From: Candidatus Sericytochromatia bacterium
GTDB taxonomy: Bacteria > Cyanobacteriota > Sericytochromatia > UBA7694
Assembly (NCBI GenBank): GCA_018780035.1
Contig: JADMKE010000014.1
Coordinates: 9,271 to 73,270 of the forward strand
Length of the DNA stretch: 64,000 bases
Direction: 5' to 3'
Shown here: piece after piece, positions 1 to 64,000 of the stretch
Numbering within the stretch: the first letter of the stretch is position 1
Layout: each line of letters begins with the position of its first letter
Translations under genes and position numbers: made by a program
The notes under the pieces: model-generated
What the model was told of the DNA's origin: nothing
What the model saw: only the letters and a program-made list of their open reading frames with translations
Database searches by the model: none

Positions 1-1190
1 ACTGATAGCGTTCTCATACAAATGTTTCGCGCTCCCACTAAATCAGCGTGCAACGTGTAAGCGCATTCCTCACAGCAAAACAACAAGCCCCCATTCTTGC
101 GGTTAGCCCGGGTGGTATGCCCACACTTTGGGCATTGCTGACTGGTGTAGTCAGCATCCACTTTGACCAATAGAGAACCATACAGTGGCGCTTTGTAAGA
201 CAGAAAGCTGTGCAATTCTGCAAAGCTCCACTGACTGCGGCGACGATTGGCCCTTTTTTGTTTGGTGCTAGCTTTGGCACTGGAACGGCGTTCTGTTTTC
301 TGACGAATATGTTCCAGGTCTTCAATGCCCACCATGCTTTGAGAAAATTGCTTTAACACTTGGCAACTGCTTTTGTGGTTCGCATCAGCAATAAACCGTC
401 TCTCCCGGCCTGACAGCGCCATTAAGCGCCTCTTGGCTGATCGGGTGCCTTTCTGCTGAAGTTCCCGCCTTCTGCGGGCATAATGATCCTTCCGCTGCCG
501 GACCTGCTTGCCTGAGACAAACAGAGTCTGACCCAAGGGATTCGCAGCGGCCAGGTGATAGCGTTGACCGACATCTACCCCCACCGCTTGCGTGTACTGT
601 TCGGGCCTGGCTTCGCCACAATCTACTCCCAGCGACACAAGCAAGTAATACTGCTTGCGAGACTTCTGGTAATACAACTTCGATTCGCCCACTTTGGCTC
701 CCGCTGCAATCCAGGCCAGATGATTGTTATACCCTTCATAGGGTACAACGATCCGGCCTTCAAGAGTGCAGATACTGATCCGTTGGCCCATCTTAAAGGT
801 CATGTCCCGACCATACACATAGGTCAGGGTCCGTGAGACAAAGCGCATCACATGGTCCAAGCCCTTGTGACGCCGAACTTGCTTGGTGGTCTTGGACTGC
901 TTCACCTTCGTCCACTGAGCCTTGTAGGCTGCTGTGACTGTTCGCGAGACGCTACAGCCCATCTGCGAGGGCAGGCCGTAGCGTTCCCGCAAAGTCGGGT
1001 AAACCAGCTGATGGAGCTTGGCCTGATTGGTGGTCTTACCGTTCTGGAAAGCCATCTCTGAGGCATAGTTCAGGGCTTCCCGGTAGGCCAAAACGGTACG
1101 GTCCAGTGCAGTCTTCTGCTCTGGTGTTAGGCTCAGCTTGAGCTTAGCTGTTATACTTGTTGGTGAAGGGCTTTCAGACCTTTGTGACAT
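1..1190 (-). CDS. tnpB: IS200/IS605-family TnpB (OrfB) transposase-associated RNA-guided nuclease, C-terminus truncated by window edge
   Basis: I translated the minus strand from the ATG at 1190..1188. The frame is open for 396 codons to position 3; I checked every triplet and found no stop. It reads MSQRSESP...GVDVGQRY (RuvC-I), ...VGIEDLEHIR (RuvC-II), ...CPKCGHTTRANRKNGGLLFCCEECAYTLHADLVGARNI (Zn finger plus RuvC-III). The ORFs the track lists here are other frames. Confidence 0.85.
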   Translation of the reverse strand, partial: MSQRSESPSPTSITAKLKLSLTPEQKTALDRTVLAYREALNYASEMAFQNGKTTNQAKLHQLVYPTLRERYGLPSQMGCSVSRTVTAAYKAQWTKVKQSKTTKQVRRHKGLDHVMRFVSRTLTYVYGRDMTFKMGQRISICTLEGRIVVPYEGYNNHLAWIAAGAKVGESKLYYQKSRKQYYLLVSLGVDCGEARPEQYTQAVGVDVGQRYHLAAANPLGQTLFVSGKQVRQRKDHYARRRRELQQKGTRSAKRRLMALSGRERRFIADANHKSSCQVLKQFSQSMVGIEDLEHIRQKTERRSSAKASTKQKRANRRRSQWSFAELHSFLSYKAPLYGSLLVKVDADYTSQQCPKCGHTTRANRKNGGLLFCCEECAYTLHADLVGARNICMRTLS

Positions 1191-1361
1191 ACTCTATTAT
1201 ACAATCTTAATCACTTATGGAGAAAGCATGGGGCAAGCAAATACCACATCACAAACCAAAGAAATGGAGTGCCCGAAAGTAACATCAGGCCTTCGGCCTA
1301 ACTTGTCATTCCTCCCCGAGCCAGCTTCGCAAGCGCGCGCAGTATCTAGGCGAGAAGACTG

Positions 1362-4300
1362 ATGAAACAAAAACCCCGTCTGCGTCGCACCCTAATTGCC
1401 GTTTTGACCGCTTTGAGCGGCACATTAGGCAGCGCATTGGGCAGCAGCTTGCCCATGCAGTCAGCGCTTGCTTTTTGGGGGCCGAGTGTCAACCACCCCG
1501 AAAGGCAATGGCAAGAGATCAACACACCCCATTTTAAAATCCACTACTACCAGGGCTTCGAAGATCTGGCCAAACTTTCCGCTCGGATCGCCGAAGAGGG
1601 ATTTGAAACCATTACCCAAGATTTGGGTGTGGCTCCAGATGAAAAAATTTCCCTGATCATCTCCGAAGACGAATTTTGGAATGGCTACGCCGAACCGGCC
1701 CGCAATCGCATTGTACTCGACCCCCGTTTTTCTTTGGAAGCCCCAATCGGCATCAATCGCTTTTTATTGCATGAAATGACGCATATTTTTAACTTCCTGG
1801 CTGTGCAAAAAAAGGTGTTTGGCTCCAATTTGATCAAAGCCTCGGGATTGCCGGCTTGGTTTGCCGAGGGTTTGGCCCAATACGAAGCTGAATACTGGGC
1901 CCCTGAAAACGACCGCATGTTGCGCCTGCATTTGCTGAATAACTCACTGCTCAGCCCCGCTGAGCGCAACGCCTTTACAGCCCTCTCAGGCAAAGGTTCC
2001 GAAGGCTATAACGAAGGCTATGCCCTGGTCAAATTTATGTTTGAGACCTACGGGCGCGATAAATTGCCGCTGCTGCTCGACAATTACCGCGATATGAGCG
2101 CCGATTTTTACCAGGCGATTGCCTTTACCTTTGGCAAATCCCTGCTCGAAATCGAAGCCGAATGGCGGCAGGCCCTGGCTGAACGCACCCGCGAACAGGT
2201 CAGCTCACACCAAGAAAATATTCCCACTGCCACGGCCCTCATTCCCTACAGCCCCAACCGCACTTATTTTCAGCCCAAACCCTCTCCCAATGGCAAATGG
2301 CTGGCTTACCAGACCTCCGGCGGCTACCCCCTGGTACGCGGCCAAATTTACCCCGTTCAACCGCTGATGATTGCCGATTTGCAACAGATTCAGGCCTATG
2401 GTGCCCAAGAAACGAAACGCCGCGAAGAAGATAAAAACAAAGACAAACCAGCCCCTGTCAAAGCCACACCTCCCCCCGATCTCAAAGAGCCCGGCCTGCA
2501 TTTTAAGCATAGCGATCACCTGCCCGAGTTTGCTGCCAACGAAAAATTGGAGTTGGACAAAATCCAAGAAAAGGTCGTGGAGCGCACCCAAGATTATGCC
2601 TGGGGGCCCGACAGTAACCAATTGGCTTATACCCTGCTGGTGCCGGATGCCTATGGCAATTCCACCAAGTCTGTGGAAATTCTCAAACTCAAAGAGCAAG
2701 AGGGCAAACTCAAAGCCGACGGTGCACCTGAACGGCTCTTGCCCGGTCAGACCGTGCACTCTCCGGCCTGGTCTCCCGATGGCAGCCGTTTGGCATTGGT
2801 CTTGGAAGAAAAACAGCGCGACGCCATTGTGATCTACAACCGCGCTGAGAAAAAAATTGAGAAGACCCTGCTTCAGGCCCCCGACTTCCGGCAATACCAA
2901 GGCCTCAACTGGTCTCCCGATGGCAAAGCTCTGGTGGCAGAGGTCTATTTGCCCGGCGAAGGCCAGAGCCTGATGCATCTGGATCCCCAGGGCCAGCAAG
3001 CTCCGAAGCTCTTGACCGAGTCCAGCAGTCTCTATGCTGATAAACAGCCGATTTGGAGCCCTGACAGCCAATTTGTTTATTTTGTCTCAACCCGCAATGG
3101 CTTTACCAATCTCTACCGCCACCAGTTGAGTACAGGCAAAAGTGAGGCCCTGAGTGATGTCTATACCGGGCTCGAAATTCCCAGTTTAAGTGCCGATGGC
3201 AAAGATCTCTGGTATATTCGCCACCACGCCCAGGGCACCACCCTGGAACAGGTGGGCACTTCACAACTCGCACCTGCTGCAGCCCTGGCCGAAGAATTGG
3301 GCGATTCCCTGCTGACCCAAAACGACCTGAATCTCACCCCCCTGGGAGAGAGTTCTGAGCCCAAGAATTACGAGCCCTGGATTGCGCCCGAAGTCTTTGT
3401 GCCGGTGGTCGGGCTGGATGAAAAAGGCGATCAATTGGGTTTTCTGATGCAGACCGGCGACTTGCTACAATTGCACAATTTTAATGTGCTCTTTCTCTAC
3501 GGTTTGGCCAGCTCACGCATCAGCTATAACACGGCTTATGTCAACCGCTTTTTTGACACCAGCTTTTCGGTGGAAGTGGGCGATTCTCCCCTGCTCTCGT
3601 TTGCCACCGATGGCAGCGCCTATTTTATTACCCGCGACCAACAAATTTCACTGGCCGTCAGCCGTCCCCTGTTTAATCCGGGTACAGGCGATACCTCCGC
3701 CACCCGCGTCCGCCGCTTTGCCAGCTTGGAGTTTGTGGCCTCACACCAGACCAATTTGCGCAGTGAACTCGCAGGTCTGATCGACGACAAACTGCTGCGC
3801 CAGGGTTGGAACAACAGCCTCAATTTGACCTGGGCGGCCAATGAGTCGGTCCGCAACAACGACGGCATTCGCTATAACGTAAATTTATCCGCAGGTGGCC
3901 CTTGGCTGGGCAGCCAATACAGCTTTGCTGCCGCCAACGCCAATTTCCGCCATTATATCCCCCTCTTTGGCGACCATACCTTGGCCTACCGGGTGGATGC
4001 CACAGCCATGACAGGAGAGACCCGCCCAGCCCTTTTGGGAGGGCCCCCTTTGAGCAATTTGCTTGTGCTCAATTTTCAGAATATTATTCCCTTGCGCGGC
4101 TTTCGCATTGCTGAATTGCAGGGTTCAATGATGACAGCGGCCAGCCTTGAATACCGCTTTCCGCTGCTCAAAGAGCTTAATTTTAACATCGGTGGGCATT
4201 ATCTCGAAAACCTCAGCGCCGCTGCCTTTATTGATGCCGGTGATGCCTGGTTTCCCAATAAACGCACGATTTATCCCCACGTTGCCGCTGGTTTTGAGCT

Positions 4301-4466
4301 GCGCTCCGAAGCGGTTTTAAATTACCGCAACAGCTTCAGCCTCTATCTGGGCGTTGGCAAGGCATTGCTGGGCCATAAGCTGGGGGCTGACGAAAAAACC
4401 TATGAAATTTTTGGTCCCTCTGAACGCGGCCCAGAAGTTTACGGTGGTTTTATCAATGTATTTTAA
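1362..4466 (+). CDS. large exported multidomain outer-membrane protein: N-terminal HExxH metallopeptidase-like domain, PD40/TolB-like beta-propeller repeats, C-terminal beta-barrel
   Basis: The N-terminus is a signal peptide (MKQKPRLRRTLIAVLTALSG). A HEMTH zinc motif is followed by a downstream EGLAQYE, and there are repeated WSPDG/NWSPDG/IWSPDS propeller motifs. The C-terminal ~350 aa is a beta-strand-rich region ending ...YGGFINVF, an aromatic-F OMP signature. Confidence 0.8.
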   Translation: MKQKPRLRRTLIAVLTALSGTLGSALGSSLPMQSALAFWGPSVNHPERQWQEINTPHFKIHYYQGFEDLAKLSARIAEEGFETITQDLGVAPDEKISLIISEDEFWNGYAEPARNRIVLDPRFSLEAPIGINRFLLHEMTHIFNFLAVQKKVFGSNLIKASGLPAWFAEGLAQYEAEYWAPENDRMLRLHLLNNSLLSPAERNAFTALSGKGSEGYNEGYALVKFMFETYGRDKLPLLLDNYRDMSADFYQAIAFTFGKSLLEIEAEWRQALAERTREQVSSHQENIPTATALIPYSPNRTYFQPKPSPNGKWLAYQTSGGYPLVRGQIYPVQPLMIADLQQIQAYGAQETKRREEDKNKDKPAPVKATPPPDLKEPGLHFKHSDHLPEFAANEKLELDKIQEKVVERTQDYAWGPDSNQLAYTLLVPDAYGNSTKSVEILKLKEQEGKLKADGAPERLLPGQTVHSPAWSPDGSRLALVLEEKQRDAIVIYNRAEKKIEKTLLQAPDFRQYQGLNWSPDGKALVAEVYLPGEGQSLMHLDPQGQQAPKLLTESSSLYADKQPIWSPDSQFVYFVSTRNGFTNLYRHQLSTGKSEALSDVYTGLEIPSLSADGKDLWYIRHHAQGTTLEQVGTSQLAPAAALAEELGDSLLTQNDLNLTPLGESSEPKNYEPWIAPEVFVPVVGLDEKGDQLGFLMQTGDLLQLHNFNVLFLYGLASSRISYNTAYVNRFFDTSFSVEVGDSPLLSFATDGSAYFITRDQQISLAVSRPLFNPGTGDTSATRVRRFASLEFVASHQTNLRSELAGLIDDKLLRQGWNNSLNLTWAANESVRNNDGIRYNVNLSAGGPWLGSQYSFAAANANFRHYIPLFGDHTLAYRVDATAMTGETRPALLGGPPLSNLLVLNFQNIIPLRGFRIAELQGSMMTAASLEYRFPLLKELNFNIGGHYLENLSAAAFIDAGDAWFPNKRTIYPHVAAGFELRSEAVLNYRNSFSLYLGVGKALLGHKLGADEKTYEIFGPSERGPEVYGGFINVF

Positions 4467-4490
4467 GCAGATAAACAGGTAGACAGAAAA

Positions 4491-5480
4491 ATGCAGCACA
4501 CGGCTGAACTCCGGCCCATGACGCCCGAAGAGCGTGCGGCCCTCCCCGAAGTTTCACTGGTGGCCCCCATGTACAACGAAAGTGAAGGCCTCGACCAGTT
4601 TTTTGAGACCGTCACCCCCATTCTCGACAAAATTGGCCCCAATTGGGAAATCGTCTGTGTTAACGACGGCAGTCGTGATGATACCCTGGCCAAACTGATT
4701 GCTCACCACGAGCGCGACCCGCGCATCAAGGTAATCAATTTTTCGCGCAATTTTGGCAAAGAGGCGGGTACCACCGCAGGCATTGATTTCTCGCGGGGCA
4801 AAGCGGTGATTCCGATTGACGCCGATTTACAAGACCCGCCTGAATTGATTCTGGAAATGGTGCAAAAATGGCGCGAGGGTTATAAAGTGGTCTTGGCCAC
4901 GCGCTCCGAACGCAAAGAAGACACCTGGGTCAAACGCCACTCGGCGCTGATGTTTTACCGTTTGATCTCGGCCATGAGCGAGGTCCATATCCCCAAAAAC
5001 ACCGGCGATTTTCGCTTGATGGACCGCCAAGTGGTGGACACCTTGAAAAAACTGCCCGAAAAAACCCGCTTTATGAAAGGCATTTTCGCCTGGTTGGGTT
5101 TTCCCACCACCACGATTTACTTTGAGCGCCCGGCGCGCTTTGCAGGTCAAACGAGTTGGAATTATTGGAAACTCTGGCGCTTTGCCCTGGATGGCATTTT
5201 CGCCTTTACAACCTTGCCCCTGCAGGTCTGGACCTATTTGGGTGCAGGCATTTCGCTGCTCAGTTTTGTCTATGCCTCGGTGCTGATTTTTCGCACGATT
5301 TTAAACGGGGTCGAAGTGCCAGGTTATGCCTCGACCATGGTGGCAATTCTGTTTTTGGGCGGCATTCAGTTGACCAGCTTGGGGATTATTGGCGAGTATG
5401 TAGGCCGGATCTACAAAGAGGTCAAAGGCCGCCCGATCTATATCGTGGCCAATAGTTATGGCATTTATATCGACGACTGA
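4491..5480 (+). CDS. GT2-family glycosyltransferase, polyprenyl-phosphate sugar transferase (ArnC/DPM1-like)
   Basis: Reads VSLVAPMYNE...VCVNDGSRDDT...IPIDADLQDPPE with two C-terminal TM helices. Confidence 0.85.
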   Translation: MQHTAELRPMTPEERAALPEVSLVAPMYNESEGLDQFFETVTPILDKIGPNWEIVCVNDGSRDDTLAKLIAHHERDPRIKVINFSRNFGKEAGTTAGIDFSRGKAVIPIDADLQDPPELILEMVQKWREGYKVVLATRSERKEDTWVKRHSALMFYRLISAMSEVHIPKNTGDFRLMDRQVVDTLKKLPEKTRFMKGIFAWLGFPTTTIYFERPARFAGQTSWNYWKLWRFALDGIFAFTTLPLQVWTYLGAGISLLSFVYASVLIFRTILNGVEVPGYASTMVAILFLGGIQLTSLGIIGEYVGRIYKEVKGRPIYIVANSYGIYIDD

Positions 5481-5553
5481 GCTCGTTTTGATTTAAGTCT
5501 GATTCTTTTGCGGTCGATAGAGTATTTATCACAGCGCAAAAGGAAAGCTAAAC

Positions 5554-6351
5554 ATGTCTTCTCGTGGTCTTTATACTGCCTCCTCCGCCATGATGATGGA
5601 CATGGTCCGCATGGATACCCTTTCCAATAATCTGGCCAATCTCAACACCACTGGCTATAAACGGATGCAGACCCTGCACCACGATTTTCAGCGCGGTTTG
5701 CTCGAACGCATGAAGAACTCCCAGTCTTATCTCAATCAGCGCTCAGACCAAGAAGAAGTCGCCTTCCGTTCCAGTCAAGACGTGCCCCTGGGCCATTTGG
5801 GAACAGGTACCGTGGTTTCGGGTATTTATACCGATTTCTCCAGTGGCTCGGTCGAAGACACAGGCAATTCATTTGACCTCGCCCTGCAAGGAGATGGCTT
5901 TTTTACGGTTGAGACCCCCAGTGGCCTGATGTATACCCGCAACGGCGCCTTTACCCGCAATGGCGAAGGCGAGTTGGTGACCAGCGAGGGTTTTCGCGTC
6001 TTGGGCCAAAACGGCCCGATTGTGCTGCCTGAGCAAGGAGTGACCATCACCGAGCAAGGGGAGATCTACGCAGGTCAAGAACACCTCGACAGCTTACAAA
6101 TCACCGATTTTGAAGAGCCCTGGTCGCTGATTCGCAGAGGCAGCAGCTTTTTTGCAGCTCCCAGCGACGCCCCACAGACAGAAGCGGAGGCCAAGGTCTT
6201 GCAAGGAAAACTCGAACACACCAATGTCAACACCGCCGGAGAAATGGTGCAGATGATTACAGCCCTGCGCTCGTACCAGATGAGCCAAAAAGCCCTACAA
6301 AGTGAAGACGAACTCACTGGACGCCTGCTCGAACTCGGACGCCCCGCTTAA
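5554..6351 (+). CDS. flgF: flagellar basal-body rod protein (FlgF/FlgG family, proximal rod)
   Basis: N-terminus is LYTASSAMMMDMVRMDTLSNNLANLNTTGYKR. The C-terminus has the rod-family heptads ...VQMITALRSYQMSQKALQ. Confidence 0.8.
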   Translation: MSSRGLYTASSAMMMDMVRMDTLSNNLANLNTTGYKRMQTLHHDFQRGLLERMKNSQSYLNQRSDQEEVAFRSSQDVPLGHLGTGTVVSGIYTDFSSGSVEDTGNSFDLALQGDGFFTVETPSGLMYTRNGAFTRNGEGELVTSEGFRVLGQNGPIVLPEQGVTITEQGEIYAGQEHLDSLQITDFEEPWSLIRRGSSFFAAPSDAPQTEAEAKVLQGKLEHTNVNTAGEMVQMITALRSYQMSQKALQSEDELTGRLLELGRPA

Positions 6352-6380
6352 TTGAATTTAAAAGGAGAGAAACACCGCTT

Positions 6381-7166
6381 ATGATGCGCGCTCTGTACAC
6401 CGCTGCTTCGGGCATGAAAGCCCAACAATTGAACTTAGACGTGACCTCCAACAACCTGGCCAACGTCAATACCACAGGTTTTAAGACCTTTCGGACCGAA
6501 TTCCAGGATCTGCATTACCAAATGCTGCGCCAGCCTGGCTCCCAGGTGGCCAATAATATTCTCTCCCCCCAGGGCACCCAGATCGGCATGGGTGTAACCG
6601 CTGTAGGCACCCCGCGTTTTTTCAGCCAGGGCGATTTTCAGCACACCGAAAACCCCTACGATTTGGCCATTCAAGGGGATGGTTTTTTTCGGGTGGCCAT
6701 GCCCAACGGCACCTTTGCCTACACCCGCGATGGCTCGTTTAAAACCGACGCCAATGGCGCATTGGTGACCCACGACGGCTATTTTCTCGATCCCACCATC
6801 ACGGTCGATCAAAACGCCACCAACGTCACGATTGGTTCCGACGGCACCGTCTCACAGACCGTCAACGGTCTGACCACCAATGTCGGCCAGATTCAGCTCG
6901 TGCGCTTCGTCAATCCGGTCGGTTTGGAGAGCCTCGGCAAAAATTATTTCCGCTCTACCCAGGCCTCGGGCACCGAAATTACTGGCACCGCGGGCAGCAG
7001 TCCAGGGTTTGGCAGTTTGGCCCAGGGCATGTTGGAAATGTCGAATGTGCGTGTGGCCGACGAAATGATCCGCATGATTGTCTCCATGCGCGCTTACGAA
7101 GCCAATTCCAAAGCCATTCAGACCTCCGACGAAATGCTTCAGATCGCCAATAACGCCAAGCGCTAA
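6381..7166 (+). CDS. flgG: flagellar distal rod protein FlgG
   Basis: Reads MMRALYTAASGMKAQQLNLDVTSNNLANVNTTGFK ... MIRMIVSMRAYEANSKAIQTSDEML. It is ~261 aa and has the FlgG-like internal motifs FAYTRDGSF and TIGSDGTV. Confidence 0.9.
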   Translation: MMRALYTAASGMKAQQLNLDVTSNNLANVNTTGFKTFRTEFQDLHYQMLRQPGSQVANNILSPQGTQIGMGVTAVGTPRFFSQGDFQHTENPYDLAIQGDGFFRVAMPNGTFAYTRDGSFKTDANGALVTHDGYFLDPTITVDQNATNVTIGSDGTVSQTVNGLTTNVGQIQLVRFVNPVGLESLGKNYFRSTQASGTEITGTAGSSPGFGSLAQGMLEMSNVRVADEMIRMIVSMRAYEANSKAIQTSDEMLQIANNAKR

Positions 7167-7241
7167 TTTCGAATCTGACCTGAAATAGCGGGCTTCAAGA
7201 ATTGAATTTCCCGCATTTATGGGCCATAATGAGGTTACACT

Positions 7242-7637
7242 GTGAGGATTTCAGCTTTGAACCATCCGGGATTCACCCCACCCCTACACCCCACTCCCGC
7301 AGCCCAGGCCGCAGGCGCAGTTCGTGCTGCAGAAAAAAACAGTGATCCCCGCCTCAAAAAAGCGGTTCAAGAATTTGAGGCCCTGTTTCTCACCCAAATG
7401 CTCCAGGAAATGCGCAAAACCGTTCCTGAGGGCGGCCTGTTTGAGCACTCAGGTCAAGACCGCATGTATGAGAGCATGATGGATGAACAATTGGGCTACC
7501 AATTGGCCCAAGGCCGGGGTATGGGTCTGTCTCAGGCCCTCTACCGACAATTGCTGCGCTCTGCCGATGCCGTGCCCGCCGCCAAGGTCGACCAGGCCGC
7601 CCAGCCCGACCAAGCCGCCCAAATTCGGGAGGTCTGA
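7242..7637 (+). CDS. flagellar rod-binding protein (FlgJ N-terminal Rod_binding domain type)
   Basis: QEFEALFLTQMLQEMRKTVPEGGLFEHSGQDRMYESMMDEQLGYQLAQGRGMGLSQALYRQL matches the rod-binding domain consensus. It sits directly after flgG. Confidence 0.75.
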   Translation: MRISALNHPGFTPPLHPTPAAQAAGAVRAAEKNSDPRLKKAVQEFEALFLTQMLQEMRKTVPEGGLFEHSGQDRMYESMMDEQLGYQLAQGRGMGLSQALYRQLLRSADAVPAAKVDQAAQPDQAAQIREV

Positions 7638-7644
7638 CGCTTAA

Positions 7645-8640
7645 GTGGCCAAAGGCAGCGAGGTACTCTCTCAGAATCAGATCGACTCTCTCCTCTCCGC
7701 GATTGACAGTGGCTCAACCACGGTTCAAACCATTCAGGAAAAAGGGCAGACCGGCGATGTGCGTCTGTATGACTTTCGCCACCCCTCCAAATTTTCGCGC
7801 GAGCACAGCCAGACCCTGCATGCCGTCCATGAAATCTTTGGGCGTCTGCTCAGCACCCAATTGACGACCCAAATGCGCCTGCCGGTGCAGATGGAAGTGG
7901 CCTCAGTCGATCAATTGACCTACGACGAATTCATGCGTTCGATCACCAATCCCACCGTGGTCTTGATCTACCGTCTCTTGCCCCTCGAAGGCACCATTTT
8001 ATTTGAATTCACCCCTGGCACCGCGATTTCAATTATCGAACGTCTGCTCGGTGGGCCCGGGCGCTCGGGCGGCCGACCACGCGAATTAACAGATATTGAA
8101 CAAAGCCTAATGTCCAATGTCTTTAACAAAGGGATGTCCTCGTTTAAAGAGGCCTGGAAACACATCCTGCCCAATCTCGAACCCGTGATTCAGGCCCTCG
8201 AAACCAATCCGCGTTTTGTCCAAATCTGTGCCCCCAGCGACAGCGTTCTGGTGATCTCTTTTGAGACCAAATTGGGCGAAACAATGGGTTCAATGCGTAT
8301 TTGCCTGCCTTACCCCACAATTGAACCCGTTTTGCCAAATATGCACCGGGAATTCTTCATGAACGGGCAAATCCGCAAAGAAGACACCCACCCCTTTTTG
8401 GAAGAAATCAAACGCAATATGGATCAGGTAGAGGTCAGACTTGCGCTTTTGCTGGGGTATACTGATATTACTGTCAGGGATTTATTGGGCCTGCAGGTAG
8501 GCGATGTGATTCAGCTCAACTCCCAACCGAGTGAAAGCCTGCCCGTAACTGTAGAGCAAACCTGTAAATTTTATGCGCGCCCAGGCACCTTGGGCCGCCA
8601 GATGGCCGCTCAAATAACAGCTATTGTAGACGAAGGATAA
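7645..8640 (+). CDS. fliM: flagellar motor switch protein FliM
   Basis: GTG start. Reads [13 protein letters not shown]...[25 protein letters not shown], and it is 331 aa. Confidence 0.9.
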
Positions 8641-8645
8641 AAAAC

Positions 8646-9830
8646 GTGGGTTTATCTCAGGAACAAATCAATGCCCTGCTGGAAGGCACCGGAACATTTG
8701 ATGCCCCAGCACCGGCCCATTCAGCCGCTCCAGGCCCCGAAAATGAATTTTTTCTCAAGTTTTCCGCCATTGCCATGGAGGCCGGCTCCAGTGCCGTCTC
8801 ACAGGCTTTGGGCAAAACCGTCAAAGTCTCCCACCCCGAAGTCACCACCCAGACCTTTGAAGAACTTCAGCCCGAATTGCCTGTCAATCAGGTCTTGATC
8901 CGGACCGGTTATTCCTTGGGCGAAGAAATTCCCTCGCTGCTTTTGATCAAAGACTATGACGTGGCGGTCATCTTTGACATTTTAATGGGCAAGGACGGAC
9001 GCAACCCCGATCTGGAAATCAGCGATTTACAGACCAGCGCCATTGGCGAAGTCATGAATCAATTGATGGGTGCTGCCGCCACCGCACTCTCCCAGGAATA
9101 CAAACACAAAGTTGCCATGAAGGCCCCCGAAAGCCAATTGGTTCAACTCAGTGATACCTCTGCGATTCCACTTGAATTTACAAACCAACCGCTCTTGGTT
9201 TTAAAATACAATTTTGTGATTGAAGGGGTACTCGACAGCGAACTCCATGAATTGCGCCCGTTGGCCAAAGCCCAAAAATTGCAAAAATTACTCAGTGGTC
9301 CCAGCGCGGCCCCAGCCGCGACAGCGGCTTTTCAAGCCCCGCCAGCCCCAGCCCAACCCCAACAAATGCATCAATCGGGCCAGGCTGCTCAAGCAGCTCC
9401 TGCCGCTTATGGCCCGGCCCCCGGTTATTACCAAGAGCAGCACCCGGGAGGCTATGCCCCTGGCTATTACCCACCGCCTCCCAATCCGGCCTTTCAAGCC
9501 CCTGCCGCATCGGTGCGGCCAGCAGACTTCAGCCCACTGGTGCCGGGATTGCCCATGCAAGCCAACCCCAGTCTCGACCGAATTGTCGATATACCTTTGC
9601 GGGTCACCGTCGAATTGGGCAGCACCAAATTAAAAATCAAAAACGTGCTCGATTTGAGCAAAGGCTCGGTGGTTGAACTCGATAAATTGGCAGGAGAACC
9701 TGTCGATTTGCTGGTCAATGGCAAACTCATGGCCAAAGGTGAAGTTGTTGTGATCAACGAAAATTTTGGTGTACGCATCTCAGAGATCTTAGGGCCCATC
9801 GATCGTCTCAATCATTTGCGCGGAGATTAG
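8646..9830 (+). CDS. fliN: flagellar motor switch protein FliY-like (CheC-like N-domain plus FliN/SpoA C-domain)
   Basis: C-terminus [63 protein letters not shown] is the SpoA/FliN domain. The N-region has a CheC-like motif ([19 protein letters not shown]). A Pro/Ala/Gln-rich linker separates them. Confidence 0.85.
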
Positions 9831-10019
9831 CCCCGCTTGCGAGCGTTGCGATAGGGTTCTGACTCTGATAAAATAAGGGTAGTGTTGGAGCCTGGGCCTG
9901 TGACAGTTAATCAGAAAGCAGACGCTCAGTAGATTCATGTCTCAGAATTCATGCCAAAGGCATCCTTAAAGAGAAAGGTGAGTAGGTCCGCTGAGTCGGA
10001 TTGAAATCAAGAAATAATT

Positions 10020-10382
10020 ATGGCAGCAAGAGTACTAGTCGTAGACGATGCCGCGTTTATGCGCATGATGATTCGCGATATTCTGGTTAAAAATGGCTAT
10101 GAAGTAGCTGGCGAAGCCGCCAATGGTTCAGAAGCCGTTTTAAAATACCAGGAGTTGCGCCCTGATGTGACCACTATGGATATCACCATGCCAGAAATGG
10201 ATGGGATTACCGCCGTGCGTGAAATTCGCAAAATTGATCCCAATGCACGCATTATTATGTGCAGTGCCATGGGTCAACAGGCCATGGTCCTCGACGCCAT
10301 TCAGGCGGGCGCCCGCGATTTTATCGTCAAACCCTTTCAGGAAGATCGCGTCATCGACGCCATTAAAAAAGTTCTGCGCTAA
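10020..10382 (+). CDS. cheY: chemotaxis response regulator CheY
   Basis: RVLVVDDAAFMRMMI...DVTTMDITMPEMDG...FIVKPFQ is a canonical receiver with DD, D and K. Confidence 0.9.
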   Translation: MAARVLVVDDAAFMRMMIRDILVKNGYEVAGEAANGSEAVLKYQELRPDVTTMDITMPEMDGITAVREIRKIDPNARIIMCSAMGQQAMVLDAIQAGARDFIVKPFQEDRVIDAIKKVLR

Positions 10383-10409
10383 ATTTAGCGCAACCAGGAA
10401 GAGGTTCAC

Positions 10410-10739
10410 TTGCCACTCTCAGAACAGGTTGTAAGTGGGCAAATTCAGGCGACAGGCTGGCTAGAGTTGCTCCTAAAGCTAGCCCTGGTTCTTTGTCTGG
10501 TCTATGTGGCAGCCTTTTTACTGCAAAAGGGCTCTTTGGCCGCGCTGTTTTCTCGTTGGCGTCAGATCCCCGAAAACTCAGATGTCATGCGCACCCTGGC
10601 AGTGCATCCGCTCACCCCTCAGGTATCACTCTATTTGGTCGAAATTGAAAAGCGAAAATTGCTTTTGAGTGTTTCAGCCCAAGCGCAAGCCCAGCTTTTG
10701 CTGGATTTTGGCAAAGGCGAAGAGGAAATCGCCCCATGA
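10410..10739 (+). CDS. small single-TM protein, possible FliO/FliZ-like flagellar export component
   Basis: TTG start. A single TM helix (LELLLKLALVLCLVYVAAFLL) is followed by LYLVEIEKRKLLLSVS, resembling the FliO C-region. Position after cheY matches the Bacillus-type che-fla gene order. Confidence 0.45.
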   Translation: MPLSEQVVSGQIQATGWLELLLKLALVLCLVYVAAFLLQKGSLAALFSRWRQIPENSDVMRTLAVHPLTPQVSLYLVEIEKRKLLLSVSAQAQAQLLLDFGKGEEEIAP

Positions 10740-11167
10740 AAAAAAATGCAAGTTTGTCTTTGTCTTTTTTTCCGCTCAAATTGGCTGCAGTTGCCGGGGT
10801 GTTAACGGCGTTCAGTGCGTTATTGGCCCAGGTACCAGCATTCACAGTCATCGTTAGGGGTCTTTTGGCTGTGTTGGTCTTTGCCCTTTTTGGCCAATTG
10901 CTGAGTTACCTCTGGCAAAGTCTGAATGCCATGGGACAAGCAAAAACAGAATCCCTCAGTGAGAACGCTCCAGAAGAGCCCAGCACAGCTCATACAGCGG
11001 CCACGCTCTCCACCCAGACCATTCCCGTCTACCCCTCCTCTGGTGGCCAAGCAGATTTAAGTGCCCTCCCCCCCTCTCACAGCCTGGAAAGCCCCAAAAC
11101 CACACTTTCATCGCAAATCCTGCCCGTATCACTGGCCGGGCAGCCACCCACAACAGGGAAAAAGTAG
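10736..11167 (+). CDS. hypothetical membrane protein
   Basis: Two hydrophobic helices and a Ser/Thr/Pro-rich tail. Its start overlaps the upstream stop by 4 nt. Confidence 0.45.
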   Translation: MKKNASLSLSFFPLKLAAVAGVLTAFSALLAQVPAFTVIVRGLLAVLVFALFGQLLSYLWQSLNAMGQAKTESLSENAPEEPSTAHTAATLSTQTIPVYPSSGGQADLSALPPSHSLESPKTTLSSQILPVSLAGQPPTTGKK

Positions 11168-11169
11168 CT

Positions 11170-11529
11170 ATGCATCAGGTTTTAATCGCCCAAGAAGCCG
11201 AATATATGCAATTATTGCTGCAAGATATCTTAGAGCGAAATGGCTTTCATATTTCTGGCACAACCGCCAACAGCGAAGCAACACTTTTAAGCTTTAAAGC
11301 AAAACGTCCAGATGTGGTGCTACTCGACCTTTCACTCCCTCCGACAGGGGGTCTGGTCTGTCTCCAGCAAATTTTAAAAGAAGAACCCCAAGCCCAAGTC
11401 ATCATCTGCTGTTCAATTGGCCAACAGGCCAAATTACTCGAGACCATGCAAGCCGGAGCCAGCGAATTTCTGGTCAAACCCTATCAAGAAGACCGGGTTC
11501 TCGATGCCATCAAAAAAGTCCTGCGCTAA
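11170..11529 (+). CDS. CheY-like receiver paralogue with degenerate acidic pocket
   Basis: The C-terminal half is near-identical to the cheY at 10020 (FLVKPYQEDRVLDAIKKVLR vs FIVKPFQEDRVIDAIKKVLR). The N-terminus is LIAQEAEYM where LVVDDAAFM is expected, so the DD pair is replaced by QE; the phospho-acceptor D in VVLLDLSLP is retained. Confidence 0.75.
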   Translation: MHQVLIAQEAEYMQLLLQDILERNGFHISGTTANSEATLLSFKAKRPDVVLLDLSLPPTGGLVCLQQILKEEPQAQVIICCSIGQQAKLLETMQAGASEFLVKPYQEDRVLDAIKKVLR

Positions 11530-11551
11530 TCGGCAATGAGAGCGCTTGGGT

Positions 11552-12922
11552 TCAGACACTGAAAACAGGTTCATCAAGAAAAGGCTGTAACTGTAAAATC
11601 AGGCGACCGAGAGAGCCTTCCAAGGTCTGTTTTTCAGGTTCTTGAAATGCCGAGAGCTTAAACACCCCTTGAATAATCCGGCACTGTTCCCGCAGAGCCG
11701 CTTTGCCCTCGTGTCCGGCAAACCAAGCATGAATTAACTCTCCATGCTGCATAAAGATCTCACCTTTTTCGTGTCTAAAAAAATCATGCACGGCAATTCG
11801 GCAGGATTGGCGCGAGCCCCCCAAAACCTGAAGCACGTCCAATAAAAGCAGATCTTTGAGTTCACCGCTAAAGCGCTGGTCAAAAAATTGATGATGAACC
11901 CAGGTTTCTAGTTCCTGTTGTTGATCTGGCAAAGAGAAAAAACCGACCATCTGGGGCCAACGCAAACAGCTAAACAACTCTGAAGACAAAATGGTGCCGA
12001 ATAAAATTACAGGGCCTTTATACACCAAGCGCAACCAGCGAAAAAACTGGAATGGATTGTCTTCAAGCAGGTCTGTATGCAGAAAGATCAAATCGGGAAC
12101 CTGATTTTGCAGCTCTTTTTCGAGCTCCCCCAAAGAACAAGTCAGCAATTGCTGCTGGGCTGCAGCAAAGCGCTTTGTGAGTGCCGTTTTTAATTCCGAC
12201 CTGGGTTCACAGAGTACAAACCGGGCAGGCTGGAAAAGATTTTCCCCCTCTATTTTCTGCTGATCTAAATGCAGCGCTGAATTGGCCATCAGATGGTTCA
12301 TGGGCATCTCGATGGAATAATATTCAGGCTTTGCCAACTCAGCTTCAGAGAAAAAGCCACTTTTCATCTTCATGACGGCATAAAAGGCCTCTTCTCCATG
12401 CAACTGGTCAAACACAGCGTGGCGAATATGGCCCTGTTCAAAGAACAAAAGCCCCTCACGTGCGGTTTCGGGCTCAGCCAGATAGAGATGCCTTTCGCGC
12501 TGAGACAAAGCCACCAATTGGTTTAAGTCAAACAAATTCAAGCGTGAGAAATGGTAATGTAAACCGGTATAGGCCTGAGCCAAGGCACAGATTTGAGCCG
12601 CCAGAGCAGGCATATCAAAGCTTTCAGCCGGGAAAACGCTCAGCTGTCGATTGCGCTCCACCCGTTCGTTTTCAGGGGCCATTAGTAAAATCTGGGTGGC
12701 CGGAAAATGGGTATTTAAAACCCGAATACTTTTGTTGAAGCGATCTCCCCAAAAGGGAAGATCTGCCAAAACAATCTGAAAAGACTGCTCTTTTAAAAGT
12801 GCAAAGACCGTCTCAGGCGAATCTGCCACCGCTGTTTCAAATTTTGCGGGAGACAAAAAGTGATGAAACATATCTCTTTTTAAAGGGGATTGAACTGCGA
12901 TCAAAACAGAAATAAGGGGCAT
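11552..12922 (-). CDS. DUF4388-domain regulatory protein with N-terminal receiver-like fold
   Basis: N-terminus ISVLIAVQS...QIVLADLPF is receiver-like without the canonical DD. DUF4388-like segments are present: LLLDVLQVLGGSRQSCRIAVH...GEIFMQHGELIHAWFAGHEGKAALRE. Confidence 0.7.
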   Translation of the reverse strand: MPLISVLIAVQSPLKRDMFHHFLSPAKFETAVADSPETVFALLKEQSFQIVLADLPFWGDRFNKSIRVLNTHFPATQILLMAPENERVERNRQLSVFPAESFDMPALAAQICALAQAYTGLHYHFSRLNLFDLNQLVALSQRERHLYLAEPETAREGLLFFEQGHIRHAVFDQLHGEEAFYAVMKMKSGFFSEAELAKPEYYSIEMPMNHLMANSALHLDQQKIEGENLFQPARFVLCEPRSELKTALTKRFAAAQQQLLTCSLGELEKELQNQVPDLIFLHTDLLEDNPFQFFRWLRLVYKGPVILFGTILSSELFSCLRWPQMVGFFSLPDQQQELETWVHHQFFDQRFSGELKDLLLLDVLQVLGGSRQSCRIAVHDFFRHEKGEIFMQHGELIHAWFAGHEGKAALREQCRIIQGVFKLSAFQEPEKQTLEGSLGRLILQLQPFLDEPVFSV

Positions 12923-12974
12923 AACAATCTTTCTAAAGATAAATATTGATTTTTAAATCAAAGTGGCGGGGAGA

Positions 12975-13100
12975 ATCCAAAAAATAACGGGTGATGGCCT
13001 GACTGTATTCATCTTAAAAAATATTTGATTTTTTTTCAAATCAGATTTTCCCAAGAAAGAGATTGTTTTGATCTTAAAATCGCTGCGTAATTCTGATTCC
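12975..13100. promoter_or_regulatory. divergent promoter region with two inverted-repeat motifs TTGATTT-N-AAATCA
   Basis: The motifs are aatattgatttttaaatcaaag and atatttgattttttttcaaatcag. They lie between the DUF4388 gene on the minus strand and fliA on the plus strand. Confidence 0.4.
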
Positions 13101-13205
13101 CAGGCCCAATTGATCCGCGGCATACCTTTATCGGCAAAAATTTAGCTCAAGAGAGCCACATCCAACAGTGCAACGCTCTGCCCTGACCTGGAAGATCAGG
13201 CTATA

Positions 13206-13979
13206 ATGCCAATTATGTCGCACACGCCACAAGAACTCGCCGCTTTTTGGCAGGATTATCTGCACCAGGGCCAAGCCCAGGCCCGAGACCAGCTGATTAC
13301 CCATTATCTGTATCTGGTGCGTTATGCTGTTTCGCGCATGTTGGTGCAATTGCCGCCCCACCTAGACGCCGATGATCTGATTGGCTATGGCCTGATGGGC
13401 CTGATTCAATCGGTCGAAAAATTTGATCCCGAGCGCGGGGTGCGCTTTGAAACCTATGCCATGACCCGCATTCGCGGCGCCATTCTGGATGAATTGCGTG
13501 CGATGGATTGGATGCCGCGTTCGCTGCGGCGCAAAGCCAAAGAGGTCGAGCAGGCCATTCGCAGCCTCGAAAACCGCACAGGCAAACCCGCCCAAGAAGA
13601 AGAGTTGGCCGCTGAATTGGGCATCGAAGTCGAAGAATTACACCAAATCCTGACCGACACCTCGTATCTGGTCGTCTCGTTGGACTATTTGCTCTCACCC
13701 GATAGCAATCTCAAAAACTGGGAAGAGAGCCTGCCCGATACCCGCGAGTCGAGCGACCCCACCTTGGCCGTGGACAAACAGGCCCAGCAACAGTCTTTGC
13801 AACAGGCTCTGGCGACCTTGCCCGAACGCGAACAAAAGCTGATCAGCCTGTATTATTTTGAAGGCCTGACCATGAAAGAAATAGGCAGGGTCCTGCAATT
13901 GACCGAAGCGCGCATTTGCCAGCTCCACGCCCAGTCGATTCACCGTTTAAAGGCCCGCATGCAAAATTTATTGGCTTGA
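13206..13979 (+). CDS. fliA: flagellar sigma factor sigma-28 (FliA/WhiG family)
   Basis: The sigma-70 r2 motif is LITHYLYLVRYAVSR...DLIGYGLMGLIQSVEKFDPERGVRFETYAMTRIRGAILDELR. The r4 helix-turn-helix is LTMKEIGRVLQLTEARICQLHAQ. Confidence 0.9.
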   Translation: MPIMSHTPQELAAFWQDYLHQGQAQARDQLITHYLYLVRYAVSRMLVQLPPHLDADDLIGYGLMGLIQSVEKFDPERGVRFETYAMTRIRGAILDELRAMDWMPRSLRRKAKEVEQAIRSLENRTGKPAQEEELAAELGIEVEELHQILTDTSYLVVSLDYLLSPDSNLKNWEESLPDTRESSDPTLAVDKQAQQQSLQQALATLPEREQKLISLYYFEGLTMKEIGRVLQLTEARICQLHAQSIHRLKARMQNLLA

Positions 13980-13984
13980 AACGG

Positions 13985-14197
13985 GGAAACAGCCTCTGTA
14001 TATATTGATTAATCTTTAATAGTGTGATATACGTATACGCGTGCATACTATACACAAAATCATCTGGATTGCTAATTTTCAATAATAATTTAATACCAAA
14101 TTAAATATAAGGAATGAGATTCAAAATTGTTGAACATTAGACAAGAATCACATCCTAAACGCTATTCTCGAATACATTCCTCACAAGGTAAAATCCA
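13985..14197. promoter_or_regulatory. AT-rich leader of the island with ~33 bp dyad-symmetric element (TATACGTATA / ACGCGT / GTATAC)
   Basis: The element is gtgtgatatacgtatacgcgtgcatactatacac at ~14023..14056, inside an extremely AT-rich 200 bp stretch upstream of the methyltransferase. Confidence 0.35.
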
Positions 14198-17100
14198 GTG
14201 TCAAAGCCATTAACAGCACTATACAAGGAACTCGATTTTTTAAATGGTGCTCTGTATACAGCTTCCGATACACCCTTAAAAGAGGTAAGTCCCCTTGAAT
14301 GGGTTGAAAAAGGCGAATGGTTAGCAGCAGCCAAAAGAGCTGGGGCAGAAAAAATCTTCTTTATTGAGAATAACCCAGTCGTTGTGTTTGCTGAGTGCGA
14401 TTCTGCTCCTGAAGAAAAGATCAAAGCCTTTAACCGAATCTGGAGTCTTGCTCGACCACGTTTATTATTTCTAGCCTCTCCCACTGAGATTACAGTATTA
14501 GATTTAGCCCAAGAACCCATTTTAGGTAATAAGCCGAATGAAAAAAACCGAAGCCTTAAAAGCTTGGCCACGCTTCAAGACATTTCCAAAATTGCCATTG
14601 AACTCCAAGCCTTCCATCGGAATAATGTTGAGTCGGGCAAGGTTTTTGGAGAAGAGCTTTTTGGTGATTTAAAGCATCGTGCAGATCAGGCTCTTATACA
14701 TGATATCAAAGCCGTTCGATTTGAATTGCTTGCTGCTGGTTTGCCCGTAAAGTATGCCCATGCATTGATAGGGCGCTCAATCTTTATTCGTTATTTAGAA
14801 GACAGGGGAATTCTAACAAAAGAATATTTTTTGAGTGTAGCAAAAAATAATGCCGAATGGTCAGCCTTGCTAAGTAAAGAGTATGTAGGATTGGGAGTAG
14901 ATCTATCCGAACAAGAAGTTTATTATCCTCGTGTATTATCTTCAAAATCGTTCTCGTATGCTTTATTCAAACAGTTAGCCCATGATTTTAATGGGGATAT
15001 GTTTCCCGACATTCAAGAAGAAGAGCAAGCTATCACAGAAAAGCAATTAGAACTTATTCAAGGTCTACTTTATGGAGAGGTGGGTCGGCAAAAAAAATTA
15101 TTTTTCTTTTCCTATCGATTCGACATAATCCCTCTTGATCTGATCAGTTCTATTTATGAAGAGTTTTACCATTTAGCCCTTAGCCCTGAAAACAAAAAAA
15201 ACAACGCGCGGCAAGATGGGGCATATTACACACCGCCTGTTTTAGTAGAGTTTTTGCTGGCTAGAATTTTAGATCCTGAGACCCTTGAAAAGAGTCCACG
15301 TATTTTAGACCCGGCTTGTGGATCGGGTATTTTCCTTGTTGAAGCCTTTCGCAGAATTGTTAGGTATGATTGGCATAAAAAGAATAAACGCCTGGATTTA
15401 AGTGAACTCAAATCAATTCTGAAAAATCAGATTGCTGGCATTGAAATCAATGGTGAAGCAGCCCGTATTACAGCATTTAGTCTATACCTAGCTACACTAC
15501 ATTATCTTGATCCACCCTCCATCATGGGGCAAATTAAGAGCGGCCAGAAACTGCCTAATTTATTAGTCTCGAATACAGTATCACCCAATCACTTTAACTG
15601 TATCTGGGCAGAAAAAAATGCTTTTAATTCTCAGGAGATAACAGAAAACCAACCTCTATTAGAAAAATTTTGCTCTGGAACCACTGACATCGTTATTGGC
15701 AACCCGCCATGGGGAGCACCAGGTAATAAAGCTGATAAAAAAACAAAAGCCCGCGAAAACACTATGTTGGATTGGTGTAAAAGTAATTCTAGACCTATTG
15801 GAGACAAAGAGCCTTCTCAAGCCTTTATCTGGCGAGCCTTTGATTTTGCTAAAGTTGGTGGAAAGGTTGCGCTACTTGTATCTGCCGGTGTTTTGTTCAA
15901 ACACGGGACAACTACCCAGGAATTTCGTGAAAAATGGTTGGATTCTGTACACTTAAATGAAGTATTCAACTTTAGTCATGTACGCAAATTCTTTTTTAAT
16001 GGTGCAGTGTCTCCTTTTGTAGGAATTACATTCACTAAACAAGCGCTCTGTAAAGAAAACGAAAATGTCACCTATTATTGGTCTGCAAAGCAGGTTAACA
16101 CTTTAACCAAAACACAAGCTGTCGTGTTTTCAAAATATGATGTTCATCTTCTAAAAAATGAAGATCTGAGTTCAAATATTAGTTGGAAAACATACTGGTT
16201 TGGCCGTTCTGAAGATCTAACGTTAATTAAATTGCTATTGTCTAAAAAATCATTATCTGAGTTTATCGAGCATGCGGGAAGGGGTTATGAGATTGCATCT
16301 AAAACCGAAAATGCCTCAGTGCTAGCAAAATATAATGCTCTTGATATCCGCTCCTTCTCTCGCTATGACGCAATATCTTTTACTTCCCCTCCAGAACGAG
16401 TTTATAGATTCGGAAACACCGCACTTTACTCTGGCAAACGGATTTTGGTAAAAAGAGGGATTAGCGAAAACAGTGAACCAAAAGGCCAAATTACGGCAAG
16501 GTATGAAGAAGACGATTTTTGTTTCAGAAATGCAATTCACGGCATTAAATTACTGGATGACCAAGAATGGCAATACAAAGTCTTATTAGGCATTCTTTGG
16601 TCATCCCTCACAAGATACTTTTTTTTCATGGTTTCGTCTAATTGGGGGCTCTGGCATCATGAAATACACCTGAAAGATGAATTGTTAAAGCTTCCGGTCG
16701 TGCTTGATAATACACACCCGGCTACCAGCAAAATTATTGCTATTGTGGATTCTCTCCGGAACTCTAAAACCGCTGAGAACAGTCTGTTAGATCGTTTGGC
16801 CGATAATTACCTTGAAATGCAGATAAAACGCAATCAATGGGAAGAGGAGCTTGATCAAGCTGTTTTCCAACTTTATGGACTGAACAATGAGCATCAAGAT
16901 TTGATTAGAGATTTTTGTGAGATCACATTACCCTATTTGTATCAACCTTTTACCTCTGAAGGTATTGCCCCTGTTACTGAACGAGATAATGAGTCTTCGT
17001 TAAAAGAGTATATTCAATTATTTTCGAGACGCTGGAACGCATATCTAAACGAAGATGAAGAAATGAGAGCAACCATTCATATTGGTGCTGACAATAACTT

Positions 17101-17392
17101 AGTCGCATTAGAATTCTTTCCATCTGAAAAAGGTGATAGTTGGGACTTTACGCCACACTATAATACTTGGGGAGATGTTCTTAAGGAAATGGGCAAGTCT
17201 TTGCATAACCCACTTGGAAATTCACAAATTGTTTTAGAGGGCATTGTTCATGCTGTCACCGATGATGCAATTATTATCATCAAAAGGAATGAAAAACGTT
17301 TCTGGACAAATAGCTTAGCAAGAGAAGATGCTGATGCTACCCTTTGCAAACGTATGCTTGCCGATAATATAAGGAGCAAAATAGAGGTTTAA
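14198..17392 (+). CDS. large gamma-class N6-adenine DNA methyltransferase, PglX/MmeI/Type IIG-like (no recognisable N-terminal nuclease or ATPase)
   Basis: GTG start. In order: helical-region motif FDIIPLDLISSIYEEF; motif X QDGAYYTPPVLVEFL; motif I ILDPACGSGIFLVEAF; motif IV TDIVIGNPPWGAP. Roughly 550 aa follow after NPPW, which is a candidate TRD. No Walker A motif. Composition is visibly AT-rich compared with flanks. Confidence 0.85.
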   Translation: MSKPLTALYKELDFLNGALYTASDTPLKEVSPLEWVEKGEWLAAAKRAGAEKIFFIENNPVVVFAECDSAPEEKIKAFNRIWSLARPRLLFLASPTEITVLDLAQEPILGNKPNEKNRSLKSLATLQDISKIAIELQAFHRNNVESGKVFGEELFGDLKHRADQALIHDIKAVRFELLAAGLPVKYAHALIGRSIFIRYLEDRGILTKEYFLSVAKNNAEWSALLSKEYVGLGVDLSEQEVYYPRVLSSKSFSYALFKQLAHDFNGDMFPDIQEEEQAITEKQLELIQGLLYGEVGRQKKLFFFSYRFDIIPLDLISSIYEEFYHLALSPENKKNNARQDGAYYTPPVLVEFLLARILDPETLEKSPRILDPACGSGIFLVEAFRRIVRYDWHKKNKRLDLSELKSILKNQIAGIEINGEAARITAFSLYLATLHYLDPPSIMGQIKSGQKLPNLLVSNTVSPNHFNCIWAEKNAFNSQEITENQPLLEKFCSGTTDIVIGNPPWGAPGNKADKKTKARENTMLDWCKSNSRPIGDKEPSQAFIWRAFDFAKVGGKVALLVSAGVLFKHGTTTQEFREKWLDSVHLNEVFNFSHVRKFFFNGAVSPFVGITFTKQALCKENENVTYYWSAKQVNTLTKTQAVVFSKYDVHLLKNEDLSSNISWKTYWFGRSEDLTLIKLLLSKKSLSEFIEHAGRGYEIASKTENASVLAKYNALDIRSFSRYDAISFTSPPERVYRFGNTALYSGKRILVKRGISENSEPKGQITARYEEDDFCFRNAIHGIKLLDDQEWQYKVLLGILWSSLTRYFFFMVSSNWGLWHHEIHLKDELLKLPVVLDNTHPATSKIIAIVDSLRNSKTAENSLLDRLADNYLEMQIKRNQWEEELDQAVFQLYGLNNEHQDLIRDFCEITLPYLYQPFTSEGIAPVTERDNESSLKEYIQLFSRRWNAYLNEDEEMRATIHIGADNNLVALEFFPSEKGDSWDFTPHYNTWGDVLKEMGKSLHNPLGNSQIVLEGIVHAVTDDAIIIIKRNEKRFWTNSLAREDADATLCKRMLADNIRSKIEV

Positions 17393-18072
17393 TGGCACGT
17401 AAAGCACTGCCCTCTTTTTCTGCCTTATGGGAAAAACATGAAGAAATTTATACAGGAGTGTTTAAGGCCGCTCTTCAAAGGTTGTCTGAAAAACATTTAG
17501 ATCTCTCACATGAAGATCGGATATCCGAACAGCTTTGCTTAATATTAAATCAGGTCTGTTATGAGATAAGTAATCCTGAGAGAGAAGTTCCAAATCCAAT
17601 TTGGGAAAATCCAATCCATCCTGTATCAGAGGACGAGCTTACAAATGGACGAAGCAACAAAAGGCCTGATTTTACTTGCAAGAAAGTAAACAGCTTTGCA
17701 ATAGATCCTAGCGAACATGAAATTAGTTTTCATATTGAATGTAAACGGCTAGGAAGCCCGACAAGTAGAACATGGGTTCTAAACGAAAGATATGTTACGA
17801 ATGGTATTGCACGTTTTGACTCAGCGCATGAATATGGTAAACGCGCAAATTCTGGCATGATGGTTGGCTATATTATCGATATGGAAGCAGACCAAATACT
17901 GGCAGAAGTAAATCAACATCAAAAACGTCATCTATCACATAACCCGACACTATCGTTTAACTTTGATGGAAACAAAGTAAGTACAGCGGTACAAAATTTG
18001 CAAAGACAAAATGTCCTTCCTCAAAGATTTAGGCTTTCGCATCTTTGGGTTGATTTAAAGACCTGCGCATAG
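17392..18072 (+). CDS. PD-(D/E)xK-like putative restriction-endonuclease-fold protein, translationally coupled to the methyltransferase
   Basis: TAATG stop/start overlap with the methyltransferase. Motif: KRPDFTCKK...EISFHIECKRLG, i.e. PD ... ExK. A diverged paralogue is at 63003..63674. Confidence 0.7.
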   Translation: MARKALPSFSALWEKHEEIYTGVFKAALQRLSEKHLDLSHEDRISEQLCLILNQVCYEISNPEREVPNPIWENPIHPVSEDELTNGRSNKRPDFTCKKVNSFAIDPSEHEISFHIECKRLGSPTSRTWVLNERYVTNGIARFDSAHEYGKRANSGMMVGYIIDMEADQILAEVNQHQKRHLSHNPTLSFNFDGNKVSTAVQNLQRQNVLPQRFRLSHLWVDLKTCA

Positions 18073-18273
18073 ACGCTAAATATGGTGAATTTCCTTCGCT
18101 ATTATGAAAAAGAATGACGAATAAACATGTTATCAATCAACAGTATCGCTGGAAGCGTTAAAAGCAGAAACAGCTCACGAATCTGAGTCTGTAACAGGGC
18201 TTAGGTGCGTTGGTTTGGTATCAATCGCAGTATAATAGCCGCAGCACTTACTCAGATAGAAAAGGAAACCCCC

Positions 18274-18579
18274 ATGTTTGTGATCACCAATCAACTCTCT
18301 GTCAAACCTGAATTTGCCGAAGCCATCGAAAAAGCCTTTTTGGAAAATATTGAGGGGATACAAGCCCTACCAGGTTTTCAAGGCTTTCGCTTTTTAAGAC
18401 CCCTGACCCCCGAAACCACGCCATTTCTGGTTGAAACAACCTGGGCAGATCAGGCCGCTTTTGAGAATTGGAAACAATCGGACCATTTTAAACAGAGCCA
18501 CAGCGGCATGGGCCAATTTCGCGAGGCCTTTTACGCTCCGCCCAAAATGGGTCAATACAGCCTGAGTCACAGCATCTAA
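18274..18579 (+). CDS. ABM-domain (antibiotic biosynthesis monooxygenase-like, dimeric alpha+beta barrel) protein
   Basis: MFVITNQLSVKPEFAEAIEKAF...GFQGFRFLRP...WADQAAFENWKQSDHFKQSH. An RBS aaaggaaac lies 8 nt upstream of the ATG at 18274. The track ORF started earlier, at 18205. Confidence 0.65.
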   Translation: MFVITNQLSVKPEFAEAIEKAFLENIEGIQALPGFQGFRFLRPLTPETTPFLVETTWADQAAFENWKQSDHFKQSHSGMGQFREAFYAPPKMGQYSLSHSI

Positions 18580-18593
18580 ACGGGTTTAACCGT

Positions 18594-19445
18594 TTAGATT
18601 AAGAGCAGAATTCGCTCGCGGTATTCTGCCGGAATCAGGCGCTGGATGTGGTATTTGATCTCTTGGCGGGTATAACGCATGGAAAAATGCATCAAGACGA
18701 TATATTCGCTGCGGATATACGGCAGATAATTGACCAGATCGCGCAGATGAATGTGCTTGCGCTTGTGGGCCTCTTCGTAATGGTCATCAGCCAAAAAAGT
18801 GCATTCGGTGATCAGGATTTCGGTCTCCATGATCTCCGGGTGCCACTCAAAGACCTTGATCGTAGAATCACCGACATAGGCCATGCGTGACATGCTGACC
18901 GGGTAGACAATTTCTTTGCCTGCGCGTTTGAGCGCCACGATCTCCTGTTGATTCAACCCCACATATTCGGGTTTGAGCTTGGAGCGGGTTTCGATCACCT
19001 CAAAGCCCACCGAGGGAATGCGGTGATCTGTACCAAAAATCCGCATCTGCATCTGGCGTTTAAAATCCACCATCATGCCGGGCTCAACCGGGATCAGCTC
19101 ATAATCACGGCGGGCCTGTTCGAGCGCCGCCTGGGAGCGAATCAAGGCATGGGCGGCATCCAAAGCCGAAGCGGGCACATAGATCTTGCCGGTTTCGAGC
19201 TTGGCCAAATTGCGGTGGGCAATATAATAGGTCATGCCCAGACTGTGATCTCCATGAAAATGGGAGATAAAGATCTGGGGCACAAAGACCAAGTGCATGG
19301 GGCACTTGCCCACGTCAAAGCAAATATTCAGCTCTTTGACTTTGAGGTAGGTTTCAATCGTGCTGCGAGAATAACCTTCAAGGGTAAAAGGGCCACAGAG
19401 CAGCTCCGTGGCATGAGAGGGTGAATGAATGGGCCGATTCTCCTG
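18594..19445 (-). CDS. rnz: ribonuclease Z (tRNase Z, metallo-beta-lactamase fold); start codon uncertain
   Basis: HFHGDHSLG (the HxHxDH motif), AYVGDS, and the C-terminal HFSMRY signature. The in-frame upstream region to 19445 encodes a conserved-looking ...NICFDVGK beta-strand region but contains no ATG/GTG/TTG. GTG at 19313 is the first canonical start. Confidence 0.75.
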   Translation of the reverse strand, partial: QENRPIHSPSHATELLCGPFTLEGYSRSTIETYLKVKELNICFDVGKCPMHLVFVPQIFISHFHGDHSLGMTYYIAHRNLAKLETGKIYVPASALDAAHALIRSQAALEQARRDYELIPVEPGMMVDFKRQMQMRIFGTDHRIPSVGFEVIETRSKLKPEYVGLNQQEIVALKRAGKEIVYPVSMSRMAYVGDSTIKVFEWHPEIMETEILITECTFLADDHYEEAHKRKHIHLRDLVNYLPYIRSEYIVLMHFSMRYTRQEIKYHIQRLIPAEYRERILLLI

Positions 19446-19452
19446 CTAAGCG

Positions 19453-20502
19453 CTAGGCGGTCGTCCGCAAGGGGGTTTCACCAACAGCCGCAGGATGTAA
19501 ATGGCAAGCCACATAGTGGCCACTGCCCGTATCCACAAGCGGGGGCTCAGTGGTTTTACAGACATCCATCACTTCCCAACAGCGGGTGTGGAAACGACAG
19601 CCCGAGGGCGGATTGACCGGGCTGGGAATATCCCCTTCAAGAATGATGCGTTTTTTGCGCTCACTGCCGCGCATGATCACGGGATCGGGCTCGGGCACGG
19701 CAGACATCAGGGCCTGGGTATAGGGGTGTTTGGGATTGGCATAGAGATGTTCATTGCCAGCGAGTTCCACCACTTTGCCCAGATACATCACCGCAACGCG
19801 GTCGCTGATATGGTTGACCGTGCTCAGGTTGTGGGCAATAAAGAGGTAGGTCAGGTTGAACTGAGACTGCAGATCGTTGAGCAGGTTCAGCACCTGGGCC
19901 TGAACGGATACGTCCAAAGCAGAGACTGGCTCGTCGGCAATGATCAGCTTGGGATTGAGCGCCAAGGCACGGGCGATCCCGATACGCTGGCGTTGACCAC
20001 CCGAAAACTCATGGGGGAAACGCTCGGTATAAGAGGGGTTCAGTCCCACACAGTCGAGCAATTCGCGCACACGTTTTTTTAGTTCTTGCGAGGAGGAAAA
20101 CATTTTGTGGACACGCAGGGGCTCCGCAATAATATCACCGACGGTCATACGTGGATCCAGTGAGGCATAGGGGTTCTGAAACACCATCTGCAACTGACGG
20201 CGCATATGGCGCATCTCATTGTTGTTGAGTTGAAGCAGGTCTTTGCCCTGAAAAATGACTTCGCCTTCGGTGGGCTCAATCAGACGCAGGATCAAGCGGC
20301 CAGTGGTGGACTTGCCACAACCAGACTCACCGACCATCCCCAAGGTTTCACCTTCGCGCACGAAGAGGTCGAGACCATCAACGGCTTTGACTGCACCCAC
20401 CTGTTTGGAAAAGAGAATGCCGCGTTTGATTGGGAAATGTTTCTTGAGGCCTTTGACCTCCAGCAGCACCGGGTTTTTGGATTTATCCGTTTTATTGCTC
20501 AT
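19453..20502 (-). CDS. oppF: oligopeptide/dipeptide ABC transporter ATP-binding protein (OppF/DppF type)
   Basis: Walker [10 protein letters not shown], plus signature and Walker B motifs, and the C-terminal oligopeptide-transporter domain. ATGA overlap with the upstream oppD stop. Confidence 0.9.
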
Positions 20503-21494
20503 TGTGCGTCCTCTGCCTTCCATTCATCACGCATCAGACAGCGTGCAAATTGATTCACACCCACGCGAATCAGTTCAGGTTCTTTTTGTCTGCAAATATC
20601 TTTGGCCTCGATACAGCGGGGCGCAAAGCTACAGCCTTTGGGTAATTTGCTCAAACTGGGGGGCTGACCATCAATCGATTCCAGGCGATCCTTGATTTCA
20701 TCCAGACGCGGAATGGATTTGAGCAGACCCAAGGTATAAGGGTGGCTGGGGGTTTTAAACAGGGTAAAGACGTCGGTGGCTTCAACCACCTTGCCCGCAT
20801 ACATGACGCAGACATAGTCACACATCTCTGCAACCACACCCAAATCGTGGGTGATAAAAATAATCCCAGCGTTGTATTTTTCTTTGATTTCCCGCATCAA
20901 ATCGAGAATCTGGGCCTGAATGGTAACGTCCAAAGCCGTTGTGGGCTCGTCGGCAATCAGGAGTTTGGGCTCGCAGGAAAGAGCCATGGCAATGATCCCG
21001 CGCTGGCGCATCCCGCCTGAAAATTGGTGGGGGTATTGGTCCACCCGTTTTTCGGGCTCGGGAATCCCGACTTTGCGCAGCATTTCAATCGCTTTTTTCT
21101 TGGCGGCATCGCGTTCGAGGCCCTGGTGCAACATGATCGCTTCCATGATCTGTTCACCCACGGTGAGAACCGGGTTGAGCGAGGTCATGGGGTCTTGGGA
21201 GATCAGGGCAATTTTATTGCCGCGAATCTTGCGCATATCTTCTTCAGAAAGCGTGAGCAGATCCTGACCTTCGAAGATGATTTTGCCTCTGACGATATTG
21301 CCCTGGGGCTTTGCAATCAGGCGCAAAACCGACATGGAGGTAATACTCTTGCCGCAGCCAGATTCCCCCACCACGCCAACAACTTCACCCCGGCGGACTT
21401 CAAAATCTACGCCGTCTACGGCTTTAACAGTGCCTTCTTCGGTTGTAAAATGGGTTGCTAAGTCGATTACCTTGAGTAGTGCCTCTTGCGCCAC
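20499..21494 (-). CDS. oppD: oligopeptide/dipeptide ABC transporter ATP-binding protein (OppD/DppD type)
   Basis: [18 protein letters not shown]..., LSGGMRQR and [12 protein letters not shown]. Confidence 0.9.
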
Positions 21495-21908
21495 ACAGGC
21501 CTCCTTCGTTAAGCGGATCGTTTTTTGTCAGATTGGATTCAGAATCAAGTTCAGAATCAAGCCCCGAGACGGGCGAAAATACTCTATCGAATATTACAGG
21601 ATTTCAGCCCCAATGTCTATTTAGAGGGGGATAGACGGGAGGGTTCTGAGCAAGTTTAATCGTGCGAGAATGCGTCGACAATGGATTCATGCAAAAAGTA
21701 CAGGCTTGAGGTGGGGTCATCTGAATCGGGTTGAAGGAATCCGTGATCTATGGCTAACTCAAATGTAATGCTTTGATGAGCTCAAAAAATCGAACAAATC
21801 TCATATCACCACACAAAACAAAGAATGGAAACAAGCCAATGTGATTCTTTCAAGATAATACCACAGACAAATTCACGCTAAATTTTCAATCTGAGAAAGA
21901 AGTCAACC

Positions 21909-22268
21909 ATGCCAAACACCCCAGAAACCCTGACCCTCGACACCGGCAAGCAATTTGCCCAGGCCTTGGTAACTGGAGATTATGCAAGGGCCCACACCTA
22001 CCTCAGCCAAGTGGCCCAAGCCACTTTTTCGCCAGCTGATCTGGCGCAGCATTACAGCAACATGATTGAATATGGCAGTGGCCCCGGTCAATTAGATGGC
22101 CATGTTCAATACGAGGACATGGCCGACTGGGCCACGCGCCAGCATGGAGACCTCGGCTGGGTATATATCTCCATCAGTGGAGAAGATTTTCTCGAAGCCG
22201 TCACGGTGATCGTCAGCGACGAACAGGGCAGCCCCAAAATCCGGCAAATCGAATGGGGCCGCCCCTAA
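21909..22268 (+). CDS. hypothetical protein
   Basis: A 119-aa ORF with a reasonable start context. No recognisable domain. Confidence 0.5.
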   Translation: MPNTPETLTLDTGKQFAQALVTGDYARAHTYLSQVAQATFSPADLAQHYSNMIEYGSGPGQLDGHVQYEDMADWATRQHGDLGWVYISISGEDFLEAVTVIVSDEQGSPKIRQIEWGRP

Positions 22269-22626
22269 CAATCACAGCCCAATGTGAGTCTAAAGCCAAG
22301 CAGAACCATTTGCCTTGCACTGGTCTTGGCTCTAATCCCGTTTCTAGTCTGGGTTTTGGTTCGGGTTCCTGTCTTCCATCATTTGCCTGAGAGCGTTTCA
22401 GCCGTGTGGTTGCAAGGCCCTGAGAAGAGAGGGCACTAGGAACCCCGCCGTGTCAGGACGACAAAAGGCGGGGTGACTGAAAGCCCGTGCAGCACACGAT
22501 GTGCGAAACGGGCGGCCCGAACGTCAGGGGCTTGGTCCACAGGAACCGCTTCGCCCAGTAAATCACAGGAACCACCTCATCCATACCACTGGAACAGTAT
22601 CGCCCCAAAATGCCCCCTAAAAGGGC

Positions 22627-23466
22627 CTAAAAATAATTGGTAAACCCAATATTGACCCCATGGAACATATCCTGCACCGTACGCTGCAGATCGAGGGTCT
22701 GCCCCGTGGTCGAAGAGACCGCCTGACCGGCCCCAGCTGTGTAAAAGAGATTAAAGCGGTAGCCCGCATTAAAGGCCAAATTGGGATTGATAAACCAGCG
22801 GGTATTGATCTCACTCAGCAGCCCCATGCCTTCGGGCAATGGGGTGGGTGTGCGGGTATTGGGCACATAGACAAATTTATAACTGATCTCACCCAAATCT
22901 GAGATCGGATGTTTGCCTTCGAGGCCAATACCGGCACCGAAATAAGGCGCAGCCTGGGTCAGCAGCAGATTGTTGTAGATCGTATTAAAATAGCTCACAT
23001 AATGGCCACTGAGCACAATATTGTGCTTCCAATCAGCATCGTGCCAGAGTGAGACTTTGGCAAATTGAAAGTCCATCATATACGTCATCAGGCGCACATT
23101 TTGCACAAGTTGATCCATATAGTCAACGGAGAGGCCCAAGCCAAAGATCGTGCCCAAAAAGCCCAGCCCTTCGGGGGTGACAATCCCAAACCAATAATCG
23201 GTATTGAGATTGAGAAGTCCCAAAGACAGCTTGGTATTGGCAAAGGTATCAATGCCACTGCCTTTGAACCACTGGTCAATGCTGTTATTGCCATACCAAT
23301 AGCGCAGGGTAAATTGACCCTTGTACTGGCGATTGCCAAACTCAACCCTGGCGCTGACAGGCTGATTGGAAGGGGGCGCGTCTTCAGCCCAGACCGGTGT
23401 GGTCAGCGCTGTCATCAGAAGCAGAGTGCTGGCAAGGGCTTTTTTCAAGGGATATACCTTTCTCAA
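22627..23466 (-). CDS. outer-membrane beta-barrel (porin-like) protein
   Basis: Signal peptide, then alternating amphipathic strands, ending in ...IGFTNYF (C-terminal F). Confidence 0.7.
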   Translation of the reverse strand: MRKVYPLKKALASTLLLMTALTTPVWAEDAPPSNQPVSARVEFGNRQYKGQFTLRYWYGNNSIDQWFKGSGIDTFANTKLSLGLLNLNTDYWFGIVTPEGLGFLGTIFGLGLSVDYMDQLVQNVRLMTYMMDFQFAKVSLWHDADWKHNIVLSGHYVSYFNTIYNNLLLTQAAPYFGAGIGLEGKHPISDLGEISYKFVYVPNTRTPTPLPEGMGLLSEINTRWFINPNLAFNAGYRFNLFYTAGAGQAVSSTTGQTLDLQRTVQDMFHGVNIGFTNYF

Positions 23467-25676
23467 TCTGTTTTCACAACTTCAAAGGGCTTGCGACTCA
23501 ATGTCGAGAGCTCAGACCAAATCGCCTGATAACCCGGATGGGCATAGGTCACTTTGGCATTTTTCTGGGCGGGTTTGAGCCCTTTGATGGCGGCCACCGA
23601 AACCGTATACAGCTCCCCTTCTTTGAGACGGCCTGAGCTGGTTTGCAGCGGAAAGCTGATCTGGGTCTCTTTGCACCAGGCTTCCCAAATCACCTTGTTG
23701 TCAGGCGGTTGGCCCGCTTCAAGGGTTACACGGTAATATTCAGCACCGGGCACAGGCTCCCAGGCAAAATCGGGGGAAGTGGGAATATTATTGTCCTCTT
23801 CGCCAGCAATTTCAATGCTGTTGGGCGCAGGCAAAAACGTGGCATCCAGGGCCTTTTCATTTTTCTCGCCAATTTCGTAAATATGCTGGTAGAGCAAAGA
23901 ACCGGGCTTTTTCGAGGCCGCAGTAAATTGCAAATGGTAGCTTTGGCCCTTTTCCAACACAGGCAAACGCAAGGAAAAATCGACCACTTCAGCCGCAGAA
24001 GCAGCAGCAGCAGCAGGATCCGGTGCCGCCGCTGGTGAAGCTGAAGCCTTGGTCGTTTTGTCGTCTTCAGCGTCGCTGGCTTTGGCTTTGGCTGTTTTTT
24101 TGGCAGGCAGTGTAAAGAGCAAAACCTCTTGGGGCGGATCATTTTTCGGCACAGAGAGGGCAAGGTAGACCTCTACTCCCCGGTATTCATAACCGCTGGG
24201 CACATTGACTTTGCCTTCGAGCTTAAAATCGCTCAAGACCGAGCGCAGCGTGACCACGGGGTAAACAGAACCATCTTTGAGGGTCTCAGCTTCGGGATCA
24301 CTTTTTTTACCTGTCAAAAGCTCAGTTGCGGCGTTAATCAAATTAAAGGGCCGCTCTTTTTCCTTGGCTTCTTCTTCGTTTTCATCAGCAGCAGGCGGGG
24401 TATTGGGTGCCGCTGAACCCGGCTTAACCGTGGCCTTGGGGGTGGGTTGCACAGGTTTGGGTGTGGCCGCAGGTTTTGCGGAGCCCTCAGAGGTGGGTGC
24501 CGTTGAGGCCTCTGGCGCTGGCGTGCCATCGCCAGTCGGAGAAGCCGGTGCAGCAGGGTCTACCGAAGCAGAGGCCTCAGGCGAAGGGGATTCTTTAAGC
24601 AGATTCTCGACCTTGTCTTCGAGTTCTTTGCGTTTTTCGGGATCGGTACGCGGCTCAGAAGGCAACTTTGGCTCAGCCGTCGGCTCAGAGAAGACCGTGG
24701 TCTTGGATTTGACACTTTTGGCGGTAATTTGAAAATCGTCGCTGATGCCCAATTGCTGAATCACATAATTCTCATCCATCACAAAGGCGGCCAAGACATG
24801 TTTGCCATAGGACAATTCCTGCAATAAAAATTCGCCCAAATCATTGCTCTGGGTCGGAATGCCTGTGGCCTCTCCCCAAAGCGAAGAGGGTGAGACATGG
24901 GCCTGAGAAACGGGGGTATCAGCAGGAGAAAGCACCATACCAGCCATGTCTGTCATATTTTCGCCCTGCAGAGAGGTCAGAGGGATGTCCAATTGGCCTG
25001 TGGCATTGATTTGGGTCAGGGTCAGGGTGCGGTATTGCGGGGCCTGAATTGTAATTGAATGAACCCCTTCGGGCACGTCGTTGATCCAAAATTTGCCCTG
25101 GTTATTGGTGGTGGTGCGGAAGAGATTGCTCTCTTTGCTGCTGGGAGAGGCAACCTGGGCCCCCACTCCCCAGAGCAAACCGATTGTGGGTCCAAGAGCA
25201 GGGTCAAGGACGGGTGCCATGGCTGCGGGCAAAGGGGGTGGCGTTGGCGCGCCCGGAGGGGGCGTGGGAACCGCTCCAGCCGGGGGCGGGCTGGCCGCAG
25301 GCGGCGGGGTGGGTATCGCTGGGGTTATCGGCAGAGGGGGAGGGGGGGTGGCTGCGCCACTATTGGGGGGCGGGGTGGGTACGGGGGGAGAAGACGAACT
25401 TCCGGCTGCCGCAGCTGCGGCAGCCGTATCAGCCACTTGAATCCAGATCGTCGCTTGGTCAATGGCTTCACCCGTCACACTGTCAAAAATCTTACCGCTG
25501 AAGCGAATCTTCTTTAAAGCGCTGCTCTGCGGGGTGGGCCGGGTGGCCAGTTGGGGAATATTGCCAGTATTGGGTATCGGAGCAGTGGTGCTGCCGGGGT
25601 TGCCACAGGCCGAAACGGTCAAAGCGGTAGCCAGGCAGGAAGTGAGAAAATGGAGTCGAATTTTGCTTTGCTTCAT
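23463..25676 (-). CDS. large surface lipoprotein with Pro/Ala/Thr-rich linkers and CarbopepD_reg-like beta-sandwich segments
   Basis: Lipobox LTVSAC after MKQSKIR; the track start at 25721 is 15 codons further upstream. Long PPxP low-complexity runs. 4-nt overlap with the downstream OMP gene. Confidence 0.7.
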   Translation of the reverse strand: MKQSKIRLHFLTSCLATALTVSACGNPGSTTAPIPNTGNIPQLATRPTPQSSALKKIRFSGKIFDSVTGEAIDQATIWIQVADTAAAAAAAGSSSSPPVPTPPPNSGAATPPPPLPITPAIPTPPPAASPPPAGAVPTPPPGAPTPPPLPAAMAPVLDPALGPTIGLLWGVGAQVASPSSKESNLFRTTTNNQGKFWINDVPEGVHSITIQAPQYRTLTLTQINATGQLDIPLTSLQGENMTDMAGMVLSPADTPVSQAHVSPSSLWGEATGIPTQSNDLGEFLLQELSYGKHVLAAFVMDENYVIQQLGISDDFQITAKSVKSKTTVFSEPTAEPKLPSEPRTDPEKRKELEDKVENLLKESPSPEASASVDPAAPASPTGDGTPAPEASTAPTSEGSAKPAATPKPVQPTPKATVKPGSAAPNTPPAADENEEEAKEKERPFNLINAATELLTGKKSDPEAETLKDGSVYPVVTLRSVLSDFKLEGKVNVPSGYEYRGVEVYLALSVPKNDPPQEVLLFTLPAKKTAKAKASDAEDDKTTKASASPAAAPDPAAAAASAAEVVDFSLRLPVLEKGQSYHLQFTAASKKPGSLLYQHIYEIGEKNEKALDATFLPAPNSIEIAGEEDNNIPTSPDFAWEPVPGAEYYRVTLEAGQPPDNKVIWEAWCKETQISFPLQTSSGRLKEGELYTVSVAAIKGLKPAQKNAKVTYAHPGYQAIWSELSTLSRKPFEVVKTD

Positions 25677-25933
25677 GGTTGTTTTCGCTGATATTTTCAA
25701 TAAGGTAATTGAGGTTTTCAATTATTATACCCCATCCCTTCAGCCATAGAACTTTGCAGCAGCTTTCTGCCCGAGCAAAAGTTAAATTAACTTCAAGCCC
25801 TGTTTAGGAAAAGTAAATATTATCTCCGAACAATCGGAACTTTAGCCAAACTTAATATTGACGCGGGCAAGATCCCCAGACCAAGAACTTATAATAAAGA
25901 CATGTTCAGCACTTCAGTGAGGTTTTCACACAA

Positions 25934-26515
25934 ATGACAGATATCTCAAAGCTCCAGACCGGTCAAACTTTCCAGGTCACCAAGTATGGCCTGAAATCCG
26001 GCGCAAAAGATGTCGGCAGCATGACCATGGCCGAGTTGGACAAATTCCAGAACGATTCAAAAAAAGAACTGGCTCAAATAGCTGAAGTCACCAATAGCTT
26101 CACAGATCGCACCTCCAAAAATGGCAAAGTGGATATTCTGATTCAGGGCGAAGGCGGCATCGCTGTGGTCTCTGGACGCAAAGTCAGCTTGGCTGAACTG
26201 GGCAAAGCGGCCCCGGAATATGCTTTGGAACTCAAAAAATTGGATGAAAACGACGATAATTTTATTGAAGAGCACGAACTCTACACCTCCTGGGGTGAGC
26301 GCCTCGGTGGCGCGGCCATTTCAATTGGGGGCGGTGCCGTTTCTGGTGCCGGTATCGGAGCCGGTGTGGGTGCCGCTTTTGCAGGTGTGGGAGCCATCCC
26401 CGGCGCGATCAAAGGCGGCCTGGTAGGTGGAATCGGTGCCGTACTTTGGGAAGGAGGCAAAACAGCCCTGTTTGCCTTCTCTGACGGCTACAATACCCCC
26501 GGATTTATTCGCTAA
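25934..26515 (+). CDS. hypothetical protein with EF-hand-like loop and Gly-zipper C-terminal segment
   Basis: DENDDNFIEEHE fits the 12-residue EF-hand loop pattern. The C-terminus is GGAAISIGGGAVSGAGIGAGVGAAFAGVGAIPG. Confidence 0.55.
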   Translation: MTDISKLQTGQTFQVTKYGLKSGAKDVGSMTMAELDKFQNDSKKELAQIAEVTNSFTDRTSKNGKVDILIQGEGGIAVVSGRKVSLAELGKAAPEYALELKKLDENDDNFIEEHELYTSWGERLGGAAISIGGGAVSGAGIGAGVGAAFAGVGAIPGAIKGGLVGGIGAVLWEGGKTALFAFSDGYNTPGFIR

Positions 26516-26639
26516 ACAAGACAATAGATTTTATTCCCCCACTCAAGTGCAAGGCCCGCTTTTAAAGCGGGCCTTTTCTATGCCGAGATCTTATTACGGG
26601 GGAGATTCTATGGAAAACGGCTGCGAAGCAAGGTCAAAC

Positions 26640-27179
26640 TCAGACCCATTTTTTCAAAGGCTGCCAGGGCTCCAGCAAAACACTGGAATAATCAGCCGCG
26701 TAAGCGGCATAATGTTCAGCCGTCTCTTGGATCATGGCGAGCAGACGTTCATCTACCTCGCGCATGACGCGGGCCGGAGAGCCCATCACCAGGGAATAGG
26801 GAGGAATCACCCGGTTTTCAGGCACCAGGGCCCCGGCGGCAATCACACAGTGATCGCCAATTTGGGCCCCATTCAAGATGGTGGCACGAATGCCCACCAA
26901 GACGTCGTTGCCAATCGTACAGCCGTGGGCCATCACACAATGGCCAAAACTGACCCGCTCACCAACAATCACGGGATAACCTTCCATGGTGTGCAGAATT
27001 GAACCATCCTGAATATTCGAATGGGCCCCAATCACAATTTTGTCGCAGTCACCGCGCAAAACCGATTGAAACCAGACCGAGCTGTGGGCACCCAGGGTGA
27101 TATCGCCCAAGGCAATCACCGAAGGCGCAATAAAAGCGCTCTCGGCGAAGTCAAAGTGATCTGTCAGAATCAAAGTCAC
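26640..27179 (-). CDS. gamma-class carbonic anhydrase family / hexapeptide-repeat protein (PaaY/YrdA-like)
   Basis: Left-handed beta-helix hexapeptide repeats; the H residues of the gamma-CA family are present (VLRGD...HSNIQDGSILH). Confidence 0.85.
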   Translation of the reverse strand: MTLILTDHFDFAESAFIAPSVIALGDITLGAHSSVWFQSVLRGDCDKIVIGAHSNIQDGSILHTMEGYPVIVGERVSFGHCVMAHGCTIGNDVLVGIRATILNGAQIGDHCVIAAGALVPENRVIPPYSLVMGSPARVMREVDERLLAMIQETAEHYAAYAADYSSVLLEPWQPLKKWV

Positions 27180-27184
27180 CGGGA

Positions 27185-28588
27185 CTAAGGTGTCTTACCA
27201 GCAGCAAAAGCAATAATCGCTTTTTTGGTGCCATCCACTACGTGTAAAACGCCATCATTGCCAATCGCCAATTTCTTGGGGGCAGTCAAATCCGCGTGAC
27301 TGAAACTGCGGGTAAAATTGCCCGAGGCATCGTAGCGGAAAATTTTGACTTTGCCACCGGCCACCGCTGCGACGTAGATATCACCGTTGCGGGGGTCAAC
27401 GGCCAGATCGCCAATCGCAGAAAAAAGTTCACCCGTACTGTTTTTGCCTTTGCCATCAAATTCCAGCAGACGGGAGCCATCGGTTTTGGAAAATTTGATC
27501 ACCTTGCCGCTGCCTGCATCGGTGGCATAAATATTCCCACTGGAATCAAGGCCCAAACCGACAGGATTAATATTGGTGGCACCGCTGAAGAGCAATTGGG
27601 TATTGCTGGCGGTCACATCATCGTATTTGATAATACTGAAAGTGGTGGGAGAGGCCAAATAGACCAAACCGCTGGTGGTATCCACAGCGACGTCATTTAA
27701 GATTGTGCTATTGGTAGCGTTCTGAGCCACTTTATAACGCTGCATGAGTTGGCCAGCAGTATTGTGTTTGTACATATTATAACCACTGCTGTCGGGCACA
27801 TTGCTAACGCTCCAGATCACGCCGCCATTGACAGCCGTACCGCTGAGCAAAATCAGAGCATTGTTGTTTTTCTGCTCAGAGAACGTGTCCATCACATTCA
27901 CATCAGTAAAATTGCCGTTGGTCAATTGAAAGTCGCGCACCTGGCGTTTGTAATTGCTAAAGGTGCCACCCGCTTTGTAGTGAGTGACATAGACCCGGCC
28001 ATTTTTAACATCAATCCCATCGGGTTTGTCGAGCGTGCCCAAACTCAAAAAGCCCAGCGACTCATTGCCATAAGGATCAGGGGTCGGAGTGGGTGTGGGA
28101 GTGGCTGTGGCACTCGGATCGGGGGTGGCTGTTGCCGTGGCAGCAGGATCAGGCGTGGCGGTTGGGGTCGCAGCAGGATCAGGGGTCGCAGCAGGATCAG
28201 GGGTCGCACTGAGATCCGTTGAAGTAGGAGTCGGTTCGGGGGTGGCGTTCGGATCCGCTGTTGCATTGGGATCGGGCGTCGGAGCATTGGGATCAGGTTT
28301 GGGAGCGGCAGTAGGTTCACCAGGGGTCACAGCAGGGGCATTGGGGTCAAAATTGTCGTTGGGGTTAAAATTGCTGCTGCCATCGCTGGGAGCCGCATTG
28401 GGATCGTCGATCGGGGTCAAACCACCATTGCCATCAACAGGGGTAATCGGGGTCAGCCCAGAACCCAAACTGCCCGGATTAGTCGTGGTGGGGGGGGGTT
28501 GTTTTTCACCACAACCTATGGTCAAAACCAGAGTCAGAGCCATCAAACTCGAAAAAAGGTGTTTTCTTTGCACCGTACCAAACCCCAC
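27185..28588 (-). CDS. surface lipoprotein with Asp/Pro/Thr/Ala tandem repeats and NHL/beta-propeller-like C-domain; contains C9 homopolymer
   Basis: Lipobox LTIGC. An (ATPDPA)n-type repeat region and a YVT/NHL-like repeat section. A G9 run on the plus strand at 28480..28488 lies inside the codons for ...PPPTTTNPG. Confidence 0.75.
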   Translation of the reverse strand: MGFGTVQRKHLFSSLMALTLVLTIGCGEKQPPPTTTNPGSLGSGLTPITPVDGNGGLTPIDDPNAAPSDGSSNFNPNDNFDPNAPAVTPGEPTAAPKPDPNAPTPDPNATADPNATPEPTPTSTDLSATPDPAATPDPAATPTATPDPAATATATPDPSATATPTPTPTPDPYGNESLGFLSLGTLDKPDGIDVKNGRVYVTHYKAGGTFSNYKRQVRDFQLTNGNFTDVNVMDTFSEQKNNNALILLSGTAVNGGVIWSVSNVPDSSGYNMYKHNTAGQLMQRYKVAQNATNSTILNDVAVDTTSGLVYLASPTTFSIIKYDDVTASNTQLLFSGATNINPVGLGLDSSGNIYATDAGSGKVIKFSKTDGSRLLEFDGKGKNSTGELFSAIGDLAVDPRNGDIYVAAVAGGKVKIFRYDASGNFTRSFSHADLTAPKKLAIGNDGVLHVVDGTKKAIIAFAAGKTP

Positions 28589-28731
28589 ATCATTGTAATA
28601 AGTTTTACGAAAAGCTAAAGCTTTCTCAAGGTGTTATAGCGCATTTATCCCGCCAGGTTGCTTCACCCTGCTTTCAGAATAGACAAATCTCTCTGTGCTT
28701 GTCTATAAAAATCAGGTCTTGCCTGCCGAGA

Positions 28732-30690
28732 TTATCTTGCAGACAGCCCCATTTCAACCAGTGCTTCCAGGCCTTTGCGCAAAGCAGGAGCTTGACGTGC
28801 AGGAAATTGCATCAGAGCACGCAACAGGTCTTCGCCCAATAATTTGCGCAATTGCTCATACTGAGTCGCATCCGAGCCACCAACCGCAGTCGATGCTGCT
28901 CCAACAGGACTTTTCAGCGGTTCAGGGCGAGCAACCGGACTGGGCATTGGACTTGAAGAGACACTGGAAGCAACACTGGGAGTCATCGGGGGCTTGGGCC
29001 GGCTGAGCGGAGTCGAAGCAGGAGCCGCCAGGGCTGAAGCCGGGGCCTCTTTTTGAATTTCGATCAGGCCCGAACTAAAAATCTGGAAGAGGGCAGTATA
29101 GGTTGCAAAATAATCCAAATCGGAGAGCACAAGCAAATCGTTGATTGAATGCTGCCCATTGACCAGCGCAATCACCTGTTTTTGCTCTTCAGATAATTCA
29201 CTCACAGGCTCTTGCTCTGTGCGTTTAACCACGGCACTGGGATTGGGCATTTTTTCTTTGATCATCAAAAGAATCGCCAGGTTTTTGTCGGCGTCGCCGA
29301 GTACGTCCCGGCCTTTGGGCTCGGAGCTGCCCTCACGCTGAATCAGGCGGCCATCGACAATTTCATAATCGGCGAAGACCACAAACTCCTGTTGCAAAGG
29401 CGTGGCACTCTCTTCAAAGAAAAACTTGGCATCAGCCCAGCTCAACAATTCATATAAAACACATTCGATCTGGTGGTAAACCAGCTGGGGAATGATCTCA
29501 GCTTGGATCAGCTTTTCCGCCACCAAAATTTCGCCCAGATGTTTGCCCTTTTGCTCTTTTTGCGTTTCAAGCGCATCTTGCAAATCTTCGACCGTAATCA
29601 GGCCTTTGTGGACAAGCAAATCACCAAAACGCTGACTGTACATCGTTGAAGAGGCATGCACCAGATTGCCTTCGTGTAACATCAAATCACTGTGAATCAC
29701 ACTTTTTTGGTTTTCCACGCGCAGTTTGCCACTGCGTTTACCCCCTTTGATCAGGGCAGACAAGACCTGGAACAGATCAGCCCCACGGGCACGGCGCAAA
29801 AAAGACCGCTCATCAGAAGCACTGGAGGGCACAACAGGGGCTTCGGACCGGGTTGCTGTTGCAGCAGGTGTGGGGCGGGGCGTTGCAGCCGGACGAGAGA
29901 CCATCGGCTCGGGGGCTTTTTTGGCATAACGGGGCGTTTCGAGACTTCCCATGCCGATCGTTTCCCAACTCAGCAATTGAAAGAGCGCAGTATAAGTTTC
30001 AAAATAGCCCAGATCAGAGAGCAGCAAAATATCGCGCAGACTGTTGCGGTTATTGACCGCTTGATAGACATGATTCTGAGGGTCGGACAGCTCAGCGGGA
30101 TCCGCTTCGCGCAGGCGCTTTAAAATCATATTGGGGTTGGATAATTTTTCACGCATCAACATCAAAACCGGTAAATTTTTGTCGGCATCTGCCGCAAACT
30201 CGGTGACATCTAATAAACGTTCAGCTTCGAGTTCTCCGGCAAAATAGGTCGAAAAATCTTCAGGATTGTGTTCAACCGGGATCAGTTTAAAATCACAGGT
30301 TTTCCACATCATAATCTCGTAGGCCAAGACCTCGTCAAGGTGGTTGATCACCGCTTTGAGATTGGCTTCGTCGATCAGTTTGTGGCGCAACAGCAAACGT
30401 GCCAATGAGGGGGTGGGTTGCTCCGCCTTGCGAATATCTTTCATTTCTTGAAGCTGGTTTTTGTCAATAAAACCGCGTTTGCCCAGGGCTGAGCTCAAAC
30501 TGAATTTATAATCGGTAGAAGCGGCATGGATAAACACATTCTCGCGAATAAATAAACTGTTTTGGGCCCCCATCGGATGGGTCGCCTGGAGTTTGTGAAT
30601 CACACCTGGCGCTGTGAGGGCGCCTTCAGTTGCCAGGGTATTGAGTAATTGAATTAAATCCTGCCCTTTAAGCTCACCAAACTGCCTCAC
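28732..30690 (-). CDS. tandem DUF4388-domain protein
   Basis: Two repeats of the pattern G.L..-DL.QLL..L...G.L...-HASST-Y--LG--LV--GLI---. Confidence 0.7.
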   Translation of the reverse strand: MRQFGELKGQDLIQLLNTLATEGALTAPGVIHKLQATHPMGAQNSLFIRENVFIHAASTDYKFSLSSALGKRGFIDKNQLQEMKDIRKAEQPTPSLARLLLRHKLIDEANLKAVINHLDEVLAYEIMMWKTCDFKLIPVEHNPEDFSTYFAGELEAERLLDVTEFAADADKNLPVLMLMREKLSNPNMILKRLREADPAELSDPQNHVYQAVNNRNSLRDILLLSDLGYFETYTALFQLLSWETIGMGSLETPRYAKKAPEPMVSRPAATPRPTPAATATRSEAPVVPSSASDERSFLRRARGADLFQVLSALIKGGKRSGKLRVENQKSVIHSDLMLHEGNLVHASSTMYSQRFGDLLVHKGLITVEDLQDALETQKEQKGKHLGEILVAEKLIQAEIIPQLVYHQIECVLYELLSWADAKFFFEESATPLQQEFVVFADYEIVDGRLIQREGSSEPKGRDVLGDADKNLAILLMIKEKMPNPSAVVKRTEQEPVSELSEEQKQVIALVNGQHSINDLLVLSDLDYFATYTALFQIFSSGLIEIQKEAPASALAAPASTPLSRPKPPMTPSVASSVSSSPMPSPVARPEPLKSPVGAASTAVGGSDATQYEQLRKLLGEDLLRALMQFPARQAPALRKGLEALVEMGLSAR

Positions 30691-30802
30691 TGTATGTGTC
30701 CCTCTTTCTGTCTTGTAACTTTTGCAAAACGCGCTCTAATATAATACCCCAACTCGCAAAGAAGAGTATCTCCCGGAGAAGGTATCTGTTACACTGACAC
30801 TC

Positions 30803-31393
30803 ATGAAAAAGCGACTTCTTTTAACTCTCACTTTGGCCACTTGCCTGAGCGGATGTTACGCCTGGGAAATGGTCTTAGAAGATCCGCTGGATCGGGTCGA
30901 AAAACGCCAAGCAGATCTCTGCCCATTGGCGGTGCTGCCAACAGCGCAAACAAGCAGCAAAGCCCCTGCGGATTTTGAATGGGACAAACTCAACCAAACC
31001 TTGGCACGCCAATTTCCGCGTGAATTGGCGCTGCAGACCTTGGCTTATCAGGGCGAAGCCTGTTCTTCAGACAGTACTGAAAGTGTAACCACAAAAGAGG
31101 GCGCCCCACCGCTTTTGGTTCGGGGTTGGGTCAAAGCCCAAGAATACCAGCAAAGTCAACAGGGCACGCCGCTGGGTTGGCCTGGCAGACAAGAAACAGC
31201 CCGTTTAGAAATCAAAATGGAATTGCATTTGGCCATCTGGCAAAGACAACCTGCTCTGCGCTTAAAAGAGGTCACAGTCTCAGAGACCGCACGGGCAGCC
31301 CACAGCGATCGCCCCCTTTTATTGGCTCAATTGCAAGAGCGGCTCGTTCAAAAAGCCTTTCAGGGCTTACAGACCCATTACAGCTACCGCTGA
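30803..31393 (+). CDS. hypothetical lipoprotein
   Basis: Lipobox LSGC. Converges on the flhB end with a 10-nt overlap. Confidence 0.55.
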   Translation: MKKRLLLTLTLATCLSGCYAWEMVLEDPLDRVEKRQADLCPLAVLPTAQTSSKAPADFEWDKLNQTLARQFPRELALQTLAYQGEACSSDSTESVTTKEGAPPLLVRGWVKAQEYQQSQQGTPLGWPGRQETARLEIKMELHLAIWQRQPALRLKEVTVSETARAAHSDRPLLLAQLQERLVQKAFQGLQTHYSYR

Positions 31394-32457
31394 GAAAAGT
31401 CTTCAATCCGTCCTGTCATTTGATAGACGTAGATCAATACCTCTGAGACAGCCGCATAGAGCTCAGCAGGCACCTCCTGCCCCACCTCCACAGAACGAAA
31501 GAGCGCCCGTGCCAGAGGTTTGTTTTCCAAAATCGGCACCTGATATTCGCGCCCCCGCTCCTTGATGCGCTCGGCAATCGCCTCCGCGCCTTTGGCCACG
31601 ACCTGTGGTGCATTCATACTCTCAGGTTTGTATTCAATCGCCACCGCCAAGTGGGTTGGATTGGTGAGAATCACGTCGGCACGGGGAATCGATTCCATCA
31701 TGCGCTGCAAAGCTGCTTTGCGTTGTAATTGTTTGATCTTGGCTTTGATCTGAGGATCGCCTTCTGAATTGCGGTGTTCGTCTTTGATCTCCTGTTTACT
31801 CATGCGAATCCCGCGTTCGAAGTACCAGCGCTGCCAAATCAGATCGACAATCGCCACGATCAGCATCACTGCCCCCAATTTCCAAGAGAGTTCCCAAACC
31901 ACAGCAGCCATCAGACGACCAGTCTCACTGAGAGGCATATGCACCGTTTGCAATAATTGATTGTAATGGCTGGTCAAAATGGAGATTGCGAGCCAGAGAA
32001 AAATGCTGATCTTGACCAGGTTCATACCGAGTTGCATCAGCGGCTGCATGGAAAAAAGCCGCTTAAACCCCTGAACAGGATTGAGTTTTGTAATATCGGG
32101 TTTGATCGAGTAAAAGGAGAGATGCAGCCCCACTTGGCTGATATTGCTGATCACGGCCGTAATAATCAAAGCCAGAAAAAGCGGTGCCAAAGCAACCAGC
32201 ATGCCCATTGAGATCTGCCCCATTAAGGCCATAAAGCCATTGACACTGATGTCTTTGGGAAAATTGTTCCAGAGCTGATAGGTGCTGGTCTGCACATAAT
32301 GTACAACTGCTGGGAAATAAAATTTGAGAAAGACAATTGCCACGATAAACAACAGCGCCGTGTTAAATTCCTGGCTTTTGGCTGTCTGTCCCTTGCCTCG
32401 CAACTCGCCACGCCTGCGGGGGGTGGCTTTCTCTGTTTTTGAAGGATCTGCCATCAA
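31384..32457 (-). CDS. flhB: flagellar export apparatus protein FlhB
   Basis: NPTH autocleavage motif (ILTNPTHLAVAIEY), four N-terminal TM helices, 357 aa. Confidence 0.95.
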   Translation of the reverse strand: MMADPSKTEKATPRRRGELRGKGQTAKSQEFNTALLFIVAIVFLKFYFPAVVHYVQTSTYQLWNNFPKDISVNGFMALMGQISMGMLVALAPLFLALIITAVISNISQVGLHLSFYSIKPDITKLNPVQGFKRLFSMQPLMQLGMNLVKISIFLWLAISILTSHYNQLLQTVHMPLSETGRLMAAVVWELSWKLGAVMLIVAIVDLIWQRWYFERGIRMSKQEIKDEHRNSEGDPQIKAKIKQLQRKAALQRMMESIPRADVILTNPTHLAVAIEYKPESMNAPQVVAKGAEAIAERIKERGREYQVPILENKPLARALFRSVEVGQEVPAELYAAVSEVLIYVYQMTGRIEDFSQR

Positions 32458-33215
32458 ATGACCTGTGCCAATTGCTGCAATAATTGCAGCAGAAGATCGT
32501 GAATAAACTGAAAAGTGAAATAGAGCGAAAAGAGCAAACTCAAAAGCCCTATATAAATTTTAATCGAAAAGCTGAGCACAAGGATATTCATTTGCGGTGC
32601 CGTGCGTGCAACCAACCCCAGAATCAGGTCAATCAAGGTCAAAACACCACAAATCGGAGCGGCAATGATCAGCGCCACCAGAAAAATCTGGGCAAAGAGC
32701 GCAAAAATGCGCTCCAAAATCAGCTGGTTAAAGACCAAGGTTCCGACAGGAACTGCCTTAAAACTCTTCTGAAAGGCCAAAATCAGAAAATGATGGCCAT
32801 TGAGAGAAAAGAAAATCAGGATTGAGATAATATAATAGACTTCTGACAAAAGCGGGCGCTGGGTCTGAGAATCGGGATTGAGAATATTGGCTTGGGCAAA
32901 GCCCATCTGCAGACCAATAAACTGCCCAGCCAGAATCATGCCCTCAAAAATCAACGAGGCACACCAGCCATAAATCAGGCCCACAATCAATTCCAAAAGA
33001 CAGGCAATCAAATACAGGATCGCGTCTTCGGGAACAGGTTTAAGCGGTATCAGCGGAAAGACCGCAGCGGCAATCAGCAGCGACAACATCAAGCGCACCT
33101 GATTGGGAACGCGCTGCTGGCCAAAAATCGGCGCGGTTAAAAACAGGCCACTGCTGCGCAGGGCCACCAGCGCAAAGAGCGGGAGCTGCGCCAGAACCTG
33201 AGAATAGAGCTCCAT
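32454..33215 (-). CDS. fliR: flagellar export apparatus protein FliR
   Basis: Polytopic 253-aa membrane protein. 4-nt overlaps with flhB and fliQ. Confidence 0.9.
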   Translation of the reverse strand: MELYSQVLAQLPLFALVALRSSGLFLTAPIFGQQRVPNQVRLMLSLLIAAAVFPLIPLKPVPEDAILYLIACLLELIVGLIYGWCASLIFEGMILAGQFIGLQMGFAQANILNPDSQTQRPLLSEVYYIISILIFFSLNGHHFLILAFQKSFKAVPVGTLVFNQLILERIFALFAQIFLVALIIAAPICGVLTLIDLILGLVARTAPQMNILVLSFSIKIYIGLLSLLFSLYFTFQFIHDLLLQLLQQLAQVI

Positions 33216-33217
33216 GG

Positions 33218-33493
33218 CTAAAACTTAACAGCAGCCGGAATGCCCAGAATCAGCGAGGTCGAAAAGTCCATAATCATATGCAACATCCAAGGCCCCAAAA
33301 GCATCATCACAATCCCCACAATCACCACTTTGGGAATAAACGTGAGGGTCATTTCGTTGATCTGGGTCACGCTTTGAAAGAGGCCCACCAAAATCCCAAC
33401 TACAGCACTGGTCAGCAGCATCGGCGCCAGGAGCTGCGCCGTCAGGGTCAGACCCTGTTGCAAAATTTGCAAAAACAGATCTTCGGGATTCAT
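33218..33493 (-). CDS. fliQ: flagellar export apparatus protein FliQ
   Basis: LFQSVTQINEMTLTFIPK motif. The true start is probably the MNPEDLF methionine (~91 aa); the track ORF started at 33532. Confidence 0.9.
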   Translation of the reverse strand: MNPEDLFLQILQQGLTLTAQLLAPMLLTSAVVGILVGLFQSVTQINEMTLTFIPKVVIVGIVMMLLGPWMLHMIMDFSTSLILGIPAAVKF

Positions 33494-34257
33494 GAGAAAC
33501 TGCCGATCAGGGCCTGGCTGAGAATGTTCCAACCATCGATCAAGACAAACAGAATCAGCTTAAAGGGCAATGAGACCACCGTCGGAGGCAACATCATCAT
33601 GCCCATCGACATCAGGGTACTGGCCACGACCATATCAATGATCAAAAATGGGATATAGACCAAAAAGCCAATCAGAAAAGCCGTCTTGAGTTCGCTGGTG
33701 ATAAAAGCCGGGATCAAGACATGGGTGGGCACTTCTTCGGGCAATTTGGGGCGCGGCGCTTTGGCCAAACTGAGATACAACTCCAAATCGGGCTGGCGCA
33801 CCTGTTTGAGCATAAAGCGGCGAAAGGGCAAAATCCCCGCTTCCAAGGCCTGCTCTTGATTGATCTGTTTTTTGAGAAAGGGCTGAAGGGCTTTATCGTT
33901 GGCCTCTTGAAAATCAGGCATCGAGATAAACAAGGTCATAAACAAAGCCATACCCACCAAAACCTGGTTGGGGGGAGCCTGTTGGGTGCCCAAAGCCTGG
34001 CGCAAAAAACCCAGGACTATCACAATCCGGGTAAAAGGCGTCATCATGACCAAAATCGAAGGTGCAAGCGCCATAACCGTAAACAACAACAAAAGCTGAA
34101 CACTGAAGACGATCTCTTGGGGCGTGCGGGCCTGCTCAATCGGGATGCGGGGAATGGGCAAGGTCTGGGCCTGAACAGCCAACGACCAGAGACCACTGGA
34201 GAGCAAAACCCCAGCAGAGAGAAAAGATTTCTGAAGCAGAGACTGAATTTGAAACAT
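33490..34257 (-). CDS. fliP: flagellar export apparatus protein FliP
   Basis: Signal peptide plus MMTPFTRIVIVLGFLRQALG...LFMTLFIMPDF. Confidence 0.95.
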   Translation of the reverse strand: MFQIQSLLQKSFLSAGVLLSSGLWSLAVQAQTLPIPRIPIEQARTPQEIVFSVQLLLLFTVMALAPSILVMMTPFTRIVIVLGFLRQALGTQQAPPNQVLVGMALFMTLFISMPDFQEANDKALQPFLKKQINQEQALEAGILPFRRFMLKQVRQPDLELYLSLAKAPRPKLPEEVPTHVLIPAFITSELKTAFLIGFLVYIPFLIIDMVVASTLMSMGMMMLPPTVVSLPFKLILFVLIDGWNILSQALIGSFS

Positions 34258-34379
34258 CTTCCCATTGTAGCCGGGTGACAGGGGGATATCAATCAGAGAG
34301 TTGAATTTTTCAAATCAATGCGATACAATTTAGACATCGGCTTTCCCCTGCTCAACTCAAAATTTTCTCGCAAAGGAAT

Positions 34380-35501
<1,122 letters not shown>

Positions 35502-35512
35502 GGTAACTAAAA

Positions 35513-36736
35513 ATGAAACACAGTATTCTCTCGCAAACCCCCCAAAGTCTCAAATTGCGCTTTCAGCTCAGCCCCGAAGAGAGCCGCCTGCCCGGTGGCG
35601 ACACCCTCAGTGCTGCCGAGCGGCAGCAACAGGTCATGCAAAACGCACTCGACCGCTATTTACAAACCGAACCGCAAGAATACGCCCGCCCGCCCCAGCT
35701 CAAATTGCTGAGTGAGAGCAGCCTGGGCCTGTCTTTTGCCTGTGAAATGGAATTTTATCCCGAAGTCAAATTGCCTGAGAACCTGCATTTGAAGCTCGAT
35801 GTGCCCGTTCTGGCTGCACCTGAGCAGAAAGAGATTCAACAGGCCCTGCAAGGGTTGCAAATCCGCTACGGAGAGCAATTGCTGGCCGATCGCCCGGCCC
35901 AATGGGGGGATGTGGTGCTGATCGACACCCTGGCCACCTGTTTGGGTCAATATCTGCCGGGCAGTGCCCGCAGCCAATTGTTAATTGTGCTTGACCCCGC
36001 CGAAAAAGAAGATCCCTTTCTGGCAGGTTTAATTGGCCTGAGCGCAGGTCAAAAAACCGAGATCAACAAACCCCTCAGCGCCGATTACCCCCACGCGGCC
36101 TGGCGCGGCAAACCTGCGCGTTATCAGGTCTATCTGCATCAGGTGCGGGCTTTGCGCATTCCCCCCGCAGAGGTGCTACCCAGTTTGCTCAATGAAAGTA
36201 ATCTGGAAAGTCTCTTGGCCGTGATCTTTGAGGAACTCAAAGTGTCCAAAACCACTGCTTGGCGCAATCAAATTCGCGAAACGCTCTCAGAGACCTTGGT
36301 CGCCCAAAGTGAGCTCTCCCTGCCCAATGGCTGGGTCGAAGGCGAATTGGCGGGTCGCTGGAAAAGTGAAGATGAAACCCCTTTGCTCAAACTCAAAGAG
36401 CTGCCCCAAAGTGCCGAAATTCTAAAAAAGGGCCTGCTGAATTTAAAAATGCTGCCCCACTTGCAGAACGAAGCGAGCCAAGCTCTCAAAACCCGGCTGG
36501 TCTTACGGGCTGTGGCTGAGCGAGAAGGCATTACTTTGGAGCAACCCGAATTGGAACAGCTTTTTCAAGCCCTCAATCCCGAGCGCCCGGTCAAAGAGAT
36601 TGTCGCGCAACTCAAGCAGGGCCCTGAACTGGGTGTTTTGCTGGGTGTTTGGCTCAGTGGCAAGGTGATGAACCATTTGGTCAGCCGGGCAGAAATCCGC
36701 TCAGGTGGAGAAGTGATTCAGACCGGGCAGGCCTAA
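35513..36736 (+). CDS. trigger-factor-like protein (diverged Tig)
   Basis: CEMEFYPEVKLPE resembles Tig VEFEVYPEVELQ. An FKBP-like central segment and a C-terminal helical arm are present (LVLRAVAEREGITLEQPELEQLF). Confidence 0.55.
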   Translation: MKHSILSQTPQSLKLRFQLSPEESRLPGGDTLSAAERQQQVMQNALDRYLQTEPQEYARPPQLKLLSESSLGLSFACEMEFYPEVKLPENLHLKLDVPVLAAPEQKEIQQALQGLQIRYGEQLLADRPAQWGDVVLIDTLATCLGQYLPGSARSQLLIVLDPAEKEDPFLAGLIGLSAGQKTEINKPLSADYPHAAWRGKPARYQVYLHQVRALRIPPAEVLPSLLNESNLESLLAVIFEELKVSKTTAWRNQIRETLSETLVAQSELSLPNGWVEGELAGRWKSEDETPLLKLKELPQSAEILKKGLLNLKMLPHLQNEASQALKTRLVLRAVAEREGITLEQPELEQLFQALNPERPVKEIVAQLKQGPELGVLLGVWLSGKVMNHLVSRAEIRSGGEVIQTGQA

Positions 36737-36743
36737 CATCGCG

Positions 36744-37664
36744 CTAAAGCTCGTCCAAGCGATCTTGTAATTTTTCGAGTTCTTGTACCAATTTTTGGTA
36801 AGTGGACTCCAGCGCCAAAATCGCATAACCCTGTTGGTCCCATTCGTCTTGCTGGTCGGCAAAGCGATCACATTGGTCCAAAAAGATCTCAATATCTGCA
36901 GGACTGGGGCCGGGCAGGCCCGACTCAAGCGCGTCAAGATGCGCTTTGACCTTGGCCAATTCCTCAGCCATTTCTGTTTCCATTGCCATAAATAGCTCAC
37001 TGCGCTTGAGATGCCCCTGGTATCTGCGTTCCAGGGTTTCGAGCGCCAGAAGTCGGTGCTGCACCTGTCCTGTATCCAAATCCTCTTCCAGGCGCTTGAG
37101 TTGGGCTTGAATACGCATGCAGGTTTCAGTCAAAAATTGCTGATCTTTGACAATGGTTGGGTGCATGGCTTTGCCCGGCGCAGGCATGGGCTGCTCCATC
37201 CACTGTTTGAGCAATTGAAAGAGTTCCTCTTCAACCTGCTGCAACTCCACTTCGGGATCGTCGCTGAAACTGGCAGTTGTACTGGGTCGACTCTGAACCG
37301 GCTTGGCCGGCTGTGTGCTGACCTGAGACTGAATATGGTCGAGCCAGCGGCAAGAATCCGCATGTTGGGGATCGATCGCCAAAGCGGCCTGAAAATAGCG
37401 AATGGCCATGCGGGTATCACCCAGCAGCAGAAAGATATAACCCAGTCCCGAACAGGGTTCAGGGTCACGCCGATTGTTGCGCATGGCCTCCATCCAGCTC
37501 TCCAGCGCCTGGGCAAGGGCTGCTTTGTCGCGAAAATTGCTTTCAATTGCTTTGCTCAGGGCCTTGAGCCCCGTGTCGTAATGATTTTGGGCACTGCTTT
37601 GGCGGCGGCCTTGCAATTGCTGGCGCTGGGCCTGGAGTTCTTTGAGGGCGGAGAGGGCTTGCAT
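36744..37664 (-). CDS. TPR/coiled-coil protein
   Basis: TPR-like GYIFLLLGDTRMAIRYFQAALAIDP followed by coiled-coil heptads. Confidence 0.55.
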   Translation of the reverse strand: MQALSALKELQAQRQQLQGRRQSSAQNHYDTGLKALSKAIESNFRDKAALAQALESWMEAMRNNRRDPEPCSGLGYIFLLLGDTRMAIRYFQAALAIDPQHADSCRWLDHIQSQVSTQPAKPVQSRPSTTASFSDDPEVELQQVEEELFQLLKQWMEQPMPAPGKAMHPTIVKDQQFLTETCMRIQAQLKRLEEDLDTGQVQHRLLALETLERRYQGHLKRSELFMAMETEMAEELAKVKAHLDALESGLPGPSPADIEIFLDQCDRFADQQDEWDQQGYAILALESTYQKLVQELEKLQDRLDEL

Positions 37665-37920
37665 CGGAGTCTCCTTAGAAGAAGGTCTGTCTCATTATAG
37701 AGAATTTGAGGCAGCAGGCATAATATCAGGGGAGCTTTTTTGAAGCATGCAAGCCAAAATAAAGGCTGCGCAGAAAAAGGCAAATACACAGCACGGCTCC
37801 TGAATACAAAGATGGATTATTTTGCACAATAGATTCAGCAATTCCTATTAACTTTTTATTTTAAATCGTGTATAACTATTACAGAACCCCCTGACAGGGG
37901 CAAAGCGGAGGAAGAAAACC

Positions 37921-40521
37921 ATGCTGGATATCAATAAACTGACCGAAAAAGCCCAGACGGCCTTGGCAGCGGCCCAACAATATGTCGAAGAGTATACCCA
38001 CAATTATATTGACAACGAACACCTGCTCTTGGCACTGCTGGAGCAGAAAGACGGTGTCGTGCCTGAGATTGTCAAAAAGCTCAACAAACGCAATGAGCTG
38101 GTGATCGACAAGGTGCGGGCCGAGCTGAACAAATTGCCGCGCGTGACCTCTTCCAGCGGCGATGTCAACCGGGCCTATATCTCCAACCGCCTCAACCGCG
38201 TCTTTGCCTTGGCCGAACAAGAGTCCAAGCGCATGAAAGACGAGTTTATCGGCGTGGAACACCTCTTGATTGCCCTCTCCGACGACCAAGACCGGGGCGC
38301 GGCTTTTCAGGTGCTCAAAGAGCAGGGCATTACCCGCGAGCAGATCTACCAGGTGCTGGGCAGCATTCGTGGTAAACAGCGCATCACCGACAAAAACCCC
38401 GAAGCCCGATACCAGGCCCTGGAAAAATATGGCAGCAATTTAACCGAATATGCCCGCAAAGGCAAACTCGACCCCGTGATTGGCCGCGACGATGAAATCC
38501 GGCGCGTGGTGCAGGTACTCAGCCGCCGCACCAAAAACAACCCCGTCTTGATCGGCGATCCCGGCGTGGGCAAAACAGCGATCATCGAGGGCCTGGCCCA
38601 GCGCATTGTCAAAGGAGATGTGCCCGAAGGCCTCAAAAACAAAGAGCTGATCACCCTGGATATGGGCGCCTTAATTGCCGGAGCCAAGTTTCGCGGTGAA
38701 TTCGAAGACCGCCTCAAAGCGGTGCTCAAAGAGGTCAAAGAGAGCGAAGGCCAGATCATTTTGTTTATCGACGAGCTGCACACCGTGGTGGGAGCAGGCG
38801 CGGCAGAAGGTTCGATGGATGCTGCCAATTTGCTCAAACCCATGCTCGCGCGGGGCGAACTGCACTGTATTGGCGCCACCACCATTGATGAATACCGCAA
38901 ATACATCGAAAAAGACCCGGCACTCGAACGGCGCTTTCAACCGACCATGGTCAATGAACCCTCGGTCGAAGACACGATCAGCATTTTGCGTGGCCTGCGC
39001 GAGCGCTACGAGGTGCACCACGGCGTGCGCATCAAAGACTCAGCCATGATTGCAGCCGCCACGCTCTCGCACCGCTATCTGACCGACCGCAAATTGCCCG
39101 ACAAAGCCATCGATCTGCTCGACGAAGCCGGGGCCAAAATCCGCACCGAGATCGACTCCATGCCAACCGAATTGGATGAGATCGAGCGGCGCAAAATGCA
39201 GCTCGAAATCGAGCGCGAGGCCCTGCACAAAGAAACCGATGCAGGCTCGATTGAACGCCTGCAGCGCCTGGATGCAGAGCTGGAAGATCTGCGCGAAAAA
39301 TCCAATACCCTCTTTCAGCAATGGCACAACGAAAAAGACGCGATCATGAAAGTGCGCCAAATCAAAGAGGAGATCGAAAAAACCAATGTCTTGGTGGCCC
39401 AGGCCGAGCGCGAAGCCAATCTGGCCCAAGCCGCTGAACTCAAATATGGCCGCTTGATCGAATTGGAAAAACTCCGCAAAGAGGCCGAGCAGGCCCTGCA
39501 GGGAGACGGTGAGCGCCTGCTCAAGGAAGAAATCGACTCCGACGATATCGCCGAGGTGGTCAGCCGCTGGACCCATATTCCCGTCACCAAATTACTCGAA
39601 GGGGAAATCCAAAAATTGATCCACCTCGAAGACAATTTACACAGACGGGTGGTTGGCCAAGAAGACGCAATTGTGGCTGTTTCCAACGCTGTGCGTCGGG
39701 CACGGGCAGGGCTCAAAGAGGCCAACCGCCCAATCGGTTCGTTTATTTTCCTTGGACCCACTGGGGTGGGCAAAACCGAATTGGCCAAAGCCTTGGCAGA
39801 GTTTCTCTTTGACGACGAACGCGCCATGGTGCGGATTGATATGTCCGAGTACATGGAGAAACACTCTGTCTCACGTTTGATCGGCGCCCCGCCTGGGTAT
39901 ATCGGCTACGACGAAGGGGGGCAATTGACCGAAGCCATCCGGCGCAAACCCTTCAGTGTGATCCTCTTTGATGAGATCGAAAAGGCCCACAACGATGTGT
40001 TTAATATCATGTTGCAGATTCTCGACGATGGCCAATTGACCGATGGCAAAGGCAAAAAGGTGGATTTTAAAAACACCTTGATCATCATGACCAGTAATAT
40101 TGGCAGCCAATATATCCTGCAGTACCGCGAAGGCGAATTTCAGTACGAGGATATGCGCGATGCGGTCATGACCGCTTTAAATGCCCATTTTCGGCCTGAA
40201 TTTCTCAACCGCATTGATGAGACCGTGGTCTTCCATTCGCTGGGCAAAGAACAATTGCAGCATATTCTCGGCATTCAAATGCTCCGGGTTGGCAAACTCT
40301 TAACCGATCGCCACCTGAGTTTGGAATTGAGCGAAAGTGCGCAGGCCTTTTTGGTCCGCGAAGGTTATCACCCCACCTTGGGGGCCCGCCCGCTCAAACG
40401 CGTGATTCAGCGCGAATTGGAAAATCCCCTCTCGATGGCCATATTAAAAGGGCAATTTAAAGAGGGTGACAACATTCGGGCTGAAATTGTCGAAGACAAA
40501 CTGGCTTTTAGCAAGATTTAG
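37921..40521 (+). CDS. clpB: ATP-dependent chaperone ClpB
   Basis: Clp N-domain, two AAA+ modules ([25 protein letters not shown]), a long M-domain coiled coil, 866 aa. Confidence 0.97.
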
Positions 40522-41641
40522 AAATGTCTTCGAGCCCCAAGCGCGAAAAGGGGCCAAGTGTATCTCCTGCTTTGAGCGACTGACCAGGCCCCAAATGGGC
40601 CTGGTCGGCCACCAAGGCAGCTTGCAAGCGACAGTCCGAAGCCACGCTGGCCCGTGAAGCCAAAAGGCTATCTGAAAGCTGGCAACGCGCACCCACCTGG
40701 GTTTGAGACCAGATTGTGACATTTTTAAGCTGCGTCCCTGCGCCAATCTGGACATGATCGCCCAGAAAAACCGGGCCCTGGATTTTGACATTTTTACCAA
40801 TTTTACAGTGACGGCCAATAAAAATGGCCCCCTCAGATTGGGGCAGCTCTTCACAGACCGACCCCTCGCCCAGCCAAACCTGTGTTTTTTCAGTCTTTTG
40901 CAAAAGTCGGCCTTCGGGTTGAAAGGGCAGAACCGCCAAAAAGTCTTTCTGACGCTGCAAATAGCCCGCCAAAGAATGCCAAATACAGAGTTCTCTTTGC
41001 GAAGTATAGCCATAACAATAGGGCACATTTTCGCCAAAATAACTGGCCAAAGGTGCTTTGAGCAAAGGCACTTGGGCCAGCAACATGTCTTCAAGAATGT
41101 CTGTCTCAAGCAAATACATACGGGCATCTTGCGCAGGGCGCAGACCCGCCCCCTCTTTGAGCGAAAGCAAATCCTCACCATCGGTATAGACAGGCTGTAA
41201 GAGCCCTGAGGAAGTGCGCCCGGGCAGCAAACGCACACTGCAATCGGCCTGTTTTTCGCGGTGGAAGGCCAAAAATGCAGTGATGTCTACCGTATCAGGA
41301 AAAGGATCTTGCAAGAGCAAAACGGGCTGTTCCAAAGGAAGACGATCCAAGAGTTCATCGCGCAAGGGGGACTCGGTATCATAGAGGTGACGCAAGAGCA
41401 TATAGTCCAGCACCAATCCAGTGCGGGCCAGTTCTGGACGCAGCGGATGCAACCAAGAGGCAGAAAGATCGTCTAAAACAAAGACGACACGTTCAACACC
41501 GGCAGACTTGAGCCGCAGCAAAATGATTTTTAAGAGCGGCTGATTGCAAAAGGGCACCAAAAAAGGCACAGGCACATGCAAAAGTGGCATGCTCCAAGAG
41601 GGAGAGCCTGCCAGACAGATCAGAGCGGTAAGTGTATCCAT
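40508..41641 (-). CDS. sugar-phosphate nucleotidyltransferase with C-terminal hexapeptide (LbH) domain (GCD1/ManC-like)
   Basis: [14 protein letters not shown]...PLLHVPVPF...[21 protein letters not shown] is the NTP-transferase fold. The C-terminal repeats are [22 protein letters not shown]. The track start at 41743 is probably too long. Confidence 0.75.
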
Positions 41642-41842
41642 CTCAGTTAAAGGTGCATGATTCCAGATTTTTAATCGTTGAGTTAAAACCACTATACTGG
41701 TAGTTGTCTGAATTGGCGATAGGCTTTGTGACCCAAAAATCACTAAAAATAAGGGAGCAAATCCAGAGTTGACGGCCTTTCCTCAGGTCTGCCATAATGA
41801 GGTTGCATTAAAACAGAGAAAACCCCATCACCGCCGAAAAGG

Positions 41843-42913
41843 ATGTCTGTCATGAAAAACCCTTTCCCTCTCAATCCCCGTTGGCTGGCGACACTGTTGA
41901 GCCTCTCTGTGCTCTCTCTGAGTTTTTCAGCCGTCGCAGCGCCCAACACACCGGCTCCCCAAGCGCCGCCCCTGCAAATCGCCCAAACCCCGACAGACAG
42001 TTCCTCAGAACCCACATCTGAAGAGCCCACCCCAGAAGAATCCGAAGACGCTGCTCAGAGCGAAGTCGAAGAGCCTGAATTGCCCGATTCAGAGCTGGTT
42101 TTCCCTGAAGACGATCCCAATTTTATTCCCGATCCCAATCAGCGCCCGCTTGAAGATGATTTCAACCGCATGTTGCCCACCCAGAACCCCTGGTTCTGGC
42201 GCTTGGAATTGCGCAATCAGACCGAATACAATACCAACGTCGATCAGGTCGCTGGTGGCCAAGGCAGTCTGGCCAACCGCACGATGTTAACCGGTATCTT
42301 GCGTTATAGCTTTCCCAGCAATACCCAAATCCTGCTGCGCAGCCAGGGCTTCTGGTTCAATTTCTTTAACCTCAGCGGCCGCAATCAGCTCTTGGGAATT
42401 CCCCTCTCTGTCACTGTTTCCCAGTGGTTCGACGACAAACTCAATATTTACGGCGGCTGGCTGCCTATTCTCTCAACATCGTTGGATCGCAATCCCAATG
42501 TCATGCGCTTTGATAACGATTTTATGCTCGGTGGCACTTGGTACCAATTTTTTGAGAATAAACACATTCTCTACGCGGGTTACCAACTCGACTATCTCGC
42601 TGCCCAGAGCAACGATTTCTCGTATCTGGGTAATTTGCTCTTTGCGGGTTATCGCCATTCAATTGCCGACAATCTCTTCTTCTTTGCCGATGCGCGGGTC
42701 CAACCCCGAGGCTATACAGCCACCCCAGCACTGCTCGACGAACTGCGTTTTGGCGGGGCGTTGGCCTTACAGTGGCACGTCGTGCGCCCATGGTTTATAA
42801 TCGAAGCAAGGGGAGACTATAATCAGGTTCTTAACATGACAGATGCTCAGCGCAGCGCAGGCATCTTCTCGTTTGGTGTCAACCTGATTACGGCCATACA
42901 ATCTGAGAGCTAG
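41843..42913 (+). CDS. exported hypothetical protein (possible OM beta-barrel)
   Basis: Signal peptide ...SFSAVAAP, an acidic Pro-rich region, then beta-rich with alternating aromatics. Confidence 0.55.
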   Translation: MSVMKNPFPLNPRWLATLLSLSVLSLSFSAVAAPNTPAPQAPPLQIAQTPTDSSSEPTSEEPTPEESEDAAQSEVEEPELPDSELVFPEDDPNFIPDPNQRPLEDDFNRMLPTQNPWFWRLELRNQTEYNTNVDQVAGGQGSLANRTMLTGILRYSFPSNTQILLRSQGFWFNFFNLSGRNQLLGIPLSVTVSQWFDDKLNIYGGWLPILSTSLDRNPNVMRFDNDFMLGGTWYQFFENKHILYAGYQLDYLAAQSNDFSYLGNLLFAGYRHSIADNLFFFADARVQPRGYTATPALLDELRFGGALALQWHVVRPWFIIEARGDYNQVLNMTDAQRSAGIFSFGVNLITAIQSES

Positions 42914-42928
42914 AGGAGATTTATCGCA

Positions 42929-43789
42929 ATGAAACGCATTCTCACACTGGGTCTGGCAGGCATTTGCTTGGTACTTGCGGCCCCCAATGAAACACAGGCT
43001 GACAGTTCTGCCCGCGTCGCGTGGACCCACAACACGGTTCAGGTCAATCGGGCAGGCAAATGGGTCAGCGCCTCCAGAGGCACCCCCTTGAGCAGTGGTA
43101 CCTATGTGCGCACAGGCGCTAATTCCCGTGCCCAAATCCACTATGCGGATGGTTCTGTCGTGCGCTTGGGCAGCCGCTCGATCGCCCGGATCCGCTCTGC
43201 AGCCTCGAAACAGGTTCAGCTTCACAAAGGCAAAGCCTATTTTAAAGTTCAGAAACAAAAGCAGAACATGCGCGTGCGCACCCGCACCGCTGTCGCCACT
43301 GTTTTGGGCACCGAATTTATGGTGAGCGTGGAAGAAAAGGCCCCGACCCAAACCTCTCTATTGCCCTGGCCCGACCGCACGGGTCTCTCTGGCGAAATGG
43401 CCTTGGGGTATTCCTCGGCCCTCTTCCCAATAGCCCAGGGCGCTTTGCCTGATGTCGTGACACAAATTACGGTCTTTCAGGGCCAAGTGGGTGTGTCAGA
43501 CCCCAATCTGCAAAACATGGTCAATTTGACCACAGGCATGATGACCTTGGTCGGCCAAGGCCTGCCCCCTGCTCCACCAGAACCGGTTGACCTCAATGCT
43601 GTGCGCCAGCAGGAAAATGTCACCCAAGAAGGCCCGGCAGACAATGGCAATCAGAACAACAATAATTTTGCCAACAGTGCAGTATCACCCGACAATCCCC
43701 AGCAACAGGTGCAGGTCAACCAAAACTCACCGGGTCAAAACCTCAATACCTCACCCACCACGGGTGAACTTGAAGTGATTATTAAATAG
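42929..43789 (+). CDS. FecR-domain exported protein
   Basis: Signal peptide, then VRTGANSRAQIHYADGSVVRLGSRSIARI...LHKGKAYFKV (FecR fold). Confidence 0.6.
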   Translation: MKRILTLGLAGICLVLAAPNETQADSSARVAWTHNTVQVNRAGKWVSASRGTPLSSGTYVRTGANSRAQIHYADGSVVRLGSRSIARIRSAASKQVQLHKGKAYFKVQKQKQNMRVRTRTAVATVLGTEFMVSVEEKAPTQTSLLPWPDRTGLSGEMALGYSSALFPIAQGALPDVVTQITVFQGQVGVSDPNLQNMVNLTTGMMTLVGQGLPPAPPEPVDLNAVRQQENVTQEGPADNGNQNNNNFANSAVSPDNPQQQVQVNQNSPGQNLNTSPTTGELEVIIK

Positions 43790-43792
43790 CAT

Positions 43793-44419
43793 TTGCTCTG
43801 GCAAATTCGCTGTGCAAACTGTCGGCGCAGTGCTCCTCGGGCACTGTGCCAAGTTTGTTGGCAACAAATCCCTGTTTACTCAAACGAACAGGCCCTGAGT
43901 TCAGAACCTTGGCCGCACTATGCCTATGGCCCCTATCAAGGGCTTTTGCGCCAATTGTTGGGGCAAACCAAATACCATCAACGGGCGGCTTTGGCGCGCG
44001 CACTGGGATTTTATCTGGGGCACTGGTTCAAAGAGTGGGCTCCGATACCCGCAGGGGTTGTCCCCATTCCCTTACATGCCGACAGGTACAAAGAACGGGG
44101 CTATAATCAAGCCGAAGAAATGGCATTGGGTGTATCTGAGGCCTTACAAATCCCCTGTTTTCCCTGGCTGATACGCACCCAAGCCACCCCAGCCTTGCAC
44201 AAACTCAGTCCCCAAGCGCGTGCCCAGGTGCTAAAAGACAGTTTTGTTTGGCAGACGCCCCCCCTGAGCTGGAAAAAGCCAAAAGGTCCCTTGCTCCTGG
44301 TGGATGATATTTTCACCACAGGCGCCACCTTAAATGAAGCCCGCTCCAGCCTGCCACAGGCATTGCAGGGCAGCAGTCTGAGCTTGGGACGAACAGAAGA
44401 GATCAAATCTCTGCATTAA
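43793..44419 (+). CDS. comF: ComF-family phosphoribosyltransferase-domain protein
   Basis: N-terminal CxxC...CxxC zinc ribbon (CANCRR...CQVC), and a PRT motif PLLLVDDIFTTGATLNEA. Confidence 0.8.
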   Translation: MLWQIRCANCRRSAPRALCQVCWQQIPVYSNEQALSSEPWPHYAYGPYQGLLRQLLGQTKYHQRAALARALGFYLGHWFKEWAPIPAGVVPIPLHADRYKERGYNQAEEMALGVSEALQIPCFPWLIRTQATPALHKLSPQARAQVLKDSFVWQTPPLSWKKPKGPLLLVDDIFTTGATLNEARSSLPQALQGSSLSLGRTEEIKSLH

Positions 44420-44516
44420 AAAATCAAATTTGGGTATATAATTTAAATAAGTTTAGTTTTGATGATTACCGAGGGCAAACTATTGGCCTTTTCGTCTGTT
44501 TTATCTCTCTATTTAG

Positions 44517-45692
44517 ATGTCTGTTGCCATGTCTAATCAAACTCAAAATCTGGTTTTGATTATTGATGACGTGCCACAAAATCTGATGGTTTTGCGGGCA
44601 TCGCTTGAACGCCAAGGGTATCAAGTCGAAGAGGCCGCCAGTGGCAGAATTGCCTTGCAAATGTTGGAAAGCATTACACCCGATTTGATCTTGCTTGATG
44701 TGATGATGCCCGATTGGGGCGGATTTGATGTCTGCAAAAAACTCAAAGAAATGCCTCATACAGCACCTATTCCCGTGGTTTTTTTAACGGCCCGCACTGA
44801 GCAGGCAGATATTTTGCAGGGCTTTTTGGCCGGGGGGGTGGACTATATCACCAAACCCTTCCATGTTCAGGAGTTATTGGCGCGGGTTCACACCCATATC
44901 TCACTCAAAAAAGCCCAAGACATGCTGGTGCAACATGCCTCACAGCTCGAAAAACAGGCAGAAGATCTGCGTCAACTCAATCGTGAAAAAGATGAATTTT
45001 TGGCGATTGTTTCCCATGATTTGCGTTCCCCTTTAAACGCCATTTCGGGGGCCGCACAAATCTTGCGCGAACAGATTCAAGATTTAAAAAAACCCGATAT
45101 GGAGAGTTATACCGCCATGATCGAGCGCAATGCCGATCGGATGTTGGCGATTATTTCTCATTTATTGGATATCCACCGACTCGAAAACGGCAAAATTCAC
45201 ACCCACCTCAGTTGGTTTTCACTTCAGGATTTATTGGAGCAAATTCGGGGAGATTACCAGAAAAGAGCTGACGAAAAAGAACAGAGTTTGGTTTTAGAAA
45301 TTGATCCCGAATTGCCTACGCTGCAAAGCGATCCTCTTTTGCTGCGCGAAATTCTCGACAATTTGGTCTCCAATGCCCTCAAATTTTCGGCGGGCAAAAC
45401 CCAGGTAACACTGAGGGCCCGCTTCGGAGATAACAGCCTGGGCGAAAAACAAATCAAAATTGAAATCGAAGATCAAGGGCCGGGCTTCACCGCCGAAGAC
45501 AGTTCGCACATGTTTAAAAAATTTACCCGGCTCTCAGCCCGCCCCACAGCGGGTGAATCCTCAACAGGACTGGGACTGTCGATCGCCCTGCAACTCAGTC
45601 GTCTCTTACAGGGGCAACTCGAATACCAATCACAACCCCAGGGCAGTCGTTTCTGTTTGGCACTGCCCCTGTTTTTCCCGCGTCAGACCTGA
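44517..45692 (+). CDS. hybrid response-regulator / histidine kinase (REC-HisKA-HATPase)
   Basis: LVLIIDDVPQN...DLILLDVMMP...KP receiver, then H-box FLAIVSHDLRSPLNAI, then N/G boxes (DNLVSNALKF, DQGPGF, GLGLSI). Confidence 0.9.
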   Translation: MSVAMSNQTQNLVLIIDDVPQNLMVLRASLERQGYQVEEAASGRIALQMLESITPDLILLDVMMPDWGGFDVCKKLKEMPHTAPIPVVFLTARTEQADILQGFLAGGVDYITKPFHVQELLARVHTHISLKKAQDMLVQHASQLEKQAEDLRQLNREKDEFLAIVSHDLRSPLNAISGAAQILREQIQDLKKPDMESYTAMIERNADRMLAIISHLLDIHRLENGKIHTHLSWFSLQDLLEQIRGDYQKRADEKEQSLVLEIDPELPTLQSDPLLLREILDNLVSNALKFSAGKTQVTLRARFGDNSLGEKQIKIEIEDQGPGFTAEDSSHMFKKFTRLSARPTAGESSTGLGLSIALQLSRLLQGQLEYQSQPQGSRFCLALPLFFPRQT

Positions 45693-47617
45693 AAACCGAT
45701 CAAATGCCAGGTTTGTAGCCAAAAGATATATCCACCCGTGGTAAGCAATTGCAGCAAGCCATTCAGGCGATCGGGCTTTGGCCAAACCCGCAAGGCTCCC
45801 AGCGCCAAAAGGGCAGAAACCCCTGTAAAAAAGAGTTGCAAAAGCGGCAAAACCAAAAGCCCAAACAACCAGGGATTTAAGGGATCCCGCCAAGCCAAAC
45901 TCATTTCCCCCGGCAGCGCCTCCGCAAAAAAGACCCAGGGGAAGCCGATTAAAAAAACCAGGCCAGAACCCGAAGCCAAGGTCATCAGCAGGTAAGGCGG
46001 CGCATTTTCACTCTCTTGCTGTTCTTCGGGCTCAATCGGAGCCGTCGCATGCCAATATTGCCAAAGATTGCGCAAAAATCCCAGACCAAAGATCAGCCCA
46101 AACAGGCCCCAAAGCCCCCATTGCAAAGGCGGCCTTGCCGTTGCCTTGATTGGCAGATACGCTCCACCCGCTCCCTGAAAAGACTTCAGCATCAGGGCTG
46201 ATTTGTCCAAAGTGGCAGTCCCAGCCAGCGGAACAAAAGCAATCTGCTCAGAGTGCCCCTTCAATTGGAAACGAGCGGCTGAAATCGGCTCCCAGATAGA
46301 ATTTTGCCCAAAGCCACCAAAGGGATCTTGGCCCCGGCTGGTAATACTGAGATCACCATTGGCCAAGGTTTTGACCTCCAGCATGCCCCGCTTGAGACGC
46401 ACCAAGGCGGTCAGACTCTGGGTGTGAAAATGGGGGTAACCATAGACCCCATCGGGGGGAAATGGTTCTGAGTGAGTCGGGTTTTGACGTGGCTGGGGGT
46501 GAATCCCCAACCAGCTATCCAACATTTGGCGGGCCAAAGTGGGCGCTTCGCGCCGCAGCCCCAAATAGGCTGCTTTGCCCGTTTGGGGCTGAACCACCCA
46601 CAACTGCGAAAGCCCCATTTGTGTGCTTTCGCGAAAATACACAGGTCCGCCCCTGGGTGGCGAGGCTGGATAGGGCAAAAAACCCAGACTTTGAGATTCC
46701 CCATTGCCAGCAGGTGACTTAAATAAAAGCTGACGGGTGGCAAGGGAGAGTCCTGGGCGTTTTCCGACGAGTATTTCCAACCATTTTTGCAAATCCGCCA
46801 CAGACAGCAAACGTTGATCGCTGGCGGGCGCAGCACTGTACAAATGCGGGTAATTCCAGAGTTGTCCAGATTCCAATAAAGTGCCCTGTAAAACAGCGGC
46901 CTGAGAGCCTCCCGTTTTCAAAGAAGCCAATCCCCAGCGCTGTTGCATGCGTTTGTCTGCAGGAATTTTGGGATTCTGAACGTCCAAGAGATAAGCGGCC
47001 AAAACAGCCCCCCAACTGCCTGGCGTGGCAATACTTCCGGGCTCTTTGACCAAGGGCTTGAGGCCATAATTGAGCAATTGTTCCAGGCTGGGTACCCGCT
47101 TGGGATTTTCGAGCCAATGTCCCTGATAAAACTCAGGAAAGCCATCGCGTTCAAGCATCAGATGGCGCAGGGTCAAAGGCGTGGAAAAAGGGTTGACCAC
47201 TTGCAAACGATTCAGATAGGTATTGATATTTTCATCCAGGTTCCAATCGCCCTGTTGCACGCCCTCCAAAAGCAAAGCCGTGTTCAACAATCCCGATAAA
47301 CGGCCCAAAGGCACCAGCGTAGCGGCAGTCACAGCGGGATCGCTGCGTTTGGGATCAGCATAGGTCTCAATCTGAGCAGAAGAGGCTGGGCCTGCAATCG
47401 TCACAAACACAGCTCCAGGCACTTGGTTCTTTGTCAATTCTGCTTGCCAATCCAGAAGCTTTGCCTCAGCTTTAAATGCCAAAACCAGCCACAAAGCCAT
47501 GAAAAAAAGAGGCAGGGACCGCTGCAGACAGCGCCCCCTGCCTTTGGGCTTTAACAAAACTAATGCGAAGCCAAAATGGCTTCGATACTGGGATAGAGGC
47601 TGTAGTTTTGAGACCAA
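45683..47617 (-). CDS. beta-lactamase-fold (serine-hydrolase-like) protein with C-terminal polytopic membrane domain; catalytic SxxK apparently lost
   Basis: The N-domain resembles class C/PBP-like (AVFVTIAGP...ETYADPK...TLVPLGRLSGLLNT); the position of SVSK reads GRLSG. The C-terminal ~130 aa forms 4-5 TM helices. Start uncertain (47617 or internal Met). Confidence 0.55.
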   Translation of the reverse strand: MVSKLQPLSQYRSHFGFALVLLKPKGRGRCLQRSLPLFFMALWLVLAFKAEAKLLDWQAELTKNQVPGAVFVTIAGPASSAQIETYADPKRSDPAVTAATLVPLGRLSGLLNTALLLEGVQQGDWNLDENINTYLNRLQVVNPFSTPLTLRHLMLERDGFPEFYQGHWLENPKRVPSLEQLLNYGLKPLVKEPGSIATPGSWGAVLAAYLLDVQNPKIPADKRMQQRWGLASLKTGGSQAAVLQGTLLESGQLWNYPHLYSAAPASDQRLLSVADLQKWLEILVGKRPGLSLATRQLLFKSPAGNGESQSLGFLPYPASPPRGGPVYFRESTQMGLSQLWVVQPQTGKAAYLGLRREAPTLARQMLDSWLGIHPQPRQNPTHSEPFPPDGVYGYPHFHTQSLTALVRLKRGMLEVKTLANGDLSITSRGQDPFGGFGQNSIWEPISAARFQLKGHSEQIAFVPLAGTATLDKSALMLKSFQGAGGAYLPIKATARPPLQWGLWGLFGLIFGLGFLRNLWQYWHATAPIEPEEQQESENAPPYLLMTLASGSGLVFLIGFPWVFFAEALPGEMSLAWRDPLNPWLFGLLVLPLLQLFFTGVSALLALGALRVWPKPDRLNGLLQLLTTGGYIFWLQTWHLIGFQV

Positions 47618-48489
47618 TAATCAATAATCTGACCATTGCTCAACACAATCCAAGCGCCTTGGAACTGGTCGTCTTGAGACATGACCCGCACCATTTTGTC
47701 GCCGTGATTGAAAGTCCATTTGCGACCATCGTTGTAGAAATGGTCAATATTCATGCCTTGACGGGTTTTGATATGGAATTGTTCATTGGCAATATCCCAA
47801 GTACTGTCCACAACAAATTCAATGATCTGCCAAATATTGCCGGAGTCCAAAAAGCCCTGATCGACAGCCAAACCTGAATCATTGGGCAGGCCAAAGACGG
47901 CATTCTGGGGGAAATAGGCGGCAGACTGTTTCAGGCTGGCGTCACGGCCCCAATCGTGGTGAAGGGTGCACATGATATTGTGAGCCAGACCAAAGCCATG
48001 GGAATCATGGGAATCGGCTTCTACAGCACCCATCATGGTTGAACAGAGCTGATCAGCGCCTGCAGAGAAGCCCACCGTGAGTAAACCCCGATCTTGACGT
48101 TGGTGCAAGAGGCGCTCAAACAGACCCGCATCACCGTAATAGCGCTCACCCAGGCTCATATAACGATTGCGGCCAAGGATGCTGCTACCGCCACCGAGGA
48201 TCACGACTTGAGAATTGATCACCCAATCAAAGAACAAATCCACATCTTTTTGTGCGAGGTGATCGTTGTAGTAAAAATTGCGCGGTTCAAGTCCCCATTT
48301 GCGGAAAAAGTCAAAATACCAGCGGAAGGTTCCCCAGCTATATTCCTGGCTGTCTTGGCTGCCCATCGACATGGGCAAATAGAGCACGGATTTATTGTTG
48401 GGGTCACGCAGGGCTCTTTCGACAATCCACCAGCGGTGGATTTCTTCACTGCGGTTGTGAGAGCTGTAAATAAAAGCGGTTGGAAACAT
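47560..48489 (-). CDS. peptidase S51 / class-I glutamine-amidotransferase-like family protein
   Basis: VVILGGGSS...LLTVGFSAGAD, the nucleophile elbow G-x-S-A-G. Confidence 0.5.
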   Translation of the reverse strand: MFPTAFIYSSHNRSEEIHRWWIVERALRDPNNKSVLYLPMSMGSQDSQEYSWGTFRWYFDFFRKWGLEPRNFYYNDHLAQKDVDLFFDWVINSQVVILGGGSSILGRNRYMSLGERYYGDAGLFERLLHQRQDRGLLTVGFSAGADQLCSTMMGAVEADSHDSHGFGLAHNIMCTLHHDWGRDASLKQSAAYFPQNAVFGLPNDSGLAVDQGFLDSGNIWQIIEFVVDSTWDIANEQFHIKTRQGMNIDHFYNDGRKWTFNHGDKMVRVMSQDDQFQGAWIVLSNGQIIDYWSQNYSLYPSIEAILASH

Positions 48490-48710
48490 AGCTACCTCTG
48501 TTATTGTGATATTTTGCGCTGGTTTGAGCCAGATTTTTTTTGGACCAAGTTCTGTTAAATCTTAATTGAATCGATCGCTACTGTATTAAATAGATATCCT
48601 GTATTATTAAATGTAAGTTAAATGACGCCCTAAAGTTCAGGCTTCTATCTAAGATACTGACTAGACGCATTATAACTAAAAATCGAACGAGCGAGGAGTG
48701 TGGACTTCCA

Positions 48711-50177
48711 ATGGCAGTTCCAGTAGGCGGCTTCAGTACAGTCAACGGCAATATTATGCCATTCGGAGATCTGGAGCATGTGCTCATGCAATTACGCGCT
48801 CATGGTCTAGATACCCAAGAAATTAAGACGCGCGCATCTTATCGCAGTGTTCCCCGCAATTATGGCAATGTCGACTTAGAAATGACAGCGGAATTGACAC
48901 GCAATGTCAACGTCTTTAACGCCACCAACAGCGCATACAACATGCCTGTTGGCACACCGCTTTTTGTCGAAACCATGCGTGGGGATTCGGACCGCTATGT
49001 TGGTTTGGTTTCTGCCTCGGGTTCAAGTACCCAAATTCAGATCGACCGCGTTCAAACCCCCATGGAAACCCAACTACATGTAGGTGAAGAAATCGAAATC
49101 AATGGTGAACAACGCACAATCACGGCCATCGGTGTGGTTGGGAATGTGTTGACCGTTGATGTGGGGGCAGCCTTTACCAATCTGGTTGCAGGGGTTGTGC
49201 CCCTGGGTTCTACCATTGTGATCAAAGGCCATGATTACGCCAATCCCCATCTCTCCCCCGTGCATCGCCTGACCGATAAATACGGCAGCAATATCATTGA
49301 CGATAACCGCTACCAAATTGATCGCACGACCGGAATTATCCGCTACCGGCCTTCATTTGGGACCTTGGCAAACAGTGTTTGGCACCCCGAAGCCCAGCTC
49401 AACAAACCCTATTATTTTGGCCGCGAAATGGTCATTCGGCGTACACCGCCCCCCGCCGGTCCGGGTGTGATTACCTTGCCCCTGCCTGTCGCTCAGACAG
49501 ATGTTTTTGACAGCGTGACCGGCAATGAAGTCTTGGGTCACCCGGATGATCCGGTGTCTTCTGGCTCCAATGGGGCTATTGCACTGCCTGGGGTAACCAC
49601 CAATTTCGGCAGGGCCTATCCCGATGGGGAGTTCAGCAATATTCGCATCTCTGCGCCAGCAGGTGTGACCTTTGAGGTTGAACTCAATGGCGCCAAATTG
49701 GCGGTTTTCAGCGACCCCACCACTCCCGGTGGCGGCAATGTGATCATCCCCTTCTTTGATCCAGATTTTAACAATGACCAGCTCAAAGGCAGCCGCAATG
49801 TCGATCCCGACATCTATATCCAGCGCTTCCTGAAAGAGGGCAATAACAATCTGGTGATTAAAGCCACCTCCACCACGGCGGGCAGCAATGGCATCCGCGT
49901 GGAAGGCATCTTTAATGGCCTTGACCTGGAGACAGGGGCAATTGCGGGTGTAAAACCCCATTCAGCCACTTCAGTGATTGCCTCAGACTGGTCCGCCTCA
50001 CAGCACAGCATTTTGGGTGTCGCTGGATTTGTCAATTTTGAACTGGGTGACCGCATTGCCTTGGAAGACGTCAATGACGAAGTTCAAAAAATGCAAGGTG
50101 TATTAGAATCGCTCACCACCTTGATTGCTGGGATTGATATCAATCAGTTGACCAGTTTGCTTTCTGTAGTTAAATAA
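48711..50177 (+). CDS. hypothetical 488-aa protein, paralogue A of MAVPV family
   Basis: No signal peptide. It shares the MAVPV N-terminus and the L(T/S)xxLSVV C-terminal segment with the next ORF. The middle is Gly/Asn/Thr-rich and beta-rich. Confidence 0.6.
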   Translation: MAVPVGGFSTVNGNIMPFGDLEHVLMQLRAHGLDTQEIKTRASYRSVPRNYGNVDLEMTAELTRNVNVFNATNSAYNMPVGTPLFVETMRGDSDRYVGLVSASGSSTQIQIDRVQTPMETQLHVGEEIEINGEQRTITAIGVVGNVLTVDVGAAFTNLVAGVVPLGSTIVIKGHDYANPHLSPVHRLTDKYGSNIIDDNRYQIDRTTGIIRYRPSFGTLANSVWHPEAQLNKPYYFGREMVIRRTPPPAGPGVITLPLPVAQTDVFDSVTGNEVLGHPDDPVSSGSNGAIALPGVTTNFGRAYPDGEFSNIRISAPAGVTFEVELNGAKLAVFSDPTTPGGGNVIIPFFDPDFNNDQLKGSRNVDPDIYIQRFLKEGNNNLVIKATSTTAGSNGIRVEGIFNGLDLETGAIAGVKPHSATSVIASDWSASQHSILGVAGFVNFELGDRIALEDVNDEVQKMQGVLESLTTLIAGIDINQLTSLLSVVK

Positions 50178-50209
50178 ATTGTTTGAGTTATTCTTGAAGG
50201 AGAAAATAC

Positions 50210-50791
50210 ATGGCTGTACCCGTTGTAATTGGAAAATCCACTTTTGACTATGCGCCTTTGCGCAATGAACAGTCCCGTTTGGCAAAGACCCTGGTCGTGC
50301 CGAGCCCCCGTGACAAAGACGACACCTCACAAACCCTCGAAGTGGTCGATGATCAGGCTACACCATTTAAATATCCCACCTTTATCAAGGTTTTTTTCGA
50401 CAAACCCGGTCAATTGCCCCGCTTTGAACTGTGGATGAAAGACAACTTTGACCAACAGTACAATCTCTCTCAAAACTTGGCCACGATCGGCATCAACGAC
50501 GATCCCCTGGTTGCAGGTTTCTTGGCCCAGAGCAACGTGGCCGCGAATTATGTCATCAGTCCTGTTACAGGTGAAATCCGGCGCGGTCCTGGTGCGGTCT
50601 TAAATGCCGTCACAGGCTTGGTGACTGGTGGAACCCTGGTGGGCACCGTCAAATTTGACGGCGTCACGGGTCTCGCTCTGGCAGCCATCAATACCCGCAT
50701 TGCAGATATCAGCAATTCCGTTGAAGGTCTGACCAAGGTCCTCAGCGTCGTTGGCGGGAATTTGGAAGCGACACTTAACCTGATTCGTTGA
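50210..50791 (+). CDS. hypothetical 193-aa protein, paralogue B of MAVPV family
   Basis: Starts MAVPVVIGKSTFDYAP and ends ...LTKVLSVVGGNLEATLNLIR. An RBS gaaggag lies upstream. TTGA overlap with the next gene. Confidence 0.6.
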   Translation: MAVPVVIGKSTFDYAPLRNEQSRLAKTLVVPSPRDKDDTSQTLEVVDDQATPFKYPTFIKVFFDKPGQLPRFELWMKDNFDQQYNLSQNLATIGINDDPLVAGFLAQSNVAANYVISPVTGEIRRGPGAVLNAVTGLVTGGTLVGTVKFDGVTGLALAAINTRIADISNSVEGLTKVLSVVGGNLEATLNLIR

Positions 50792-52596
50792 TCGCCCCCA
50801 CCAGCTTAATTATCCTCACTTACAATTGCCTGCGTTATACGCAGGCTTGTTTGTTGAGTATTTCTCAACACAGCCCCCACTGCGAAGTGATTGTCGTGGA
50901 CAATGCCTCTTCTGATGGCACGCCCGCATATCTGGCTGAACAGGCGGGCCTAAAATTGATTCTCAACCCACAAAACAAAGGTTATGCTGCAGGCAATAAC
51001 CAGGGTTTGGCCATCAGCCAGGGCCAATTTTTGCTCTTACTCAATAACGATGTGATTGTCACCCCCCATTGGCTGGAACACATGTTGGCCCATTTTGAAA
51101 AGCATCCCCGTTTGGGAATCATTGGCCCGCGCACCAATTGCATCAGCGGCGCTCAGCAACTGAACCTCGATTATGATCCCTGGGATATTGTCAGTATCAA
51201 CGCGGTGGCAGAACAGCGGGCCCGGCATTTTTCGGGACAACTCAGCAAAACCCAACGTGTAGCTGGCTTTGCCATGCTCCTGCGGCGTGAGGTCTACCAA
51301 ACCATTGGCGGGCTCGATGAACAATTTGGCACCGGTAATTTTGAAGACGACGATTATTGCCAACGGGCCCTGCAGGCCGGTTATGAAATTGGGATCGCCG
51401 AAGATGCCTTTATTCATCACTTTGGCAGCGTCAGTTTTCTCGAAAATGGCATTGACTACAAAGCGCAGATGGAGACCAACCGCCGTTTGTTTTTTTCCAA
51501 ATGGGGCACAAACACGCCCAGCGCCTATTTGCCCAGTTGGCCCGAAGTACAACGCCTCTTGCCCCGCGGTTTTACTGATGTGCTGGATCTCGGCTGCAAA
51601 AGCGGCAAATTTGGCGCGGCCCTCAAACAGCGTGATCCCCATTTTCAACTCACGGGCATTGAGTCCAATCCCGCTCTGGCTGCGGAGGCCCGCCTGATTT
51701 ATGATCAATTGCTGGAATGCCCCTTGGAAAGCGACTGGTCGTTGGCTGACCAGCGCTTTGATGCAGTGGTTTTTAACGGAAGTTTAGAAATCTGCCGCCA
51801 ACCGGGGGATCTGTTAAAAAAGGTACAGTCATATTTAAAATCAGATGGTATTATTATCGTTAATGTCGCTAACGCCTGCTATTGGCCGCTTTTAAAAAAA
51901 TGGCTGGGCGGCAAATGGGACTATCGTGAGGGCGCTTTGCCAGAAAAAGGGCAGCTGCGTTTTTATACTTCACAAGACCTTGTTATAATGTTTGAATCAT
52001 GTGGTCTGATGGTGGAGCGTTGGTATGCCACGCCTGGATATTCCCCCACAGACGGGCTGACTTTGGAAAAAGCTGAAAAAATGTTGCAAGAACTGGGAAT
52101 AAATAATCGATTAAGTGATGAAGCTGGTGTTGCCCGCTGGATTGGGATCGGGGGTCCAAAAAAGACCCAGGCCCCGCGTCAAAAGCGTTATGGCATTCGA
52201 CAGCCGGTTGTCTATTGGGAAAATCCCAGTTCAGATCAACCCATTCTTCTCAACCCCGACATTCCCAGTACAACCACCCTTTTACCTGAGAGCAATATCA
52301 CAATCCACTGTGGACGCCCCGAACAGATCCACCTGAATTCAGGAACCTTTGTGCACCTGGCCCGTCTTTCTGGAAATCCCACCCTCTCTCTGGAGGGTTT
52401 AGAGCGCCTGAAAGCGATGGATCACATCTGGGTAGATTCTGAAGACCTCCAAAAAACCCTGCTTGAGCGAGGGTTTTCCCCTGAACAGACGTCATTTTTG
52501 CCGCTGATTGGCCCTGAATGGTCAACAGAGCAAACAGCAGAACTGCGTCACCAACTCTGGCACCTGTGCGAAAAATTGAAACTACTGAGGAGCTAA
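50788..52596 (+). CDS. fusion protein: GT2 glycosyltransferase plus class-I SAM-dependent methyltransferase plus C-terminal domain of unknown function
   Basis: TTG start. GT2: SLIILTYNC...VIVVDNASSDGT...LLLNNDVIV...DDDYC. Methyltransferase motif I VLDLGCKSGKFG...DAVVFNGSLE. Confidence 0.75.
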   Translation: MIAPTSLIILTYNCLRYTQACLLSISQHSPHCEVIVVDNASSDGTPAYLAEQAGLKLILNPQNKGYAAGNNQGLAISQGQFLLLLNNDVIVTPHWLEHMLAHFEKHPRLGIIGPRTNCISGAQQLNLDYDPWDIVSINAVAEQRARHFSGQLSKTQRVAGFAMLLRREVYQTIGGLDEQFGTGNFEDDDYCQRALQAGYEIGIAEDAFIHHFGSVSFLENGIDYKAQMETNRRLFFSKWGTNTPSAYLPSWPEVQRLLPRGFTDVLDLGCKSGKFGAALKQRDPHFQLTGIESNPALAAEARLIYDQLLECPLESDWSLADQRFDAVVFNGSLEICRQPGDLLKKVQSYLKSDGIIIVNVANACYWPLLKKWLGGKWDYREGALPEKGQLRFYTSQDLVIMFESCGLMVERWYATPGYSPTDGLTLEKAEKMLQELGINNRLSDEAGVARWIGIGGPKKTQAPRQKRYGIRQPVVYWENPSSDQPILLNPDIPSTTTLLPESNITIHCGRPEQIHLNSGTFVHLARLSGNPTLSLEGLERLKAMDHIWVDSEDLQKTLLERGFSPEQTSFLPLIGPEWSTEQTAELRHQLWHLCEKLKLLRS

Positions 52597-52605
52597 CTCG
52601 CAATC

Positions 52606-55566
52606 ATGAAACGTTATCTAGCTTTGGCCTGCGCCGCGTCACTTTTGGTTGTCGGATGTCCGGCACCCCAGCAGGTGGTCCCCCTCGATATCTTCAGGAT
52701 TGAAGGAGATGTCTATCTGCCTCAGGGAGACACGTCTCTGGTGGCCCGCGCCCCCTTTAACCTGCTCGCACCCGTGCAGAGCCTCTTGGATCCGGCAGCA
52801 GAAGCCGCAACAGGTCTGGTCAAAGCCGCAGAAGGCCTTGAGGTGCGTCTGATTCGCATTGACGACAACGGCAAAGCCGTTTCGACAGAACCGCTGGCCA
52901 CCGCCAAAACCGATGCCAACGGGCATTATAAAATTGACATTCCGACGGAACAGATCAGTCTGCCCGCCTCAAATATGGTGGTGGAAGTCGGCGATTATGC
53001 CTCTGGCAAATTTCTGCGCAATTTTGCCACCAGCGACAAACTCGATCTGAGCCCCGTCACCACCGCATCGGTGCAACTCTTGGTGGATCGCAACGAACCC
53101 CTGTTTTCGATTCCCCTCAACGTGATCGCTGAAGCACAGATTTTGGCGAACCAAAGCACTGAGTCGATCAATTACGCCACCACGCCTCTGGCCGCTTCGG
53201 TCAGCAATACCCTCGCCAGTCTCAAGTCAAATACCACCCTGAGCACCCGCATCGACCAATTGATGACCCGCGTGGTCTCCGGCACAGTCATGGCCCCCAG
53301 TGGCCGCGTGGCCAGTGTGCCACCCAAACTGCGTTTGGACAGCTGGTTGGTCCCCTCTGCCGAAGCCCTGAGTGGTCTTCAGGCTGTGGGCGCCAATGTG
53401 CGCGTCAATTTGCACAAAATTGACAACAATGGCAATGTCTTGGGGGCTGCTTTGGCCACCACATTGACCCGTTCCGACGGCAAATACAGCTTTTCGCTGC
53501 CCCAAGAAGCGCTGATCTCCAGCGAGTTTGTGGTCTCCGTGGGCAGCGGCCCAAGCCAAATGCGCGCCATGTTGAGCGGCAGCTCCAGCCTGAATATCTC
53601 TCCGCTCTCCGAATTGGTCAGCCGCCTGATTATCAACAATGGCACCGTGCTCAAACAGAACAAGGTGCCGATCACCGAATTCAGCCCGCCTGAGATCAAT
53701 GCCGTGTTGGACGCCGTTCAGCGCAGCACCGACACCACCAATTTGGGCGGAGCCAGCAATGTCTTTGCGGTCATGTCGGTGATTCAGCCCGTGGCCGAAA
53801 ACAACAGCCAAGTCACCACCACCCTGCGGGCTGTGGCGGGCACCCCCAGCCCCTTAATGACCGGCACCGTTGTTCCCGCTACCGACAAAGACAGCATTTT
53901 GCTGACCGGCACCGTCACCGCTGGCGCAACCGTGACCGTTGAAGGCGGCACCTCTGTGGTTCAGCAAGTGCTGGGCGCAGGTGAGACCAGTTTTTCGATC
54001 AATGTGCCGCTCAAACGCAATTCCACCCACCAATTGCAGGTCAAAGCGACCGTCAATGGTCTGACCAGCTTGCCGACAGTCGTCAATCTGCGGGCAGATA
54101 CCCTCAACCCCCGGATTGATACCAATAAAATTATTGCCCGCAACCCCAGCGGACAGTCGTTTGAGACGATTATCACGGGCTCCAGCGGTGCAATTGAAGA
54201 TTCTGGCCGCTCCACCCTGGTGATTCAGGGCGGAAAAATTGGCAATGCCACCACAATTCAGACCGATGAAAGTGGTGCTTTCTCCGCCAATCTGGCCGCA
54301 GATTCTGGCGATATTCTGAACTTGACTGCGATTGATGAAGCGGGCAACCGCTCAACCGCCACAGTCGTGGTAGGCGGCCCCGGCCCCGTGATCACCCAGA
54401 TTCGCCAAGAATCTCTGATTGGCCGCGACTCCCCCTTTGCCAGCCGCGTTGTCACCATCGAAGGAGCTGGTTTTGATGGCAATCTGGCCAGCAATATTGT
54501 CACCTTTATCAGCCCCTTTGGCCAAAGCAGCACCTCGGTGCCCAGTTCGGTCTCGACGGATCGCCGCAAATTGGTCTCACCGGTTGTCAGTGGCCTGGTT
54601 GGCCGCCTCAGCGATCTGCCGACAGATGTGCGCGTCAAAGTAACTGTGAACAATATCGACAGCAACGATACCCGTACCTTTACACTTTTGCCCTCGATCA
54701 CGGCCATGAGCCAAAGCCAACTCAGCGGCAATGGGCAGTCGGAATTCTTCTATTTTGACAAATCTGCCAATAGCCAGAATATGTTGATGAGCAGCCAGTC
54801 TGCTGGTGAATCCAGCATTCTGCTGATAGATATCAACGGCAATGTGATCAACCGCAATTTGGCAAGCAAAATCACCCATGATTCGATCTTCAGAGACATG
54901 ACCCTCGACAACAGCGGCAACCTGCTTGTGACCAATTTTGACGCCACCTTGGCGGGCAAAGCACGGCAATTGCCAGATATCCGTCCGACTTACCGCATCA
55001 GCAAATACCGCCTGCAAGGCAGTGGGGCTGAGCGCCAGTTGGCCAGCCGTCTGTCTGAATCGGTCGATCTCGGTGCAGAACCCGGTGCAATTGCCTTCAG
55101 TTCTAGCAATAACAAGATCTATGTTGCTCTGCCCAGCAAAGGTCAGGTCTTGAAAATCGATTATACGGGAGAGGTCTTTGGCCGCCCTGAAATTCTGCTG
55201 GAGGGTTTGCCCAAACCGCTCAAAGACCTGGAACTCGATGCCAGTGGCAAATTTATGTATATCACCGTGGGAGACAGCGTCAGCATCTTCCGCCTGACTT
55301 TAAATGCCCTGGGTTCGGTCGATTTGTTTGAAAGCAATTATGTGGCTCCGATGGGCAATGGCAATGGCCGCATGACCTCTGATGGCCTGGGCAATCTCTA
55401 CGTGACGTTGGGTACAGGAATTGACCGGATTGATGAAAAAGCCAAACGGGTCAATTTGGTGCCTGTACTGGAAGGCCGCCAACCCACAGTGGGTCTGGTC
55501 TATGCCAATGGTCAGATCTTTGTCAATCAGCTGAATGTGAAAGACCTTTTCAGACTCAGCCCCTAA
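52606..55566 (+). CDS. giant surface lipoprotein with Ig-like/IPT domains and C-terminal beta-propeller (NHL/YVTN-like)
   Basis: Lipobox LLVVGC. IPT-like RVVTIEGAGFDGNLASNIVTF and Big-like TAIDEAGNRSTATVVVG. The C-terminal region has propeller-blade-type repeats. Confidence 0.75.
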   Translation: MKRYLALACAASLLVVGCPAPQQVVPLDIFRIEGDVYLPQGDTSLVARAPFNLLAPVQSLLDPAAEAATGLVKAAEGLEVRLIRIDDNGKAVSTEPLATAKTDANGHYKIDIPTEQISLPASNMVVEVGDYASGKFLRNFATSDKLDLSPVTTASVQLLVDRNEPLFSIPLNVIAEAQILANQSTESINYATTPLAASVSNTLASLKSNTTLSTRIDQLMTRVVSGTVMAPSGRVASVPPKLRLDSWLVPSAEALSGLQAVGANVRVNLHKIDNNGNVLGAALATTLTRSDGKYSFSLPQEALISSEFVVSVGSGPSQMRAMLSGSSSLNISPLSELVSRLIINNGTVLKQNKVPITEFSPPEINAVLDAVQRSTDTTNLGGASNVFAVMSVIQPVAENNSQVTTTLRAVAGTPSPLMTGTVVPATDKDSILLTGTVTAGATVTVEGGTSVVQQVLGAGETSFSINVPLKRNSTHQLQVKATVNGLTSLPTVVNLRADTLNPRIDTNKIIARNPSGQSFETIITGSSGAIEDSGRSTLVIQGGKIGNATTIQTDESGAFSANLAADSGDILNLTAIDEAGNRSTATVVVGGPGPVITQIRQESLIGRDSPFASRVVTIEGAGFDGNLASNIVTFISPFGQSSTSVPSSVSTDRRKLVSPVVSGLVGRLSDLPTDVRVKVTVNNIDSNDTRTFTLLPSITAMSQSQLSGNGQSEFFYFDKSANSQNMLMSSQSAGESSILLIDINGNVINRNLASKITHDSIFRDMTLDNSGNLLVTNFDATLAGKARQLPDIRPTYRISKYRLQGSGAERQLASRLSESVDLGAEPGAIAFSSSNNKIYVALPSKGQVLKIDYTGEVFGRPEILLEGLPKPLKDLELDASGKFMYITVGDSVSIFRLTLNALGSVDLFESNYVAPMGNGNGRMTSDGLGNLYVTLGTGIDRIDEKAKRVNLVPVLEGRQPTVGLVYANGQIFVNQLNVKDLFRLSP

Positions 55567-55838
55567 ACCCTGATTAAGGATTTAAACGCAAGAAGAGGCG
55601 GAATCTTTTGAGATTCCGCCTTTGAGCTGTGGAAGTAGACCTCATTTTTTGGTCTGAGAATCCCGCTTGGCCTGATGATTCCTGTTCCACACAGGGATCC
55701 CTGTGGTAAAATGGGCATGGATTTTGACATAAACCCCCGAATAGTAACCCTTGAATAGTTGGTACCGGAACAGGTTGAGGTTTTGCAATTGAAGATAAAT
55801 GACCCGAGGGCAAACGCCGGTTTACAGGCTCCTGTTCC

Positions 55839-57635
55839 ATGAAAAAAGTCCTGGTGATTGAGCCGTCTTCCCAGGTCTGCCAAAAAATCGTGGATATCCT
55901 GCATATCAGTGGTTTTGAGACACTCACAGCGGACAACGAGACCACAGGTCTGGCCCTGGCCCAGGAATACATTCCTGATCTGATTATCTACAACCACGCC
56001 ACCGAGCAAATGAATCCCCAAGAGGTCGAAGAGATCTTACAATCGGATATCGACACGGCGGCGATCCCTGTGATCTGTGTGATTTCAGAAGAAATGTACA
56101 CCTTTAAGATGCTCGAGAAAAATTTTGATCCCGAGCGTTTTCTGATCAACCCCTTTCGGCCCGAAGAGCTGATGCTCAAAGTCAATCAACACCTGCCCAT
56201 CAGCACCGCTTACCGCCACATGGCTGTGGCCAGTTCCCCGGTGATTAGCAATGTCAATATCCCCGCCCATTATTACGACAGTATCACCGGCCTGCCCAAC
56301 CATATTTTGTTGCACCAGGTTTTGATCGAAGACGTGCAGACCACACCCACGGAATTTTTGGTCGGTGTGCTGGTGATTGACCTCGACCGCTTCCGCACGA
56401 TCAACGACGCCCTCGGCCACGACAATGGCGATTTGCTGCTCAAAGCGATCAGCCAGCGCTTGATCAATTGCGTCGGGGGCAATGAACGGGTCTTTCACCT
56501 CGGCGAAGACAAATTTGCGGTGCTTCTGCCCGATCTGATTCAGGAACAAGATGCCGCCAAGGTCGCCAACGATATCATCCACGAGATCAAACAGACCATT
56601 CCCTTTCAAGACCACGAACTCCATATCACCGCCAGCATTGGCATCAGCCTCTACCCCACTGACACCACCGAGATCAAAAAGCTGCTGCGCTGCGCGGAAA
56701 CCGCCATGTATCAGGCCAAAGAGCAGGGCCGCAATACCTACGAGTTTTATTCCAGTTTTATCCGCAGCAAAGCTTACGACCGCCTCAATCTCGAAAGCGG
56801 CTTGTACCGCGCACTCAAACACGACGAATTTAAGCTCTATTACCAGCCCAAGGTTGATCTGGCCCAAAACCGCGTGGTCGGTATGGAAGCCCTGATTCGC
56901 TGGCACCACAAAGATTTTGGCTGGGTCTCTCCCACCCAATTTATTCCCCTGGCCGAAGAAACCGACCTGATCCTGACCATTGGTGAATGGGTCCTGCACG
57001 AGGCCTGCCGCCAGAACAAATACTGGATGGACCAAGGCTATCCCGAACTCTGCGTGACGGTCAATGTCTCAGGCCAGCAGTTCAAACGCATGGACATTGT
57101 CAAATTGGTCAATCACGTGCTGGAGCAGACCCAAATGCCACCGGAATGCCTGCAATTGGAATTGACCGAAAGCGTGCTGATGAAAAATATCAGCAATACG
57201 GTCGTGAAACTGGGTGATCTCAAAAAACGGGGCGTCTCGATTGCCGTTGACGATTTTGGCACAGGTTATTCTTCGCTGGCCTATCTCAAACGCTTTCGCC
57301 TGGACACCCTCAAGATCGACCAGTCTTTTGTGCGGGATATCGACAACGACTCCGACGACGCAGCGATTGTCTCGGCGATTATCAATATGGCCCACAGCTT
57401 GGGCATGACCGTGGTGGCCGAAGGGGTCGAAACCCGCAAGCAGCTCGACTTTTTGCGCCTGCACAATTGCGACCAGATTCAGGGCTATTATTTTGCCAAG
57501 CCCCTGCCTGCTGAAGACTTTGCCAAATTGCTCGATCGCGACTATGACGAAAATCTCCAGGCCCGAGACAGCTTGCTCGCGGCCACCGCTGACGAGCCTG
57601 AGGTCTTTCCGCTGACCATGCCTGCTGACGATTGA
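55839..57635 (+). CDS. c-di-GMP phosphodiesterase: pseudo-receiver, degenerate GGDEF, active-looking EAL
   Basis: The receiver lacks the DD pair and the phospho-Asp (LVIEPSS, DLIIYNH). GGDEF reads HLGEDKFAV where GG(D/E)EF is expected. EAL motifs are intact: EALIRW, QLELTESV, DDFGTGYSSL. Confidence 0.85.
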   Translation: MKKVLVIEPSSQVCQKIVDILHISGFETLTADNETTGLALAQEYIPDLIIYNHATEQMNPQEVEEILQSDIDTAAIPVICVISEEMYTFKMLEKNFDPERFLINPFRPEELMLKVNQHLPISTAYRHMAVASSPVISNVNIPAHYYDSITGLPNHILLHQVLIEDVQTTPTEFLVGVLVIDLDRFRTINDALGHDNGDLLLKAISQRLINCVGGNERVFHLGEDKFAVLLPDLIQEQDAAKVANDIIHEIKQTIPFQDHELHITASIGISLYPTDTTEIKKLLRCAETAMYQAKEQGRNTYEFYSSFIRSKAYDRLNLESGLYRALKHDEFKLYYQPKVDLAQNRVVGMEALIRWHHKDFGWVSPTQFIPLAEETDLILTIGEWVLHEACRQNKYWMDQGYPELCVTVNVSGQQFKRMDIVKLVNHVLEQTQMPPECLQLELTESVLMKNISNTVVKLGDLKKRGVSIAVDDFGTGYSSLAYLKRFRLDTLKIDQSFVRDIDNDSDDAAIVSAIINMAHSLGMTVVAEGVETRKQLDFLRLHNCDQIQGYYFAKPLPAEDFAKLLDRDYDENLQARDSLLAATADEPEVFPLTMPADD

Positions 57636-57773
57636 TTGTTTTCCTTTCTTTAAATTTTGATTATTTCTCTAAACTTTTCGGGTTAACTTTCAGACAAGGT
57701 TAAAACCAGGCAGTATTTTGATAGAATTTTACTTGTCTTTTGTTAAAAAAACCCAGCCTCTGTCTGAAATATC

Positions 57774-59312
57774 ATGTATGGAGAAATGCCCATGGGAAAA
57801 GTAAACCGTTTTCTGAGCCTGACGATCTTAATCGGAGTGGTGCTGAACAGCTGCACAAGCCCCGCCCCTTTTAATTCTGCCCTTGAATTTGAAAAATCGC
57901 TCCAACCCCTGAATCAAGCCCTGAGACAGAGTCATATCCGAGCGATTTGGGCCCCCGATGGCCAGAAAGTGGCCTTGATAGCCTCTCGTTGGCTGGCCAG
58001 CGACGAAACGCCCTCGCCCAGTAAAATCCGCCACCATCAGATCACGGTTTATGCAAGCAGTGACGGCACCCCTCTTGCCTCTTGGAGCCTGAGTCTGCCA
58101 GACCTGCGCGAAGATAGCTTCATTCCCGATGAACACCCCTTTCAATTACAGTGGAATGCCAGCGGCACAGAATTTCAGATTTTGAAAGATTTTACAACTC
58201 CTCAGCAAGACGTGCTTGAATTGACGCGCTATCAGGTGCCAGAAAGCCACAGTGGTGGCTATTTAGGTGGCCCGCCCCCACTCAAACGGCAGGTCTTTGT
58301 GCCTGCGGCCCTGAAAAGCTTAAGCACCACAGGGCTGGGACAACCGCGCCTGAGCCCAGATGGTAAAAAAATAGCACTTTATCGCTACCGCGACGAAAGC
58401 AAGCACACAGCCGAGGTGATGGTGCTCAATTTAGATACGGCTGAGAGCCAAACCTGGGGCAATTTGGATTCTGAACAGCCCCTGCAAGCCCCACAATGGG
58501 CAGGGGCATCCGATTCCCTGTTTGGCATGAGTAGCCGGGGCACAAGCGCTGAAATTCAGCGTTTGCAATTTGAAAAGCCAATCAGCTCAGTGTTTCAGGC
58601 CAACCTCTCACAGCCCAATCAACACCCCTTGCGCTTCGCGCTCTCTCCCAATCAAAGCCAAGCTGTGGTTGAATTTCAAAGCAAAACCCAAAACCCCACC
58701 TCCACCTTTGTGGTAGCGGGGCCACTTGGAACCGACAAAGCCATGCCATTCGAATTACCACGCCTGCTGATGCCTGTTGGCAGCATTTGGAATCCCAGCG
58801 GAGAATTGGGTCTCCTCCACTATCAACAGAGCAATTCCAGCCATTTGGAAATGAAGTGGTTAAATCCGCAGACAGGCACACAGCGCCAAGCGTTTGAACC
58901 ACGCCTGATTCAAAATAAATTGAATCCCCTGTTCAACCGGACAGATCGCCAAATTGGCCAGCCACAAGGGATTAGCGTCAATGCGGGATCTGTGCCCCCA
59001 TTTACCATGCCCACTTATTTCCAGAATACCCAGGGTGTTCTGGATGTGTATCAATCGATTGTGCCGCATTATTTCTCTCTGGCTGCATTTTCACCCAGAG
59101 ATAACCGGCTTTTACTGCTGGTGGATGGGGTGAGATTAAACGATGGCCAATACCTGGCCCAGCGCAATCTGATCGAACGTCCCTTTGCCTTTGTGCTGGA
59201 GCCCGACAAACAGCGACTGGTGCCCTTGAAGACGTCAGTGGCAGAATCTTTGGGTTATTCTTATCAAGAAGGGCAGAAATTTGAAGCCCCTGCCGAGATT
59301 TCGTTGAAATAA
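57774..59312 (+). CDS. lipoprotein with TolB/WD40-like beta-propeller
   Basis: Lipobox VLNSC; the likely start is MGKVNRF at 57792. Repeats include SPDGKKIALYRY. Confidence 0.65.
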   Translation: MYGEMPMGKVNRFLSLTILIGVVLNSCTSPAPFNSALEFEKSLQPLNQALRQSHIRAIWAPDGQKVALIASRWLASDETPSPSKIRHHQITVYASSDGTPLASWSLSLPDLREDSFIPDEHPFQLQWNASGTEFQILKDFTTPQQDVLELTRYQVPESHSGGYLGGPPPLKRQVFVPAALKSLSTTGLGQPRLSPDGKKIALYRYRDESKHTAEVMVLNLDTAESQTWGNLDSEQPLQAPQWAGASDSLFGMSSRGTSAEIQRLQFEKPISSVFQANLSQPNQHPLRFALSPNQSQAVVEFQSKTQNPTSTFVVAGPLGTDKAMPFELPRLLMPVGSIWNPSGELGLLHYQQSNSSHLEMKWLNPQTGTQRQAFEPRLIQNKLNPLFNRTDRQIGQPQGISVNAGSVPPFTMPTYFQNTQGVLDVYQSIVPHYFSLAAFSPRDNRLLLLVDGVRLNDGQYLAQRNLIERPFAFVLEPDKQRLVPLKTSVAESLGYSYQEGQKFEAPAEISLK

Positions 59313-59343
59313 GTTAGAAACAGAGAGGCCACGACCTCTGACG

Positions 59344-60294
59344 ATGGTGAGTCGGGTCTCTCTGTTAAAATGGCTCAGTCGTAATGCTTCTGGAGAAGAT
59401 GAAATGTATCGCCTCCCTGACGGATTTTTACTTTCGGCCTTTGGTTCTGCCGCACAGGATTTGCAAGGCCCCTCTGCGCTGATTCAATTGCGCTCGGTCA
59501 GCAAGATCTTTAAAAACCGCGAAGTGTATACCTTGCCCAATTATGTCTTGTTTATTCCCCTGCTCGGGCAAAAGATTTTTTATGCCCAAGCCCAGGCCTA
59601 TCCAGTGGAGGCCGGAGAGGTCCTGTTTATTCGGCCCCAGGCCCCGATCAGCTGCGATCTGGTGCGTTTGGATCAGGGGCAATTTGAAGCCCTGATGTTT
59701 TTTATGGAGCCTGAATTTATTACTCAGATCTTGCAGAAATACCAGATCCACTTAAAACCCACAACAAGTCAGATGCAAGATATTTGCAAGGTGATGGTCA
59801 CGCCCCTGCTGCAAAACTGTATTGAATCGCTCTTGCCGCTCTATGTGCAAAGGCCCAAACATGCAGAGGCCTTGATTCAGGTTAAAATGGAAGAATTGCT
59901 GCTGAGTTTGCTTGAAAGTGAGGACGAGCAGGCCCAGGCCCTGTTTGCGCTTTTGGCGGGAGCTGGCAAATCTGAATTGCAAAGCTATTTGGAGCTGATT
60001 GAACACTGTCTCGCTGAGCCCATGACGGTTGAACAAATGGCACACAAATTGCACCAAAGCCCTTCGCTGTTTAAAAAAGAATTCAAGCGGCATTTTGGCT
60101 TGCCTCCCGCCCAGTACATCTTGGACAAACGCCTGGAGCGGGCTGCACAGATGCTGAGCCTGAGTGAGCAGAGCATGACGGAAGTGGGCTTGGCCAATGG
60201 GTTTGAGAGCACTTCGCACTTTATACAGTGTTTTAAAAAACGCTTTGGCTGTACACCCCGGCAGTACAAAATGTCCAAATTGGCTAGTTTTTGA
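59344..60294 (+). CDS. AraC/XylS-family transcriptional regulator
   Basis: C-terminal dual HTH: MTVEQMAHKLHQSPSLFKKEFKRHFG...LSEQSMTEVGLANGFESTSHFIQCFKKRFGCTPRQY. Confidence 0.85.
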   Translation: MVSRVSLLKWLSRNASGEDEMYRLPDGFLLSAFGSAAQDLQGPSALIQLRSVSKIFKNREVYTLPNYVLFIPLLGQKIFYAQAQAYPVEAGEVLFIRPQAPISCDLVRLDQGQFEALMFFMEPEFITQILQKYQIHLKPTTSQMQDICKVMVTPLLQNCIESLLPLYVQRPKHAEALIQVKMEELLLSLLESEDEQAQALFALLAGAGKSELQSYLELIEHCLAEPMTVEQMAHKLHQSPSLFKKEFKRHFGLPPAQYILDKRLERAAQMLSLSEQSMTEVGLANGFESTSHFIQCFKKRFGCTPRQYKMSKLASF

Positions 60295-60377
60295 ACCAAT
60301 TCTGATAGTGGCGGCTTTGGAGAAGTATTAACCTTAAATTAATACAAACACAAAGTGATTTCCCAAGGAGCCCCCCC

Positions 60378-60665
60378 ATGATACGCCTCTTTTTCGTCTT
60401 GATTGCCCTGAATCTCAGCCTGACAGCCTGTCAGAGCCAAATCCCGCTTGCCACCTCATCACCGGCGCTGCGCAGCTCCGCGTTTTTACCGCCAGAGCCC
60501 GGCACCACGCCCAAACCCAAGCCCTGTGTAAATACCCAGGCGATTCTGCCGCCAGGCTTGAATCCCAAACCGGGCTGTCCTTGTTCAGGAATCAAACCCC
60601 GTGCGTTTATTCCGGTTGAGCCGGGGATGCCTGGGAATCCGTTGAAGCCGAAGCCGGGGTGTTAG
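60378..60665 (+). CDS. small Pro/Cys-rich lipoprotein
   Basis: Lipobox LTAC. PKPxP repeats and four Cys. Confidence 0.5.
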   Translation: MIRLFFVLIALNLSLTACQSQIPLATSSPALRSSAFLPPEPGTTPKPKPCVNTQAILPPGLNPKPGCPCSGIKPRAFIPVEPGMPGNPLKPKPGC

Positions 60666-60844
60666 GGTCGTCGGCATCTCATTGGAGATAAAAACTGGCC
60701 GTTGTTCAGGGCCGGTCGTTCCTGTTGGCGCAAGCACCTGACGTTCGGTGCTTGGCCAACACGTAGTGCCTTCATTCAATTCTGTGAGGATTTGCTGAAT
60801 GGCTGGATAGCGATCATGCAACTGTCAGAAATTTAGAATGAGTG

Positions 60845-60874
60845 CTTGACAAATTTTAAAGTAATCGATTAGAG
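60845..60874 (+). promoter_or_regulatory. sigma-70-like promoter (TTGACA-17-TTAGAG/TAGAGT)
   Basis: TTGACA at 60845..60850 with a 17-18 nt spacer to a -10-like hexamer. Confidence 0.4.
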
Positions 60875-60936
60875 TCAAAAATACGCAGCAAAAAAACGCT
60901 GTTTCAAAAATAAAAAATAACGAAAGGTATAAAACG

Positions 60937-60999
60937 ATGAGCAACAAAATGTCCTTACAACTGCAATTGTGTCTGCTCAGGTTGATGGGTGCTTCATAG
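60937..60999 (+). CDS. 20-codon small ORF (MSNKMSLQLQLCLLRLMGAS) between promoter and terminator
   Basis: An RBS aaagg lies 9 nt upstream of the ATG, and it ends 24 nt before a strong terminator. It could instead be part of an sRNA. Confidence 0.3.
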   Translation: MSNKMSLQLQLCLLRLMGAS

Positions 61000-61022
61000 C
61001 CCAGATCAATCAGTTTTGTACT

Positions 61023-61070
61023 GAGAGAGAACCGGGAAGCGCCCACAAGCCTTCCCGGTTCTCTCTTTTT
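61023..61070 (+). terminator. intrinsic terminator: 15-bp perfect stem (GAGAGAACCGGGAAG / CTTCCCGGTTCTCTC), 11-nt loop, T5; followed by (TG)5
   Basis: I checked the inverted repeat base by base. A U-tract follows only on the plus strand. Confidence 0.8.
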
Positions 61071-61101
61071 TGTGTGTGTGAACTTTGAAAATCAAATACA
61101 A

Positions 61102-61183
61102 GTCGGCGTGTCCGAGTGGTTAAGGAAGCAGTCTGCAAAACTGTTGGGGAAACCCGTCGTGAGTTCAAATCTCACCGCCGACT
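61102..61183 (+). tRNA. tRNA with anticodon GCA (Cys) and discriminator U73, but class-II-like long variable arm (14 nt) and 3-bp D-stem
   Basis: Manual fold: acceptor GTCGGCG/CGCCGAC; D TCC-GAGTGGTTAAG-GGA; anticodon stem GCAGT/ACTGT with loop CTGCAAA; variable TGGGGAAACCCGTC; T-arm GTGAG-TTCAAAT-CTCAC. CCA is not encoded. Confidence 0.65.
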
Positions 61184-61231
61184 CTGAAGTTGCTCCCATC
61201 ACATGGGTGAAAATGGGCAACTTCTCTTTTG

Positions 61232-61307
61232 TGCGCGAGTGAAGGGAATTTGGCATACCTCAGATACTCAGAATATCTGGTTTAAGCGTTCGAGTCGCTT
61301 CTCGCGT
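61232..61307 (+). tRNA. tRNA-like gene, anticodon CAG (Leu) but class-I shape (5-nt variable arm); imperfect D-stem
   Basis: Acceptor GCGCGAG/CTCGCGT (G1-U72). Anticodon stem AGATA/TATCT with loop CTCAGAA. T-arm AAGCG-TTCGAGT-CGCTT. Needs tRNAscan/ARAGORN confirmation. Confidence 0.45.
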
Positions 61308-61313
61308 ACCTTT

Positions 61314-61387
61314 TGCCGCAATACCCCAATTGGCAGAGGGAATAGGTCGAGAGCCTATTCAGTGAAAGTTCGAGTCTTTCTTGCGGT
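61314..61387 (+). tRNA. tRNA-like gene, anticodon GAG (Leu), class-I shape, C33 in anticodon loop
   Basis: Acceptor GCCGCAA/TTGCGGT. Anticodon stem (G)AATAGG/CCTATT(C) with loop TCGAGAG. T-arm GAAAG-TTCGAGT-CTTTC. Atypical, and may be a pseudo-tRNA. Confidence 0.4.
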
Positions 61388-61392
61388 ACTGA

Positions 61393-61472
61393 GGTCCCTG
61401 TGGCGTAACAGGTAGCCGCATCTGCCTTAAGAGCAGACGTTTATTCGTGGAGGTTCGAATCCTCTCAGGGAC
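61393..61472 (+). tRNA. tRNA-Leu (anticodon TAA)
   Basis: Acceptor GTCCCTG/CAGGGAC. D GCG-TAACAGGTAGC-CGC. Anticodon TCTGC-CTTAAGA-GCAGA. 11-nt variable arm. T GGAGG-TTCGAAT-CCTCT. Discriminator A. Confidence 0.8.
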
Positions 61473-61476
61473 ACTC

Positions 61477-61560
61477 TGTCGGAATGGGGGAATTGGTAGA
61501 CCCGGCAGGCTCAAACCCTGCTGCTTTAAAAAGCGTGAGAGTTCGAATCTCTCTTCCGAT
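61477..61560 (+). tRNA. tRNA-Leu (anticodon CAA)
   Basis: Acceptor GTCGGAA/TTCCGAT. Anticodon GCAGG-CTCAAAC-CCTGC. 15-nt variable arm with hairpin. T GAGAG-TTCGAAT-CTCTC. Discriminator A. Confidence 0.8.
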
Positions 61561-61627
61561 ATTGACTTTCTGAGGTCAAAGAATCAGAATCAATCCAGAC
61601 AGTCTAGATTTAAAAAAGGGGTGCTTC

Positions 61628-61879
61628 ATGTCCAAAAATTGGCAACTTCAAGAGGCAAAAAATAAATTCAGTCAGGTGGTCGATTGCGCGTGTAACGAAG
61701 GCCCCCAAATTGTGACACGACACGGAAAAGAAACCGTGGTGATTCTCTCACTTGAAGATGACCAAGAACTTTTAAAGCCCCAAAACGCCTTGGTCGATTT
61801 TTTTGCGGCATCCCCTTTAAAGGGCTTGAATTTAGATCTGGAAAGAAATGCTTCAGCACCCCGACCTGTTGATTTATGA
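61628..61879 (+). CDS. Phd/YefM-family antitoxin
   Basis: MSKNWQLQEAKNKFSQVVDCACNEGPQIVTRHGKETVVILSLEDDQELL is the typical Phd/YefM fold. ATGA overlap with the following PIN toxin ORF. Confidence 0.85.
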   Translation: MSKNWQLQEAKNKFSQVVDCACNEGPQIVTRHGKETVVILSLEDDQELLKPQNALVDFFAASPLKGLNLDLERNASAPRPVDL

Positions 61880-62019
61880 AATATCTGCTGGATACCTGTC
61901 TTCTCTCTGAATTACTCAAGCCACAACCCCAAGAGACTGTGATTGAATGGTTTCAAACGGTTCCAGAAACACAGCTCTATTTGTCTGTTTTGACCCTGGG
62001 AGAACTTCATAAAGGGTGA
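61876..62019 (+). pseudogene. vapC: vapC (PIN-domain toxin) truncated after 47 codons
   Basis: MKYLLDTCLLSELLKPQPQETVIEWF...VLTLGELHKG then TGA. A full PIN domain is ~130 aa. TTAGCAA-type AT-rich repeats follow immediately, and composition drops to AT-rich. Confidence 0.75.
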
Positions 62020-62138
62020 GGGCAAGTTACAAGTTTAAAACCGGTGCTAGATTTAGCAAATTAGCAATGGTGTCAAGGGCAGTGAGTTAGTAAGGTAGTA
62101 ATTAGCAAATGACAATAATTCTTTTAAAAATTCAACAA

Positions 62139-62903
62139 TTAAATTTTTATATCAGCTGGTGAATTTCTTTTTTGAGAGCTTTCTTCTTTACTCATAAAAT
62201 CTTTATACATTCGGATATTGTTTTTTAAAATATTCGAATCTTTTGTCGCTTCAGATCTTGATCTTATTTTTAATGTTACATAATCTCGATTTCCCAACAA
62301 ACCTGTACTACTAACTTCATATCCATATTTTTCCCCCAAATAAATTTTTACGTTTTCTGCCCAAGCAAAAATTTTAAATTGAGAATTTTTCTCAATTTGC
62401 TCTCGAACATATTCGCCTCGGGTTTCTTCTGTATATTCTGTTCCTTGAAAAATTAACTTTGACCTAGAAAAATCATCAGCGAGACTTTTGCTATAAACCT
62501 TTGTTAACAGAAGTTGAGCTTTTGAGTTTTCTCGAGTCCAAATATCTAAATATTCTACATCCTCCCATAGTCTTGAATCAGTGTATTGACTAATTTCTTT
62601 ATCTCGATTATATTTTCTTTTTACAAGAGAAAGTGTTTCTTCTACTAAGTCGGCTTTTTTATCGCCCATTCGATTGGAAGTAGGATATGAAAGTTCAATA
62701 TCTAGGAAAACATTATCTTGCAACTGGCGAAATGCAATTATCCGCCAGACATCCATAGAATCAAGAGGACCAATATAATAGGTAGCTAAAAACGGATGTC
62801 TATTTATCCAATTAATGGTATCTTGGTATTTGTCTCCAGGAAGAGCATAAGCAGAATGACAAATCGATACAAATACTGATGTTAATAACAATATTTTTTT
62901 CAT
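62139..62903 (-). CDS. secreted hypothetical protein (AT-rich island 2)
   Basis: Signal peptide MKKILLLTSVFVSICHSAYA. Lys/Glu/Tyr-rich with low-GC codon usage. Confidence 0.6.
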   Translation of the reverse strand: MKKILLLTSVFVSICHSAYALPGDKYQDTINWINRHPFLATYYIGPLDSMDVWRIIAFRQLQDNVFLDIELSYPTSNRMGDKKADLVEETLSLVKRKYNRDKEISQYTDSRLWEDVEYLDIWTRENSKAQLLLTKVYSKSLADDFSRSKLIFQGTEYTEETRGEYVREQIEKNSQFKIFAWAENVKIYLGEKYGYEVSSTGLLGNRDYVTLKIRSRSEATKDSNILKNNIRMYKDFMSKEESSQKRNSPADIKI

Positions 62904-63002
62904 ATAGTCAATATTCCTAATATATCAATTATTTCTGACTCTAAATGAGTCCCAAGGTACACTTTCTGATGTTTGGCAAATGGCGAAGAATTTTAAGGTA
63001 AT

Positions 63003-63674
63003 TTAAACATCGGCAGAAACTATCGTTGCTCTGAAATCCAAAAAAACATGCAATAAATCAAGATGACTGCCATCTGAGCGGGTATGCTTACTTTCCCATT
63101 CATGGGGCAAATCTTTGAGAACCTGGACTTTTTTTAGGGGTTCAACAATGTTTAAAGTTGGATCCTCTTTTGAATTATCAAAGATCTTTTGTAATTGTCT
63201 AAACCAATGATCTGGAGATAAGTCCTGAATATAAGCCAACATTCCCGCTTCGGGCTGCTCCACGGCATACTCACATTTCAAAAAACACTGCATACCCCCA
63301 TCACCAGTATATTTACGGATAGTATGAGTACCTTTTTTTAAACGTTTGGCCTCAAAGCAAAATTTGGGTCGTGGTTTTGTGTGACTGTTAGAAATCACAA
63401 TATCTATGCGTTTGCGATTTTTTCCAGAAGCGGAAACATGTGGAACATGGGTTTCTTCTCCGATATGATAGTGTTCATATTCTTGTGGAGTGTCTCGATC
63501 ATTAAATCTTAAGTCTATGGCTTCTGTTAGCCAACCAGTGATATCTTCTTCTTGATTTTCGGGAGTCACTTTTGATTTGATATCTTCGTATCCCCAAGCT
63601 AAAAGCTGATGCACACACTCTCTAACTCTCGAAAAGTAAGTTTGCCAGAGAGCGTCTGGCTTATTTAAAATCAC
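63003..63674 (-). CDS. PD-(D/E)xK-like protein, paralogue of the 17392..18072 protein
   Basis: KRIDIVIS...KFCFEAKRLKKG...YTGDGGMQCFLKCEYA aligns to RPDFTCKK...ISFHIECKRLGS...YVTNGIARFDSAHEYG. The N-termini also match (ALWQ vs ALWEK). GTG start overlaps the upstream ORF stop (GTGA). Confidence 0.65.
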   Translation of the reverse strand: MILNKPDALWQTYFSRVRECVHQLLAWGYEDIKSKVTPENQEEDITGWLTEAIDLRFNDRDTPQEYEHYHIGEETHVPHVSASGKNRKRIDIVISNSHTKPRPKFCFEAKRLKKGTHTIRKYTGDGGMQCFLKCEYAVEQPEAGMLAYIQDLSPDHWFRQLQKIFDNSKEDPTLNIVEPLKKVQVLKDLPHEWESKHTRSDGSHLDLLHVFLDFRATIVSADV

Positions 63675-64000
63675 ACAAACGCTCCTGAATAACTCAGAAT
63701 CTCAGCAATGATTTCATCAGCATCAATCATGGCTTGGGTACATGTCCAATCTATCAAACGCGGAGTTTTCCAGATATGATAATATTTCCCATCCAAAACA
63801 CGCAGACCTTGTTGAACATAGAGCCATTGGCTAAAAGGCTTTTTTAAAATCTGCCATAGATGCTCATCTTCCTCAGATAGCTCTTCAAGTTTTTGAATAT
63901 AGGGAGCAAGCGGCTCTAGAGCATCAGTTATTTCTACAGTACAGGAAATAAATTCCGAGTATTGTTTTATGTTTATGAGATGATGTTTGTATGCAAATGA
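63671..64000 (-). CDS. hypothetical protein, N-terminus off-window, translationally coupled to the PD-(D/E)xK paralogue
   Basis: The minus-strand frame is open from the window end to the TGA at 63671..63673 (...KTPRLIDWTCTQAMIDADEIIAEILSYSGAFV*). No domain recognised. Confidence 0.5.
   Translation of the reverse strand, partial: SFAYKHHLINIKQYSEFISCTVEITDALEPLAPYIQKLEELSEEDEHLWQILKKPFSQWLYVQQGLRVLDGKYYHIWKTPRLIDWTCTQAMIDADEIIAEILSYSGAFV

Follow-up and report, generated by a model that had tools for sequence, protein, structure and literature searches.

Textbooks treat short-arm tRNA-Leu as a rarity in bacteria. Among the described systems, the type I (short variable arm) tRNA-Leu(CAA) of S. 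coelicolor comes closest to the genes considered here: it is leucylated by the single LeuRS of that organism, resisted deletion and occurs alongside class II tRNA-Leu (Fan et al. 2019, NAR; PMC6614811). While ScoLeuRS charges this tRNA, E. coli LeuRS does not, and the same work presents bacterial type I tRNA-Leu as rare (PMC6614811); beyond it, we found no other bacterial type I tRNA-Leu in the literature. Its 5-nt variable loop, ACAGC, resembles the yCAGU of the family defined below (the full tRNA sequence is not printed in PMC6614811), whereas it has the anticodon CAA and is encoded by a single gene, for which no CAG-GAG tandem, leader or cassette is described. Cultured phages, too, carry annotated 73-77-nt tRNA-Leu genes; those of Mycobacterium phage Tourach (tRNA-Leu(tag)), Erwinia phage Prophecy and Acinetobacter phage vB_AciJM_313 share with our genes the D arm CCCAAyyGGCAGAGG, the 5-nt variable region, the T arm and A73, and an IMG/VR contig has a comparable CAG-GAG-CAA-UAA tandem. 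The phage genes lie within arrays of 10-30 tRNAs of many isotypes, whereas the five genes that we describe are chromosomal, in a bacterium, and have a leader and terminator ahead of them. In light of the essential, leucylated S. coelicolor molecule and these phage genes, the original prediction starts from an outdated premise in taking every bacterial tRNA-Leu to be class II. Mitochondrial type I tRNA-Leu likewise lacks the long variable arm and has A73; however, it is organellar and served by a dedicated mitochondrial LeuRS, and the likeness drawn here is one of architecture.

With respect to gene organization, bacterial and cyanobacterial tRNA arrays (Tran et al. 2016, PMC4758250; Morgado and Vicente 2018, PMC5966550) resemble our locus in being redundant, horizontally mobile and variable among relatives. 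Tran et al. require an array unit to hold 20 or more tRNA genes, with a density of no fewer than two per kb (PMC4758250), a size that the present five-gene cassette does not reach, and the survey makes no mention of short-arm tRNA-Leu. With respect to regulation, the parallels are the trpL, leuL, hisL and pheL attenuators and the leaders of actinobacterial aminoacyl-tRNA synthetase genes (tabulated in PMC8079986), which combine a short ORF bearing a run of regulatory codons with an intrinsic terminator and a mutually exclusive antiterminator masked by the ribosome at the stop codon, and in which the composition of the leader follows the product under control. In contrast to these, the cassette would regulate tRNAs rather than biosynthetic or synthetase genes, and one leader would sense several isoacceptors; because the regulated genes are the tRNAs themselves, such a loop would sense tRNA supply. 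We found no description of attenuator-controlled tRNA operons in the literature.

Two compact tRNA-Leu genes and their family

The window, i.e. the entire 64-kb stretch of Sericytochromatia DNA that was analysed, holds just five tRNA genes. ARAGORN calls them in a row on the + strand: 'Cys'(GCA) at 61102-61184, Leu(CAG) at 61235-61310, Leu(GAG) at 61315-61389, Leu(TAA) at 61394-61474 and Leu(CAA) at 61477-61562. With the boundaries set by a covariance model, the second and third genes, a divergent and a typical member respectively of a type I tRNA-Leu family, span 61233-61308 (CAG) and 61315-61388 (GAG); the interval originally proposed, 61232-61387, captures the right locus but is one base out at each end. 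Both genes read G1-U72 and A73 and have a T stem of 5 bp closing a TTCGAGT loop. Their 7-nt anticodon loops are CUCAGAA in the CAG gene and UCGAGAG, with C33, in the GAG gene, and their variable regions are of only 5 nt (GGUUU and UCAGU, respectively). Most of these features, and the tandem of Leu anticodons on a class I architecture, had been noted in the original prediction and are borne out, at a level far above chance, by the ARAGORN calls, the family model and the 7/5 cloverleaf into which both genes fold. Each has a 7-bp acceptor, a D stem, a 5-bp anticodon stem with a 7-nt loop, a 5-bp T stem with a TTCRANY loop and a discriminator base. They thus combine what defines a type I tRNA-Leu, a Leu anticodon in a 7-nt loop and a variable region of 4-5 nt, and lack the long (>10 nt), stem-bearing variable arm of class II tRNA-Leu.

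Against Rfam RF00005 the GAG gene scores 45.7 bits over its full length (model positions 1-71; gathering score 29), while an 801-nt search returned no RF00005 match at 61233-61308 for the CAG gene even at E<=10, although ARAGORN does call it. A structure-aware covariance model of the family, run over 2.5 kb, recovers both, giving the GAG gene 79.4 bits (E 4e-23) and the CAG gene 42.1 bits (E 9e-12). It aligns each of them end to end with no helix missing; the D stem of the CAG gene has 3 bp, as in the family. The original prediction had named a sub-threshold covariance score and a re-fold to another anticodon and isotype as grounds for abandoning these genes: the first applies to the CAG gene under the general model alone, and no re-fold changes the anticodon of either. 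We also considered an allo-tRNA-like 9/3 structure for the CAG gene, in which GU...AC flanks lengthen the acceptor to 9 bp, and rejected it given the 5-bp T stem and the 7/5 form of the family; the longer acceptor is only apparent, because the flanking bases (-2, -1) pair with positions 73 and 74. Neither gene, then, has the 8/4 or 9/3 branches and long variable arm that characterize allo-tRNAs.

An alignment of 63 non-redundant members provides covariation support for this family: the share of paired cells is 97.9% and compensatory double changes occur at 19 of 20 pairs, a result equalled in none of 500 shuffles, whereas controls with the 3' partners shifted by 1-3 columns are only 39-47% paired. 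A73 and A14 are invariant (63/63 each), and A15:U48 (60/63), U8 and G18 (62/63 each) are nearly so. C33 and G1-U72, which had been read as warning signs, turn out to be family traits, present in 13 of 21 GAG members and 12 of the 63 members, respectively. The window GAG gene is approximately 80% identical to phage tRNA-Leu, and the family occurs in at least 120 IMG/VR contigs, commonly in phage tRNA arrays, and is also chromosomal in Thermoanaerobaculia, Thermomonosporaceae and Sericytochromatia; a plasmid collection yielded only a tRNA-Ser match. The CAG-GAG tandem itself, whose conservation had been flagged as worth checking, recurs in 17 species-representative genomes, 27 metagenome contigs and one viral contig. 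Both in phage arrays and in the small tRNA modules found on chromosomes of several phyla, the family moves as a CAG-GAG(-UAA-CAA) block.

Where LeuRS has been studied, it uses A73, U8, A14, A15:U48 and G18G19. All of these are present in both the CAG and the GAG gene, and since no identity marks of another amino acid accompany them, the two tRNAs are most likely charged with leucine and would read CUG and CUC/CUU. Charging would depend on the LeuRS of the host, because the E. coli enzyme does not charge the S. coelicolor type I tRNA. Of the three options originally entertained, genuine isoacceptors fit these observations best. An origin as tRNA-derived regulatory elements is unsupported, the predicted regulatory element lying upstream of the tRNAs and not inside them.

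The leader region and its counterparts in other lineages

The cassette, of about 0.9 kb, consists of a Ser-like tRNA(GCA), hereinafter tRNA 1, followed by Leu CAG, GAG, UAA and CAA. Upstream of it, on the + strand, a consensus scan identifies a sigma-70-type promoter at 60846..60875 (TTGACA, 18 nt, TAGAGT; 10/12 matches), which is conserved in three relatives (L003, L037 and L051). It is followed at 60937..60999 (+) by a potential leader ORF of 20 codons, which translates as MSNKMSLQLQLCLLRLMGAS and a stop and has AAAGG about 10 nt upstream of its ATG. Codons 7-16 of this ORF (TTA CAA CTG CAA TTG TGT CTG CTC AGG TTG) include a cognate codon for each of the five downstream tRNAs (anticodons UAA, CAG, CAA, GCA and GAG), with TGT read by G-U wobble. 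Just 2 of 300 dinucleotide shuffles are as enriched in Leu/Cys; against the codon usage of the window the probabilities are 0.018 for at least six Leu in 19 codons, 0.11 for at least one Cys and 0.13 for all four codon types, all these statistics having been computed after the pattern had been noticed. Among four relatives the ORF differs by just two substitutions, both synonymous.

The ORF is followed by an intrinsic terminator at 61023..61071 (+), with a stem of 15-17 bp and then U6, which ends 30 nt before tRNA 1. Its fold (-34.1 kcal/mol, z -7.0) is matched by none of 200 shuffles and is invariant in four relatives; a simple terminator scanner misses it, apparently because its loop exceeds the scanner limit of 8, whereas direct folds display it. 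Constrained folding predicts that leader codons 15-20 (60981..60995, +; GUUGAUGGGUGCUUC) form the 5' strand of an antiterminator by pairing in silico with the terminator's top and loop at 61034-61048. The antiterminator fold (60975-61049) has -25.8 kcal/mol with z -2.7, and its duplex energy is at P=0.022 against shuffles. In the constrained folds a ribosome at codons 7-12 leaves this pairing in place and one at codon 13 leaves it only in shortened form, while from codon 14 to the stop it is lost. A 1:2 'anti-antiterminator' helix is not evident in folds of the window leader, and read-through would therefore occur also when the leader is not translated. None of the leaders that we examined corresponds to an Rfam family.

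These elements point to ribosome-mediated attenuation of tRNA operons, from which we infer leader translation, the switch itself and its physiological trigger. In such a mechanism the operon of five tRNAs would be driven by its own promoter through a leader-peptide attenuator. With fast translation of the leader, the ribosome would reach the stop and cover codons 15-20, the terminator would form and the tRNA genes would stay off. When the tRNAs are scarce, the ribosome would stall at the Leu/Cys codons 7-13 and leave codons 15-20 to pair with the terminator top; the resulting read-through would have the operon supply the very tRNAs that are in short supply. A second terminator-like hairpin lies between tRNA 1 and the CAG gene, and the coupling of the Leu genes to the leader may for this reason be weaker. 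This hairpin, at 61186..61230 (+), has a 10-bp stem followed by UCUCUUUU (-17.9 kcal/mol, z -3.5); its stem differs in L003 yet is still paired, and it could be a second, weaker terminator or a processing element.

The succession of leader, terminator and tRNAs recurs in Thermoanaerobaculia and in several metagenome contigs. In Thermoanaerobaculia, whose leaders we analysed by duplex and sub-region folds, a promoter precedes a leaderless ORF encoding CLLRSSSYLSL and variants thereof, with 1:2, 2:3 and 3:4 helices, ahead of Ser-Tyr-Leu x3-Ser. Contig L035 has the leader FSSQLTSSSSLLSRL ahead of Leu x3 and Ser x3, and L021 has RQTLLRLSRL ahead of Leu x4 and Gln. In Thermomonosporaceae, a leader of the form KRLLYRLP...GRY, with rare CTA/CTT/TAT codons, stands ahead of Leu-Leu-Tyr, and L043, the sole module of this group without tRNA-Tyr, has a leader without a Tyr codon. 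The composition of the leader thus tracks the tRNA content of the module across lineages. The exceptions are in Thermoanaerobaculia, where some modules retain the Tyr codon after loss of tRNA-Tyr and the leaders hold Cys codons in the absence of a tRNA-Cys. For most chromosomal modules 0-2 of 300 shuffles are as enriched as the actual leader. In the leaders that bear a terminator, the best complement to its 5' strand always falls in ORF codons ~14-22 (shuffle P from <0.001 to 0.11), while the Thermomonosporaceae leaders have no clear terminator and their consensus fold displays just an SD/anti-SD-like pairing.

The most serious rival to attenuation, which we consider unlikely but worth retaining, is that the tRNA-Leu genes are genuine and the upstream ORF coincidental, the promoter-proximal hairpin being either an ordinary terminator that leaks or the place where a small RNA ends, with the tRNAs expressed by constitutive read-through or from an unseen promoter. 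The post hoc character of the leader statistics, the modest significance of the window antiterminator (P~0.02 against shuffles) and the missing anti-antiterminator helix all leave room for it, and the cassette copies are too alike to test for coding. However, a promoter and a short ORF rich in the amino acids of the module recur before class-I-Leu modules of unrelated lineages, with the best complement at the 3' end of the ORF wherever a terminator is present. Moreover, the variation among the leader peptides is in frame and confined to Leu/Ser/Tyr/Cys, whereas none of the four control contigs, which are large-array or leaderless and include the viral L009, has a significantly enriched leader ORF. 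In the window the consensus scan finds no promoter-like site between the terminator and tRNA 1.

Probable accessory status of the cassette and integrity of its genes

The other members of the cassette differ in their degree of oddity. The original prediction correctly placed the short-arm pair beside class II Leu(TAA) and Leu(CAA) genes, which are both directly downstream with 11- and 15-nt variable regions, but left the peculiarity of the first tRNA unmentioned. The Leu(UAA) gene at 61394..61473 (+; ARAGORN; Rfam 54.9 bits) has G37 in addition to the 11-nt variable region, and the Leu(CAA) gene at 61478..61561 (+; ARAGORN; Rfam 52.1 bits) combines the 15-nt variable arm and G1-U72 with a canonical-looking body. 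At 61102..61183 (+; ARAGORN; Rfam 58.4 bits), tRNA 1 has a long-variable-arm, tRNA-Ser-like body, 78% identical to Ralstonia tRNA-Ser(UGA), with U73 and the Cys anticodon GCA. As tRNA-Tyr precedes Leu(CAG) in other modules, we considered its derivation from tRNA-Tyr by a change of GUA to GCA, and rejected it as its body is Ser-like and unlike those Tyr genes. In mixing body type and anticodon, it recalls the allo-tRNAs and selC*-type tRNA-Cys of Mukai et al. 2017 (PMC5389517); in contrast to the 8/4 or 9/3 branches of allo-tRNAs, all five cassette tRNAs are 7/5 in acceptor and T stem.

Comparison of relatives bears on how much the organism depends on the cassette. In the syntenic relative L002 the flanking genes are kept and the cassette is absent; in L003 an IS605/TnpB insertion splits the Leu(UAA) gene, and the Leu(CAA) gene has an interruption in its variable arm. 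Going by this indel and IS evidence, the cassette appears dispensable, i.e. accessory, in this Sericytochromatia ('Blackallbacteria') relative. The alternative, that it is the main source of Leu(CAG, GAG, UAA, CAA) of the lineage under homeostatic autoregulation, seems doubtful to us here. It gains some appeal from the fact that the four Leu anticodons cover ~98% of the Leu codons in the window, and such a role may hold in Thermoanaerobaculia and Thermomonosporaceae, where the equivalent modules are in conserved, ordinary chromosomal contexts. Against it stand not only the intact flanks of L002 but also the disrupted genes of L003, which would be lethal without other copies; further, the strong terminator implies low basal expression, yet CUG, UUG and CUC are the commonest Leu codons.

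The same relatives speak to the notion, already raised in the original prediction and in our view improbable, that one or both short-arm genes, most likely CAG, are decaying pseudo-tRNAs, relics of a horizontally acquired block of the phage type. Decay might be read into the absence of the cassette from L002, the insertions into neighbouring tRNAs in L003 and the failure of RF00005 to detect the CAG copy. The CAG D arm is weak, with a 3-bp stem (AGG/CCU) and one extra nucleotide in the 8-9 linker in the family-model alignment (which also gives A37), and is weaker in the window than in L003. The anticodon loop of the GAG gene varies among near-identical relatives at positions 33 (C/U) and 37 (A/G), which could signify relaxed constraint. 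Nevertheless, the broken helices, lost invariants and neutral substitution expected of a tRNA pseudogene are not seen: neither gene has lost any of its four helices or of the family invariants, C33 and G1-U72 belong to the family at large, and all 3 pairs of the CAG D stem are altered on both sides relative to the family with pairing retained. The five cassette copies are 97-99% identical and so afford no covariation test of their own; still, the six substitutions that they show in the two genes keep pairs or sit in loops, the three in the CAG gene all being pairing-compatible. Variable columns make up 2.4-5% of the tRNA genes, and 3.9-4.1% of the CAG/GAG genes on small counts, as against 8-12% of the spacers, i.e. 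the tRNA genes are roughly threefold less variable.

That the short-arm tRNAs are charged with another amino acid, for recoding or deliberate mistranslation of CUG/CUC, is very improbable: class-switched tRNAs with mismatched identity are known, such as the allo-tRNAs (PMC5389517), and tRNA 1 itself mixes a Ser-type body with Cys determinants, but most identities of class I architecture hang on the anticodon, which is that of Leu here, G3:U70 is lacking, A73 with A15:U48 is a tRNA-Leu signature and, in experiments, a tRNA of this short-arm type does accept leucine.

Accordingly, we return to functional type I Leu tRNAs in an accessory, leader-attenuated operon as the best overall explanation. 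Taken as a whole, with the CAG and GAG genes being functional, real but unusually compact tRNA genes that are charged with leucine, the five genes forming one dispensable operon and the leader acting as its attenuator, this reading is in our judgement a probable one, held with reasonable rather than high confidence.

Possible roles and wider significance

As to what such a cassette might be for, a more tentative proposal is that it constitutes an inducible reserve of 'disguised' tRNAs, with the leader sensing a failure of Leu/Cys decoding, caused for example by a toxin, a phage or a defence nuclease. The swapped architectures, namely a Leu tRNA lacking the long arm, a Cys anticodon placed in a long-arm Ser-type body, and C33 or G37 within the anticodon loops, might then let the replacements escape the agent that destroys the regular tRNAs. 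We regard reserve and escape together as possible, though with the balance of probability against them. Lys, Ala and Met tRNAs are among those cut by the bacterial Schlafen nuclease described to date, for which no preference for the long arm is reported; this enzyme therefore lends no direct support to the idea of escape.

Irrespective of this, short-arm tRNA-Leu is a large, covariation-supported family found in phages and at least four bacterial lineages, mostly as a CAG-GAG tandem. This breadth raises the question of which LeuRS enzymes accept short-arm tRNA-Leu and why phages prefer them. How bacteria tune the levels of individual tRNAs is poorly understood, and a leader peptide whose own codons call for the tRNAs of the adjoining downstream genes would represent a direct feedback from decoding to tRNA transcription. 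If the cassette is indeed a reserve induced by stress or attack, it would tie tRNA architecture to the conflict over tRNA-targeting nucleases. More broadly, and we advance this with the same reserve as that role, leader-peptide attenuation may be a widespread, so far unrecognised means by which bacteria match the transcription of individual tRNA operons to decoding demand.

Leaders of the cassette and of similar tRNA modules

The five tRNA genes of the cassette form a plus-strand cluster, outside which ARAGORN finds no tRNA gene in the 64 kb window: tRNA 1, called 'Cys'(GCA), at 61102-61184; tRNA-Leu(CAG) at 61235-61310 (61233-61308 by structure-aware alignment); tRNA-Leu(GAG) at 61315-61389 (61315-61388 by the same alignment); tRNA-Leu(TAA) at 61394-61474; and tRNA-Leu(CAA) at 61477-61562. 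Upstream of tRNA 1 lie a promoter (TTGACA-18-TAGAGT, 60846-60875), a 20-codon leader ORF (MSNKMSLQLQLCLLRLMGAS plus stop, 60937-60999) and a strong intrinsic terminator (61023-61071; -34.1 kcal/mol, z -7.0, U6 tail), which ends 30 nt before tRNA 1 with no promoter-like site in between. Each of the five anticodons (UAA, CAG, CAA, GCA and GAG) has a cognate among the leader codons TTA, CTG, TTG, TGT, CTG, CTC and TTG, with TGT pairing to GCA via a G-U wobble. Calculated after the pattern had been noticed, the chance probabilities under the window's codon usage are 0.018 for at least 6 Leu in 19 codons, 0.11 for at least one Cys and 0.13 for all four codon types, and 2/300 dinucleotide shuffles gave an equally enriched ORF.

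Constrained folding identifies an alternative helix, in which ORF codons 15-20 (60981-60995) pair with the top and loop of the terminator (61034-61048; -25.8 kcal/mol, z -2.7; duplex versus shuffles P=0.022). A simulated ribosome footprint at codons 7-12 leaves this helix free to form, one at codon 13 shortens it, and any position from codon 14 to the stop masks it in favour of the terminator. This ribosome-position logic is the same as in classical leader-peptide attenuators. There are no Rfam families for these leaders.

The design recurs in unrelated genomes before modules, small tRNA gene groups that contain tRNA-Leu genes with a short variable arm. The Thermoanaerobaculia examples come from one complete chromosome, several MAGs and numerous soil contigs. 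There, a leaderless ORF (MRCLLRSSSYLSLATARGIDV plus stop, MRCLCLSSSYLSL..., MRCLSLSLSSYLSL..., MRCLYLSLSYLSL... or MTRRLLLSASYLSS...) lies 9-10 nt past the -10 box of a TTGACA promoter and is succeeded by a G+C-rich terminator with a U tract and the genes Ser(CGA)-(Tyr)-Leu(CAG)-Leu(GAG)-Leu(CAA)-Ser(GCU). In-frame changes, chiefly among Leu, Ser, Tyr and Cys, distinguish the peptide variants, and predicted folds comprise a 1:2 hairpin (CUGGC/GCCAG), a 2:3 antiterminator (CCAGGGGG/CCCCCUCGG) and a 3:4 terminator, an arrangement like that of trpL. Another locus (L035) has MIVRFSSQLTSSSSLLSRLTRGTA plus stop and a terminator ahead of three Leu and three Ser genes. Thermomonosporaceae isolates (Actinomadura, Thermomonospora, Spirillospora) combine a strong Shine-Dalgarno with leaders of the form MKRLLYRLPEASLALPGRYPTS plus stop, which use CTA, CTT and TAT codons and precede Leu(CAG)-Leu(GAG)-Tyr; these codons are expected to be rare in such high-G+C genomes. 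The sole module of this group that lacks tRNA-Tyr (L043) also lacks a Tyr codon in its leader, and no clear terminator was found in the Thermomonosporaceae leaders. In L021 (~3685-3757) a leaderless ORF, MFAPRQTLLRLSRLA plus stop, reaches to within 5 nt of the tRNA that opens a module of four Leu genes plus Gln; no terminator intervenes. If this ORF is regulatory, its mode of action must differ from that of the other leaders.

For each of the six terminator-bearing leader types tested, the segment most complementary to the terminator's 5' strand falls at ORF codons ~14-22 (shuffle P <0.001, 0.001, 0.004, 0.022, 0.025 and 0.11). Enrichment for the amino acids of the module is equalled by 0-2/300 shuffles in most chromosomal modules, and there is none in large-array or leaderless contigs, the viral contig L009 included. 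The tRNAs could be real and the leader a coincidence, as the modest and post hoc statistics of the window's own leader would allow; the negative controls and the fact that such leaders recur across phyla count against this reading, which we consider rather improbable. Ordinary chromosomal genes (PfkB kinase, methyltransferase, Ser/Thr kinase, ABC transporter) flank the Thermoanaerobaculia and Spirillospora modules.

About 250 nt upstream of its Leu block, L009 has a short ORF (MQRLRRSSTSLRLS plus stop) and a motif (CGACTTAGCTAGTC), both common to the acidobacterial contig L041 and followed in L009 by a tRNA-Ser-like sequence uncalled by ARAGORN; the ORF and motif, for which the enrichment test is non-significant, may be what is left of a leader in a phage. 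Likewise uncalled by ARAGORN is a tRNA-Ser(CGA)-like gene that follows the terminator and precedes the next tRNA in L013 (~552-640) and, at the equivalent site, in L016, so the gene lists of some modules are incomplete; the L053 homologue was called.

The cassette among its relatives

The window corresponds to a metagenome contig (Logan SRR12964611, locus L001). Its five-tRNA cassette recurs at 97-99% identity in two MAGs, one of 'Candidatus Sericytochromatia' (L037) and one of 'Candidatus Blackallbacteria' (L051), and in two further metagenome contigs (L003 and L012). A more distant relative, L002, whose neighbouring AraC regulator is 76% identical, retains the flanks (glycosyltransferase, Big_6 protein, GGDEF-EAL, AraC, small lipoprotein, Phd, PIN) and has no tRNA genes between the lipoprotein gene and Phd. 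In L003, an IS605-family TnpB element (2160-3650), inserted after GTCCCTGTGGC, splits tRNA-Leu(UAA), and unrelated sequence breaks tRNA-Leu(CAA) in its variable arm (3741-3840). The ~0.9 kb cassette is thus an indel that contains at least two dispensable genes. Both its absence from L002 and the insertions in L003 speak against a housekeeping tRNA set, as opposed to a spare one, and we regard that interpretation as unlikely.

Across the five cassette copies, 2.4-5% of columns vary in the tRNA genes versus 8-12% in the spacers. Within the CAG and GAG genes, the six substitutions either keep pairs (A-U to G-U, A.C to A-U) or fall in loops or the variable region; positions 33 (C/U) and 37 (A/G) of the GAG gene are polymorphic, with U33 in L051 versus C33 in the window.

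tRNA 1 (61102-61183, +) has a long variable arm, D, variable and T arms resembling tRNA-Ser, and 78% identity to Ralstonia tRNA-Ser-UGA, yet it bears both main CysRS determinants, a GCA anticodon and U73 as discriminator. It may be described as a 'class II tRNA-Cys' whose identity, judged from sequence, is uncertain between Ser and Cys. Its class swap, a Cys anticodon on a long arm, mirrors that of the short-arm Leu genes, and the leader has one Cys codon. Between tRNA 1 and the CAG gene (61186-61230, +) lies a 10-bp hairpin followed by UCUCUUUU (-17.9 kcal/mol, z -3.5), replaced in L003 by a different 11-bp stem. This predicted structure may serve as a further, partial terminator or as a processing signal, and it complicates a simple one-operon model.

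Downstream of the cassette are a Phd/YefM antitoxin gene (61628-61879) and a PIN/VapC gene (61876-62019) truncated after 47 codons; both also occur in the cassette-less L002, and we draw no link between them and the cassette. From 62020 to 64000 GC falls to 35%, with two unannotated minus-strand ORFs and the start of an MmeI-type restriction-modification gene (~63671, -), probably an inserted island. Another 4-kb stretch (14001-18000) has 38% GC against a window average of ~51%.

The short-arm tRNA-Leu genes and their family

The architecture described in the original prediction was recovered with coordinates agreeing to within one base. Both genes have a class-I form: the acceptor stem is 7 bp long with G1-U72, the discriminator is A73, the T stem has 5 bp and closes a TTCGAGT loop, and the anticodon loop and variable region measure 7 and 5 nt, respectively. 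The one anticodon loop with C33, UCGAGAG, is that of the GAG gene. ARAGORN calls both as tRNA-Leu with anticodons CAG and GAG, and re-folding yields no other anticodon. Under the general tRNA model of Rfam, GAG scores 45.7 bits (gathering score 29) and CAG goes unreported even at E<=10; under a family covariance model trained with the window's lineage left out, they score 79.4 bits (E 4e-23) and 42.1 bits (E 9e-12), respectively, with every helix formed. Within the family the CAG gene is divergent, with a D stem of AGG/CCU where the others have GCC/GGC, all three pairs having changed on both sides, and with one additional base in its 8-9 linker.

By BLAST of the cluster against phage genomes, the GAG gene matches, ungapped from D arm to T loop, annotated 73-77-nt tRNA-Leu genes of Mycobacterium phage Tourach, Erwinia phage Prophecy and Acinetobacter phage vB_AciJM_313. 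A scan for two tandem short-arm tRNAs, CAG then GAG, found the pattern in 27 metagenome contigs, 17 species-representative genomes and one 195-kb IMG/VR contig (CAG-GAG-CAA-UAA, each 73-76 nt). A broader family pattern matched at least 120 IMG/VR contigs, and short genes make up 109/121 tRNA-Leu genes in 80 of the listed IMG/VR loci. The 111 distinct short sequences from tandem loci reduce to 63 at <88% identity, in which the cloverleaf is 97.9% paired, with both-side changes in 19/20 pairs; 0/500 shuffles match this support, and sliding the 3' partners by 1-3 columns leaves only 39-47% pairing. A73, A14 and C13.A22 are invariant (63/63 each), U8 and G18 nearly so (62/63 each), and 60/63 members have the A15:U48 tertiary (Levitt) pair characteristic of tRNA-Leu. 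The window genes are structurally sound members of this covarying family. C33 and G1-U72, first taken as suspicious signs, are instead family traits, occurring in 13/21 GAG members and 12/63 members, respectively.

It is thus very probable that both candidates are genuine tRNA-Leu-type genes. Their decay into pseudogenes, the CAG copy especially, is quite unlikely given the intact helices and invariants, the compensatory D-stem changes and the lower variability of the tRNA genes relative to the spacers. LeuRS would be expected to charge them; charging with a different amino acid is most improbable.

U33 is near-universal in tRNAs. C33 (window position 61348) occurs in 3/8 short-arm tRNA-Leu(GAG) of viral loci and is almost missing from the CAA, UAA and UAG members examined, CAG members being uninformative because the search pattern fixed U33. 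By our reading, the tRNA-Ser(CGA) of the Thermoanaerobaculia modules (L013, L016, L053) also has C33 (loop CCCGAAA). Many CAG and GAG members have A37 instead of G37 beside G36. One large tRNA array (L030) is phage-like, with HNH endonucleases and a tail spike. In L025 (~1680-2008) an intact short-arm tRNA-Leu(CAG) gene is preceded by at least two tandem ~130-nt repeats, each fusing the first ~30 nt of that same gene (GCGTGCGTAGCCCAACTGGCAGAGGCACGG) to other sequence.

It no longer holds that all bacterial tRNA-Leu are class II: the type I tRNA-Leu(CAA) of Streptomyces coelicolor, whose variable loop (ACAGC) has 5 nt, is leucylated by the single LeuRS of that species and not by the E. coli enzyme, and its deletion was not achievable (Fan et al., 2019, PMC6614811). 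In the literature searched, that paper alone uses the term 'type I tRNALeu', and a tRNA-array survey and a 2020 review of non-canonical tRNAs leave short-arm bacterial or phage tRNA-Leu unmentioned. The window tRNAs are new members of a known, barely documented kind, the breadth of which appears undescribed.

Proposed regulation and significance

The leader ORF, terminator, alternative pairing and recurrent composition-matched leaders suggest that these leaders are probably attenuators. A ribosome would translate the leader ORF, its position would set termination versus read-through, and the cassette operon would thus be switched on when its own tRNAs are limiting. The trigger is a matter of speculation: it might be routine homeostasis, or the loss of normal tRNAs to a toxin or defence nuclease. 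An inducible stock of class-swapped tRNAs replacing destroyed normal ones is a tentative possibility. The class swap (short Leu, long 'Cys') and C33 would suit such an escape role, and phage tRNAs are reported to evade anticodon nucleases via loop changes (PMC10264068). Among bacterial Schlafen nucleases, the only one characterised to date cuts Lys, Ala, Met and other tRNAs, and no preference of this enzyme for long-arm tRNAs is reported. The literature searched yielded no description of attenuator-controlled tRNA genes. With its upstream leader, the locus would represent a new form of ribosome-mediated attenuation, in which tRNAs are themselves the regulated genes.

Follow-up and report, generated by a model that had tools for sequence, protein, structure and literature searches.

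We found that a 64,000-nt stretch of DNA from Candidatus Sericytochromatia bacterium (referred to here as the window) is predicted to contain two paralogous two-gene modules, one in each of two horizontally acquired AT-rich islands. Each module is comprised of a gene for a large protein with the motifs of an N6-adenine methyltransferase and, immediately behind it, a gene for a small putative PD-(D/E)xK nuclease. Each island probably encodes a two-subunit restriction-modification (R-M) system in which the specificity would reside in the large subunit and the small subunit would serve as a generic nuclease.

Organization of the two islands

The GC content is 0.32-0.385 across positions 62001-64000 (island 2), compared with a background of ~0.52, in agreement with the initial annotation, which had placed the 223-aa protein in an independent AT-rich island. 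Across positions 14001-18000 (island 1) the GC content is 0.38-0.39, and no other comparable trough was observed in the window. A tRNA array adjoins island 2, and a search for direct repeats flanking this island revealed only short matches at chance level. The features of both modules are listed in Table 1.

Table 1. Features of the two modules in the window
Feature	Position	Strand	Description
Island-1 large subunit gene	14198..17392	+	1064-aa methyltransferase with recognition region (ORF, Pfam, PADLOC, homology)
Island-1 small subunit gene	17392..18072	+	226-aa PD-(D/E)xK nuclease (predicted)
Island-2 small subunit gene	63003..63674	-	223 aa; BamHI-like-fold PD-(D/E)xK nuclease (predicted); GTG start
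Island-2 large subunit gene, 3' end	63671..64000	-	Last 109 codons and stop; rest beyond the window edge
AGGAG, Shine-Dalgarno-like	63682..63686	-	Inside the end of the large gene; read from sequence

The 223-aa open reading frame starts with a GTG, which is the first possible start codon after the in-frame stop. On the minus strand, the frame upstream of it stays open from position 64000 until it meets the stop codon of the large gene, a TGA (63673-63671). With the GTG at 63674-63672, the large and small genes have 4 nt (GTGA) in common. The AGGAG (63686-63682) is located 7 nt upstream of the GTG. The overlap and the coupled partner running off the window, both pointed out in the initial annotation, can therefore be read directly in the sequence. 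In island 1, the ATG of the small gene and the stop codon of the large gene share 1 nt.

An exact look-up of the 223-aa protein retrieved a Logan contig, SRR12964611_222546, that reaches beyond position 64000. On this contig the full island-2 partner is 1017 aa long (L001:347-3400) and contains N6_Mtase, MmeI_Mtase and Eco57I domains; its public record is MBT9545714.1, "N-6 DNA methylase". Extension past the window edge, which the initial annotation had left as the way to identify the partner, yielded another predicted methyltransferase and not a housekeeping gene.

A predicted nuclease family with a BamHI-like fold

The initial annotation proposed that the 223-aa protein of island 2 is a second copy of the family to which the 226-aa protein of island 1 belongs. 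By BLASTP alone the relationship was marginal (E = 0.034, 26% identity over 109 aa), and an hhalign comparison of two small profiles (A1, 9 sequences of the 223-aa type; A2, 27 sequences of the 226-aa type) gave E = 1.2e-4 with a probability of 55%. When a 159-sequence profile of the 223-aa family was used, the probability rose to 96.5% (E = 7.6e-10 over 140 columns), and a hidden Markov model built from the same profile matched all 120 of 120 island-1-type proteins, with a best score of 44.5 bits. The homology of the two small proteins was resolved because the deep profile was used, BLASTP and the small profiles having given marginal results; the profile-profile comparison on which the initial annotation had staked its claim is significant at this depth. 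The blocks aligned between the two families are GK-R-R-D, E-x-K-R-L, G-x-x-x-F, EY and GM-x-GYI, so that the catalytic-block alignment noted initially was recovered. The same cannot be said of the N-terminal ALW match. In the profile alignment Y13 falls opposite Y20, and the two ALW strings are thereby offset by 4 residues. By sequence, the island-1 PD-(D/E)xK family has a second, distant member in the 223-aa protein.

In an exhaustive profile search, the 223-aa family proved to comprise 1911 representatives at 50% identity, and for 293 of these the E value was <= 1e-30; a word-indexed search for relatives of the same protein had given 9 matches. Searches of Pfam, NCBIfam and PADLOC models and of PDB sequences gave no usable match for either small protein; the sole matches were to DUF7767 (E = 0.17) and, by chance, to a homeodomain (E = 0.16). 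The name given to the small protein in every public source examined is "hypothetical protein".

Confident AlphaFold models were obtained for the 223-aa and 226-aa proteins, with pLDDT values of 83.2 and 82.1, respectively, and a pTM of 0.83. The structural neighbors were BamHI (7.6 for the 223-aa model and 6.3 for the 226-aa model), OkrAI (7.6 and 6.1), BglII (7.0 and 4.7), BstYI (6.8 and 5.7) and McrC (6.8 and 4.0), and many other restriction endonucleases appeared further down the list for the 223-aa model. The structural evidence for a nuclease fold in these models is graded as only moderate because a Foldseek search of the PDB gave no significant match. Inspection of the 223-aa model revealed that E42 opens a helix (residues 42-57), that D91 lies just before a strand (92-96) and that E108 and K110 fall within another strand (104-113). 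In the model, this is the canonical PD-(D/E)xK layout, with an aspartate at the start of beta-2, a (D/E)xK in beta-3 and a glutamate in an upstream helix. Ten residues are invariant among 82 diverse members of the 223-aa type (E42, D91, E108, K110, L112, G127, Y136, M145, H197 and H209), and P92-D93 and E116-C-K118 are invariant among 27 members of the island-1 type. E42, D91, E108 and K110 are therefore the candidate catalytic residues of the 223-aa protein. Given moderate structural evidence together with an invariant motif, we accept the small proteins as putative PD-(D/E)xK nucleases with a BamHI-like fold.

The large subunits and their linkage to the small proteins

BLASTP analysis showed that the island-2 partner is related to the 1064-aa protein of island 1 (2e-50, 28% identity over the first ~560 residues), and the two large types can be aligned from end to end, with a C-terminal tail in common, in an alignment of nine proteins (A3). 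The best PADLOC model for both was REase_MTase_IIG (PDLC03603), at 1e-57 for island 2 and 1.3e-52 for island 1. Pfam analysis of the island-1 large subunit identified N6_Mtase, Eco57I and MmeI_Mtase domains and a weak TaqI_C match at residues 741-833. Its motif I is DPACGSG and its motif IV is NPPW, and D-P-x-C-G-S-G and N-P-P-W are invariant in the nine aligned large subunits. Judged by these motifs, the large subunits are competent gamma-class N6-adenine methyltransferases.

Motif I followed by NPPW in a gamma-class methyltransferase, together with a variable C-terminal target-recognition domain in the same chain, is what characterizes Type IIG/IIL enzymes, and the large subunits have both. 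The N-terminal PD-ExK nuclease that Type IIG/IIL enzymes carry in the same chain was not found. When 13 large subunits from three subfamilies were compared over their first 300 residues, the sole invariant positions were W, P, G, L, L, L, L, R, F and G. No acidic residue or lysine was among them, and an "AEAK"-like stretch in this region is not conserved. A PDB sequence search with the profile of the N-terminal 300 aa gave no match. Comparison of the N terminus, the recognition region and the C terminus with the small nuclease by hhalign gave probabilities of <= 12%, and none of them was retained as a degenerate copy of it. The large subunit is thus predicted to lack a nuclease site. Its N-terminal domain is well conserved, a feature for which the two-subunit reading gives no role and which was counted against it.

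In order to survey the occurrence of the module in other genomes, we examined both copies in the window, relatives of the 223-aa protein (four) and of the 226-aa protein (three), Agrobacterium plasmids, loci from species-representative genomes (23 sampled, of which 17 plus the Calothrix locus L017 entered the count) and two distant members (~30% identity) from the exhaustive search. Contig-edge truncations and visibly decayed copies (L034 and L035) were kept outside the count, and the genome scan was carried out with the 9-sequence alignment, the 82-sequence alignment being too diverse for scanning. Among the loci whose sequence extends far enough upstream, the small gene was located directly behind an N6_Mtase/MmeI_Mtase/Eco57I gene of ~960-1115 aa in all (~30 of 30), with a single shortened and decayed partner, that of Calothrix described below, so that the co-occurrence survey suggested in the initial annotation returned a methyltransferase partner throughout. 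The large and small genes usually overlap by 1, 4 or 8 nt; where they do not, no more than 12 nt lie between them. The genes flanking the module are unrelated between loci. No fused large-small (Rosetta-stone) form was seen, which was counted against a physical interaction of the subunits.

The loci span phyla that include Cyanobacteria, Bacillota, Acidobacteriota and Chloroflexota, as well as Agrobacterium plasmids. The cyanobacterial hosts include Calothrix, Pseudanabaena, Alkalinema, Spirulina, Microcystaceae, Caldora and Symploca, in addition to Sericytochromatia, and the module was also found in Peptococcaceae, Syntrophales, Aminicenantes, Blastocatellia, Anaerolineales, Ktedonobacterales, Binatota, Rhizobium and Agrobacterium. 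The plasmid search returned only distant Agrobacterium relatives, on Ti/At plasmids, which bridge both small-protein families, and no relatives were detected in the phage collection. Some relatives sit in defense islands or on conjugative plasmids. At one locus (L008) a genuine Type III pair adjoins the module, and one relative has a Cro/C1 HTH gene directly upstream, in the usual position of an R-M controller protein. The AT-rich islands, the tRNA array, the relatives in defense islands or on plasmids and the HTH gene together form a context of mobility and defense that supports a defense reading, as the initial annotation had surmised.

The two genes also follow each other in their divergence. 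Identity to the island-1 methyltransferase is 55-58% for the partners of island-1-type nucleases and 22-24% for the partners of island-2-type nucleases, and an A1-type nuclease always accompanies an A1-type methyltransferase and an A2-type nuclease an A2-type methyltransferase. These patterns indicate that the large and small proteins have co-diverged, and that the module is a fixed two-gene system present in two paralogous copies. The initial annotation had favored a modular effector, one nuclease traveling with different large partners; the homology of the partners (2e-50) and their co-divergence with the nuclease speak for a fixed pair and not for a shuffling effector.

The most informative result came from a domain-by-domain comparison of 19 island-2-type large/small pairs. 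In close pairs, the small proteins are 80-91% identical, the large-subunit N termini 85-94% and the methyltransferase domains 75-90%, whereas residues 601-830 of the large subunit are only 40-58% identical. By this comparison, the recognition region is swapped between close relatives, as in MmeI-family and Type I systems. The nuclease does not co-vary with the recognition domain of the methyltransferase, as it would in a Type IIP system. We argue that this swapping pattern would place the specificity in the large subunit and leave the nuclease with no specificity of its own.

Of the 18 genome loci that could be evaluated, 17 have intact methyltransferase catalytic motifs. The remaining locus is that of Calothrix sp. 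PCC 7716 (L017), where the upstream large gene encodes 891 aa with a degenerate motif I and a replaced NPPW, and the small nuclease gene looks intact. A dead methyltransferase beside a live, independent nuclease should be lethal, and this arrangement is therefore compatible with a nuclease that requires a functional large subunit or with a locus in decay. Only this one case was seen, and it would be unexpected in a live R-M pair unless cleavage needs an active large subunit.

Proposed mechanism, alternatives and known systems

According to the mechanism that we propose, the large subunit (~1000 aa) would be organized as a noncatalytic N-terminal alpha/beta domain and helical connector, a gamma-class N6-adenine methyltransferase, a rapidly evolving recognition region and a conserved C-terminal tail; it would read the DNA sequence and methylate adenine at host sites. 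The small subunit (~220 aa) would be made in step with it by translational coupling through the overlapping start, and would be a BamHI-fold PD-(D/E)xK endonuclease without its own sequence specificity that binds to the large subunit and cleaves DNA once the latter has engaged an unmethylated site. Functionally, such a pair would amount to a Type IIG/IIL (MmeI-like) enzyme that receives its nuclease in trans, as the product of the downstream gene; it could alternatively be described as a Type III-like Mod-then-Res operon minus the helicase motor. The linkage, coupling and co-divergence of the two genes suggest that the subunits interact physically, and we infer that they form a complex, that the nuclease depends on the large subunit and cleaves DNA, that methylation is protective and that the system defends against phage. 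The specificities of the two systems in the window presumably differ.

Other readings of the gene pair were also considered. It is unlikely that the pair is a nonclassical defense or addiction module, with the methyltransferase-like protein as a sensor or antitoxin-like restraint and the nuclease as an abortive-infection effector or an enzyme that targets modified DNA. The intact nuclease gene beside the dead-motif methyltransferase of Calothrix does fit a nuclease that is harmless by default, and toxin-antitoxin genes are found near the islands. However, Calothrix is one locus and may simply be decaying, the methyltransferase motifs are intact in 17/18 evaluable genome loci and invariant in the nine-protein alignment, and diversification of the recognition region is the hallmark of a system that tells self from non-self DNA through sequence-specific methylation. 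We regard as decidedly unlikely a complete single-chain Type IIG enzyme, with a cryptic nuclease in the large subunit and the small protein as either a regulator or a helper that cuts the second strand, as in BspD6I, BtsI and BsrDI. The lack of any invariant acidic residue or lysine in the first 300 residues across three subfamilies argues against it, as do the unconserved "AEAK"-like stretch and an N terminus that is unrelated to the small nuclease and whose profile matched no PDB sequence.

It is quite improbable that the genes form a classical Type II pair, in which the small protein would be a homodimeric Type IIP-like endonuclease with its own site and the large protein an independent cognate methyltransferase. 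In structure, the small protein comes closest to BamHI, OkrAI, BglII and BstYI, which are Type IIP enzymes of equal size, and the adjacency of methyltransferase and nuclease genes in a mobile island would be expected of such a pair. According to a passage in PMC2731913, however, Type IIP nucleases of different specificity normally have no detectable sequence similarity, and the present nuclease family is large and well conserved, with 1911 representatives at 50% identity and 10 residues that are invariant among 82 diverse members. A nuclease with independent specificity, at 80-91% identity, would moreover come to mismatch a methyltransferase whose recognition region is only 40-58% identical. 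That the pair has no role in defense, being an orphan or regulatory methyltransferase cotranscribed with an unrelated DNA repair or recombination nuclease, is very improbable. Both proteins carry only generic annotation, as this reading would allow, but their start/stop-overlap linkage is maintained across several phyla and on plasmids, and their patchy distribution, the horizontally acquired AT-rich islands and the two divergent copies in one genome fit mobile defense genes.

Among known systems, the large subunit resembles the MmeI-family Type IIL/IIG enzymes (MmeI, PDB 5HR4; PMC2582602, PMC2731913, PMC4833311) in its order of N-terminal domain, helical connector, gamma-class N6-adenine methyltransferase and recognition domain, and in the swapping of the recognition region between close relatives while the remainder is conserved. 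When the island-2 large subunit was compared with PDB sequences, MmeI scored best, at 28.6 bits, with the similarity limited to the methyltransferase core. Unlike the module, MmeI is a single protein with its own N-terminal D-X-EXK nuclease; the module has a separate downstream BamHI-fold nuclease, and its large subunit adds a conserved C-terminal region of ~190 aa. Without an in-chain nuclease, the module does not belong to the MmeI/Type IIG family as defined.

Type III systems (Mod and Res, as in EcoP15I) share with the module the operon order of methyltransferase then nuclease, which was observed in all loci examined, and the confinement of specificity to the methyltransferase subunit, which is thought to target the nuclease subunit. 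Res, however, is an ATP-dependent SF2 helicase-nuclease of ~900-1000 aa, whereas the small protein of the module is ~220 aa, and no ATPase domain or Pfam match was found in the small subunits (214-238 aa). The Type III Mod is a different class of methyltransferase, with an inserted recognition domain. In the absence of a helicase, assignment to Type III was rejected.

BamHI, OkrAI, BstYI and BglII differ from the small proteins in recognizing their own palindromic sites and have no detectable sequence similarity to them; the small family remains conserved while the recognition region of its partner changes, and it has an extra N-terminal two-helix hairpin. The heterodimeric Type IIS/IIT enzymes (the R.BspD6I small subunit, PDB 2P14, and BtsI, BsrDI and BbvCI; PMC6326814) also employ a nonrecognizing small PD-(D/E)xK subunit recruited by a large reader, but their large subunit is a nuclease or nickase and their methyltransferases are separate, whereas the large subunit of the module is a predicted methyltransferase without a nuclease site. 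PglX of BREX, MtsC of MANTIS (Gao_RL) and MAD2 of MADS are, like the large subunits, large MmeI-like N6-adenine methyltransferases with built-in specificity and no nuclease of their own. Matches of the large subunits to the models of these three systems were weak (for NCBIfam, 15-60 bits compared with cutoffs of 400-900). BREX needs PglZ and BrxC, and MANTIS needs two ATPases and a helicase-nuclease (MANTIS preprint; definitions also in PMC12839542). We looked for the obligatory partners of each system (PglZ and BrxC for BREX; MtsA, MtsB and MtsD for MANTIS; MAD1-8 for MADS), and no conserved PglZ or ATPase was present beside the module in the loci examined, where only the two genes are conserved. 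With scores far below the cutoffs and the obligatory partners absent, membership in BREX, MANTIS/Gao_RL and MADS was rejected. The "split Type IIG" of Haloferax (HVO_A0006; PMC4389544) was likewise set aside, since HVO_A0006 corresponds to part of a canonical IIG N-terminal nuclease domain and is not a member of this family. A literature search, with REBASE and most subscription journals outside its scope, returned no published description of the gene pair, which is weak evidence.

What is new here is the subunit architecture of an R-M system and an unannotated nuclease family; the R-M principle itself is known. It is quite possible, though we stop short of calling it probable, that the pair represents a widespread unrecognized R-M class, a "split Type IIG" or ATP-independent Type III-like system in which a universal BamHI-fold nuclease is aimed through swapped recognition regions. 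If confirmed, R-M would gain a distinct architecture in which the subunit for methylation and specificity lost, or never had, its nuclease. Because PADLOC takes the large gene by itself for a complete Type IIG enzyme, surveys of defense systems and interpretations of methylomes overlook these loci or place them in the wrong class. If our reading is true, thousands of "Type IIG" or "orphan methylase" calls would be misassigned, with the true nuclease left as a "hypothetical protein", and one branch alone of the small family reaches the size given above without a Pfam, NCBIfam or PADLOC model. The pair would then also be a naturally modular and potentially reprogrammable restriction enzyme, and a nuclease indifferent to the recognition region would be of interest to enzyme engineers, like the MmeI family. 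As for the organism, the sequence points to a member of the Sericytochromatia, a nonphotosynthetic relative of the cyanobacteria, that acquired two divergent copies of the module in separate islands.

Genes at the border of island 2

The AT-rich island at the end of the window, which carries the gene for the 223-aa PD-(D/E)xK nuclease (island 2), adjoins a tRNA array followed by a PhdYefM-type antitoxin gene and an overlapping 47-aa ORF (see table). The N terminus of the 47-aa ORF (MKYLLDTCLL) resembles that of PIN/VapC toxins, and the frame ends at an early stop. Because AT-rich DNA starts immediately past this shortened ORF, the 3' part of a PIN/VapC-like toxin gene may have been replaced by island 2. 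On the other side of the tRNA array, the 95-aa ORF had no Pfam match; gene calling also picked it up in the Logan contig that extends the locus beyond the window edge (L001). Its product has a lipoprotein-like signal (ending LSLTAC) and a proline-rich body with PKPKP-type repeats.

AT content peaks (GC 0.32) in the stretch that holds the 254-aa ORF, whose product matched no family. The protein is kept at the same position in a sister Sericytochromatia MAG (L014, 5772-6536), yet it was not found beside the module in other lineages. We therefore regard it as cargo of the island and not as a component of the methyltransferase-nuclease system.

Features of island 2 and of loci carrying relatives of the methyltransferase-nuclease pair
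Feature	Location	Strand	Context
95-aa ORF	window 60378-60665	+	between AraC-family regulator gene and tRNA array
tRNA array, Cys-GCA and four Leu genes (CAG, GAG, TAA, CAA)	window 61102-61562	+	adjoins island 2
PhdYefM-type antitoxin gene	window 61628-61879		next after tRNA array
47-aa ORF	window 61876-62019		overlaps antitoxin gene
254-aa protein, signal-peptide-like N terminus	window 62139-62903	-	just downstream of nuclease gene
Pair with upstream genes	L012 1172-6309; L013 1446-6564		Agrobacterium pAt/pTi plasmids
Pair in dense defence island	L008 115-11770		Peptococcaceae bacterium SCADC1_2_3
72-aa Cro/C1-type HTH protein	L007 2692-2910		HTH_26, E = 9e-18
Large subunit and nuclease pair	L017 2282-5636		Calothrix sp. 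PCC 7716, AP025018.1

Neighbours of the pair in other genomes

Both Agrobacterium loci are on conjugative plasmids, where the pair is preceded, in identical gene order, by an "RHE_PE00001 family" protein (DUF1612 and HTH_13) and a 61-64-aa ORF. These upstream genes may represent a regulator, or they may extend the pair to a four-gene version. Near the pair, these plasmids also carry SIR2 and AAA-ATPase genes. In the Peptococcaceae locus, a BrxC/PglY-N and DUF6079 ATPase gene directly precedes the pair, and a Type III Mod/Res pair and a CRISPR RAMP gene follow it; this ATPase was absent from the other loci. In L007, 17 nt separate the HTH gene from the large subunit gene downstream of it, the place where restriction-modification systems encode a controller (C) protein; this arrangement was seen at this single locus only.

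Possible decay, recombination and transfer of the pair

The Calothrix large subunit is shortened to 891 aa; its motif I is degenerate (DPCCSCG), and GNYD stands in place of NPPW. The 223-aa nuclease gene downstream of it retains the D...EAK residues. A methyltransferase whose motifs are dead, beside an intact nuclease, would not be expected of a classical restriction-modification pair.

The sister Sericytochromatia MAG (JBFWRL01) holds two island-2-type copies, L014 and L015, which are 86% and 52% identical to the window protein, respectively. The orthologous large subunits of L014 and L001 are 100% identical across residues 131-830, compared with 91% at the N terminus and 85% at the C terminus; between the small proteins, identity is 87%. 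Such a mosaic suggests that the central methyltransferase/recognition segment was recently recombined. Every domain of the L015 pair shares 96-99% identity with its counterpart in L002, on an unrelated contig (JGI metagenome 3300009873), which suggests recent horizontal transfer of the pair.
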